From the human T2T-CHM13v2.0 reference genome, Homo sapiens, in the NCBI RefSeq assembly GCF_009914755.1, contig NC_060936.1: 64,000 bases of DNA; one strand, written 5' to 3'. Position 1 is the stretch's first letter. Each line of letters opens with the position of its first letter. Under the pieces are notes generated by a model, which worked only from the letters and a program-made list of their open reading frames with translations, did not search any database and was not told where the DNA came from. The position numbers and the translations under genes were made by a program. Below are positions 1 to 64,000 of the stretch, piece after piece.

Positions 1-2334
1 GTAATATCTCCTAATTACTAACTAGGGCAGTATACTGCTAGTATTATTATTGCTATTCAGAGGGAGAAATTTTGGATACTTTTCCAAAGTCATCCCTGAC
101 GATCAGCAAATTTATTTCTAATGCCATCAGAGTCTGTACTTCTCAATCAAATCTGAATCTGGGGAGCATTTTTTAGTGTTGTTTTTAACCTAGGATCTGA
201 TTTATAATTACCTGGCACTTCAAAAATACAAATTTATTTGTGGATAATTGATTAACAGGCGCTGTCAGAGAAAAGCCTCTGATTTAAGCATCTCACACAG
301 ATTGAAAGAAACACCCAGCCAATAGGTAATCTTGTTTAGTTGAAAGAATGACAGGAAGGGAATTTTCCTGGACTCCCATCTCCAAAATTTATTTTTTAGC
401 TAAAAAGTGCTAGCTCCTGCTGTGAGTGGACAAAAATGAGGGTGAGAAACATGAAATATAAATTAGTTCTGACTATAGCAAAATGCAAAACACTCAATGA
501 CTGAGAAATGTTTTTATACACCTACAATGGTGATGCCCCAAAAGGCTCACTGTCCCTTCTCCCGCTGGGACCGCATATTAATTCCAGAGGAAAAACCTCA
601 GGTATTGTTTTTCATCCCGTAAACAAATAACATCAGTCTGTTGGTGGGGACACAAGCTGGAGTTGCATCATAGAAGGTTGACGATCTGATGAAACATGAA
701 CATCAGGGCCAAAGACAAATGCTCAGAAAAAACGTTCAGTTAGAGATCAAATGTTTCAACTTCATAATGCTTTTCCTTCCTTGACAATGAAGGAAATGCA
801 GGTCTGCAGGCATCAAGAGGAAACTGTTACAGCTGAGGTTTCATTGCATGAGCAACAATTATTGGCTGTAAAACCCACACATTATAGTGGAAGGAAAACG
901 TCTCTCTACTAAAATAACCTTAGTCCAACTTTGAGTATTGGCACAAATGTTCTTTTGGTTTCAGTGATTTTTCTCTATTTCTTTTTCTCTTTTCTACTTT
1001 ATTGACTTCTATTTTTTATTACTTTTTTTTTTTTCTGTTTCTGATGGACTTGATGTGCTTTCTTTTTCTTTTTCTGATGTTTTAACGTAAACAGTCAGGT
1101 CATTGATTTTAATACTGTTATTGTAGTATGTGTTTATTGGTAATTTTTTTCTCTAACTATAATTGTGGGTGTGTCTATTTCTACTTTATGCACCACCAGT
1201 GTTTGCTGCATATATTTAGAAGCTCTTTTATTGGTACATAATCATTTGGTATTATTGTATCATTCAATCGATGGCTCATTTTTCATAAGGAAATGACCCT
1301 AATTCACACCAATAGTGCTTTTTCTGAAACCTACTTATCTGATATTAATAAAGCCTCTTCAGCTTTTTAAAATTAGTATTTCCAGGGTGAATATTTTCCT
1401 ATATTTTTCTTTTAATCTAACTTGTGTCTTTATATTTACACTGGGTTTATCATTGTGTTTTTTGGGGGTTTTTTGTTTTTGTTTTTTGATTTAAGTTTCT
1501 TGTAGAAAGCATATAGTTTGCTTGTTTATATCCAATTTCACAATTTATGTCTTTTTTATTGTGATCTTTTGACCACTTATATTTTATCAGTTACTGCTAT
1601 GGTTAGGTTTAAATCAAACATCTTGTTATTAATTTTTTTTATGTATCTTCTATTATTTTTATTCCCTTTTAACATCTTTTGCCTTTATTTACACTTTAAC
1701 TGTTATTTACTTCCACTTTAAATTCCATATTCTCCTATTAGCTTCCCGATTTTTAGATGGGTGATTTAAGATTTATAGTCTATAATTTGAATTCATTGCA
1801 GCCTACTATGAAGTCATAATGTACTACTCCATGTATGGTACAGGAAACTAATAGGAATAGTTTTCCAATGTTTCCTGCCCAACTTTTATACTCTTGCTGT
1901 CACACATTTTATTTCTGTGTTTTAAGCCTAAATCTCACAATAATTGTTTTTCTTCCTTAAACGGTCTTTTATCTTTTAAAGATATTTAAGAAATAATAAT
2001 CATTTTATAATTCTCCCACGCATTTATTATTTCTTATATTCTTTAATCCTTTCTGTAGACTAGAGTTCCAGTTGCTTTTATTTTCTGCTGTCTGATTAAC
2101 TTTTTTATATTCCTTTCAGTGGTATGGTGGTTTTAAATCTCTCAACTTTTACCTAACTGAAAACATCTTCATTTCTCCTTCATTTTTGAAAAATATTTCT
2201 GTGGGATTTAGAATTTTAGGATGACATACTTTTGTGCATTAATCTAAAGTCGCTTCACCACCCTCTTACTGGCACTGGTTCTGCTGAGAATTGTGCTGTC
2301 ATTGTTAATTTTGTCTTTCTGTACATAATGATTC

Positions 2335-2537
2335 TTTTTTTTTTTTTAAGACAGTCTTGCTCTGTCACCCAGCTGGAGTGCAGTGGTGCAACTGTCTCTC
2401 ACTGCACCTCCACCTCCCGGGTTCAAGAGTTTGTCCTGCCTCAGCCTCCTGAGTAGCTGGGATTATGGGACCCCGCCACCACGCCTGGCTAATTTTTATA
2501 TTTTTAGTTGAGATGGGGTTTTGCCATGTTGGCCACG
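2335..2537 (-). mobile_element. Alu, 5'-truncated
   Basis: Poly-T, then agacagtcttgctctgtcacccag...tgccatgttggcca. Confidence 0.93.
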
Positions 2538-2979
2538 CATCCTTTTAAAAGATGTTTTCTTTAACTTTTATTTTCAACAAATTAATTATGATACAACTTT
2601 GCATAGTTTTGTTCATGTTCATTGTAACTGAGGATCCTTGAGTTCCTTAGAACTGCAGATGTATAGATTTTATTTTTTAAAAAAATCTTATTCGAACATC
2701 TCCCCTCCATTTTTTCTGTGACTTCAGTTAAATATACATCAGGCTGATTGATACTGTCTCACAGCTCACTGATGGTTTGCTCATTTCCTCCTGGCTTTTA
2801 TCGTTGTGTTACATTTTGGATAATTTTCAGTTGCTGTATCTTCAAGTTCACTGTTTTTTCTGACAGTGCTATTAATCCTAGAGTATACACACATATATGA
2901 TTTTCCATTTCTAGAGGTTTAATTCGGGCCTTTGTTTCCACATCTCCACTTACACCCACACTTTTCAATATCATTTTGA

Positions 2980-3260
2980 CCATATAAAATATGCATATAA
3001 TGTAATAATATAATATATTAATAATAAAATATAAATTAATATATACTATGTTATATATTAGTAACAATACATTGTATATTAATATATACTATATTGTATA
3101 TTAACAATATGCATTATGTATTTACATGTAATATATACTACTAATAAAATATATTATTTATATAATATATTAATAATAAAATCATTATTATACATATATA
3201 CATAATAACTATTTCTATCATATATATACATATATGACATATATATGTATGACAGCTATT
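2980..3260. repeat. AT-rich low-complexity / (TA)n-like tract
   Basis: Near-pure A/T with repeated tatattaataataaaat. Confidence 0.85.
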
Positions 3261-3389
3261 TTATTATTATGGTTTAATTATATTATCTGTGTCATTCCAG
3301 TGTCTGTTTCTATTGATTGAAATAAAATATTTTCCTCCTTACGAACTACATTTTCCCATTTATTTGTATAGTAATGAAGATGAGCATGG

Positions 3390-3560
3390 TTATCAGCTGA
3401 CCATGAATATTTGAGTGACCTCAGCCCACACCACATGAAGCACAGACAAACTGTTCCAACTGAGCTATGCCCAGAACCCTAACCTATAGTATTGAAATCA
3501 AGTCGATTTTTGTCATTTGAAGTAACTAAGGGTTGGGTTGGTTAGCAAAACTAAGCGATA
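3390..3560 (+). mobile_element. MLT1-type MaLR LTR fragment
   Basis: cagctgacc...aactgttccaactgagc...ccagaaccctaacc resembles an MLT1 3' portion. Confidence 0.45.
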
Positions 3561-3839
3561 TTCCTGGTAAATATTCATAAAGTCATGAATGAATAGCTCA
3601 GAACATCTCAGAACTTTGAAAAAAATTTTAGTGACATATCCATATAATATTTGTATTTGTTTGTATACATATACAGTGTGGATTTTTACATATTTATCTC
3701 TCAGTGTTCCAGTTAAGGAAATGCAATTCTTCTCGTTAAGACTGAAATATACTCTTCCGATTATATATAAATAGTGCCTTATTAAAATTATAAATATAGA
3801 CGTTTCTAGCTGAAAGAAACCTAAGATATCTTCCACTCC

Positions 3840-3960
3840 AGAATGCTGAATTTAGAGATGGGAAACTTGAGGGTCAGAAAGTAGTGAAATAATTTGCCTG
3901 AAGTCATGCAGTCACTTTGTTTCAAGGTCAGGATTCAAAGCAGGAGACCAGAGCAAGGAG
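3840..3960. mobile_element. MIR fragment
   Basis: tttagagatgggaaacttgagggtcagaaag...tgaaataatttgcctgaagtca core. Confidence 0.75.
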
Positions 3961-4189
3961 GCTGTTCCTGTGGGGAGGGGACTCTTCTCTAATGGGTCCA
4001 GGAAGGCTATGCCTACCGATGCTATAGTGAGAAACAGAATGAACACAATCTGTTTTGGGGAATGGTATTGCTGGTGAAGTCAGTGTTATGTTTGTGTGTA
4101 GGCACAATGGCTTAGACAGACCCTTGGGAGAAATCCAAGGGGAAAAAAAAGCAAAACAAGAACGATGGTTATGCTCATGGTGTGAGGGT

Positions 4190-5720
4190 GGGATTAATGG
4201 TGATTGCATAGGTTGTGATGGTGGTAGTGATGGTGGAGGTGATGCTGCTGCTGGAGATGGTGGTGGTGGTGTTAGCGATAGTGGAGGTGCTGATGACGGT
4301 GGTGGTGATTATAGTAAAGGTGCTGATGTGGGTGGAGGTGATGGTGTAGGTGATGATGTTGCTGGTGGTGCTAGTGGAGGTGATGATGTTGGTGGAGGTG
4401 ATGGTGATGGGGGTGGTAGTGATAGTGAAAGAAATGACAGTAGAGGTGATAGTGGAGGTGATAATGGTGGTGTAAGTGATAATGGTGGTGGTGGTGGTTA
4501 TAGTGGAGATGATGATAGTGGAAGTGATGGTGGTGGAGAGGATGGTGGTGGTGTTGATACTGGAGGTGGTGATGGAGACAGTGAAGGTAATGATGATGGT
4601 GGTGGTGATGATTGTGGAGGTGATGGTAATGGAGGTGGTGTTGATAGTGAAAGTGGTGATAATAGTTGAGGTGACAGTGCAGGTGATGATGGTGGTGGTG
4701 GTGATAGTGGAGGTGATGATAGTTTTGGAGATGATAGTGGGGGTGATGGTGGTGGTGGTGATAGTGGTGATGATGGTAGTGATAATGGAGGTGATGATGG
4801 TGGTGGTGGTGATAGTGGTGATGATGGTAGTGGTGATAATGGAGGTGATGATGATGGTGGTGGTGGTGATAGTGGAGATGATGATGGTGATGATGGTGGT
4901 GATCGTGGTGATGATGATGGTGGTGGTGATAATGGAGGTGATGATGGTGGTGGTGGTGATAATGGAGGTGATGATGGTGATGGTGGTGGTGATCGTGGTG
5001 ATGATGATGGTGGTGGTGATAATGGAGGTGATGATGGTGGTGGTGGTGATAGTGGTGATGATGACAGTGGTGATAATGGAGGTGATGATGATGGTGGTGG
5101 TGGTGATAGTGGAGATGATGATGGTGATGATGGTGGTGATCGTGGTGATGATGATGGTGGTGGTGATAATGGAGGTGATGATGGTGGTGGTGGTGATAAT
5201 GGAGGTGATGATGGTGATGGTGGTGGTGATCGTGGTGATGATGATGGTGGTGGTGATAATGGAGGTGATGATGGTGGTGGTGGTGATAGTGGTGATGATG
5301 ACAGTGGTGATAATGGAGGTGATGATGATGGTGGTGGTGGTGATAGTGGTGATGATGATGGTAGTGGTGATAATGGAGGTGATGATGATGGTGGTGGTGA
5401 TAGTGGTGATGATGATGGTAGTGGTGATAATGGAGGTGATGGTGGTGATAGTGGAGGTGATGATGATGGTGGTGGTGGTGATAGTGGTGATGATGATGGT
5501 AGTGGTGATAATGGAGGTGATGATGGTGGTGGTGGTGATAGTGGTGATGATGGCAGTGGTGATAGTGGAGGCGATGATGGTGGTGGTGGTGGTGATACTG
5601 AAAGTGATGATGATGTTAGAGGTGATCATGCAGGTAATGACGGTGGTGGTGGTGATATTGGAGGTGGTGATGTTGGTGGTAGTGATATTTGAGGTAATGA
5701 TGGTGGTGGCAGTGATGTTT
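4190..5720. repeat. (GGT/GAT)n-derived minisatellite/VNTR with a 237-bp higher-order duplication
   Basis: About 1.5 kb of ggt/gat/agt triplets; markers agtggagatg (4871, 5108) and atgacagtgg (5061, 5298) recur 237 bp apart. Confidence 0.97.
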
Positions 5721-6189
5721 GTGTTTTTTCAAGCATCTGCCTTGAAAGCAAAAATAGTATAAAACTGTCAGGTAGAAAATAGGGGTGATATTACATAGAA
5801 GTGGGATACATTCACTGCTAATGCCTCAGAACTTCAGATATAGTTACTCATTCCAATCCTTGGAAGTCATAGCATCATGTATATACCCCAATTCATTGTC
5901 AAGGATGCTTTGGTGTATCTCTACAAGCAAAAAAAAAGAAGCCAAAGAAAAATTAAAATTAATACTTAGTTACTAGAAAATATCTCTGCACATTAATGTT
6001 ACTAGAAAAATAGCGTATCTCTGCACATGTCAGATATTATCGCCCTTTAATTTTTATTTAGTATTTTAAGTTTCATGTCTTTTTTTAAAGAAAAAATTTT
6101 TATTATAATGATAACACAGATTTGAGTAGAATAAAATTACTCAAGCCCACAATGCAAAACTACATTTTGTCTGTACTCATAATTTCCAC

Positions 6190-6193
<4 letters not shown>

Positions 6194-6241
<48 letters not shown>
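6194..6241. repeat. (TG)n microsatellite
   Basis: Pure gt run of about 24 units. Confidence 0.98.
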
Positions 6242-6244
<3 letters not shown>

Positions 6245-7289
6245 AAATATATTCACATTGTTTGCTCATTAGGTTTTCAGAAGATAGTGAGATAGTTGAT
6301 ATATTTCTCATTTAAGGGTTTATGAAAGAGGATGGACACAGAAAAGCCAAGCAATACAAATAATTGTACATCAGCATTTTAGTTAACAAGATATCATTAA
6401 GGAAGAAAAGTAGAAGTTGTAGAGACAAGGTCAGAATTTAATTGGTAAAAATTTGCAGCACTTGCTTACCCATTTTCAACGAAAACAAATTTCTATATGC
6501 TATAAATTCATTTCTTCAAGGGAAAACATTTTCTTATGAGTTTTAATTGTTTAGACTTTTACCAAAATACACTTTAGCCTCAGCATGCGCCTGTTGTTAT
6601 TTGAGCAGCAAGTCGTTATTTAAAACTGGCCAGAGGTTAGGAGCAGAAGTCATTCAGCTGAAACTGTTTAAAATGACACACCATTTCTCAAGTTTAGAGA
6701 AGCCAAAGAATTCACTGCACTAATGGATTATTGATTTCAGTAGGGGAGATGTGTTTAAAAGGTGTTGATTTGGTCTGTAAAAGACTTCAAAATGGCTTGT
6801 AAAACTGAGATAGAAATAGCACGGCAATGAGGAATATGCTTTGAAACAGCTTCCAGTGGGTTGTAGTTTAGCTCAGCCCCAAAAGCTATTCATAGCCTGT
6901 AGTGAAGCTCCATCTTTAAAATACATCTCCATCCTATACACTGGGGCTCTGTACCCATAAGTAATACATCAAAGGACCATAGTATGTTCTTTCATTTTTT
7001 TTTTCATGTTAAATTTGGTTTGAAAATGTAACTTTTGATATGTGTGACATCATCTTATAAATGTTAGTGAAAATCAAAATGATTTAACAATTTAAGGCAT
7101 CCTTGTTGTAACCATATAATCTTGTGTGATTCGACATGTATAGGTTTATATTTGCATGAAAAATATGACTCAAATATTCAGACATTTTGTTCTTGAGTGA
7201 CACAGTTAGGGCAGTTTCCATGATACTCTATTTTGTTTACATTTTCTATTTTTCTTGTTCCTAAAATGATTTTCTAATACGCCGTTTAA

Positions 7290-7683
7290 AGCTGTTATGG
7301 AATTGTACCACTCAGATTTCAAGAATTTTTGCGCAAAAAGCACAGTACGCTAGCAGTCCCCAGCCACAGCATTTCTGCAGCACAGCGTGGAGTCCTGGGT
7401 CTGGTTATCTTACTCAGAGTGAGACGTGTCCATGGGTAGCCCTCCTATGAGTTCCCTGATGGACCGGCCAACACTTTTTCAGAGCACCACTGCCACCTGG
7501 AGCTCTGCCTCTCCGATCTTCCTTCCTTCAGCCTGTCCTTTCGCGGGTGTCAGACCTGCATTGTGGCATGGTTGTCCCTTCCTGCTGTTTCTCCCCGTCC
7601 ATCTATCACCAATGCTACGCTCAATACACCTCACACTTCTTATTCTGCCTTGGTGTTTGTTTCCTGGAGAAATTAAACTGACA
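7290..7683 (+). mobile_element. ERVL solo LTR (LTR16-like)
   Basis: gggtgtcagacctgcattgtgg and 3' end cttggtgtttgtttcctggagaaattaaactgaca resemble the LTR16 family. Confidence 0.55.
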
Positions 7684-9079
7684 TGGAGGATAGACCGCAT
7701 TCATCTGAAAAGGAGACCAACGTCTACAACTGATGTGTGTTCTGATATGTCTTCTTATTTGTTACAATTCAGTCTGATGGGAAAAAAAAAAGATAGTCCT
7801 CCTTTCAGTGACTAATTCGTGTTGATTTATGTTCACCTCACTGGGACTCATACCTCACTTGGTCTCATATTCTTTTATCCCCTCAAAAGTATTGAAAACA
7901 CGAGTTCCTCTTGAGCAGCTCTGGAATTTAAGGATGTGTTTGTGGCAGAACTGTTGGACAGGTTGTGATCATCACTTCCTACTGAACCCCAATCACTTTG
8001 TTGAATCCCAATCGCGTCTTCAGCGGCAAATCTGACCAGGAAAAGCTCATCTAGGCATGTCTGTCTTGGACATCCATAAGCATAGATGTGCTTCTTACGA
8101 ACCTAGTGCCACCGCAACACAGGAACTCGGCGAGGATGTGACACTGAATCTAGGACAGCCACTTGGGGACACTGACGTAACGAGTCATAGGAAACAAGGC
8201 AACATGGCATGAGAGGAAGCATGGAAGGGAGGAAAGAGACTGGGTTTCTGATAGCGTTGTGGAGCTGCTCTGCCATCCCTGAGAGCAAATGCCAATGGGT
8301 ATCTCAAGTCAAGAGCAAATGCCTTGACAGTTTAAGTCACTGTGTTTATCACAGGTGGACAAAACAGAGAAGATATACCTCTTCTCTCATTTTTATCAGG
8401 TTCATTTTTGTTTGTCTGTATGTGTTTGTTGTTGTTAACAGCATTGCCCTTTGACCTGAAACCTAAACAACAGCAACAACAAATGTGCTTCTCCGTCAGA
8501 GTCTCATGAACGTTACACCAAATTACCTCTCCCCCAATTCCTCCGCACCCCATCACCAAACACAGCAGTTACTACTTGGAACCTTAGGTTTCATAGTACA
8601 CAGTTTAAAACCCACTAATCTATTTTTAAAAATAGAGTAGACTTATTTAAATACATTGTTGTTACTTCTTCAAAACAGCGATTCAAGTATTAACACAAAC
8701 ATTGGTGGCATCAGTAAAGTTTCACCTTTTGGTAACGTAATTTTTTTAATTGCAGTGATGCTGTCTTGAGAACATAAAAATATCAACTATGACTGACTCT
8801 TGCACCGTTATTTAGAAATGTTTTATGAGAGAGTGTGGTATTTTTTCCTCTGTACTGTTAATCCTGAACAGCTAAGCGTTGTGCTAATTGTCTGTTTATT
8901 GAATTATATTAATGCACATTGAGATGTGTCTTCCTTTCAGACACATTCCCCATTTAACTCATGAATGTTTAATATCTTTTTGGAACAGGTATCGATTTTA
9001 GCTTAACCCTTTATGACTTATTATCTAAATCGATATTTTGTAGAGAGATTTGACTATGAGATGATTATAAAATTACTAT

Positions 9080-9422
<343 letters not shown>

Positions 9423-10257
9423 ATAAGATTATTATGTATTTCCAGAATATGTAGAAAAACTTATAGGACTAAACGAATAGCTACATTAAATAACAACTAG
9501 GTTTTTAGTCACAAATATTTAATATATAGTAAACATCAACTAAAATGACAATCGTATGTTGAAATTATGAAAAAACATACAGATTACAAATTAATGATTA
9601 CAAGTGGAATCATGGTGAGTACATGCCAGATGACTTTTATGTTCCCAACGAGGTCATTACCTTTCTAGTTCAGGTACATCATTTCAGAACAGCAGAATTT
9701 AACAAGTTATAGATCTATGACCATAGACATATGATTATCTATGTGTATATGTACACACATAAACACACATACATGCATATACACATACATATATGTATAT
9801 ATAAGACACATGTATATGTTCATTTTTCCTTTCTTTGTAATGTTTAATATTATTAGAGCACTTATCAAACTTTCCCCAACACATTTGGAACAGTCTTCTC
9901 TCTAATTTGTCTTGAATTTTTATATACATCTTTCAATTATATCATAAACTCTATGAGAGAAACCTCTTGTTTGTTTACTTTTTAAATATCTTTTATGAAA
10001 GAGTAGGAACCTAACCAATTACAAGGCTTCAGTCAATATCCATCACCAGATCGTGTAGAATAAGATTGCAAACACTGTTCATGCCCATCAATTATCTGTT
10101 GGACTCGATTAGCCAATTTATTAGATCTTATTATTGAGTAAGCCAGGCCATCATGGAGCTCACCGATCCATGTTGAGGAAAAATAAGGAAATCAAAGATT
10201 TACATCATTAAAAGAAAAATAGCAACTATAACAAGAGCTGTTGATGAGAGGAGGCTG

Positions 10258-10324
10258 AAGGGATCTACCTGCCTTGGCCTCCCAAAGTGCTGGGATTGTG
10301 GGTGTGAGACACTGCATGCAGCCT
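10258..10324 (-). mobile_element. Alu 5'-end fragment
   Basis: gatctacctgccttggcctcccaaagtgctgggatt. Confidence 0.85.
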
Positions 10325-11870
10325 GCCTCTAATTTTTGTGGCAATCTTATTGGCATGGGACTCTGGTAAGTTCTGTGATGCACACGCACGCAAAGTGCTA
10401 GGGTGCTCTCGCTATCCAAGCACCCATTAACTAGGGACAGGGAAATAGGAGAAGCAAAGTGCATTCAGTGTTGTGCTTTCAAGGTTAATAGTAAGAATAG
10501 GTGGCACCTGTCTAGGATCAAGGGGATGTTATCATCCCCATTCTATAAAGGAGGAAAGGAGAAACAGAAGGGAAAGAAAAGCTTGAATCTTGACAACTAT
10601 GCTGCAGTCTTGCTCAGGAACCTGCAGTTGTAACCACACCACGCTGCTGCTCCCAACGCCAGGTCACTTGAAGCAATCTCAGAGTGCTGGCTGGGAGTTA
10701 GGACAGAAGGGGCAGGTGGAGGACACTCAGTGAAGGGCTTTGAATGTCCTGCTAAGGAATCTGTCCTATTCTGTGGGGCACAAAGGGCCAGGGAGGCAGA
10801 AGAGATGGGTGATGGGGCCGTGTCCATTCTGAAGCCGGAATGGAGGAGGCTCACAGGTCCTGCATGCGTAACTCCTTGTTGAAAGGCTCTGCTGCTGTGG
10901 GACCTCTAGTTTAAGCTCTGACATGCAGAGAACTTGAAAGCAGTCATTTCCGTCTTCGGAAGGAAAGGCTGGACTAGCCAAAAATCAGTGACTGTTCTTG
11001 GAACATCAGAAAACTGGAGTTGAAGGAAAAACTGCCACTGGGAATCTGGGGAGACAGAAGCACCCACGGAGTCACAGCAAAGATCGGCCTGCCAGGAGCT
11101 GCAGCTGCTGGAGACGAAGACTGAAAGTAAGATTAAATGGTAATTTTGATGAGTTGCTGGACGCTGAGTTTGACATACTAAGGGATATAAAATGGATTCA
11201 TATACAATTCTCAAATAAAAACATAAAAAGTGAAGCGAAAACAGCCAACAAACATAATGAGACCTTTATTACCCTAAGGATGAAACCAAATAAAGACATT
11301 TAAAGACGTTAAAAAGAGGAAAAGGACAGATCGATATCTCTCATAAACATAGGCAATAAAATCCTCAACACAATTGCAGTGAAATGAATCCAACAACGTA
11401 CAAAAAGAATGTAAAACTATGAGTAATTGGGATTATTCTCTGTTTCAAAGGTTTGCTCAGCATTGGAGAATCAATCCTGCCATCCACCACATCAAGAGGC
11501 TACTTGTCACATGCTCGTATCCACTCATGCAGAAGAGGCATGTGCCAGAGTCTAATGTCCGTTTATGATAAAAACTCCTAGCAAGCCAGAACGAGAGAGG
11601 AACATCCTCAGTTTGGTCAAGAACATTGAAAAATTAAACCAAGTACATACAGCCAGCGTCATACTTAACGGTGAAAAAACTGGAAGCTTCTCTCTTAAGA
11701 TCAGGAACAAGACAAATATCCTCTCTCACCACTCCTGTTCAACATCATACTGGAAGTTCTAACTGGTGCAGTAAGACAGGAGGTAAAAGTAAAATGTATC
11801 CAGATAGGAAAGGAAGAAATAAAACTGTCTGTATTCACAGACAGTTAAAAACATCCCAATCAACAGTTAA

Positions 11871-12217
<347 letters not shown>

Positions 12218-12527
12218 CAGTAAAACTCTTTAAATAAAAAAAAAAATCAAATAGAAATATAATGTATTAAAAAAATAAAGCATTTTGAATAAATAACAAA
12301 GGACCTATATTTTGGAAACTATAAAACTTTCTTTAATGATCTAAATAAATGTAAAAGTATTCTCTTCTCATAAATTGAAAATTGAATATTAAAATGCAAT
12401 TTTTTCAACTTGATCTATAGATACAATGCATTCCCAATCAAATTCCCAACAGAAATTTTGTAGATATTGGAAACTGATTCTAAAGATTATAGGAAAAGGC
12501 AAAATGCATAGAATAGGTAAAAATACA

Positions 12528-12782
12528 GAAGGAGGGGGAGGAAGAGGAGGAGGAAGAAGCAGAAGAAACAAGAAGGAGGAGGAGGAAGAGGAAGCAGAAG
12601 AAACAAGAAGGAGGAGGAAGAGGAAGCAGAAGAAACAAGAAGGAGGAGGAGGAGGAAGAAGAAGAGGAGGAAGGAGGGAAAAGAGAAGGAGGAAGAGGAA
12701 GAGGAAGAAGAAGAGGAGGAGGAGGAAGGATGGAAGAGGAGGAGGAGGGAGGAGGGGGAGGAGGGAGGAAGAGGAGAAGGAG
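12528..12782. repeat. Polypurine (GGA/GAA)n tract inside L1
   Basis: Almost pure G/A; gaagcagaagaaacaagaaggag occurs 3 times. Confidence 0.95.
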
Positions 12783-14499
12783 ATTGGAAGACTCATACCA
12801 CTTGATATCAAAAATTTATGTAAGACTACAGTAATCAATACAGCGTGATATTAGAGAAAAAATAGATACACATAGATCAATGTACCAAAGCAGATAGATA
12901 ATAAATAGAGCAAGTCAAATATAGTCAACTGATCTTTGACAAAGGTACAAAACAACTCAATGTAAAATTGACAGTCTTTTCAATGAATGGTACTGGTAAA
13001 TTGGATGTTCATATATATATAACCCTAGCTATAACACAAAAAGCTAGACCTATGAAGTAGAAAGATTAAGTTGGACTTTGTAAAATTACAAATTCATGTT
13101 CTGAGAAAGACACTGTAAAGAAAATGAAAAGACACGCCACAGGCTAAGAGAAAAGATTTGCAAAGCTCATACCTGACAAAGCACTTGTACCCAAAATATA
13201 CAAAGAAGTCTTAAAACTCAACATGAGAAAATAAACAACTCAGTTTAAAAATGGGTAAAAGATCTGAAGAGATTCCTCACCAAAAAAGATAGACAGATGG
13301 AAAATAAGCATATGAAAAAATATTCAATGTTATATTTCATTAGGGAATTGTAAGTTAGACTTTTGTAAATGAAATTACAGTGAGATACCTCTGCTAATGT
13401 CTTAGAATGGCTACGGTCCAAAACACCGACAACACCAAGTGCTGTCGAGGCCATTGAGCAGCAAGAGCTGGCATTCACTGCTGGTGGAAATAATGATACG
13501 GCCAATATGGAAGACAATTTGGTAATGTACAATGCTAAGCATGCATGTGTCACATGATCCTACAGTCACACTAGTAGGAATTTGCTCGAATGAGCTGAAA
13601 ACTTAGGTCCACACAAGAAACTTCACAGGAATGTCTATAGCAGCTTTATTTACAACTGAAGCCACCAACATGTCCTTCAGTAGCTGAGCAGATACACACG
13701 CTGTGGTATATGCAGACAATGGAATATTATTTTTGTAATAGTCCCAAACTAATAACAGTGTAGAGGTCTTTGAATGGGGTACATCCATACCATCGGATGC
13801 AACTCAACAATAAACCAGAAGGAACTGTTGCTCCGTGCAACAATGCAGATGAGTCTCCAGGTCATCATGCAGGGTTAAAATAGCCAATCCCACTGGTGAC
13901 ATAGTGTATGATTCCATTCAGATAACACTTTTTCAACGAAAAATCTACAGAAATGGAGGGCAGATGAGCGTTTGCCAGGGGCTAGAGACAGCTGCTGCAG
14001 GCGTGGGGGTGAATGCAGTTATAAAAGGGCAACAGGAGTGATCCTGGGTGATGCTGCTGTGCAGTTCCCCTGAATGAGGTAGCAAATGCATGAACCTACA
14101 TGTGATAAAACTGATAGGACTAATCATACACACCAAACACCACACATACATACACCTGCAAATACAAACAAAACAGGAAATCTGAATGAGATTGGTGGAG
14201 TGTATCAATGTCAATTTCTTTAATGTGATATCAATTATAATTTTGCAAAATGTTACCATTGGGAGAAAGTGCGTAAAGTGTACACATTATCTCTGTATGT
14301 TATATTTTACAACTGTATGTAAATTGACAATAGCCTCAATAAGAATTTGAACTAATAAGGAAGAATTTAAATAGGTATTGATCCAAAAAATCTGAAAGAA
14401 AAGTCTGTGAGTGGATTCCTTGACAGGTCAAAAATGGCTTTGTTTTCTATAAACAGGAAACACCTCCTCCCCCTTCCCCTCCCCGGGTTCCTTCTGTGA

Positions 14500-14503
<4 letters not shown>

Positions 14504-14553
<50 letters not shown>

Positions 14554-14572
14554 TGGTGTGTGTGTGTGTGTG
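14504..14572. repeat. (TG)n microsatellite
   Basis: Interrupted tg run. Confidence 0.97.
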
Positions 14573-15684
14573 TCTTCACGGGTTTCTGTTTCTTTGCTAA
14601 TAATTTTCCCCTCTGACTCTGACTGACATGTAGAGCAGGGTGAGACCGTAGAGACCAACAAGTTCATTTCTCTGCTTTGCGGCGGGAACACCTCCCCACA
14701 GTCTCCTGGGATAGAGCCCACACCAGACAGACTGAGCTCTCCTGATTTTCAACAGTAACTATTTTTCTGCCTCATTTTTTCAGCCTCTGCTTTGTATCTC
14801 CTCACTTGCATCCTTAATTGACCATAATATAGAGCTGAAAGAAAAGACTGAATTATTTATCACTATAGTAATGAATAGTTTCATATTCCTTGTCTTTAAA
14901 CATATAAACAGAGGAATGGAATAGTTCATATTTCTCTAAGACAAGTACTCTGAATCAATTGCTTTTTATTTATAAAACCTATAGTGTTTCTCTCTCATAG
15001 GTAATGATCCTAGAAGAAGAAAAAATAGATTTCTTATGGCATCAGTAAGCATTCAATCTAGGTACTCTCTTGAAAATATTACAATTACTGTTACTACTCA
15101 CCGTTTATAATAAGAGTGAACAAGTTCAACAAAACTGCTCTGGGCAGTTTGACAACAGCTCAAGAGACTGACTCTCTTTGTTTCCCCAAATTGGATATAT
15201 AGTAGATTTTACCAAATATTTGCTCAATTTTAAATCAATGAACGCAATTTTGCTTCGTTGAACCACTTATTTTGGGAAAATGTCACAGTTCCAAGCTGAG
15301 TTTTACTAGTGAAATTTGCAAGTAATTATTTATAATGATATGCAAATTATCATCAGGCAATTCAGTAAAAAGATTAAAGATGGAGTGGCAATATTAAAAC
15401 TCCAGGAATTAACTGCTGTGAAAAAAGAAATGATTTTTAAAAATAATTTGAGCTATTTGTAAAAATTGAAATTTCTTTTTTGGTTACTGATTTTGAAAAA
15501 GTTAAAATACGAAATGAATGTAAGATACTTGAACGCCAATAAAAACCCCTTCAGGAAATTATCCTTAACTTATAGCCCAGTTTCATTGATAAAACCTTTA
15601 AAACACTAGAGATTTGAGCAAAGCAGTCAAAAATGTGTGTATTAGACTCCAGCCCCATAACATGTCTGAAATTGAAAGGATTTC

Positions 15685-15910
15685 AGAGTGCAGTGGTTAA
15701 GCTGGCTGACTCTGAGGATAGACATCACGGAGTGGGAGAACAGGGTAATTTGTGGTGTATTTGGGGGAATTATTGAACCTTCCTAAGCCTCCATTTCCCA
15801 GTCTACAAAATGAGACTGTTTAATATGTACCTTCCTCTTGGGAATTTCATAAAGATTAAATGCAACACCATAATTAAATGTCTTAGTATATTGTCTGGTT
15901 CATAATAAGA
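15685..15910 (+). mobile_element. MIR
   Basis: gcagtggttaag...ctaagcctccatttcccagtctacaaaatgag...aagattaaatg. Confidence 0.8.
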
Positions 15911-16066
15911 AAGAAATGTTTGGTAATATAAACAGGTGTTATAGTTACTATTTTTGAAGGAGATAATGAAATAAATCAATACTTATATGTGATAAATAAA
16001 ACTTTATGTTTACCATGATAAAAATATATAGTGCAAATGAACATAAAGGAGAACAATACATCTGAA

Positions 16067-16380
16067 ATTTTATTTTATTTTATTTTATTTTTCTGAGGCA
16101 AGATCTTGCTCTTCACCCAGGCTGGAGTGTAGTGGCGCAGTCATGGCTCACTGCAGCCTCAACCTCCTGGGGCTCATGCAATCCTCCTGCCTCAACCTCC
16201 GGGTAGCTGAGACTGCAGGCACATGTCACCATGACCAGCTAATGTTTGTATTTTTTGTAGAGACAGGGGTCTCACTATGTTGCCCAGGCTGGTCTCGAGC
16301 TCCTGAGCTCAAGGAATCTGCCCGCCTCAGCCTCCCAAAGTGTTGAGATCACAGGCATGAGTTATTGCATTGCGCCCAGC
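16067..16380 (-). mobile_element. AluJ
   Basis: cactgcagcctcaacctcctgggg and tctcactatgttgcccaggctgg (J-type). Confidence 0.95.
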
Positions 16381-16431
16381 TAAAAAATCCTTTACTATAC
16401 CATAGGTAAAGAATTGTCTCCACACAGTCAT

Positions 16432-16481
16432 TGTGTGTGTTTCTGTGTGTGTGTGTGTGTGTGTGTGCACGCGCGTGCGCA
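16432..16481. repeat. (TG)n plus (CG/CA) alternating tract
   Basis: tgtg...gtgcacgcgcgtgcgcac. Confidence 0.9.
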
Positions 16482-16526
16482 CAGTCTTCCAGAGTTATCC
16501 AGTGCATATCCAAGTGTATTTCACCC

Positions 16527-16782
<256 letters not shown>

Positions 16783-17849
16783 GTGTATTTCATCCTTTAA
16801 GAAATACAAATGGAAGCAGACAATACCCTTAGCTCTGATCCTTTCTGTTGCTCAGTGATAAATCCTCGAGATTGTTCTATATCAACACATAGAGATCTAC
16901 AGCCATGGATTTCCCGAATCTCGCTCACCATGTTTTCCTCTCCAGGGGAAAAGAGAAGTCATTTCCACGTTGACACTGCAGGTCATGACCTTTCCTTTCT
17001 GCTAATTACATGACAGCGTAGTGTAATAGGACATGGGCAGATAAGGCAATTTGACATTTAGGTAATCATTCTTTATAATTATTCAAGCTAGACCTACAAA
17101 AACCAGATAAGGAAAGGCATCTAGCCTCCTGAAATTCTAATCAAAATAATGGCAGGTATTTTTAATCAAGCAGTTGTGAAATGTTTGGTGGAAACATACT
17201 TCATTTTTCAGAACTATTGGGAAGGTCATTTCTCTTTCTGGAATCTCACGCTGTTTGCTAGACCTAATGTCATCATTTCTAAAAGGCAGCTGGATAGAGT
17301 GAAATTGTTGTAGAAAGTGAATTTTCTCAGCAGTAAATCTACTAATAATGAAATTTAAACTCCTGTGCATATTCTACAGCCAGCGAGTGTAAATCTGGTA
17401 GGCATCTTCCGCCCTTCGCATTCAAACCTTCTGCAATACAGGAAGTAAGAAACTCCTTTAAAAATCTGCTCTCAAGTATGATCTTCACTCCCCTTTTCCT
17501 ACCAAGAGGGTGATCACAGTTACTGATTGTGGACCATGGGGTCTCCATACTCGGGCCTTACCTAAGCTGAGTGGTAACTGTCTACACTCACTCCACACAT
17601 GGCTTCCAATCCATGCACCTGGATCTGAAGTTTCCACTGCAGCATGAAATTTGCATTATCTCCTCGCTTTCAGAATTTGGCCAGAAGACTGTTTTTTTCA
17701 GTCAGGACAAAAATACTACGTGGGAGAGGAAAGAGTGGTTTTTGCCTTCTCCTATTCACCCTGTTGATGAGGGAGGAATTTCCACACTAAGGCCATGGAA
17801 AGACTCAACACTTGCCCCCTGGGCCTGGACAGAGGAGAGTAATGGTAGC

Positions 17850-18590
17850 TGATCACTCACACAGGCTTACAGCCTGGAAGAAGAGCACAGCATACGCCAT
17901 GTACGGGGCCACACAGAGGGTGCACACAGGAGAAGAGTGAACATGCAGGGGCTATGGGAAGCAGGCTTTGTAGGAAGGAAAGCTTGAAGTAGGGAATTAG
18001 TCTGTTCTCACATTGCTAGTAAAGACATACTCGAGACTGGGTAATTTATAAAGGAAAGAGGTTTAATAGACTCACAGTTCCACATGGCTGGGGAGGCCTC
18101 ACAGTCATGGTGGAAGGCAAATAAGGAGCAAAGTCACATCTTACATGGCAGCAGGCAAGAGAGCTTATGCAGGGAAACTCCCCTTTAAAAAAACCACCAG
18201 ATCTCATGAGACTTATTCACTATCATGAGAACTGCACAGAAAAACCCACCCCCATGATTCAATTACCTCCCACCGAGTCCCTCCCACGACACATGGGGAT
18301 TATGGGAGCTACAATTCAAGATGAGATTTGGGTGGAGACACAGTCAAACCATACGAAGTAGCTTCTGGTTCCCAGGGGCAGATTCAGTCAGCTCGTTATT
18401 AAATAATTCTGCAGGGTGGCTGGGAACTGAGATGCGATACTCAGGATTAGACAGGGCCTGTGCCCAGTACCCGTGATGAGGAGGGCTCTCTGACTAGGGG
18501 ACTTAACTGTGGGAGCGGATTGGTGAGGAGAACTGGCAGCTGGGCCATCTGAATCCCTCCCAGCCTCCCCAGGTGTGAAGGAAACCATAC
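17850..18590. mobile_element. Older LTR-like relic hosting the THE1
   Basis: LTR-like sequence either side of the THE1; family uncertain. Confidence 0.35.
17995..18355 (-). mobile_element. THE1 (C/D) MaLR LTR
   Basis: attagtctgttctcacattgct...gagactgggtaatttataaaggaaagagg...aaaccata; flanked by gaagtag on both sides. Confidence 0.92.
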
Positions 18591-18635
18591 AGGTAGGCTT
18601 ACCTTACACGGTAACAGTGGACCCATGGGACAGCT

Positions 18636-18951
<316 letters not shown>

Positions 18952-20168
18952 GGGACAGTGTTTTTATATTTTTTGTCTGTTTGTTTTGCTGTTTCCTCTT
19001 TACTGGGTGACCCATCGAGTGACAGACCTTAAGCGGCACTGGAAGGACTCATGCCAGTAATTTTTGCTGACAGCAGTTCTAGGAGCCAGGGAGCCACAGC
19101 TCACATCCCAGGTGATGGAAGGGACCTCATCGACCTTCCCTCTCAGTGCTTCTGTCTATGGACATCCTTCCTTTACACTCTGACAGCACGTCTGTAAACA
19201 CTACCCAGCTTTCAAAGAGGTGGGTATCCATAGCATGTTCTCACTTTTGTTTAAATACAAAGTTTACGAGTATGGAGTTCTCTAGTTGCATCATCACACA
19301 TCCCAGCTGTAAAGAGATGTGTGACCATTTGGAGCATTCCCAGATGTCTGTGAAATAAACTATCTTTCGCTCTTTGAAAATGCATCTTGATGGACAGCTA
19401 CACTATGACCTAGCAGGCTGGAGGGGAAAATGGAACAAAAAAGTTTTGTTCTTCCAGATGCAGTTAAAGTATCATCCCTAGTGATAGCGATGATCCTGAG
19501 GAATCACATATTCTTCTATGCTGGAGAAAGTGGCATGAAGTCATTTGTATTGGGAGCTTCCATTTGGCAGGGTTGTGTGCCTGACGATCATTTCCAGGGG
19601 CAGCTTTCAAAGACGGGGAGAGAAGAGCCAAGGCCAAAACTGCAGGGGTGAGCGCCTCACTACCGCCTCCCTGTGGACGGGAATGGACTCTGCAGAGAAT
19701 TTACTGTAGAACGAGCCCCATAGTCGGCTTCTAAACTTGTCCTTTAAATAATAAAGTCACTATCTTCCTCTATTAGGTACCACTTCCATTATTATTTACT
19801 TAATATATTTTCTTTAAATTGACTCATTTTTCAAAGATATGTCTATTTTAAAGTGATAGTGTATGTCACGACTACGTGTGAAAGCTAATATCAAGTACTG
19901 CAGATTAAGTTACCAATAAGTGAAAATATGATCAAAACTATGTTGTTACAATCCAGCCAAATAGTAGTTTTTTCCTGTCGACAAACTAACAAATGTTAGG
20001 AAGGAGTTAAAAGTCTACCAACACCAACCTGATGCATGTCTTTAAAGGGATCATACATTATTCCATATTGAAATGAGCCATTCTAATGTTCAGCTTTTAG
20101 CTGATAGAATCTACGAGTAGGACAGAAATTCTATAACTGTTATGAAAATGTAAGATGTCCCAAACTTA

Positions 20169-20475
20169 GGCCGGGTGAGGTGGCTCATGCCTGTCACTCC
20201 CGCACTTTGGGGGGCTGAGGCAGGAGGATTGCTTGAGCCCAGAAGTTCAAAACCAGCCTAGGCAACATAGCAAGACCCTGTCTCTACAAGAAAAATTTTT
20301 AAAAAGCTGGACGTGGTGGCACACAGCTGTAGTATCAGCTACTCATGAGGCTGAGGTAGGAGGATCGCAGGAGCCCAGAAGTTCAAGGCTTCGGTGAACC
20401 ATGATCACGCCACTGCACTCCAGCCTGGGTGACAGAACGAGATCTTATCCAAAAAATAAAAATTAAAAAAAAAAA
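20169..20475 (+). mobile_element. AluJ
   Basis: gaggattgcttgagcccag; flanks share ccaaactta. Confidence 0.95.
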
Positions 20476-21177
20476 GCTATTCCAAACTTAGATGTCTGTA
20501 CCTAGCCTGAGTGAGGAAATATGTCACATCTGGGAGCAGTGGGGTCTGTGGTAGAATGGAGAGCAGGAGCCCTTTCCACAGGCTGTGAACTGGTAGAAGA
20601 TCAATCAGTCTGCCTGGTGCCTCTGTCCTCCGCCATAAAGGTGGGGTTACCACTGAAATCAAGTTGCAAATTCCAATGCTCCATTCTCAGTGAAATCATC
20701 CTGTAAGTAAGGAGTCATAATAGCTGCCTATTATTATTATATTACTATATTATTATTATATATTACTTATGAAGGATCAGGCTTTAGATTTAACACAGTA
20801 GGCTTGGAATGCAGCACAGGGGTAGATTCCTTTTTAGTACCACTTGAGAATGCCATTAATATGTAAACTTAAGTCTGGGTGTGTGCCTGCAATTCTTTGG
20901 GGGCACTCAGTATTGAAGAACTAAAGGGAAAGTTGTAAAGATTTAAGGGAATCATTTGCTCAGCCAAAGTCAAAATTGTACCACAAGTTTTTTTGGTAAA
21001 ATGCATGGTCAGAGCTATTTAATTAATGTGTCAAAAAAAAGCAGGGGGCCAAGGCATTCACTGGAAATAAATATCCGTTCTGGTTCTAGTGAAAAGCAGC
21101 TTGAGTCACAGCTTGGCAGGGAGATGGATTTATTTCTGTCCCTCTCAACCTCTAAGCTACCTGTAGCTCTCCGTGCA

Positions 21178-21369
21178 TCTCTCTTTCTCTCTCTCTGAAT
21201 AGATAAATATACAGATAGACAGCTATAGAGATATGAATGTACAGTATGTGTACATATACACACACATATAGGTATGAATATATATAGGTGTATGTATAGA
21301 TATGCATGTATATATACACACACGCACATATATATACATATATATACAGAGAGAGAGGAGTGTGTGTGT

Positions 21370-21406
<37 letters not shown>
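21178..21406. repeat. Compound microsatellite (CT/TA/CA/GA/TG)
   Basis: Successive dinucleotide runs. Confidence 0.9.
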
Positions 21407-21407
<1 letters not shown>

Positions 21408-21453
21408 TTGGTGGGGGCATACCTATAAAACATTGATCTTAAAGTGTAGCTTA

Positions 21454-21775
<322 letters not shown>

Positions 21776-22299
21776 TTAGTCAGTTTTTTAAGGCCACTTT
21801 GAGAATTAATCCATGCGATTACACTTGGGGCTTTCTGAAACTTAGATTTCTCATCTATGAACTGGGAATAAGTCCATCACATAGATAATATGACAGCTAA
21901 TTGATAATATAAAGGTGTTTAGTACACTCACACATAGGAAGTAATCAATAAATATCCCACCATGTAAACAAGGAGTCAGCATGTGTCCTGAAAGATGCTT
22001 TTCCCTGACATTTCTCCTACTAGCTCCCTTGTGGGTGTTGACTTGAAAACTCAATACCAGTCACTCTGCTCTGGGCCCCAGGAGGCTGACCTCAGTGGAC
22101 TGTCATATCTGCCCTGTTTTGTCCTTCAACCCCTGGTTGGGTTCAGTGGGCTGGTAAATTATTGAGATAATAATAAGTTGGATCAAGTTGGCAACAGTCA
22201 TCGGAAGCACATAGCCGTGCCCACATATAATTGTTCTTTTTACCAAGCTACATAAAAAAGGAGAAAGTAGGAGAAGCTGACAGTGGGGGACCCACCTCC

Positions 22300-22480
22300 T
22301 ACCAGGTAGACACTTTCTCCATAAATGTTTCATTATTTCTCAACCTACCCAATGACCTTTTTTTTTTTTTTACAAATGAGAAATCTGAGGTTCAGAGACG
22401 TTAAGACGCTTGCCCAAATGTACAAAGAGTATTAGTGGAGCCAACATCCAAATTCAGCCGTATTTGACTTGCAACAGCAC
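22300..22480. mobile_element. MIR
   Basis: tttacaaatgagaaatctgaggttcagagacgttaagacgcttgcccaa. Confidence 0.8.
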
Positions 22481-22598
22481 AACCTTTCCAATGTGCAAAT
22501 TTCAGTAGCCTTTGCACCACGAAGTAAGAAGTAGTTGGAGGTGCATCAGTTAAACTGTCCATTGTGAGAATTCATGGATTATCATTTTTTATTTTTAA

Positions 22599-23020
<422 letters not shown>

Positions 23021-23220
23021 TCAAGCAGAATCTAACTTGTCACTTGCTTATGTCAGCAGCATTCCATGGTTGAAAGGGTGATCAGCATGGTGATGGTGAT
23101 GATGATGATCTTGATGATACACAGAAAATACTGATGAGTGCCTCTATGTGACGAGTACTGCTCTGTGCATTCTGCAAGGGCCACTTTCTTGAACCCTCAT
23201 AATAACTTTTTTTGAGGGCA

Positions 23221-23554
23221 TATATACTACCAGTCTCCATATTTTACAGTGAATGAGCTGAGGAAACAGAATTTTATTAACTCATCCAAGGTCAACCAGC
23301 AGTAAGACTCAAACACAGTTTTACCTTATTCTGTGTATACTACCAGTCTCCACATTTTACAGAGTGAGCTGAGAAAACAGAAGTTTATTAACTTATCCAA
23401 GGTCAACCAGCAGTAAGACTCAAACACAGTTTTACTTTATTCTGTGTATACTACCAGTCTCCACATTTTACAGAGTGAGCTGAGAAAACAGAAGTTTATT
23501 AACTTATCCAAGGTCAACCAGCAGTAAGACTGAAACACAGTGTTACCTTATTCT
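23221..23554. repeat. 3 x 111-113 bp tandem repeat made from a MIR core
   Basis: Units start at 23221, 23334 and 23445; each has attttacag...gagctgag...atccaaggtcaaccagcagtaagact. Confidence 0.96.
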
Positions 23555-23807
23555 AGAATTGTCTTACTTAACTGTAACCTATTCATGTTTTTAGCAAAGC
23601 TGGGTTGGGGTAGAATTCTCAGAAATGTCTTTCTTTTGATTACGTTCGTAGTTCTTGCCCATATTTGGGTCTATTACAAGCATGCATGACATTTTTGGGC
23701 ATAAAATTTCAAAGAACAGACAGTGATAACTTAATTCTATTGCATGATGCACAACATTTTTAAAGTAAATAAAATTAAAATTCACTTTTAAAATATGTGT
23801 AATTCCC

Positions 23808-24132
<325 letters not shown>

Positions 24133-25619
24133 CTAGAGTAAAGCAAAAAGAAAACTAGAGAGTAAAAGATAGATTGAATGCTTGTAACAGCACTGGATCA
24201 AAAAGAACTGGGCTGGTCCCCAGGACAGCTTTTGCTACCTCCCCACTCTGCCTTTAAGAAATGCAAATCCAGAAAATGTTAGCACCTCAGTTCTTTTATT
24301 TGTAAATGAATGTACCTGCCTAACCCACTTTACAAAGTTATTAGGAGTGTAAGACCAAAGACACAAGATATGAATGCACTCATTGGTAAGAAAAAAAAAA
24401 AAAAAGAAGTTGGATAGTAAAATTCAAACACAAAATTTTAATAGGCTTTGACACGTTGCAGTGAAAAAGGAATGTGTACAAAACCCAGGAGCTCATGAAA
24501 GCAGAGAAACAGGACTTTAGTGTTAGAATGGCAGGACAAGGCAGCAGAACCAGGTTCCAATTAATGAGAGCTGCTGCTTCTGCTTAGCTGAAATCAAACT
24601 ACCTAAGTATGCAGAGAAGGAGAATAGAAAGTAAATTTTGGAATGAGGCCAGTATTTAAATCCTAGCCCTGGCATAGAGGATACCTGCTTGTTCAGACCA
24701 GATGTCTCAGCAGGACAAAGAATCTCTAATCCTTAGTCACGGGCTCAGAACCAGAATAGCGGTCCTGCAAGAGCTGAGATTGGGTTTCTGCCATTCTTGA
24801 GGAATGGGAGTTCAGAAGGAAACAAAGACAAGATGTACAACTAAAAATAAAATCACTTTGGGAATTTTTCCTCAATCTGGGTGTGATAGCTGAGATCCAC
24901 ACCCACCTTATTACGAAGGTCTTGATGTGCCATCCAATGTTCTTGATGTGATTTGATGACATGAGTTTTCTTAAGTATCTGAAGTCATGTGTCCTTGGTT
25001 TCTGTGTCATGGTGCCTCAAGCTCTAGAGGAAATGAATTGGTAATTTTTAGCAGGAGAAAAAATGTGTCTTTCAACAAAATAAAAAAGAATCTGCATAGA
25101 ACTAAATTCTTTCTTTCATCGTCTTTTTTCTTTATTTCTGGTGAGCCATTTAGAAAGTATTTTGTGATCGCCTTAAGCCCCAATCCCCTAGCACTTCTGT
25201 GTGAAGCATACTCCAAGGTAGGGTCAAGTGAGGCAAAGATAACTGTGTTTTATTGTGATTATGATTGCTGCTTCCATAAAGCCAAACAAAGCACCCCGTT
25301 CTTTATAATTATAGTATGGTCATAAAAGAGCATCTTAAATGAAGAAAACACTGTCACCCATTTAAACTCAGATGACATTTTATGTTGGGAATTAGCATCA
25401 CCAGGATTTATCTCAAATCAAACTATAAAAGAATCAAACATTCAAAGAATAAACCCAATCATTAATCTGTGGAGATCCTTTGTTCTTCTTCTTTTCCTGA
25501 AAAAAATGTTTAGTTTGAGTTGAGATGAGAAAAGAAGAGAAATAGAAAGCCATCGGTATTTGCAACCTCAATCCATCACACAGGAGACGTTTCAGGGAAG
25601 AAGATCGTTGTCAAGGATG

Positions 25620-25910
25620 CAGTAACAGTAGATTTAAGTGTGGAGTGTGGCTTCTAATTGACTGGAAGGGCATACTCCTGGCTGAAATGTTGACAGCCAG
25701 AAGCAGAGCATATTTTCTCTCTTTTCTTTTCCTCTGCCATAGCCACCAGCAGTTTCCATGTGGGGCTGCACCATCAGCTTAGGCCCCTGAGTGACGTGGC
25801 GAGCAGACAGCAGATGACCCATAAGGACCCACAGTGTGATCAGTGAATAAATCTCGGAGGTTTACGTCACTGAGATTCTGGGCTTGTTTGTTGCCACATC
25901 ATTACTTAGT
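25620..25910 (+). mobile_element. MLT1 fragment
   Basis: ctgcaccatcagcttaggcccctgagtgac...gtcactgagattctgggcttgtttgttgccaca. Confidence 0.6.
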
Positions 25911-25911
25911 C

Positions 25912-26097
25912 ACTATTTCTCCAACTTAAACATGCATAAGAATCATTTGAGGGATTACTAAAATCCATATCTCTGGGCTCAACTCCCCAACATTGCAGTA
26001 TAGTAGGTCTTGTGTTGGGGTCCAAAATTTGCATTTCTAACAGGATCCCATGCAATGCTGATGGTGCTGGTCATCTGAATTCTCTTTGAAAAGCACT
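25912..26097. mobile_element. MER5A (hAT-Charlie MITE)
   Basis: ttctccaactt...agaatcatttgaggg...tttgcatttctaacaggatccca...gctgatggtgctgg...tttgaaaagcact. Confidence 0.85.
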
Positions 26098-26778
26098 TAC
26101 TATTCTATTCTGATTGAGACATGTCCCAAATTAGACACCCAGTTAATTGAAGCTTTTCTCATTACTGCCATCCTTATTATCACCATCATTATCATCTCCT
26201 TCATCACCTGTGATCTCTATTTCTAGATGGAACCATCAGGGACATTGAAATGACTTATCTCCTTGATTTGCAAAAAAACAAATATTAGTTTAGCATTAAC
26301 TTTTCTCTCCACTAATTTCAAAGCGGTCTCATAACCTGAATAAGAGACCTGCTGATGTGAAGGAAATAATACTAAGAGTAGACTATGCTTAGTATTATTA
26401 CTCAACTTCTGTCAATGTCCTTTGAATAGTAATTAATTTTAATCCCAGAAGAAGTGAGAACTGCATTTCAGGAAGAGAAGCAGAAAAGCAAATAACCAAT
26501 TAGTATCAAAAATACATCTAAAAATAACACTAAAAATACATCTAAAAATATTGAGTTAATGAGTCCTTAATCTAGAAATTAGAGGACATTATTTTAAGAT
26601 AATTGATTTGCCCAGATTTTATTCATAAAGAAAAAGGTATAAACACATTCAGTGAAAATATCAAACAATGCTCCTGGAAAACTAAGGAAAGCTGAGAACC
26701 CAAGAGAATTCTGAGGAGTGAAGATCATCCAAGAGCATTTAACACATAAAATATAAACACAGCAACTCTCTCCCCCAC

Positions 26779-27432
<654 letters not shown>

Positions 27433-28209
27433 ACCACCTTTTTTCTCTGCAATAGGCCTCCCTGTTCCCACATCTTCATTAAGACAGCTGCCTCTAGGGG
27501 TTGCAGTAAGAACCTCATTGCCAGATTCGCTGATTCCCTCAATGTCTCTGCAGCAATCAGAATTTCCTGGGCATTTTCACTTGAGTTTTCCCACACCAGG
27601 ATTCCAAGGATTAGAGGTTTGAATGGCTGTAGCTGTGAAAAGTGGGAAGGAAGAATAAAGTATATTATTTGGCTCTGAATTGCCCATATTTTCACATTAG
27701 TTTTCTAGCATTGTTTTATACATAAACAAACACACTACCATAATAAAATATATTAACCTTTAGTAGAGTAGTATTTCTTATACCTATAAAGCTGTTACTA
27801 AATCAATAATGTATCTACTTTCTATTACCCTTCTCTGCAGCTAAGAATCCTGGAAATCAGCTAATATTCATTGACACAGGGGATGGTACACAATCATTCA
27901 GCAATTCTCAGATAAGAGTACTTTATTCTGCATTTCATGGGAAAAGGTTCTGGGGCCCAAAGTGTTGATTAACTTTTCCAGACTCACATGTCTAATGGAT
28001 CACGGAGACAAAGGCATTGCAGAGCTCAAAGTGAGGCATGGGCCTGAGTTTCCTGACAGGTTGGTTTCACTCCACATCTGAGATTCCCATGCAACATTTG
28101 CTCCACTGCATGGACCAGCTGATCCACATATCCTAAGAGGGCTTTCTCAGTGACAGAATCAGCAAACCCTGAAGATCTGAAAGTCTGCCTTCAGAACTGA
28201 CCTGTGTGT

Positions 28210-28547
<338 letters not shown>

Positions 28548-29315
28548 CTACAAACCAGGTCCTTTTCTATAATTAGCTTTTTAACCAACAATTGGAAAAG
28601 AACCAGTGTTCCTCAAAATTTTGAGAAAGGTAAACAAACCTTAAATAATAGATGTATTAGTTTAATTAGTTAATTCTTCTTCATGTTCAATTGGGAAGCT
28701 AGGAAGCCAAATAGAGCTAATTGTAAATGTGTGTTTGACAAATAAAAGGCTGAGTGGTTAGTTAATTAAAATACCCAAGGACGAGCATTGCCAGAGCGTT
28801 GCGCTCCTTGTGAAGGAAGCGGGAGGAAGCGTTGGGAGTGGGCAGTGCAGCCTCTGGGCTGCCAGGAACAAGGCGGCTGCGTGGACGCACCATGGGAAGC
28901 TCTGCAGGGTTCTCTTGTGCACACACGGTGATGACGACTGATCAGAGTGGCAGAACCTCGTGTCCCAAAAGTCCTGCAATGTCTCAGCTAGCAGGGGCAC
29001 CCAGTACCATCTCCAGCAGCTCCACTGTTTCAGCTTGGGGTCGAAGGCTTAGAGAGGAAGCATGAACTCCCAAGGTCACCTGAGGACTCTGTGGCAAAGA
29101 CAGACACAGAACCTAGGGTCAAGGGCTCCACAACCAGTTCCCCATCCATTGGTATTTATTAAGCATTTATTATGCACTTAGTATCTTGCAATGTTTCACA
29201 TGAGGAAACTTGGTTGTTTCCCTTAGGAAACAATTACTTATTCATTTATTTAGCAAGTACTTATTTAACTTCTATGTGTGAAGTGTCAAACAGCAGAAAG
29301 CCAGACTCTTGTTTA

Positions 29316-29638
<323 letters not shown>

Positions 29639-29663
29639 GTAAGACATATTTTATACATACAAC

Positions 29664-30618
<955 letters not shown>

Positions 30619-30687
30619 TAAGAACTGTGTATAAAACCATGAAGGAAACAGAGAATCATGACTTTATAGCATTTATATAATAATGAT

Positions 30688-30750
30688 GGGCAACAGAGTG
30701 AGACTCCGTCTCAAAAAAAATAAAATAAAACTTAAAAAAAAATAAATAAA
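30688..30750 (+). mobile_element. Extremely 5'-truncated Alu (about 25 bp plus tail) with TSD
   Basis: gggcaacagagtgagactccgtctc + A-tail flanked by ataataatgat. Confidence 0.88.
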
Positions 30751-30837
30751 TAATGATGGAGCTTATTACATTCAATTCAGTTTCATCGTAGATAAATTTA
30801 AGTTACTCAAATTCACCTTTGTGTGTGTGTTGCCCAG

Positions 30838-30872
30838 GGAGAGAGGGAAACGGGGAGGTGAGAGAGAGATAG

Positions 30873-30918
<46 letters not shown>
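30838..30918. repeat. (GA)n microsatellite
   Basis: Long ga run. Confidence 0.95.
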
Positions 30919-30922
<4 letters not shown>

Positions 30923-33068
30923 TTGAGAGAAGGCGGAAACCAGCTAAATCGCTCTGGTAAATCAGTCAGTGGTTCCATTGAGTGTTTGCCTCCAAAGCCA
31001 AGCGGGAAAAGAAAGACTAAAATCTAGGGCTGATGGTTTGCTTCAGTCCAAAAGTCTCAGCATCTGAGCATCTCATTCTACTGCCTATGACTCTAGTGTT
31101 TGAAGAATCATAGCTTTTTATAATCTATCCCTTCAATGTAAGCCAACAGCTTCTCCTGGCGTCCAACACAGAGACGGCCATCTGTTCCCATGCTCGTGGG
31201 GACTGTCCGTGGGCAATTTTCCAACAGCCAGTCCATAGGTCTTGAAAGTGGCAACTTCCTGTATCAATTTGGGCCCTGAGAAGACAGGATGACATTCACA
31301 GAAAGTGTAGTGAAAATAATTTAACAAAGGGCCTATTTACAGAAAACCTGGGCAGGATTAGAGAATCAAGGACTGTCAAGCCACCTTCCAGGACCTGGAA
31401 GGTATAGAAAGTCTCTATCATGCTCAGGATCAAGTAGGGGGAAAAGGTATTTGGGAGGTAAGTACCTGGGAAGATGCACTGCCCACCGTAACTGTGGCTG
31501 TGCAGAGCCACTGGCAGGACCCAGGTGAGGCACGAAGGAAATGGGAGAATGAATTAGCCAAGTTCTCTCCTCCACTAGTCAACTGCAGTGTCTGAAAAGC
31601 TGAAGGCCAGGTTCAACATGGAGAGACTGCGTTATTCAGACAATGCTGTTAGCACTCAGTCAGCCCAGCCTGGCCTCACCACGCGGATCTGATTTCCTCT
31701 TGGCTGCATTATTTCAGGCAAGCTGGCTCCAGGTGGAGGCCTTTACGTCCTATCAGCTTAACAACCACAGCAGAAGGCAGGGAGTGGGGAAAGGGAGCTG
31801 GGGGTGGAAAGGAAGAGCGAGATTGATTTTGAGATTAAACCTCTTTCTCACCAGGTTTGGCCAAAGTCCAGGTTTGTATCTCACCAGAGGGACTTGGCCA
31901 TATGTCCCTTTCTGTCACAGTCCCCTGCCTACTGGCTGAGCCTGGAGACTGTGTCCTTCCCCAGAGGTCTGAGTCTAGGTCACTGAATGTCTGGGGGGCG
32001 GGGTGGCTCTTCGCAATTCAGGATGCTGCCAGGAGGACAGTGGTGACAGAGGCTGTGCAGGAAAAATAAAAATAAAAATAAACAAACTTCCACTCAGGTC
32101 CTGCAGATCCACAGCAGCTTGGGTCTCTATATCCATTCGTGTAATTGCTGCACATAAAGCTTATATCCTGGGAATGTGGGGAGACTCTTCATGACGTTTT
32201 CAGAATCCACCTGGATGAATTCCATTTGCATTAGGATTTTTCCCCCAGTGTAGATGGTTTTAATGACTGTCATTCCCCAAACAGGGAATTTGGTATGGTT
32301 TCTGGAACATAACAGCATGCAGTTCTTCACAGATAATATTCAGTCAATGAGTAAATACACTACAAAACATCTTTCTTCCACTCCGTTTATGTTTAGCAGC
32401 CTGAACTAATCAGAAGGAAACTCACTTAAAACAAGAACTGACTTCTTGTGAAGGATCATGAAAGTTTTGAGCATTGCATCAGAATGCAGATATTTAAACT
32501 CCTCTGTCTAACTTGCTTCTCAGGAAAGATTTATAGAATGTAAGATAAGGAGGTTAAGATGACAGTGTTTTTTTTTATTAGACCTAGCCATGCTTAAACC
32601 TTAAATCCAAGATGTTTCTCTTAATATTTTTGCATCCATATAATCCACCTCCTCTATGTGTTAATAAATACTTTCTCTAAGAGGGAAGGTGGGAGGGAGG
32701 AAAAGGAGGGAGAGAATAAGAGAAATTGTGGAAAAAGGTATAATCATGACCCTCATACAGATATAAGATGAACATATTTCAACCATATCAATTAAATCAC
32801 TAATCAATGAGAAAGCCAGCAAGAGGCAATAACTGGTTCACAGGAGAATCTAAAGACACATGGATAAACCACCAGGAATGATGAAATAAATACGCTTAAT
32901 AGGTTAAAAAAATGTCAAAACTAGTCAATATCTATGTAATAATCAACTGACTCTCCTTCAGACAAAAGTTGCATTTTTATGGGCAAGAATAGTTTGCATT
33001 ACTATAAGTATTCTACAATTTACAGAGCTATAAATTAGCTGAAAAACAATGAAAGAGAGAAAGACCAC

Positions 33069-33480
33069 TGATAGGGGTTAGATCTGTGTCCCCACCCAAA
33101 TCTCATGTCAAACTGTGATTCCCAGTGTTGGAGGTGAGGCCCTGTGGGAGGTGACTGCATCATGGGGGCGGGTTCTCACGAATAGGTTAGCACTATCCCC
33201 CTTGATGCTGTTCTCCTGACAGAGTCCTCTTGAGATCTGGTTGTTTAATAGTGTGTAGCACCTCCCCCGTCTCTCTCTGGCTCCTGCTCTGGCCATGTGA
33301 GATGTGCCTGCTTCCTGTTCGCCTTCTGCCATGATTGTAAGTTTCCTGAGGCCTCCCCAGAGGCAGAAGCCGCTATGCTTCCTGTATACCTGCAGAACCA
33401 TGAGCCAACTAAATCTCATTTCTTATAAATTACCCAGTCTCAGGTATTTCTTTATAGCAGTGCAGAAACGAACTAATACA
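33069..33480 (+). mobile_element. MSTA/MSTB MaLR solo LTR
   Basis: tgatagggg...aactaataca; perfect 5-bp TSD accac. Confidence 0.95.
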
Positions 33481-35104
33481 ACCACCACAGAATCAAATAA
33501 CTCAAAATTGCCTAGTTTCCCACCAAAGGTATCCAGTAATCTTTTTTTATCTTTTTCAAAGTCACTCATGATTTTTCCCCAATTCAATTTTTTTTCCTAA
33601 TTCACAATATATAGAATTAAGATAATAACAGCACCTTTCTCGTAAGACTGCTGTGTTGATCAAATAAGAGACAGCAAGCGAAATCCTTAGCCTGCAGCCT
33701 GGCATCTCATAAGCCCCTAATAATTATTACTATTCATGATTACTCTTTTTAACTAAAACCATGATCATGACACCCTTTAGGTGTTTTTTTAGAATTGTCA
33801 TAAACTTTTGAAATTATAACTTCCCAATAACAAAGATGTCTTAAAATATGAACAATTATTTTCTGAGAAAGACAGATGGAAATAAGTATAACTAATCATT
33901 CTGAGAAATCAGAGATAAATTTCACATGGCCGGTTCCTAAAATAGTCTATAAGGTGGAGGGAGAAATCACAAGACAAACTGGCCGGGAGGGTTTGGGACC
34001 AACGTGGTGGAAATTAAGCAGAGATACAGATGCAAATAGAATTCACAAAAAACAAGGACAGATGAGAACAAAGACTGTCAGGAGATCTAAACACTGGTAA
34101 ACCAAATATTTCTATTTCTGGAATCTCTACTACAACAACAGAGCCTGGCTACATTAAATCTACATTCCAACAGGATGAAGTTGTCTAAGGCTCAGGAATA
34201 GAGCACGCATTGAAGTTACTTACCTGGTTCAGGAAGATGTTTCAGTTCTTCACCCCTGGGTAAGACACTTGGGTATAAAGAGTGGGTAGGTAAGTTATAT
34301 AGTGAAAGGTAAAATCAGGAATCAGGCTTGGCAAGTTAGTTGGAGAAGATGATTTCCCTGACCAAGATCTTCCTGAACTTCTCAATAGACCCCCTACCTA
34401 ACTTCACAGTGGAAAAATAGATCATCATAATTGTAATCACCTTGCTTGGGCTCAGAGTCTAAGGCTGATGTGCGTGACTGACTCCTCCCCTGGATTCTGT
34501 GTCCTAATTATTACAAAGCAGCAGCTTGCATCAAGTACTCACATGTTCTTTATCCTAATAATAATAATCACATATTTTACAGCACAATTTGGCAAACTCT
34601 TTACCTAACCAAGCGTGAAAGAGAAAATCATTATGTGTCTACAGATTATTGTCATATATTATTTTATTTAACAACAACATATTTTCCATGAATTAGTTAA
34701 TACAGGGAGACATACAATGCACACATTTTTAGAAATCAAATTTTTAGGGGGAAGTTTGTCTTCTTACTGCTTGATTTCTGGCTGTTCCACAATTTCCATT
34801 TTATTGTCCTGAAAGGCGGTTTCTGTACCCAACAGACAGAAGACGCTTTTTCCAAAATTCATGTAGGTAAAATGCCTGATGAGAAAATGTGAACTCTTTA
34901 TTCAGAATCTAGTGGGAAATTTAACTCAGGCTTGTCATAAAATTGAGTTTAGATATGTGCTGGAAAACTTGGCTAAATGCTATTCAGAATGCATCAAATA
35001 CTGTACCTGGGCTTTACAGTATTTTATTATACACTTAAATATTTGTTAACAGAGTGGATCTCGTGTTACGTGTTTTTACCAGAAGAAAATAAAATTTAAA
35101 AATA

Positions 35105-35420
35105 TATCCATTGTGTGCCTGCTATGTGCCAGTCACCATGCAACTCAGCGGTGGCGAACAACATAGGAAAACTCCTGCTTTTAATTGGGGATTGCCTAAG
35201 TTGGACCACAGTCAAACACACAGGCAATTAAATGGCAGTATGAGCAGTGTTGTGAGAGAGTCAAGAAACTCAGATATTACAGCACAGGCAAAAACCAGAA
35301 TATCCAGGGCGGAAAGATATTCCTTAGAATTTAATCTGAAGTCTCAGGGCAATTCAAAGTAGGCCGAGCAAACGAAGTAGAGGGAGGTCTTCAGGCAGAT
35401 ACAACAGAGAGGTACAGGCA
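35105..35420. mobile_element. L2 fragment
   Basis: gtgcctgctatgtgccag...L2 3' region phrases. Confidence 0.55.
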
Positions 35421-35599
35421 TATACAGCAGATGTTTCACAGGCTGTCACTGCCCATTCCGGTTTGCTCTGGCCAGCTTCTGGCTGACAGTACTCTCAGTT
35501 CTCTGCCTCTCTCCTGCTCCTCTCAAGCTGCTGAGAGCTCCCCACCCACAGGGCAGGCCAGACAAACAGGGGAATTATTGCCTCCCTGCTCCTTCCTAA

Positions 35600-36018
35600 C
35601 CCTCAACCATTGACTTTTTGAGAATCTAATTTCCAACGTTTTTACACCCCTTGACTTCAGTGTGACCTTGCGACTTGCTTTGGTCTACAGAATAAAGTGG
35701 ACTGACAATGCAACCTGAATGCACCCAGGTGTCAGGAGATCTTGAATGTTTCTGCTTCCCCTCTCAGTATTCAGCCTCCAACATGAACCTAAGCCTGGGC
35801 CAGGCCACTCTGGAAACAAGACCATGGGCAGCAGAGCTGGACTTCCCAGCTGAGGTTCTACCATGTCAGCCAACCATTCAGTAAATACCTGCCAGACACG
35901 TGAATGGGCCTCAGGCAAGACCAGAAAAATCATTAAGCTAATCCCAGTCAAGATAGGCAAAACTCAATTTTAGAGTCATTTGTTATACAACATTACTATG
36001 GTGACTGCTAGCTCATAC
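35600..36018 (+). mobile_element. MLT1 LTR fragment
   Basis: gacttgctttggtctacagaat...agtcatttgttatacaacatt...gctcataca. Confidence 0.7.
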
Positions 36019-36304
36019 AAAGCATTTCATGATTTTCATCAGACTTGCTGAATATTTGGTGGTTGTGGCAATGAACTATATGCTGCACATTCTGGAGCCA
36101 ACTATGTGTCCTAATTTTCCTCTCTCTCCACTCATTCTTTCCCCTTCTTGCTGCCCCTATTAAATGACTTCCCTCTCATCTCTTAGCCAATCAGAGAACA
36201 TATTTGGACTATGCATACTTCCCAAATCATATAGATGCTAAAATAACTGACAGTATATGAGGGAGTCAAATATATAGTATACTGTGAAGTATACTGCATG
36301 TTTT

Positions 36305-36475
36305 CATAGAACACACACAATAATAGTTAACACTACTATTACTAATAATAGTTAACACTACTGTTACTAATAATAGTTAACACTACTGTTACTAATAATA
36401 GTTAACACTATTATTACATAGAAGAACACACACAATAATAGTTAACACTACTACTATTACTAACACTACTATTAC
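36305..36475. repeat. 25-bp minisatellite (aataatagttaacactactgttact), about 5 copies
   Basis: Units at 36319, 36344, 36369 and 36394, plus a restart near 36434. Confidence 0.95.
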
Positions 36476-37458
36476 AGAGACTGTGCTTAACATGTGTAGA
36501 AGAAATTGCTCCCATGGCCTCATGCAATGTATTCATGTAGTCTCCAAATAGTTTCCAATATGTTGATTAAAGCAATCCACCTAGCAGCCTTCCTCCATTA
36601 ACAGAACAGTGTATACTTTCAAAATTGATATGCAACTGTTTCTATAAACTGTTCAATAATCCAGACTGCCTTTCTTCCATTGCCCTGAATTGGTTGTTTG
36701 ATCATTTATCTTGGCTAATCTTTAAATGACTGCTTGGTTCGCCTCTCTCATATTTCTAAAGGACTCACGTGGTATTCAGAAGGAGGAAGCCAGCACCATT
36801 CATGTAAGATGTTTATCATCAGTTGGAGCAAATTATGTAGCTGGAATTCATCAGTAAACAATGTTCTTATTCATCCAGAGAAAATCTTAAGCAGCCTGAG
36901 CAAAAATCTTATTTTCTTCTTATACTTCAGTGCGCCTTTTTAACTAGTGACATCAATTAAACTGAGATTTCCCTCTCTGGAGGACTGCTTGGATTTTTGT
37001 TTTGTTTTGTTTTGTTGCAATTTTGGTCTTCAACAGAAGAAAATTCAGTCTCCCATGGTGATTAACGGTGAGATGGTTAACGCTCTCCAAACCCACAGTA
37101 CCTTCCGACCAGCTTTTCCATGTTTATTCTGTTTGGGTTTTTCTTCGGGCTGTGATATACCCTTGAGGACTGAGGAAGAAACTGGTACTTAAACACAGTC
37201 ACCCTAGAAAGGTCTAGAATAAGATGAGGTGGAGCCTCTACTCTCCATTGTTTCATGCCAAGAGTCAGAAATGAGTAGCTCATAGAGGTCATCTGATGTC
37301 ATTTCTTTTTTCCTTTTTGCTGATGCTTCAGAGATCTCACAGGGGATTGGACTGGCTGCTGGTTCTACGGGGAAGTCAAAGAGAACTAAGAAATCCCTCT
37401 TGGTGAGAAATCATGGTAGAAAATAAAGCTATCAACTGAATTTACAATCACATGATCT

Positions 37459-37745
37459 GGCCAGGCGTGTTGGCTCACATCTGTAATCCCAGCACACTGG
37501 GAGACCGAGGCTGTCAGATCACCTGAGATCAGGAGTTTGATATCAGCCTGGCCAACATGGCAGAACTCCGTCTCTATTAAAAATACAAAAATTAGCCAGG
37601 TGTGGTGGCACGTGCCTGTAGTTCCAGCTACTCGGGAGACTCAGGCAAGAGAATAGCTTGAACCTGGGAGGCAGAGATTGCAGTGAGCTGAGGTCGCACC
37701 ACTGCAGCGACTGGGAGAGAGTGTCTAAAAAAAAAAATAATAAAA
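37459..37745 (+). mobile_element. AluS
   Basis: Full Alu with a small 3' deletion. Confidence 0.96.
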
Positions 37746-38328
37746 ATCAGGTGATCCGTACTTCCTGAATTCACCCACATTCTGTGCTCTTTCATGCATG
37801 GCTCTTCCCCATGGGACAATCATACATGCTCAACCTCTTGAACTCAAGAATGTACAAGCTCTTGTCCATAAAACATGAGCCTCAATAACTTTGGTCACTT
37901 TCAGCAGACACTTTTAGAAATAAATTGTGTTTTCCCACATCCTGTTTTTTATCTGGCATGATGCCCAGAAATGATCTAGGTAGTGACTGCACTGTTATCC
38001 TGGGTTCCAGAGAGAAAAAGATGTTAAGTGAAGCCACAGTGATTCACAGTGGACATGCAATAGAAGGGATAATTAAGCTTTTTCTATTGTAAACATTTAA
38101 GATTTGTGGGAAATTTGTTGTACAGCAAAACCTGGCTTATCCTGACTGACAAAATGGATAAACATACAAAGAATGGATAATTTTAATTCTGTCCAGTCAA
38201 CATTTTGTGCTATGAACTCTTTGACCCCTTCTCTTTCCCCAATGCCTTGTGTTCTGCTTCTATGATTTTATGCCTATAGCTGTATCTATCATCTACATAT
38301 GTCATACATATACTTAATATATGTGCAA

Positions 38329-39190
38329 ATAGAGAAATGCAAATCAAAACAGCGAGATATCGTCTCACCGCAGTTAAAATGACTTATACCCAAAAGACAG
38401 CCCATAACAAATGCTGGCAAGGATATAGAGAAAAGAGAAGCCTCTTATACTGTTGGTGGAAATGTAACTTAGTACAACCACTATGGAGAACAGTTTGGAG
38501 GTTCCTCAAAAAGCTAAAAACAGAGCTATCATATGACCCAGCAATCCTACTGCTGGGTATATACCTGAAAGAAAGGAGATCAGTATATTAAAGAGATATC
38601 TGCACTCCCAGTTTGTTGCAGCACTGATAACAAGCTATTTGGAAGCAACCTAAGTGTCCACCAACAGATGAATGGATAAAGACAATGTAGAACTTATAAT
38701 ACACAATGAAGTACTACTTAACCATAAAAAAGAATGAGATGCTGTCATTTGCAACAACACAGATAGAACTGAAGATCATTATGTTAAGTGAAATAAGCCA
38801 GGCACAGAAAGACAAACATTGCATGCTCTCACTTACTTGTGGGATCTAAATATAAAAAACAAACTCATGGACATAGAGAATAGAAGGATGGTTAGCAGAG
38901 GCTGGGAAGGATTGGGGAGTTTTGGGGGAGGTGAGGATGGTTAATAGGTACAAAATAGAAAGAATGAATAAGACCTACCCTTTGATAGCACAACAGGGTG
39001 ACTATACTCAATAACAACTTAATTGTACATTTTTAAATAACTGAAAGAGTATAATTGGATTGTTTGTAATAATACAAAGGATAAACGTTTGAGGGGATTT
39101 CTCCATGCTGTGATTATTATGTATTGCCTGTCTCATGTACCCCATAAATATGTACACCTACTACATACTACAAAAATTTAAAATTTAAAA
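38329..39190 (+). mobile_element. L1 3' end (L1MA/L1PB-like)
   Basis: atgcaaatcaaaac...acaaccactatggagaacagtttggagg...gatagcacaacagggtgactata. Confidence 0.92.
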
Positions 39191-39329
39191 ATTGTATTTG
39201 CAAATACCTACATGCACATATATATGCATGTAGGTATTTGCGATATATATGCGAATACATAGTTGTGTAGATATACAAATAGATATGTGTGTGTATATAT
39301 ATATCAGTGTGTATGTATGTGTAAATGTA

Positions 39330-39418
39330 TTAGGATGGTGCAAAAGCAATTGCAGTTTCTGCCATTAAAAGTAATTAAGAGTAATGGCAAAATTCGCAAT
39401 TATTTTGTGCCACCCTAA
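39330..39418. mobile_element. MADE1 (Hsmar1-derived MITE)
   Basis: ta|ttaggatggtgcaaaagcaattgcagtttctgccatt...aatggcaaaattcgcaattattttgtgccaccctaa|ta; TIRs and TA TSD. Confidence 0.92.
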
Positions 39419-39949
39419 TAAGATACATAGATGTTGACAGCGAGCTAGAGCTATGATGTAGGTGTAGGGGTAACTGTACCACAGTTAGGTGGGTGCATTT
39501 GCAGAAAGATATGGCTGTAAGTAGGTAGACATGCCTTGCTCACTCTGCATCCACAGATCCCATCCACACACCTCATACCTATTGGCTTTCAGTAAATTCT
39601 TATTGAACAAACAGATGAACACTAGACTGCTGGGCTCTACTAGGACCTAGAGCTACTTATGCATATGCATGAGTGGCAGCTTGCTCCAGGAAGGATGCTC
39701 TTCCCTGTTCTTCATTCTTGACACATCGCCTGATGACCCTGGAAATTTATTAATGTTTGATGAATATTTATAAAAACTGCCACTTCAATTAAAATATAAA
39801 ATCCCTGAGCTAAATTAATTGAGGTGAGAAAAAAAAAAAAACAAACCTCACTTGCATCCTAGAAGATAACAAATGAGGAGCAGAGGTTGTCTTTGCACTG
39901 AAGAATTTTCAGAGCCACAGAAAACTCTTCAGCTGTTAAAGATTTAGGG

Positions 39950-40200
39950 AACTTGAAAGCATCGCTAAACCAGCAGGCTTTGAAAACAGTTTCCACCTTG
40001 GCTCGCTTGGCTGAGTCACCAGGGAATAGGACAGGGTTTAAATGAACAGCCTTGCGGGGCCTTGTTAAACAGACTGCCGTTTTTCCAAATGCCACAGGGT
40101 CATCCCATCAGCACCCAGGGAGCCGCCTCTTCCTTTACTCAGTTCCTCTGAAACACCTGGTATGCACAAGGAACCTCATTCTCTGACGTCACGGTATCAC
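39950..40200. promoter_or_regulatory. Candidate enhancer (AP-1 plus full CRE)
   Basis: tgagtca at 40012, tgacgtca at 40184, retained CpGs, no recognisable repeat. Confidence 0.4.
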
Positions 40201-40246
40201 ATCATTTTAGCCCCAGCACAGAACACAACACTTACCACCAACTTAC

Positions 40247-40400
40247 CTCTTCAAACATCTGTTGTTGATGGAGAAACAAGATGCAAGTATTCATAGAGGA
40301 GGGAAGACTGGATGATTTTGGAAGACTTTTTTTTCAATATCCTGTGGCTGTTACGTTGATTGTCTTGGTTAAAATATCTCTCCTTGTTGTAAGAGCTGAA
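40247..40400 (-). ncRNA. Candidate non-coding exon
   Basis: Minus-strand acceptor ctcgttttcacag and consensus donor GAG|gtaagt; stops in all three frames. Confidence 0.25.
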
Positions 40401-40926
40401 CTGTGAAAACGAGTAACTCAGAAAGGAAGACGAACCTGCAGGTGCCGTTGGGACAGATGGGGTGTGGAGCTCAAGATTTCGGAATTGTGTTCTGCAAGAA
40501 ACTAAATCTGTCCTGGTTTGGGACAAATGAAGGGATGTGAGAGCAATCGGTCATAGGCACATTAGGAACAAGAGGAATTCTGTCAGATCCTTTTCAAACA
40601 GAAGCTACTGTTTCCTCTGAAGGGAATTTCAACAACATTTCTAAAGCGTCCGGTTTATTCTGTCTGGACAGCGCAGAGCTCTAAGCCAAGGCTCAGTTAC
40701 AGAAATCAGCTCCCCAAAGCACATACTAGGCACTAGGGGAAGGCGCTGAGTTTTAAACAGAGATTTCCACAAAAGGAGAATTAGTTCCCACAGAGCCAAT
40801 TCAAGACTCAACATAGTCAAGACCACAGGCGTGAGGAAATTCTGTCCTGACGATTGGTCACCGCGTCTACATATACAAATAAAAGCAGCAATTACACCTT
40901 TTCTTCGGGGATGATGAACAAGTCTA

Positions 40927-40932
<6 letters not shown>

Positions 40933-40959
<27 letters not shown>

Positions 40960-41242
40960 TTTGTTTTTGTTTCTTGGTTTTTTTTAGACAGAGTCTCACT
41001 CTGTTGCCTAGCTCACTGCAACCCCTGCCTCCCAGGTTCAAGCAATTCTCCTGCCTCAGCCTCCTGAGTAGCTGGGATTACAGGTGCCTACCACCATGCC
41101 TGACTGATTTTTGTATTTGAGTAGAGACAGGGTTTCACCATGTTGGCCAGGCTGCTCTTAAACCCCTGACCTCAGGTGATCCGCCCACCTCGGCCTCCCA
41201 AAATGCTGGGATTACAGGCCTGAGCCACCACCACATCAGGCC
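40933..41242 (-). mobile_element. AluS with (TG)n at the tail and an internal deletion
   Basis: ctgttgcctagctcactgc lacks about 25 bp of consensus. Confidence 0.95.
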
Positions 41243-41304
41243 CAATCTAACTTTAAAGCTCAGAGTGACTGCTCACAAATAGGGTGAACAATTGGGTTTA
41301 CTAG

Positions 41305-41438
41305 TAAGGTGACCATATATTCCAGTTTATTTGGTACAGTTGCATTTTAGGGGCCTGTTTTCCTGATATAATAATAAGAGTGACTCCTTTTGCTTTCAAA
41401 GAGTCCTGGTCTGGACCATAAATTATATGTTCACTCTA
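41305..41438. mobile_element. MER94 (hAT-Blackjack MITE)
   Basis: TIRs taaggtgaccatat ... atatgttcactcta, about 134 bp. Confidence 0.8.
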
Positions 41439-41454
41439 CTTATGTGCCAATTCT

Positions 41455-42056
41455 GTTTTTTTTTTTTATTTCAACTTTTATTTTAGATACAGGGGGCACA
41501 TGTGCAGACTTGTTACATGGGAATATACATGTGTGATACTGAGCTTTGGAGGATACATTCCATCATGCAGGTAGTGAACATTGTACCTGATAAGTAGTTT
41601 TTTAACTCACTGCCCTCTCCCTCTACCCTCTAGCAATCCACAGTGTCTGTTGTTCACATATTTATGCCCATGTGTGCTCAATGTTTAGCTCCAACTTATA
41701 AGTGAGAACACGCAGTATTTGGTTTTCTGTTCCTGAGTTAATTTGCTTAGAATTATGGCTTCCAGCTCCATCCAGCCACTGTGAAAAGCATTCTGGAGAT
41801 TTCTTAAAGAGCTTAAAACAGACCTACCATCCAATTGAGCCTTCCCATTACTGGGTATATACCCAAAAGAAAATAAGCCATTCCTCCAAAAAGACACATG
41901 CATTCCCATGTTCACTGCTGTGTTATTCACAATGGCAGAGACGTGGAATCAACCCATGTGCCCATCAGTGCTAGACGGAATAAAGAAAATGTGGTACATA
42001 TATACTGTGGAATACCATGCAGCCATAAAAAAGAATGAACGCTTGCTCTTTGCAAC
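41455..42056 (-). mobile_element. L1PA (older) 3' end with twin-priming 5' inversion
   Basis: 41455-41772 antisense 3' end, 41773-42056 sense upstream segment; approximate TSD aattctgtttt/aattcagcttt. Confidence 0.9.
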
Positions 42057-43619
42057 TAATTCAGCTTTTAAAAAGGGGAAAGGGGAGAGGAAATAGAGTC
42101 ACTGTGAACCATCTTTGGTGCTGCCTGACAGCCACATGTTCTGTAGCTTTCTAAGGATTCTCTAAACTACAAAGGTTTCCATTACCACTGCCCATTAGGA
42201 AACATTGAGCTTGAGTTTGGCAGGTGTGTTTCCTAGCTCTAAGCAATGTAAAGGGGAGTTGAGGAAAACAAGTTACCCCCATTTTCCTCAAACTCCAGCT
42301 GTTACAGTCATAATTTTGGCCTTATCCCTGTACCTCCTTAAACCACTTTTATAAATTTTGCAATATTTATAAAATACCTGTCCTATTCATGAAATATTTT
42401 TTCAATAGATCCACATTAATTGATTAGTTTTCAAGATATTTTATATTATATTATGAATAGAAAATTAGAATTGCTTGTCATAAACCAAAGTTAAGAGGAC
42501 CATCAAGCCAGGGAAAATGTGGTGACATTATTAAATCACATCCTGAGACTGATCCATGTCAATGGTTCTTGAAATGAGACAGGCTGTAGTCCTGATAAAA
42601 GTGGGATTATAAAGTACTCAAGTGATGTTAGCAATAATCTTCCTAATGTTAAACTGTTTTAATACTCTGCACTGAAAAAGCAGTGGGAACCACTGTATGA
42701 TTCAATGTCATTGAATAACATAATCATGGACCAATAATTACCTCAAATAAAACCAGTGATTATGACCTAGGCTTCGGGTAACACTGAGTTAGGCTACCCT
42801 AGTCTTAAATATTGAAATCTACAAATAAGTGTCTTGCTGAGTACTTTTATAATTTAAATGAAATAAGAAAAGCTCAATTGCTAGCGTAGTGTGTGGTACC
42901 TAATAGGTGCAATGTAAGTGTTAATAATTGCAATAAAAATCATCATTGTGATTGTAAAAGAGGGTTTGAGAGGGCTGAGCCATGTTTCTAGTCTAGATTC
43001 CATAGAGGAAACCAGTATGATCTTACAAGGTGAACTGTCCATTTGTGTTTCATTTCTTTCTTTGTAAAATTCAGATGGTTAGAGGAGCAATTGCCAATCT
43101 TTGCTCCCAAGCCTAGAGTTAATCAAATGTGCAGCAACGTCTGGTTTGGGGTGGGGGCTTTGAGCTGACTACATCCAGGCCTCCCTTGTCATTCTCATCA
43201 GAGCATTTCTGCATTTAGTGATTTCATAGAGGAGGGAAGTATGCCCAAGAAGTTGCTCGACAAAGAACATTTCAAGTCCCTTTCATGTCTTCAAGCTCTA
43301 GTGGGCCAAGGTGTTAAGAGGGCCATGCCTGAGGCTCCTGGTTTCCTGCTTGCCTCCTCTCTCATAGCTTCTCACCCAAAGCAACCCAGAACTCTTGGCA
43401 GAGTGATCTGTAGGGGACATGGGGTGTGCAGAACTGGACTGGGCCATTTAAGTTTTCCCATTCAGTAACTTTTAGAAGTGACACATTCAGAGGAGCCTCA
43501 TTCCATTTCCACAAAGTGAGATTTTATGACTTAAGGTTTAGTGAAATGCAGGAATGGGGGTGCCCACCTCAGTCAGCCATAAGGCAGTATCATCTATGAA
43601 GTCATGTCCACAGCTATGG

Positions 43620-44660
43620 CCCTGTTCCGGACCATCATCATCTCCATGGCCTTCTAACTCAACCGTCCCCATAGTCCATCATCTGTGCACCAGGCAGGAT
43701 CATCTTCACAAAACCCAGACCGTGTCATGACACTCCAATTTTCAAAGTGGAAGGGGCCTCACTTGACACTGAAAATATGCCCAACTCGCTGCCACGGCCC
43801 ATGCGGCCACTGCTCTACCCCCAGTGCATTTCTTGATCTCACTTCCTCATGCTAATATACAGCAATAGTGACCTAACTCCTGATCCTACAATGCAGGAAA
43901 CCCGTGCCCACCCCAAGGCCTTTGTATGTGCTGTTAACTACACCCAGAATCAACTGCCTCTGTATTTTCCAGCATAAATTCCTTCTTCAGAGACCTTCTT
44001 TAGCCTCCAATATCCAAAGTAGCCACCTGTATTAGTCCGTTCTTGTACTGTTATGCACACCTGAGACTGGGTATTGTATACAGAAAGGAGGTTGAATTGG
44101 CACACGCTTCCACAGGCTGTACAAGAAGCATAGCTGGGGAGGCCTCAGGAAACTTTTCATTATGGTGTAAGGCAAAGGGGAAGCAGGCGTATCGTACATG
44201 GCCAGAGCCGAAAGAAGAGAGAAGGGGGAGGTGCTACAGGCTTTTAAATGACCAGATTTGGTACAACTCACTATCCCTACAATGGGAATGGTGTTCAGCC
44301 ATGAGAAACCACCCCCAGGATCCAATAACCTCCCATCAGGCCCCACCTCCAACACGGGAGACTACAATTGAACAGGAGATTTGGGTGGGGACCCAAACCA
44401 TATCACCACCCTAACCCCAATATCACTCTCTCTCACCTACCTAATTAATTTTCTTAATAACACTTATCCCTACCTAGAATCAATCTTTGAATGTCTTATT
44501 CATTGATTACCTCCCGGTCTACAGATATAAGCTCCATGATAATAGAGATGTTATGTAACCCAAATACTTCAACCTGGCACTTAGAATACACACGAGTGTC
44601 ATATTAAGACAGTGTCTCAGGCTTGGCACACTATTGGTGCTCAAATTATATTGTAAGATA
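43620..44660. mobile_element. L2 relic interrupted by MSTA
   Basis: ccaaggcctttgtatgtgctgtt...cttggcacactattggtgctcaaa. Confidence 0.7.
44028..44405 (-). mobile_element. MSTA MaLR solo LTR
   Basis: tgtattagtccgttc...aaaccatatca; perfect TSD ccacc. Confidence 0.94.
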
Positions 44661-44719
44661 AATACGTAAATTTCAAGACAGCATTTATATCTGGCTCCAG
44701 GTATTTCAGAAACCACATT

Positions 44720-45035
44720 TTCTTTTCTTTTCTTTCTTTCTTTCTTTCTTTTTTTTTTTTTTTTTTTTGAGACGGAGTTTCACTCTTGTCACCAGGCTGG
44801 AGTGCAGTGGCGCTATCTTGGCTCATTGTCATTGCAACCTCTGCCTCTCAGGTTCAAGTGATTCTCCTGTCTCAGCCTCCTGAGTAGCTGGGATTACAAG
44901 TGTACACCACCACACCTGGCTAATTTTTGTATTTTTAGTAGAAACGGCCAGGCTGGTCTTGAACTCCTGGCCTCGGGTGATCCACTCGCCTTGGCCTCCC
45001 AAAGTGCTGGGATTACAGGTGTGAGCCACTGGGCC
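44720..45035 (-). mobile_element. AluS
   Basis: TSD agaaaccacattttct. Confidence 0.97.
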
Positions 45036-48000
45036 AGAAACCACATTTTCTATTCATAGGAAGATTCGTGTGTTTGTTTTTTTATCAAATAACTGTTGGG
45101 TGATGCCTATATGCTGGACATAATCCTACACCTTTTGAAAAAATGAAATAAAATAAAACATACTTTCCCTGACTGAACTTAGTTTCTGGTGTCAAAAATG
45201 GATGCTGATTCAAAAATATTCAAAATAAATTGTATAATTATAAACTTAAATAATTTAGGAAGTAAAGGTGTGTGGCGGCATGAGAGTTTTCAAGACTAGC
45301 TTTCCAATGTGTGGAATATTAAGGAAGAATTCTTTGAAGAATTTTTAAAATATGAAACATTATTAGAAACATGTTCTGGTGGATTAGTTGGTTTTTCAAA
45401 AATATTTCTTTCCACCCAACCATGTCTCTCAACTGACTCATACTAGGGTGAGCAAGAATAGATTTTTGTTGTTTTCAGTTATTGAGTTGTGTTACGCAGC
45501 ATTGTTACATCAATACCTGACTAATACAGATGTATGTCCATTTTCCTCTTACCTGGAGGTGCTTGTCTCTTAGCAATCCAAGTGCCCTCTGAGTAGGACC
45601 ATCAGTCTCATCGTCTAGGCTGAGCACCTATTGAGAACCTTGTGTTTCACCAAGATGTGCACGTTTTCATTCATACTAAATGACCAAGCTTGGAAATTAG
45701 CTGCAGACTTCCTCGATAGATAGAACAATGGGTAACTCAACACTCCTGTCTCAATGTAGCAACCCCAACCCAAATAAGCAACCTCCACATACACCATGAA
45801 TTTACTGAAAAGAAGATCTCACTCTTCCCTCGAGAATGTCACAAAACCCTTGTCAGGGGTGATACAAGAAAGTGGAGTGGAGTGGGTTGCTGAGGAGCAA
45901 GACTCTATACTTTCAATCAATTCAACAACTGTTGATCATCTGCTCTACACCAACTTGCACCCTCGGTCACAGCAGTAAACCAGACAGAGCAATCCCCCAG
46001 CCATGTAAAGCTTAACATTCAGGCCTAAGGATAAGGAGTCCTTTGGGAGCACAGCCCTACCCAGGGCAGCCCATTTCTTCACACAGGCATTTTATTATTA
46101 TTATTTTTTGCTTTGTTGACTGATACGTAAATTGCTCAAATAAGTTCTCATGATTCAGAATTACAAAGACTAAGAAGTAACATTAAGTAAGTAAAAGGGA
46201 ACAACCTGTTAGTGCCTAGACCTGAATTCAAACCCAGATGCTTTTAGCTACACAAATAGATGTGTCTCAGGGATTCCTATTTAAGACCCCAAATAAAAAC
46301 ATGTCTATCTGGAAGTCTCGTGGGGATTTTGTGTGTGTATGTTTTGTTTTGTTTTTGTTTTATGAATGGCTGTCACCTTATGTACAAATGGTGAACTAAT
46401 TAGAGTAAAATTTAGACTACATGATTATGACTATGAATGAAGGTCTTTATAAAATATTTAGGAATGTGTAGGTGTTTCTTTCACCTTTAAGTGAAAGCAG
46501 CAGCAAAGAACATAGAAGCTTTAAATGTTGTGAGGATGTTTTCACTAGAAAAGTCTCTGTAGAACATTTTTGATAAATACATAAAAATGCTGGGTAGCTA
46601 CTTGCTGTTTACACTAAATGACTGCTTCCAAAATGTTCCCAGAAGGTATATAGTGCTTGGAAGTGGTCTGAACAATTTCCTGAAATATTATTTACTCCCC
46701 AGATTCCTTGACTCAATCTACCTCTGTAAAGCAGCCCAAGCCACCTATGTCCTGGCTGCTGAGGGTTCCACCGGCTTGGGTTCCTGGTGCCCCTTCTATG
46801 AGTCACAGGAGTTAAGGTGAAAATGATCCTCAATTTCCTCTCCATATTTGCATTTTTAAGATGATTGGTCAGGCCTTCAGGGTCTCCATGACCCAGTAAA
46901 AGCAAACCCATTCTTATTCCCACCACCCCTTCCTTGCAATTGTAATGCCCAGGATGGGGTTACCCCTCCTGCAGATCTCAGTGGGTGGGGGTGCCTTATG
47001 GGGACTGGGGATTGAGAACCGTGTCACGGACACCCTGGGTTTGCACATGAGGCTGGCACCATTGCCCCCACCTGGAAAGCTTCATCTTACACTTCAGTGA
47101 AGGAAGGGCCTCGTGTTTTGCATTTCAATTATTTGTTTTCATTGAGTCTGAGGCTTTCTATTCTCAGAAAATTCACACTTTTGATGCAACATTTGAGTAT
47201 AATTACAAGGCATGAAACCAAATAAATGAATCATTGCAATACTTTAAATTAAATATGACCAGGTCTAGACACATGAGAGGGTTTTCATTATTCAGGGACA
47301 CAAATGGGCAGAGATTTCAATTATGTCTAACAATATCTTCTACTTTTGACATGAAAGAGTGCCATGAAAATAAAAATGAAATTTATCTTATTGACGCAAT
47401 TTTGAGAGCGATTCATCTGCTTATTGCAACAAGTAGAATTTTATTGTTAGAAGTCAATTAAAAGTATTAAAAGATTTAAAACTTATAGGTAAAAAAAACC
47501 AGCCATGGTGGAAAAACGTATTTATTTCAATCGTAAAAGGAGAAAAAGTTGCTTAAACACTGAATGTCAAAATAAATGAAAAATATAGAGCCACACAAAA
47601 ACTCTACATGGACTTCATAGTGGCAATATTTATAATAGTCAAAAAGTGAAGGCAACCTTAATGCCCACGGACAGGTGAATGGATAAACGAAGGGTAGTGT
47701 ATCGCTACAGCGGAATATTATCTAGAGCCGGAAGGAGAGAAGTACCAATGCATGCTGGAAATGAACCTAGAACACATCATACTGAGTGAAAGAGGCCAGA
47801 CACACAAGGCCAGGGACCACATCACCCCATGTATAGGAAATGTCCAGAAGAGGCAAACCTACAGTAGCAAAGGTACATTAATGATTGTCAGGAAATGGAG
47901 TCAGGAGGGATTTGATTTGAGATGAATACTAATGGGTATTTTTTTGTTAGGTGATAAATATGTCCTAAAATTAGATTGTAGTCTTAATCTGTACGACTTT

Positions 48001-48049
48001 TTAAATTTACTAAAAAAAAAAAAAAAAAAAAAATCAAACACAGAAATGG

Positions 48050-48148
48050 GTGCTGCAGTGAGCAGTGATCACGCCACTGCACTCTAGCCGGGGTGACAGA
48101 ATGAGATCCCAGCTAAAAAAAAAGGAAAAGAAAAAGAAAAAAAAAAAA
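48050..48148 (+). mobile_element. Alu right-arm 3' fragment
   Basis: gctgcagtgagcagtgatcacgccactgcactctagcc + A tail. Confidence 0.88.
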
Positions 48149-48486
48149 AGCTGGACATGATGGCTCATGCCTGTAATCCCAGCACTTTGGGAGGCTGAGA
48201 CGGGCAAATCTCTTGAGACCGGAGTTCAAGGCCAGCCTGGAGCAACATGGTGAAACCCCGTCTCTACTAAAAATACAAAAATTAGCTAGGCATGATGGCA
48301 CCTACCTGTATTCCCAGCTACTCAGGAGGCTGAGGAAGAAGGGTCATCTGGTGAGGTGGAGGCTGCGGTGAGCTCTGATTGCACCACTGCACTCCATCCT
48401 GGGCAGAACGTATGTTTCTTTCACCTTTAAGTGAAAGATAGGAAGAAGGAAAGAAAGAAAGAAGGAAGGAAGGAAGGAAGGAAGGA

Positions 48487-48538
<52 letters not shown>

Positions 48539-48757
48539 GAGAGGAAGGAAGGAAGGAAGGAAGGAAAGAAAGAAAGAGAGAAAGGAAGAAAGAAGGAAAG
48601 AAAGAGAAAGAAAGAAGAAAGAAAGAAAGAAGAAAGAAAGAAAGAAAAAGAAAGGAAGGAATGAAGGAAGGAAAAGAAAAGAAATTGAATACCCCAGAGT
48701 GAGACCCCATCTCAGAGAAAAAAGAAAAAAGAAAAAGAAAAGAAAAGCAAGAAAAGA
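48149..48757 (+). mobile_element. AluJ-like element split by an insertion of about 290 bp
   Basis: Body ends at ctgggca (~48406); 3' end cagagtgagaccccatctc resumes at 48695. Confidence 0.9.
48440..48683. repeat. (GAAA)n/(GGAA)n polypurine tract
   Basis: About 240 bp of almost pure purines. Confidence 0.97.
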
Positions 48758-48887
48758 AATTGAAGTTTGTACTTTAGTTGGGTACATTGTGTGGTATATA
48801 AATTATAACTCAAGAAAACTGTTTAAAAATTGAATGGAAGATAATACAATGACCATTCCCTCAAATGCCACACATAACTTTAGATAA

Positions 48888-49166
<279 letters not shown>

Positions 49167-49228
49167 ACGCCGCTGCACTCCAGCCTCGGCAATGAGTGTG
49201 AAACTCCATCTCAAAACAAGAACAAAAC
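49167..49228 (+). mobile_element. Alu 3' fragment fused head-to-head with the preceding Alu
   Basis: acgccgctgcactccagcctcggcaatgagtgtgaaactccatctcaaaacaag. Confidence 0.88.
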
Positions 49229-49619
49229 CACTACGGCCTCTCTATTCATTCAACCCCATAGAATTTGTGTTTACACCTCCAAGTTGAATCTTTTCCCATT
49301 GGCTAAACTTTTCTCTTAAGATCAATGATCTAACCAGCCTAATGAAGGCTTTGCCTAATGATTTTCCTGTGCGCTGATCCTTGCTGCCCTTTCCTCCCTC
49401 AGTGTTCTTTCTGTGTGTTAGGAGCGTGTTACTAGATTTCCTGGGTAAGTGACAGTGTTGGGTCACATTGCTCCTCAGAGGGTTATTTTAATGACAAGAG
49501 GAAAAGTAATATGACTTAGGAAGTGCCTTACACCCTGCCTGCCACACAGCAGGTCTCAGCTTTTCTCCTCTTTCTCTTTCTGCTTGCAGTCTCAGTTGAT
49601 GGGCACTGGGACTGTCCAC

Positions 49620-49780
49620 TCTGCATGTTTTGAGTCATTTAACTCTTCCCACAAACCTATGAGATACACTGTAATTATCTCTGCACTTTATAGATGAAAA
49701 GACTGAGGCTCAGAGTGATTTTCCCAGGGTTATGGCACTACTGAGTTGAGAGATCAGAATTCAAACCCAGAAGTGACTAT
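49620..49780. mobile_element. MIR
   Basis: ctttatagatgaaaagactgaggctcagag...attcaaacccag. Confidence 0.8.
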
Positions 49781-49786
49781 CTCCAT

Positions 49787-50680
49787 TAGAGACCAAATGT
49801 TTGTACCTCCTCCAAATTCAGAGGTTGAAATACTAACCTCCCAGCAATCATATTACAAGATGGGGCCTTTGGAGGTGATTGGGTCGTGAAGGTAGATGGA
49901 GTTCCCATGAAATTAGTGCCCTATTGTTCCTGGAAAAGGGTCCAGATCCAGACCCCAAAAGAGGGTTCTTGGATCTTGCACAAGAAAGAATTCAGAGTGA
50001 GTCCATATAGTAAAGTGAAAGCAAGTTTATTAAGAAAGTAAAGGGATAAAGAATGGCTATTCCACAGACAGAGCAGCCCCGAGGGCTGCGGGTTGCCCAT
50101 ATTTATGGTTATTTCTTGATTATTTGCTAAACAAGAGGTGGATTATTCATGCCTCCCTTTTTAGATCACATAGGGTAACTTCCTGATGTTGCCACAGCAT
50201 TTTGTAAACTGTCATGGTGCTGGTGGGAGTGTAGCAGTGAGGACGACCAGAGGTCTCTCATCACCATCTTGGTTTTGTTGGGTTTTAGCCAGCTTCTTTA
50301 CTGCAACCTGTTTTATCAGCAAGGTCTTTATTATCTGTATCTTGTGTGGACCACCTATCTCATCCTATGATTTAGAATGCCTTAACCACCTAGGAATGCA
50401 GCCTCATTGTACCCAGCCCCTACTCAAGATGGTCGCTCTGGTTCAAACATCTCTGAGACTACCTGCAGAAAAGACTCCAGGGAGCTCTGCAGTGCTCCTT
50501 CAGCCACGTGAGGACACAGGGAGAAGACGGCTGTCTGCAGCCCCTATGAGGGCTCACTCTAGAACCTGATCATCCCAACCCTAATTCAAATATCCAGCCC
50601 CCTGAACTGTGAAAAACACATTTCTGTTTTTCGTAAGTCACAGTCTGTGGTCATTTGTTCCAGTGGCCTGAACTAAGACA
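49787..50680 (+). mobile_element. MLT1A/B LTR interrupted by MER41
   Basis: ccaaattcagaggttgaaatactaacctccca...ggggcctttggaggtgatt...tgaactaagaca. Confidence 0.82.
49925..50458 (-). mobile_element. MER41A-type ERV1 solo LTR
   Basis: ggggtccagatccagacccc...ctctggttcaaacatctctgaga; 534 bp; TSD ctat/ctac; lacks the MER41B GAS-bearing segment. Confidence 0.9.
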
Positions 50681-50835
50681 TTCTCCAAAGCCCAAGCTTT
50701 TAACCACTAAGCCTCCCCTCCTCCTATTCACTTACACATCTAATGCTGTGGTCGGTCCTGTTTGCACACTCAACTGCCAGCCCGCCTCTACTTTTCTGGA
50801 AGATCACTTTTCCCACTATAGAAGGCTATAGAAAA

Positions 50836-51868
<1,033 letters not shown>

Positions 51869-52181
51869 ATGATGTGACAGACATGCCCTTTCCAACTTCT
51901 CTGGCAGTTAGGGCTTAGATATATAACCCAACTGCAGCCAGTGAGATGTGAAGAGACTTCTTCTGAGAGTGCGAGGACTTCTTTTTCTTCTGCAATAAAG
52001 ATACAGAGACAAACAAAAGGACCACACCTCCCACCTCCACCCACTGCCCTTCTAAATTCTGCTATTGTTGTGTAAAGATGCCACCATCAAACTGCCAAAA
52101 CCATCTTTCAGTCAGAAGTGGGTGAGTAACACTGCTGGAACAAACAGCCCTCTGGCCTCGGTGATTTAAATGACATTTCCT

Positions 52182-52493
<312 letters not shown>

Positions 52494-53099
52494 CTACTAC
52501 TTGTTCACTCAGATAGGCTGGAACGTTCTGGCCACTGTTTTCACTCAGATCCAGCCTGCTAGAGCAGCCACCATCTCCAGCATTGTTTGTTTTATTGGTT
52601 TATTGTTGATATTTTTAGGCCAGTGGACAGAGAGAGCCTCAGAAGTATTTTCTTAAATTCAGTTTCCTTTTTTTACATCGGCAGATAAAATCATATGTAT
52701 AAATCCGTACAGCATGATGTTTTAAGTGTATTTATGCTGCAGAATGACTAAATCTGGCCAATTAACACATATGCACAACTTTATAGATACCCAACAACAG
52801 ATACAATTAGAAACAATTGGCTTGAATGCTCCCTTTTCCTATTTTTGTATATTTGAAATTTTCCTAATAAAAATGGACATAAATAAATAACATTTAAGGC
52901 ATTTTTTTATTAGGCATAAGCATGCATTTCTGATAACATAAATCACCCAAGAGCATTTGTTATCCAGGTATACACACATACACACTACTCTGGAAATGTG
53001 TTTTCAAGTTTTATTTTCCTGATTACGGGTCTACATTTTCTTGCCATTTTGTGTGATGTCTCTAACAGTGCTTACATCTTGTTCCGAAACTATCTGAAT

Positions 53100-53327
53100 C
53101 GTTTCTTTCTTAACGTGCAGCAACATGCACTTATTAACAATGAAATCTAGCTTCTGTTTTTTTTTCCTATGCATCTTGTGAGAGCATCTTTAGCTCATCA
53201 ATTTCTCTTGATAATTTCAACTCAGAAGAGCTAAGCATCATCTGCAGATTTAACGATTTCATTGAAAAAAAAATCCTCCAGATCAGGTATTTTAGAATAT
53301 TAAATAACACCAATCCTGAGGCCCGTC
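53100..53327 (-). mobile_element. CR1/L3 reverse-transcriptase relic
   Basis: Minus strand reads GLVLFNI, then a frameshifted ADD-like motif (tctgcagatgatgct), as in CR1 RT LGPVLFNI...FADD. Confidence 0.55.
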
Positions 53328-54004
53328 TGTAACCACTCAAAGGGTCCACCTTGCCCACTGCCTAGACAGAGCCAATTCATCAACACGGGGGAATTGCAAT
53401 AGAGAAAGAGTGATCCATGCAGAACCGGCTGTGCGGGAGACCGGAGTTTTATTATTACTCAAATCAGTCTCTCCGAGCATTCGGGGAGCAGAGTTTTTAA
53501 GGATAATTTGGTGGGTGGGGGGAAGCCAGTGAGCCAGGATACTGACTGGTCAGGGGTGAAATCGTAGAGAGTAAAGCTGTCTTCTTGCACTGAGTCAGTT
53601 CCTGGCTGAGGGCTACAAAATCAGACAAGCCAGTTTATTAATTTGGGTGGTGCCAACTGATCCATCAAGTTCAGGGTCTACAAAATATCTTGAGCCCTGA
53701 TCTTAGGAGGAGTTTAGGGAGGGTCAGAATCTTGTAGTCTCCAGCTGCATGACTCCTAAACCATCATTTCTAGTCCTGTGGCTAACATTAGTCTAGTCCC
53801 CAGGCAAGAAGGATGTCTGCTTTGGGAAGGGTGATTACCGTCTTTGTTTAAACTATAAACTACAAACTAAGTTTCTCCCAAAGTTGTTAGTTCAGCCTAT
53901 GCCCAGGAACAAACAAAGACAGCTTGGAGGTTAGAAGCAGGACGGATTCAGTTAAATTAGATCTCTTTCACCGTCTCAGTCATAATTTTGCAAAGGCAGT
54001 TTCA
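53328..54004 (-). mobile_element. LTR8 (ERV1) solo LTR
   Basis: Reverse complement starts tgaaactgcctttgcaaaattatgactgagacggtgaaagagatctaa; 677 bp; 4-bp TSD cgtc/tgtc. Confidence 0.9.
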
Positions 54005-54529
54005 TGTCTGTCTGCAGTCCATCATTCAGAGGCCTTCCCCTTGCTTCCTGCTAAAAAATGAAATATTTCCTGCTGACAAAACATTGATCCTGAGCCCAGG
54101 ATGGTTAATGGATTAAGCATGTTTGGGTGTCAATCATGGTCAGGGGGGTTTTGAATAAAAGCTAAATTAATTGGCTACATTCACTCTATATTTTCCACAC
54201 ACCCTTTTTATAGAATAAAAGAACAACTTGCTTGTGATATTTAATGAAGGCAAACAGCACTTCGTTAATGTGTTATCATCGGCACTGCCATCTGTCCCAT
54301 CAGCCGACGTAACAAGCCGGGCAGCTGGAGGGATATAGTTCATGACCTTTTCTGGGGTTGAAGAGGCCAATAGCAGGGAAACATGCACACCATTGAAACA
54401 GGCTTGATGAATAGATCTAGTGATGGGATCTATTTTGAGGATGTGTCTTTGCATGGGTATCTTTTCAAGCCTGCTTTCCCTGATGCCTGCAGGCCATCAA
54501 CAACTCTAAGCTGATGTGTGCTTTTAGCA

Positions 54530-54720
54530 GGGACTGAGCACTTAAATTACGTCAAGGATTGTGTTAGATGGAAACTTTCTAGTATCTCATTAAATCATCA
54601 AAGCGGCATGATGGGTTGCAACTATTCCCATTTCCAGTCGTGGACATGGAGAATCAAAGAATTTGAAGGTTGAAAGTTGTCCTAGGTTCATGGAGTAAGC
54701 CTGAGAGCTGAGATTTGAAC
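54530..54720. mobile_element. MIR truncated at the rearrangement junction
   Basis: atctcattaaatc...ccccattt...gagctgagatttgaac. Confidence 0.65.
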
Positions 54721-54848
54721 AAAACATTGATCCTGAGCCCAGGACACTTAATGGATTAAGCATGTTCGGATGTCAATCATTGTCAGGGCGTTTTTGAATA
54801 AAAGTTGAATTAATTGGCTACATATGTCCTATATGTAGCCAATATAGC

Positions 54849-54872
54849 CTCTCTCTCTCTCTCTCTCTCTCT

Positions 54873-54948
<76 letters not shown>
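54849..54948. repeat. (CT)n(CA)n(TA)n compound microsatellite
   Basis: Directly visible. Confidence 0.97.
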
Positions 54949-54949
<1 letters not shown>

Positions 54950-55554
54950 ACCAATATATGTACCCTAACTATATCCCTCCAGCTTCCTGGCTGGTTATGT
55001 TGGCTGATGGGACAGATGGCAGTGTTGATGATAACATATTAATGAAGTGCTGTTTGCCTTTATTAAATATCACAAGCAAATTGTTTCCTTATTCTAGAAA
55101 AAGGGTATGTAGAAAATATAGAGTGAATGTAGCCAAGTAATTTAGCTTTTATTCAAAGACCTCTTGACAATGATTGACACCCAAACATACTTAATCCATT
55201 AACCATCCAGGGCTCAGGATCAATGTTATGTCAGCAGGAAATATTTCATTTTTTAGCAGGAAGCAAAGGGAATGCCCCCGAATAATGGACTGCAGACAGA
55301 CGTGCCTCTGGATTGGTGTTATTTAACATTTTGCCTATCTGAGAAGGGAGGCTTTGCTGTCTTAGGTAGCCACCATGCTGAACTCCTGCAGACACAGCAG
55401 GGCTCAGCAGTGCTAGAGGATGCACAGGATGGAGGAGTTAAGACAGTTTTAGAATACTGTTGATGCTGGCACGTTTCCAGCTTGATGACATTAAACAAGT
55501 CACTTAACTTCTCTGAGACTCAGTTTGTATTCAATATGAGCAAATCTTACTGGA

Positions 55555-55904
<350 letters not shown>

Positions 55905-55929
55905 TAATCTGCCTTCTGCTTCTGTAGGT

Positions 55930-56018
55930 TCCTTCTCTCCTTTCTTCTTTCCTTCTTTCCTTCCTTCCTTCCTTCCTTCCTTCCTTCCTTCCTTCCTTCC
56001 CTCCCTCCCTCCCTCCCT
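55930..56018. repeat. (TTCC)n/(CCCT)n polypyrimidine tract
   Basis: Directly visible. Confidence 0.95.
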
Positions 56019-58559
56019 GAGGATAGGAGAGGAGAGTGAGGATAGGAATTACAGATAAAAGATAACTCAGTGTGCTTACATAGGCATTATCCTATGTAAG
56101 TGTTGAATTAAAGATGCCTTATGATCTGCATTGAAAATTCACAAAACACACCCTCCTGTAGGTGTAATCAGGTTCCAAAGATAAGAAGGACTTCTCAAAA
56201 TCTATGCTCAAGAGCTGAGGAAGATTGCAGCTATTTCACCATGGTGTGGGCCAAGCTCAGTTCTGCTACATAATTAGTCCCAAGTCCTTAATCCTTAGTG
56301 TATTTAACAGGACGTCTTCAGGAGTTGCTTCAGCTTATAGCCCTCAAAACCATACTCATACTTACCCTGCCTAGAGGGCTGTGGGCAAATATTTTGATCT
56401 GGGAGAATGCAGGCTACATAAGCTTGGGGATATGTATGTGTGTGTGTGTGTGAGTGTGTGTGTGCAATTACATTCATGGATGTGCCAAAGTATCCCAAAT
56501 TGTCATAGAGTGTCTGGCACACACCAGGTGTTACACCAATACTTACGGAAGAGATGAGCGAATGCATGGAGATTCCAATAACAATCACAAACAAATCCTA
56601 TGAAATATCACATTTAGAAGCCGGTGATGCTCAATATATTTTCAAGCTCCCAATAGAAAGAAGAACATCCTTCTAATTATTACATAGTGTTTATTGCAGA
56701 AAAATTCGATTTAGGAGAGAGCCATGTCATTGTACAAAGAAATCTGGGATCTGACTGCTGGCACTGTGGGTGCTCATGCTGGGGTCTGGGGACACGTTCC
56801 AGCTACGCTGTTTCCCTATTTGTGTGCAGTGATATTTTTTACTGTGTAATCATGTGTTTTTCCCCAAACTTTCTTTCATGCTGTGACTCTTTTCCTCCTC
56901 CCCATCTCAGTCTTGTGCCAAAACCTCAGGTAAGGGACAACTCATCAGAAAGTGAGAATCAAAAGTGCTTTATTTTTAAATGTCCAAAGCTTTAGACCTA
57001 AGGTAGTTGGGGTTGGGGAGGGAGACTGTGAGCAACAACAATGAAGTATTTTTAGAAAATCCAGGAGAATTGGAGAGAAAATCTCTGTGTGTGTGCTTAC
57101 GTGCTTACATGCTACATTTCTGGAAGATGTGAATGATTGCAGGAGCAGGACCCGGCACACAGAGAGATACACTCTGACTCTCGGGAGGGAGAGGAAGCAG
57201 CCGGGGAAAGCAAGTCTAAAGTCAACGGTGGATTCCAGAGAGATGGGGACTTGGCCTGACGGTGAGAAAGAAAAAGCCTAGATAATGTTTAGAGCATTTG
57301 AGTGTGAAGGCTCAGCTCCACTTTCCAAGATGGAGCTCAGGGAGATGAAAAATCCTTAGTGTAGAAATGGATGCACCAAGCCCTCCGCCCCCCATCACAG
57401 CTGATTTCCAGTGAGGAAGGCTCTCCCGCATGGGATGGGGCAGGGTTAGCAAGAGAGAGCTGGACCTGAAGGAGTCATGTGTCCTGGGACAATTAGGGAC
57501 CAGCAGTGGATGAAACAAGAGCCCTGATGTCACCAGCCCCAAGAAGCCCCAACTCTCAGTACCCTGGGTGCAAATAAGCTCCTCCTGCTTGGAATTTAGA
57601 GAAAGGGAATCACCCCAAAAGTGACTGAGATTGTTATATCCCTTTAGGGGACTCTAAATAGATATGGAAAATAGAGACCCCTAAGAGGATAGCTATCTCT
57701 ATCTGAACAAAGATACTTATAGAAATTAAAGTAGGTCATATTTCTGGCATAATTGAGCTGGGTGGTAGCATAAAAGTTTTTGCATGTTTTTCTTGTAAAT
57801 TCATAAATATAAGTTTATGTGCCTAATTCTCCCTGTCTTTCTCTCTCCTTCTTGCTCTCTAAGTCAAGCATGTGATGGTCAGGAGTTATGGAGCAGCTGG
57901 CATCTCTATCTGACCACACGCAAAGCCTCCTGGAAAACACGTGGCCATATTGGGGTTGATAATTCAGGTAGCAGAGTTGGCTTCCATGCCAGAAGTGGGA
58001 GGGACAAAGAAACCACAGACTCCCACAAAAGGAGGAGGAGCTTTCTCTGAAGTGCTACTGCCCAAGAATCAGACACCTTTTGTGGTGGCCACTGATGTTT
58101 AAAGCTGAGACATTGGCTTCTGTGCTTGCCTTTCTGGGACCACCCTCCCTTTCACAGCACATGGAGATGCTCCACGAATAATGTGGCCAAGGCCCAGCCT
58201 CCCTCCCCTCTGCAGCATCTGGAGATGCTCCATGAAGGATGTAGCTCCGGGCCTTCTGAGCCAGGCACCCTCGACTTGGCCATCTCTATAACTTTGGGAA
58301 GTAGGGTGGGCCGGAGAGACCACCGAGTCCAAAGACCAGAGCTACTCCGGAGTGCCACCTTGTAATGCACAATTATTTGTTTGTGGCAATAAAATAAGTG
58401 GGAAACATTGACATTTAGCTAGAAAATTGAGGCTCTGACCTATGCGCCATGCCTATAAACTCCAGCTACCTAAACCTAAACCTCAGTTTGTTTGTTTGTT
58501 TGTTTGTTTGTTTGTTTTGATTTGGTCTATTTCATACCTTACCACCCTGGCTGCTCAAT

Positions 58560-58730
58560 GGAGTAACCTCAAGAGCTGAAACAAAGTGCTAATGCTCAGG
58601 ACCTAACCCCAGAAATAGTGACTCAAGTTTTCTGGGATGAGACCCAGCTGTAAGTATATCTTAAAAACAAAACAAACTAACACAAACTTCTCAGATGATT
58701 CAAATGTGCAGCCGGGGATAAGCATTTCAG
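58560..58730. mobile_element. MER5-type MITE
   Basis: ctaatgctcaggacctaaccccagaaa...cagatgattcaaatgtgcagcc. Confidence 0.65.
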
Positions 58731-59387
58731 ACTCACTTTTGGAATATTTGCAATGCAAGATTTTTAAAAATATGGATTAGCATCTATATTAGGGCAGCTT
58801 TGTACCCCAACAGGATATAAAGGACTTCTCCCACGATAAAGTGGGAGAAGGAGACAACTCTTTCTGAAGGAAGCAAACACACACACACTCACGGTGTACT
58901 GTGCAGGGGCCGTTTGTCATCGGCACCAGCCCACGTCCCATCTGTGTTATGATAAGTGGCTTTAGTTGTGCAAGTTTTCTTGCCCTTCTCAGTTGGGATC
59001 TGGGGGTTGGTGCTACTGATGATAAAGAATGGCTCTAAGACACTTATCTGGCAGAGGAATGTAAGTTATGGCTCTCGGTGAAGTATAACTACAGATGAAA
59101 TAAGGCAGAAGGGATGCTGTATAGTGCAAGGTTTGTTATTTCAGACCTAAGGCAGAGCAATTGTGGCCTGTCTCAGTCTTCTGACCTTGTACAGGGGTAA
59201 TGTGCAGAAGCGAAGGATAACAACGTCATGATCTTCAAGAAAAATAGTGAATCAGATTTTTCAACAATGTACAATATGGTGTTTTGATAGACATATACAT
59301 AGTAAAATAATTACTATTAAGCAAATTAACTTATCTATCTCCTAATTTATTTATTTATTTTTGGTAAGAGCCCTTGAAATCTACTCT

Positions 59388-59705
59388 TTTTTTTTTCTTT
59401 TTTATTTTTTTGAAATGGAGTCTTGCGCTGTTGCCCATGCTAGGGTGCAGTGGCATGATCTTGGGTCACTGCAAACTCCGCCTCCCAGGCTCAAGCAATT
59501 CTCCTGCCTCAGCCTCCCGGGTTCGAGAAATTCTCCTGCCTCAGCCTTCCAAGTAGCTGGGATTACACCCGGCTAATTTTTGTATTTTTAGTAGAGATGG
59601 GATTTCACACTGTTGGCCAGGTGGTCTTGAACTCCTGACCTCGTGATTCACCACCTTGGCCTCCCAAAGTGCTGGGATTACAGGTGTGAGCCACCATGCA
59701 CGGCC
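59388..59705 (-). mobile_element. AluS with an internal duplication and deletion
   Basis: aattctcctgcctcagcct occurs twice; TSD tgaaat(c/t)t(a/g)ctctttt. Confidence 0.95.
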
Positions 59706-60067
59706 TGAAATTTGCTCTTTTAACGAGTTTCCAGGATACAATACAATATTATTCACTACAGTCACCGTGCCGTACGTTAGATCTGTAGACTTACTCATCC
59801 TGCATAACTGAAATGTTGTACCCTTTGACAAATATCTTCTCATTTTGCCCTTCTCCCAGCCCCTGGTAACCACTGTTCTACTCTCAGCTTCTATGTGCTC
59901 AACATTTTAACATTCTGCATAGAAGTGAGTTGATGCAGTATCGTTCTTTCTGTATCTGGCTAATTTCACTCAGCATAATGTCCTCCAGGGTCATCAATGT
60001 TGTCACAAACGACCTTCTTATTTTAAGGCTGAATAACATTTCATTGTGTATATGTGTGTCTATATAC

Positions 60068-60421
60068 AGTATTAGTCCAGTCTCATGCTGCTAATGAAGA
60101 CATACCCGAGACTAGGTCATTTATAAAGGACAGAGGTTTAATGAACTCACAGTTCCACATGGCTGGGGAAGCCTCACAATCATGGCAGAAGGCAAATGAG
60201 GAGCAAAGGCAAGTCTTACATGGACAAGAAAGCATGTGCAGGGGAAATCCCCTTTATAAAACCATGAGTTCTCGCATGACTTACATCACCAGAACAGCGC
60301 GGGAAAGACCCGTCCCCATAATTCATTTACCTCCCACTGGGTCCCTCTCACAACACCATGAGAATTATGGGAGCTGCAGTTCAAGATGAAATTTGGGTGG
60401 TAACACAGCTGAACCATATTA
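60068..60421 (-). mobile_element. THE1 (B/C) MaLR LTR
   Basis: gtattagtccagtctcatgctgctaatgaagacatacccgagact...gaaccatatta. Confidence 0.93.
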
Positions 60422-60876
60422 TATTCGTATGTGTGTGTGTGTGTATACATATATATGTGTTTGTATACATACACATCACATTTCCTTTAACTATTCATCT
60501 GCTGATGGACACTTAGATTATTTCCGTATCTTGGTTACTGTCAATAGTGCTGCGATGGACATAGGAGCGTAGATATTTCTTTGACATACCGTTTTTATAT
60601 CCTTTGGATATATACCAAGAAGAGGGGTTGCTGGATTATATGGTAGTTATATTCTTAGATTTTGAGGCACCTTCATACTTTTTTATAATAGCTGTACCAG
60701 TCTACAGTCCCACTAACAGTGGGCAAGAGTTCCCATTTCTCCTCATCCTCACCAACACTTGTCTTTTTGTTAATAGTCATCTAAACAAATGTGAGGCCAT
60801 AGCTTATTGATGTTTTCATTTGCATTTCCTTGATGATTCACAATGCTGAGCACCTTTACATCCATTTAATGATGTC

Positions 60877-61879
60877 GGCACTTTGATAAAACAGGTGAAG
60901 CGATGCCTTTACGTTAGACATACTGACCTTTGCTTTCTTGTTCAGCACCTTTGAGCTTTTGTGTAGGAAGCAAACTTCATACGGTGACTATTAGAAAAGG
61001 CTGCTAATTCTTTAAGAAAGTTGATCACCATTACACACATTGCATATCCATAATATTCATATCCAATGAGAGTGATCTGGCAATTCTGTGAATGCCTGTA
61101 ATTCATGCAGTTAGCTTCATGGGAACTGGGTGCCAAAACATAAGGAATTCATCCCCTTGCCCACTAATAGTTTACTTAGAGTGACCGACATTCCAAATTT
61201 ATCTGAAAACAAAAGGTTCCCCAGGATGCAGGATTCTCAGTACTAAACATTCTCCAGGATGCAGGATTTTCAATACCACTCACAGGGAAATCAGCATAGT
61301 TGGTCACCCAAATACTGCAAAACATTCATTGATCTGAATAACCTCACAGATGCACTTATCTTACTCCCATAAATTATGTGCAGACTTAACTTGTGAGTTT
61401 AAACTCCAGAGACAGGAAGCCTGCTCCAGAGAAGAAAAGGACAAATTCTGGGTTTGTCCAGCTGATGCAAAAAAGTTCCTCCTGCCTCCAGTCTACATTT
61501 TTGCATGGTGAATCCCTTAATTCATCTTTCCAGAACCTACTCAGAGAAAAGGAGCCCACACCATGTATTTTAAAACTGGCAAGGAAGGGTTGCTATGGTG
61601 TTCATAGCTGTCATTCAGAGACTGGTCTAAGATAAGCGTTGAACACACTGCAGAATCATTCCTTGGCACTTTGATAAAACAGGTGAAGAGATGCCTTTAC
61701 ATTAGACATACTGACCTTTGCTTTCTTTTTCAGCACCTTTGAGCTTTTGTGTGGGAAGTGAACTTCATAAAGTGACCATTAGAAAAACCTGTGAATTCAC
61801 CAAGCAAGTTAATCACCATTATGCACATTACATACCCACTATATCCTATCCAATATTATATCTTCTAATGTGAGTGATC
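60877..61879 (+). repeat. Dispersed direct repeat of about 200 bp (60877-61077 and 61665-61879)
   Basis: Both copies start ggcactttgataaaacaggtgaag. Confidence 0.96.
61178..61310. mobile_element. MER81 (hAT-Blackjack MITE) with an internal duplication
   Basis: TIRs tagagtgacc ... ggtcaccca; ccaggatgcaggatt occurs twice. Confidence 0.75.
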
Positions 61880-62286
61880 ACCACTTTGATACTGTTTTAT
61901 TGGTGCAGACAGAAAAAGTCAGGGGAGTATTTTTATGGCGTTTTATGGCCTGGGCTGGGTCATTTTTAAGATAGGTCTTGCAAGGCAGGAAGCTAATTGG
62001 GATTAGTTGTGGACACAGGGAGGCAAAGGTCTCAAATAGAATTTTGATGAGAAAAGCATAAATCATGTTAATTAAGCAATTTTAGTTGTTTACAGCTTTA
62101 ATTGCAGGGTCCAGTATTCTCTGGAGCAAGCAGATAGTGTTTGTTCTGAGTATTATTAAATATAGGAACAAAAATATGCCCACTCTCAACACTGCTTACC
62201 ACCCGAACAGGACATTGTAATGGACTCGGTTCTCAAAAAAATGTTAATATCACGGCGATTTATTATTTTTGGGAGAGAGCAAAACG

Positions 62287-62574
62287 TTTGTTTTTGAGAT
62301 GGAGTCTCACTGTCACCCAGGTTGCAGTGCAGTGGTACAATCTCGGCTCACTGCAACCTCCTCGTCCCGGTTCAAGTGATTCTCCTGCCTTAGCCTCCCA
62401 AGTAGTTGGGACTACATGCATGCGCCATCACACTGGGCTAATTTTTGTATTTTTAGTAGAGACGAGATTTCACCATATCGACCAGGCTGGTCTTGAACTC
62501 CTGGCCTCAAGTGATCCTCGTGCCTTGGCCTCCCGAAGTACTGGGATTACAGGCAGGAGCCACTGTTCCCAGCC
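62287..62574 (-). mobile_element. Alu (old S/J)
   Basis: Full Alu. Confidence 0.95.
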
Positions 62575-63139
62575 AGAATCTTTGTTTTGCTCTAGGGTGT
62601 TATCTTCCCCCATTGTGTCAAGTCTCGATGGGGCCATCGACATAGATAACTTACTGCCCACACAAGTGGCACAGGTGTCACTCTGGCTAAGCAAGTAAAC
62701 TTCTCCTGGAATTTTATTCACAAGCAGAATGGTACAAAAATTAAAAATGATGATAGTTGATTTTTCCAGCTGTATCACCTTGACAATTTAATTAATTAAT
62801 TCCTGCAAACTGTTTTTCCCAAATCCCCTTGTACCCTGTGCTTTTTGAGCATGTCTGGGTTTTCCCATCAATCTCTAAGCATTTATATCACTTTAATATT
62901 TTTTTTTTTGTAGTTGTTGAAGGGAGCCACAGTTTGCTTCTGTTAGATTCAACAGAAGAGGACTAGTTGATACATGTAGCAATTATAAAAACACTCTTTT
63001 CTGTGCAGCTCATGTCTGGTCCCAACAAGCCAACGCATCAGAAAACTTCCCTGAGAGTTACTTAATCTCCCTAAACAATACCTCCCAGGATCTCAGAGGT
63101 CGAAGATAAGGTCCTTTTCGTTGAGAAACTCTTTTTCAT

Positions 63140-63760
63140 TATTTTATTTATTCTACAGTTTGAGTTTTTCTCCTGTGCCCAGCAACTGTTGTAGGCACTG
63201 GGAGCGGCAAAGTAAAGAAGTCCTCCGCCTTCAGGGAATGTGTCTCTTAGTAACTATAAAATCCCAATAAGCAAGTAAATATATTACATGCACAGAGGCA
63301 ATGCTTATTTTAAAGAAAAAGAAAGGTGAAATGTGATAAAGAGAAAGAGAGAAGAGTTGCTATTCTACCAAGGCTGGGTCAGGGAAGACTTCATTAAAAA
63401 GTGGCATTTAAACAAAGATCTGAAGGCTGTGAGGGGCCATGAGGCTTTCTGGGGATCCAGGCAGAGGGAGTGGTATGTGCAACCCTGGGGCAGGGGTGCA
63501 GCTTCAGAGTTTGGGGACCAGCAGGGCTAGCATGGCTGCAGCTCAGAGACTATGGGACGGCTGGTAAGAGTTGAGCTCAGAGAGGTAATGGACAGGTGTT
63601 CCAAGGCAGGTCTTCCAGACTTGCAGGTCATTATAAAAACTTTGTCTTTTGCTCCCAGTAAAATTATAGTCACTGTGGGATTTTGAACGGATGAGTAAGA
63701 TGACTGATCTGTATTTTAATAACATTAATCTGGTTGCTGTATTCAGAGACAACTGAAGCA
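63140..63760. mobile_element. L2 fragment
   Basis: cctgtgcccagcaactgttgtaggcactgggag...tcagggaagacttc...gatgactgatctgtattttaataacattaatctggttgct. Confidence 0.8.
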
Positions 63761-64000
63761 GGGCAAAGATTAAAAGTAAAGGAAAAGGAAAATAGAGAAG
63801 AAAGGAAAGAAAGAAGGAAAAAACGAGGCCACAGTGTGTATAACCAGCTCTCTAGAATTCAATGTCATCAGCTTTGTGAGTTCCCTAACTCAGAGTTATT
63901 TGTTCATCTTTGGAAAAAACAATTTGTAAAAACAAGGAGCTGGGCATAGTCTTGAAACTCTACAAGGTACTTCAGACAAGACTGACAACCTTAATTGGGA

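What the first reader, a model, noticed from the sequence alone, without database searches (positions are those of the whole stretch)
54005..55302. 336-bp gap-free, non-Alu inverted repeat that can fold into a long dsRNA or cruciform
Seen: 54005-54340 is the reverse complement of 54967-55302, with about 32 substitutions and no indels by manual alignment. This explains why ORFs 54167-54454(-) and 54814-55140(+) share the peptide NYIPPA...ADGTDGS...KCCLP...KYRVNVA. I do not recognise the arms as a known repeat, apart from a CR1-like tip. Established: long near-perfect duplexes in nascent RNA are ADAR, Dicer and MDA5 substrates, and close inverted repeats tend to be unstable in DNA. Inference: if transcribed on either strand, this is a unique-sequence dsRNA hairpin that could be a non-Alu editing cluster, an endo-siRNA source or a splicing-looping element.
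Basis: partly seen in the sequence, partly recalled or inferred. Interest (0 to 1): 0.8.

Follow-up and report, generated by a model that had tools for sequence, protein, structure and literature searches.

The report
Old local inverted duplication, intergenic
This is a real, single-locus inverted repeat left by an old local duplication in a human gene desert; it could fold into a long RNA hairpin if transcribed, but nothing found here suggests that it is used.

Summary
54003-54340 is the reverse complement of 54967-55304: 338 nt, 32 mismatches, no gaps, 626-nt spacer.

The repeat is larger and more complex than reported:
- The right arm runs on to 55330. The left arm resumes at 53296-53327, on the far side of a 677-bp solo ERV LTR (53328-54004, 4-bp target duplication). 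The original arms were 364 nt, with 34 mismatches and 0 gaps.
- A third, partial copy (54719-54823/34) lies in the spacer, next to a 13-nt perfect palindrome and a compound microsatellite.

The arm sequence occurs nowhere else in the T2T genome, even at E<=10. The same search found 3391 candidates for the LTR, so it does detect interspersed repeats. The arms are therefore not Alu and not transposon termini.

The mismatches look neutral: 23 transitions, 9 transversions, 7 at CpG. Either strand folds into a roughly 315-pair duplex.

No support for function was found: no annotated transcript, no CpG island nearby, no Rfam match, and the LTR promoter points away from the core. The 626-nt spacer puts it outside the unstable-palindrome class.

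Best reading: a repair or replication template-switch duplication roughly 35-50 Myr old, now decaying neutrally. Interest is low.

The parts
53296..53327 (+). Outer 32 nt of the left arm, cut off from the rest by the LTR insertion. It pairs with 55299-55330.
   Evidence: 35-nt inverted match 53296-53330 / 55296-55330 at 91%. It is contiguous with the right arm. The rebuilt 364-nt arms align with 34 mismatches and 0 gaps.
53328..54004 (-). Solo ERV LTR, class I-like, 677 bp, TG...CA ends, inserted into the left arm after the duplication. The 4-bp target duplication is at 53324-53327 (CGTC) and 54005-54008 (TGTC, one CpG-type change).
   Evidence: 3391 first-look candidates in the genome; 40 scored, all matches: the query itself plus 39 near full-length copies at 83-87%. 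Of the 5 other copies examined, 3 (L006, L007, L009) share the same ends and have their own 4-bp duplications; in the other 2 the alignment started 10 nt inside. Orientation comes from a provirus on C15: a TGG-initiated primer-binding-like site follows one LTR (L011:74-91) and a purine tract precedes the other (L012:117-127). The right arm passes the insertion point without it.
54009..54340 (+). Main part of the left arm (the finding's 54005-54340).
54341..54718 (.). Unique part of the spacer (378 nt).
   Evidence: The genome search finds only itself: 1 candidate, 1 match. No inward extension of the repeat.
54719..54834 (+). Third, partial copy. It is direct relative to left-arm 54076-54191 and inverted relative to right-arm 55116-55231.
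   Evidence: 95 of 105 identical to the left arm and 90 of 105 to the right arm. Over 116 nt the figures are 101 and 96.
54813..54843 (.). Perfect 13-nt palindrome with a 5-nt loop at the end of the third copy. Its second half is the reverse complement of the copy's own preceding bases and replaces what the left arm has at that place.
   Evidence: comparison with the left arm.
54849..54949 (.). Compound microsatellite (CT)12 (AC)26.5 (AT)12.5, lying between the third copy and the right arm.
54967..55330 (-). Right arm, 364 nt and uninterrupted. It is the reverse complement of 53296-53327 plus 54009-54340.
   Evidence: The genome search finds only the local copies at E<=10.

Best explanation
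The feature is a relic of one old, local, complex duplication of unique intergenic DNA. A 364-nt segment was copied in inverted orientation about 1 kb away, and a piece of about 110 nt from the same segment was copied in direct orientation just before it. The most likely cause (inferred) is template switching during replication or break repair. An ERV LTR later inserted into the outer part of the left arm, and a microsatellite grew at the junction between the two new copies. Since then the copies have drifted apart by ordinary neutral mutation. The divergence, K about 0.10 between arms, corresponds to roughly 35-50 million years at a recalled rate of about 1.0-1.4e-9 per site per year. The locus would form a duplex of about 340 bp if an RNA ever ran through it. 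It most likely has no function, and the 626-nt spacer keeps it genetically stable.
For: SHOWN:
- Arms of 338 nt, or 364 nt across the LTR, with 32 or 34 mismatches and 0 gaps.
- Only three copies in the whole T2T genome, all inside this 2-kb stretch, even at E<=10. The spacer is unique. As a positive control, the same tool gives 3391 candidates for the inserted LTR and aligns 83-87% identical copies.
- The right arm reads straight through the LTR insertion site, and the LTR has a 4-bp target duplication, so the duplication predates the insertion.
- The dates agree. Arms: K = 0.100, non-CpG 0.085. This LTR against its five closest copies: K = 0.122-0.133, non-CpG 0.105-0.116, an upper bound on its age. 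One proviral LTR pair of the family: K = 0.13.
- The mutation spectrum looks neutral: 23 transitions to 9 transversions, and 7 of 32 mismatches at CpG sites, with CpG loss in both arms. Mismatches that remain G-U pairs number 13 on the + strand and 10 on the - strand, so there is no strand bias. The longest perfect run is 38 nt, about what random spacing gives.
- The three copies are roughly equidistant over the shared 105 nt (10, 9 and 15 mismatches), which is compatible with a single event.
- A perfect 13-nt fold-back sits at the end of the direct copy.
INFERRED:
- The template-switch mechanism. Such switches are documented to create inverted repeats, with and without spacers, in human-chimp comparisons (PMC5453318, passages read). 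Iterative switches are reported to give inverted and direct copy gains (PMC11293582, abstract start in the search listing only).
Against: The complete absence of indels is mildly unexpected. In my LTR comparisons gap events ran at 0.062-0.102 per mismatch, so 34 mismatches predict 2.1-3.5 gaps, giving a Poisson P(0) of about 0.03-0.12. This could hint at constraint or past gene conversion. Without an outgroup genome I cannot tell which copy is the original, cannot show that the direct and inverted copies arose in one event, and cannot see junction microhomology (the junctions printed show nothing clear). Unique changes over 116 nt are uneven (left arm 2, right arm 7, third copy 13), so two separate events remain possible. 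Expression data were not available, so the absence of function is argued only from annotation and sequence.
Confidence: 0.8

Rival explanations
1. The locus is a functional hairpin-RNA gene. It would be transcribed through both arms, and the roughly 340-bp duplex would be edited by ADAR or diced into small RNAs. Selection on the duplex would explain why the arms stayed gap-free.
For: Both strands are predicted to fold arm on arm. There are zero indels against 2.1-3.5 expected. The sequence is unique, so any small RNAs would be locus-specific.
Against: There is no annotated transcript over it and none within 100 kb downstream (hub table). No CpG-island-like window lies in 50-58 kb. The adjacent LTR's sense strand points away from the core. 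No Rfam match falls in the arms at E<=1. The mismatch spectrum is neutral, with no excess of pair-preserving changes on either strand (13 against 10), and 9 transversions break pairing on both strands. From recalled knowledge, somatic human cells make few endo-siRNAs from long hairpins.
Confidence: 0.06
2. The arms are the long terminal inverted repeats of a non-autonomous DNA transposon spanning 53296-55330.
For: The overall shape fits: two long inverted ends around an internal segment, with an internal subterminal repeat (the third copy).
Against: No other copy of the arm or of the internal 378 nt exists in 3.1 Gb, although the tool finds thousands of candidates for a repeat of similar age. 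At about 5% per-arm divergence, a family this young should still have recognisable copies. The flanks printed show no target-site duplication at 53295/53296 and 55330/55331.
Confidence: 0.03
3. The duplication is much older than it looks, and the arms have been kept similar by intrachromosomal gene conversion, as in concerted evolution of a palindrome.
For: The arms are gap-free. Their non-CpG K (0.085) is slightly lower than that of the LTR against its closest relatives (0.105-0.116), although the LTR must be the younger of the two.
Against: The difference is within sampling error (28 mismatches in 350 sites). The LTR figure also includes differences between source copies, so it is only an upper bound. 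Mismatches are spread evenly, with no long identical tract: the longest run is 38 nt. The third copy, which would not be converted together with both arms, is about as far from the left arm (10 of 105) as the right arm is (9 of 105).
Confidence: 0.08
4. The repeat is an assembly artefact, a fold-back chimera in the T2T assembly.
For: None beyond the palindromic shape.
Against: The arms differ at 34 of 364 sites, and one arm carries an LTR with its own target duplication. An artefactual fold-back would be identical in both arms.
Confidence: 0.01

Closest known systems
Long inverted repeats (LIRs) of the human genome, as catalogued with IRF or Lirex
   Same: Two reverse-complementary copies longer than 30 bp, more than 85% identical, within a 2-kb window. 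This meets the working definition given in PMC5414712 (passages read).
   Different: Most catalogued LIRs are short or built from Alu, L1 or LTR copies. This one is 338-364 nt of sequence with no other copy in the genome. Its arm-to-spacer ratio is 0.54-0.58, far from the ratio above 16 and the spacer below 20 bp quoted there for strongly recombinogenic repeats.
Inverted Alu pairs, the main substrates of ADAR editing and of MDA5 sensing
   Same: Similar arm length (about 300 nt) and a similar spacer range. The window itself holds 3 such Alu pairs with spacers of 792-2526 nt. The predicted RNA outcome, a long imperfect duplex, is the same.
   Different: This repeat is not a retroelement and arose by local duplication, not by two independent insertions. 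It is more similar (90.5% against 81-85%) and gap-free (0 gaps against 3-10) compared with the window's Alu pairs. It does not lie in a gene, whereas edited Alu pairs lie mostly in introns and 3'UTRs (PMC11838218, passages read).
Inverted repeats created by replication template switching (four-point model; DUP-TRP/INV-DUP-type iterative switches)
   Same: [quoted passage not shown] The model explicitly yields inverted repeats with or without spacers that can form RNA hairpins (PMC5453318, passages read).
   Different: The events described in that paper are tens of bases long, and the clinical DUP-TRP/INV-DUP events span kilobases to megabases. This one is intermediate, at about 0.1-0.4 kb per copy. 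It is also old, so the junction microhomology that would prove the mechanism is no longer readable.
Hairpin-RNA (hpRNA/endo-siRNA) loci of Drosophila and mouse oocytes, and plant MIR genes born by inverted duplication (recalled, not looked up here)
   Same: A long inverted duplication of unique sequence that would give a long intramolecular duplex.
   Different: Those loci are defined by transcription and by small RNAs. Neither is shown here, and no annotated transcript covers the locus.

Membership tests
Long inverted repeat (LIR) / local inverted duplication | Two reverse-complementary arms longer than 30 bp with more than 85% identity, lying close together | tested here: met
   338 nt at 90.5%, or 364 nt at 90.7% across the LTR, with a 626-nt spacer.
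Long inverted repeat (LIR) / local inverted duplication | Copies are local paralogues, not members of an interspersed family | tested here: met
   The whole-genome search finds 3 matches, all local, at E<=0.001 and at E<=10. A control with the LTR gives 3391 candidates. Very old, highly diverged relatives would escape this search.
Recombinogenic palindrome / cruciform-prone inverted repeat | Short spacer (below about 20 bp) and a high arm-to-spacer ratio (above 16) | tested here: not met
   The spacer is 626 nt and the ratio is 0.54-0.58. Thresholds are as quoted in PMC5414712 and PMC10164571 (passages read).
DNA transposon with terminal inverted repeats / MITE | Multiple dispersed copies in the genome | tested here: not met
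   no copy outside the locus.
DNA transposon with terminal inverted repeats / MITE | Target-site duplication directly flanking the two termini | tested here: not met
   The flanks at 53295/53296 and 55330/55331, printed, share no direct repeat. This was judged by eye only.
Inverted Alu pair | Arms are Alu (7SL-derived) elements | tested here: not met
   The arms have no similarity to the window's Alus (3 HSPs cover the arm midpoint against 24 for each of the three Alu pairs). The SRP/Alu-type Rfam hits lie at 55590-55842, outside the arms.
Long, highly paired dsRNA (putative MDA5 substrate as defined by dsRNAscan) | More than 300 bp and more than 96% of nucleotides paired | tested here: not met
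   The length is met at 338 bp. Pairing including G-U is 319 of 338 (94.4%) on + and 316 of 338 (93.5%) on -. The definition is from PMC11838218 section 10 (read).
Expressed hairpin RNA / endo-siRNA or editing cluster | Transcription through both arms, with A-to-I sites on both arms or phased small RNAs | not testable with these tools
   No expression, editing or small-RNA data are reachable. The hub table lists no transcript here.
Known structured RNA family (Rfam 15, including miRNA precursors) | A covariance-model match | tested here: not met
   Of 3 matches at E<=1 in 52500-56500, 2 are Alu-type and lie outside the arms. The third is an SgrS (bacterial sRNA) model at 18 bits against a gathering score of 37, which I take as chance.

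The most novel reading that the evidence does not exclude
The repeat is a primate-specific, unique-sequence hairpin-RNA locus. An unannotated intergenic transcript would run through both arms and form a duplex of about 340 bp that is hyper-edited or diced. Selection on that duplex would be why 364 nt stayed free of indels for tens of millions of years.
Probability: 0.05. Interest if true: 0.55.

Novelty: new member of a known kind. Interest (0 to 1): 0.15.

Why it matters
Taken at face value it matters little. It is one more long inverted repeat in a genome for which a genome-wide scan predicts about 5.1 million potential dsRNA-forming pairs, about 1 million of them longer than 300 bp (PMC11838218). 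It is a clean, datable example of a sub-kilobase inverted-plus-direct duplication of unique sequence, bracketed in time by an LTR insertion. That could serve as a test case for template-switch models at a size between the 'short' and the clinical events. It would gain interest only if RNA data showed transcription and editing, because long duplexes made of unique sequence are uncommon and can be mapped unambiguously.

Tried and rejected
- Coding origin of the arms. Pfam gave 0 families for both ORFs at E<=1. A six-frame search of the genome with the 108-aa ORF returned 149 matches. Apart from the two local arm copies, they align to the microsatellite-encoded part of the ORF (from about residue 5 to 60; some low-identity alignments run on to residue 100) and I take them to be dinucleotide-repeat matches, not relatives.
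- Further outward or inward extension of the repeat. Local alignment found nothing beyond 53296/55330 or inside 54340/54967.
- LTR-driven transcription of the hairpin. Rejected because the LTR's sense strand is the window's minus strand.
- Gene conversion as a necessary part of the story. Not needed, because the dates agree within error.
- CR1 identity of the arm tip. It could not be tested properly; the recalled tail motif is absent.
- CpG-island or promoter search near the repeat. No window in 50-58 kb qualified; the nearest qualifying windows start between 49000 and 49500.
- Junction microhomology. The junctions were printed but are not informative after this much decay.
- The name of the LTR family was not determined, since no repeat library is on hand.

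Full report
**Observation.** The inverted repeat is real and far beyond chance. The repeat finder gives arms 54003-54340 and 54967-55304: 338 nt, 91% complementary, 626 nt apart. A self-BLAST gives 90.5% identity, 0 gaps and E = 2e-132. This is only the mirror image of the repeat read in matching frames. The + strand ORF also runs through a dinucleotide microsatellite. Neither ORF hits Pfam, and a six-frame search of the genome returns only the local copy plus microsatellite-type matches.

**Fuller anatomy.** The repeat is larger and more complex than reported.
- Outer extension. The right arm continues to 55330. Its last 35 nt match 53296-53330 (91%), about 670 nt to the left of where the left arm seemed to start.
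- LTR insertion. The intervening 53328-54004 is a 677-bp element with TG...CA ends, flanked by a 4-bp target duplication (CGTC / TGTC, one CpG-type change). Of the 5 other genomic copies I examined, 3 (L006, L007, L009) share the same ends and have their own 4-bp duplications; in the other 2 (L005, L008) the alignment began 10 nt inside the element. The family is abundant: 3391 first-look candidates, of which 40 were scored and all matched (the query itself plus 39 near full-length copies at 83-87%). It is an LTR. On contig C15 two copies 8.5 kb apart bracket a TGG-initiated primer-binding-like site (L011:74-91) and a purine tract (L012:117-127). From memory the site resembles the tRNA-Pro type, which would fit a class I ERV, as does the 4-bp duplication. 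I did not determine the family name.
- Original arms. With the LTR and one duplication copy removed, the arms are 364 nt with 34 mismatches and still 0 gaps.
- Third copy. 54719-54823 is a third, partial copy. It is direct relative to left-arm 54076-54180 (95 of 105) and inverted relative to the right arm (90 of 105). Weaker similarity runs on to 54834.
- Junction features. This copy ends in a perfect 13-nt palindrome with a 5-nt loop (54813-54825 / 54831-54843). Its second half is the reverse complement of the copy's own preceding bases and replaces what the left arm has at that position. Then comes (CT)12 (AC)26.5 (AT)12.5 at 54849-54949, followed by 17 nt and the right arm.

**Not a repeat family.** A search of the whole 3.1-Gb T2T assembly with the left arm, and with the full right arm at E<=10, finds only the three local copies. 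The 378-nt unique spacer finds only itself. The tool warns that very common words are skipped. The LTR query serves as a positive control, showing that interspersed repeats of comparable age (83-87% identity) are found in large numbers. That would not change the conclusion that the inverted repeat is a local duplication. The flanks show no target-site duplication. Within the 64-kb window there are 5 close inverted pairs with arms of at least 100 nt, at least 80% identity and spacers of at most 3 kb. Three are Alu pairs, at 81-85% identity with 3-10 gaps. The other two are this repeat and its third copy.

**History and dating.** The right arm reads straight through the LTR insertion point, so the duplication came first and the LTR later. 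The distances fit that order.
- Arms: K = 0.100, non-CpG 0.085.
- This LTR against its five closest copies: K = 0.122-0.133, non-CpG 0.105-0.116. This is an upper bound on its insertion age, because it includes differences between source copies.
- The C15 proviral LTR pair: K = 0.13.

With a recalled human-lineage rate of about 1.0-1.4e-9 per site per year, K = 0.10 between two copies on the same lineage gives roughly 35-50 million years. This is an inference, and only orthologous loci from other primates can fix the date.

The mismatches look like neutral decay. There are 23 transitions and 9 transversions. Seven mismatches are at CpG sites, with loss in both arms. Their spacing is even: the longest perfect run is 38 nt, about what 9.5% random mismatches would give.

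The three copies are roughly equidistant over the shared 105 nt, with 10, 9 and 15 mismatches. That is compatible with one event. Over 116 nt the unique changes are uneven (2, 7 and 13), so two events cannot be excluded.

**Mechanism of origin (inferred).** The layout is an inverted copy and a short direct copy of the same nearby segment, placed side by side about 0.4 kb from the source, with a small perfect fold-back at the junction. This is what serial template switching during replication or break repair produces. Short template switches that create inverted repeats, with or without spacers, are documented in human-chimp comparisons (PMC5453318, passages read). Iterative switches that yield inverted and direct copy gains are described at larger scale (PMC11293582, seen only as the abstract start in a search listing). 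After this much decay the junctions show no readable microhomology, and without an outgroup I cannot say which copy is the original.

**What the locus can do.**
- As RNA, either strand folds arm on arm. The MFE is -691 kcal/mol (+) and -701 (-), with 318 and 314 of 338 positions paired to their mirror partner. The arm-arm duplex is -535 and -527 kcal/mol, against -107.5 +/- 7.6 for 50 shuffled right arms.
- Counting G-U pairs, 94.4% (+) and 93.5% (-) of positions pair. This is long enough for ADAR or Dicer in principle. It is below the >300 bp and >96% class singled out as putative MDA5 substrates in the dsRNAscan preprint.
- That preprint predicts 5,134,754 dsRNAs genome-wide, about 1 million of them longer than 300 bp, and 2,018 that are both long and highly paired.
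- As DNA, a cruciform is not a realistic state. In yeast Alu-IR assays, widening the spacer from 12 to 100 bp lowers recombination about 300-fold, and divergence lowers it further. Widely spaced repeats interact mainly in long single-stranded DNA (PMC10164571, passages read). The Lirex paper quotes a spacer below 20 bp and an arm-to-spacer ratio above 16 for strong recombinogenicity (PMC5414712, passages read). Here the spacer is 626 nt and the ratio is 0.54-0.58. The repeat has also plainly persisted since before the LTR insertion.

**Evidence on function.**
- Against:
  - The hub's table shows no transcript over the locus and no gene within 100 kb downstream. The nearest model is a lncRNA 24 kb upstream.
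  - No CpG-island-like window lies in 50-58 kb.
  - Rfam has nothing in the arms.
  - The LTR's sense strand is the window's minus strand, so its promoter points away from the core.
  - Mismatches that remain wobble pairs show no strand preference, 13 against 10.
- For: the one oddity is the total absence of indels. My LTR comparisons give 0.062-0.102 gap events per mismatch, so 2.1-3.5 gaps were expected, with P(0) of about 0.03-0.12. That is too weak to carry a functional claim, but it keeps a small probability alive.

**Verdict.** The structure is confirmed and better defined. It is unique-sequence, non-Alu and not a transposon. It is best explained as a neutral relic of an old local inverted-plus-direct duplication, later hit by an LTR. 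It is a new instance of a well-known kind. Interest is low unless RNA data show that it is transcribed.

Noticed in passing
window 53328-54004: Full-length solo ERV LTR (677 bp, TG...CA ends, 4-bp target duplication) with its sense strand on the minus strand. The family has at least 3391 candidate copies in the genome. The family name was not determined.
   Followed up: yes
window 51262-51322 and 51710-51781: Two short matches (76-79%) to the LTR at 53452-53511 and 53856-53930, in the same order and orientation. This is probably an older or related LTR copy about 2 kb upstream.
   Followed up: no
window 55555-55850: An Alu in minus orientation, with a T-run at its left end, 225 nt beyond the right arm. 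It gives sub-threshold Rfam hits to Metazoa_SRP and mir-3135.
   Followed up: partly
window 54849-54949: Compound microsatellite (CT)12 (AC)26.5 (AT)12.5 exactly at the junction between the third copy and the right arm. The short motif CCAATATA lies on both sides of it.
   Followed up: partly
window 9079-12219, 22726-24102, 48972-51084: Three inverted Alu pairs with spacers of 2526, 792 and 1715 nt, 81-85% identity and 3-10 gaps. These are the ordinary kind of dsRNA-capable repeat in this window.
   Followed up: no
G000:C15:67152541-67161699 (L011-L014): An endogenous provirus of the same LTR family. A primer-binding-like site follows the 5' LTR and a purine tract precedes the 3' LTR. The LTR pair has K = 0.13 with 9 gap events. 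My lenient local alignment ran 29 nt and 50 nt past the LTR edges, which I did not examine.
   Followed up: partly
G000:C14:2119348-2695033: In the protein search, 14 identical weak hits spaced exactly 44,272 bp apart on the short arm of contig 14. This looks like a large tandem array, with a unit the size of an rDNA repeat as I recall it, each unit carrying the same dinucleotide-repeat stretch.
   Followed up: no
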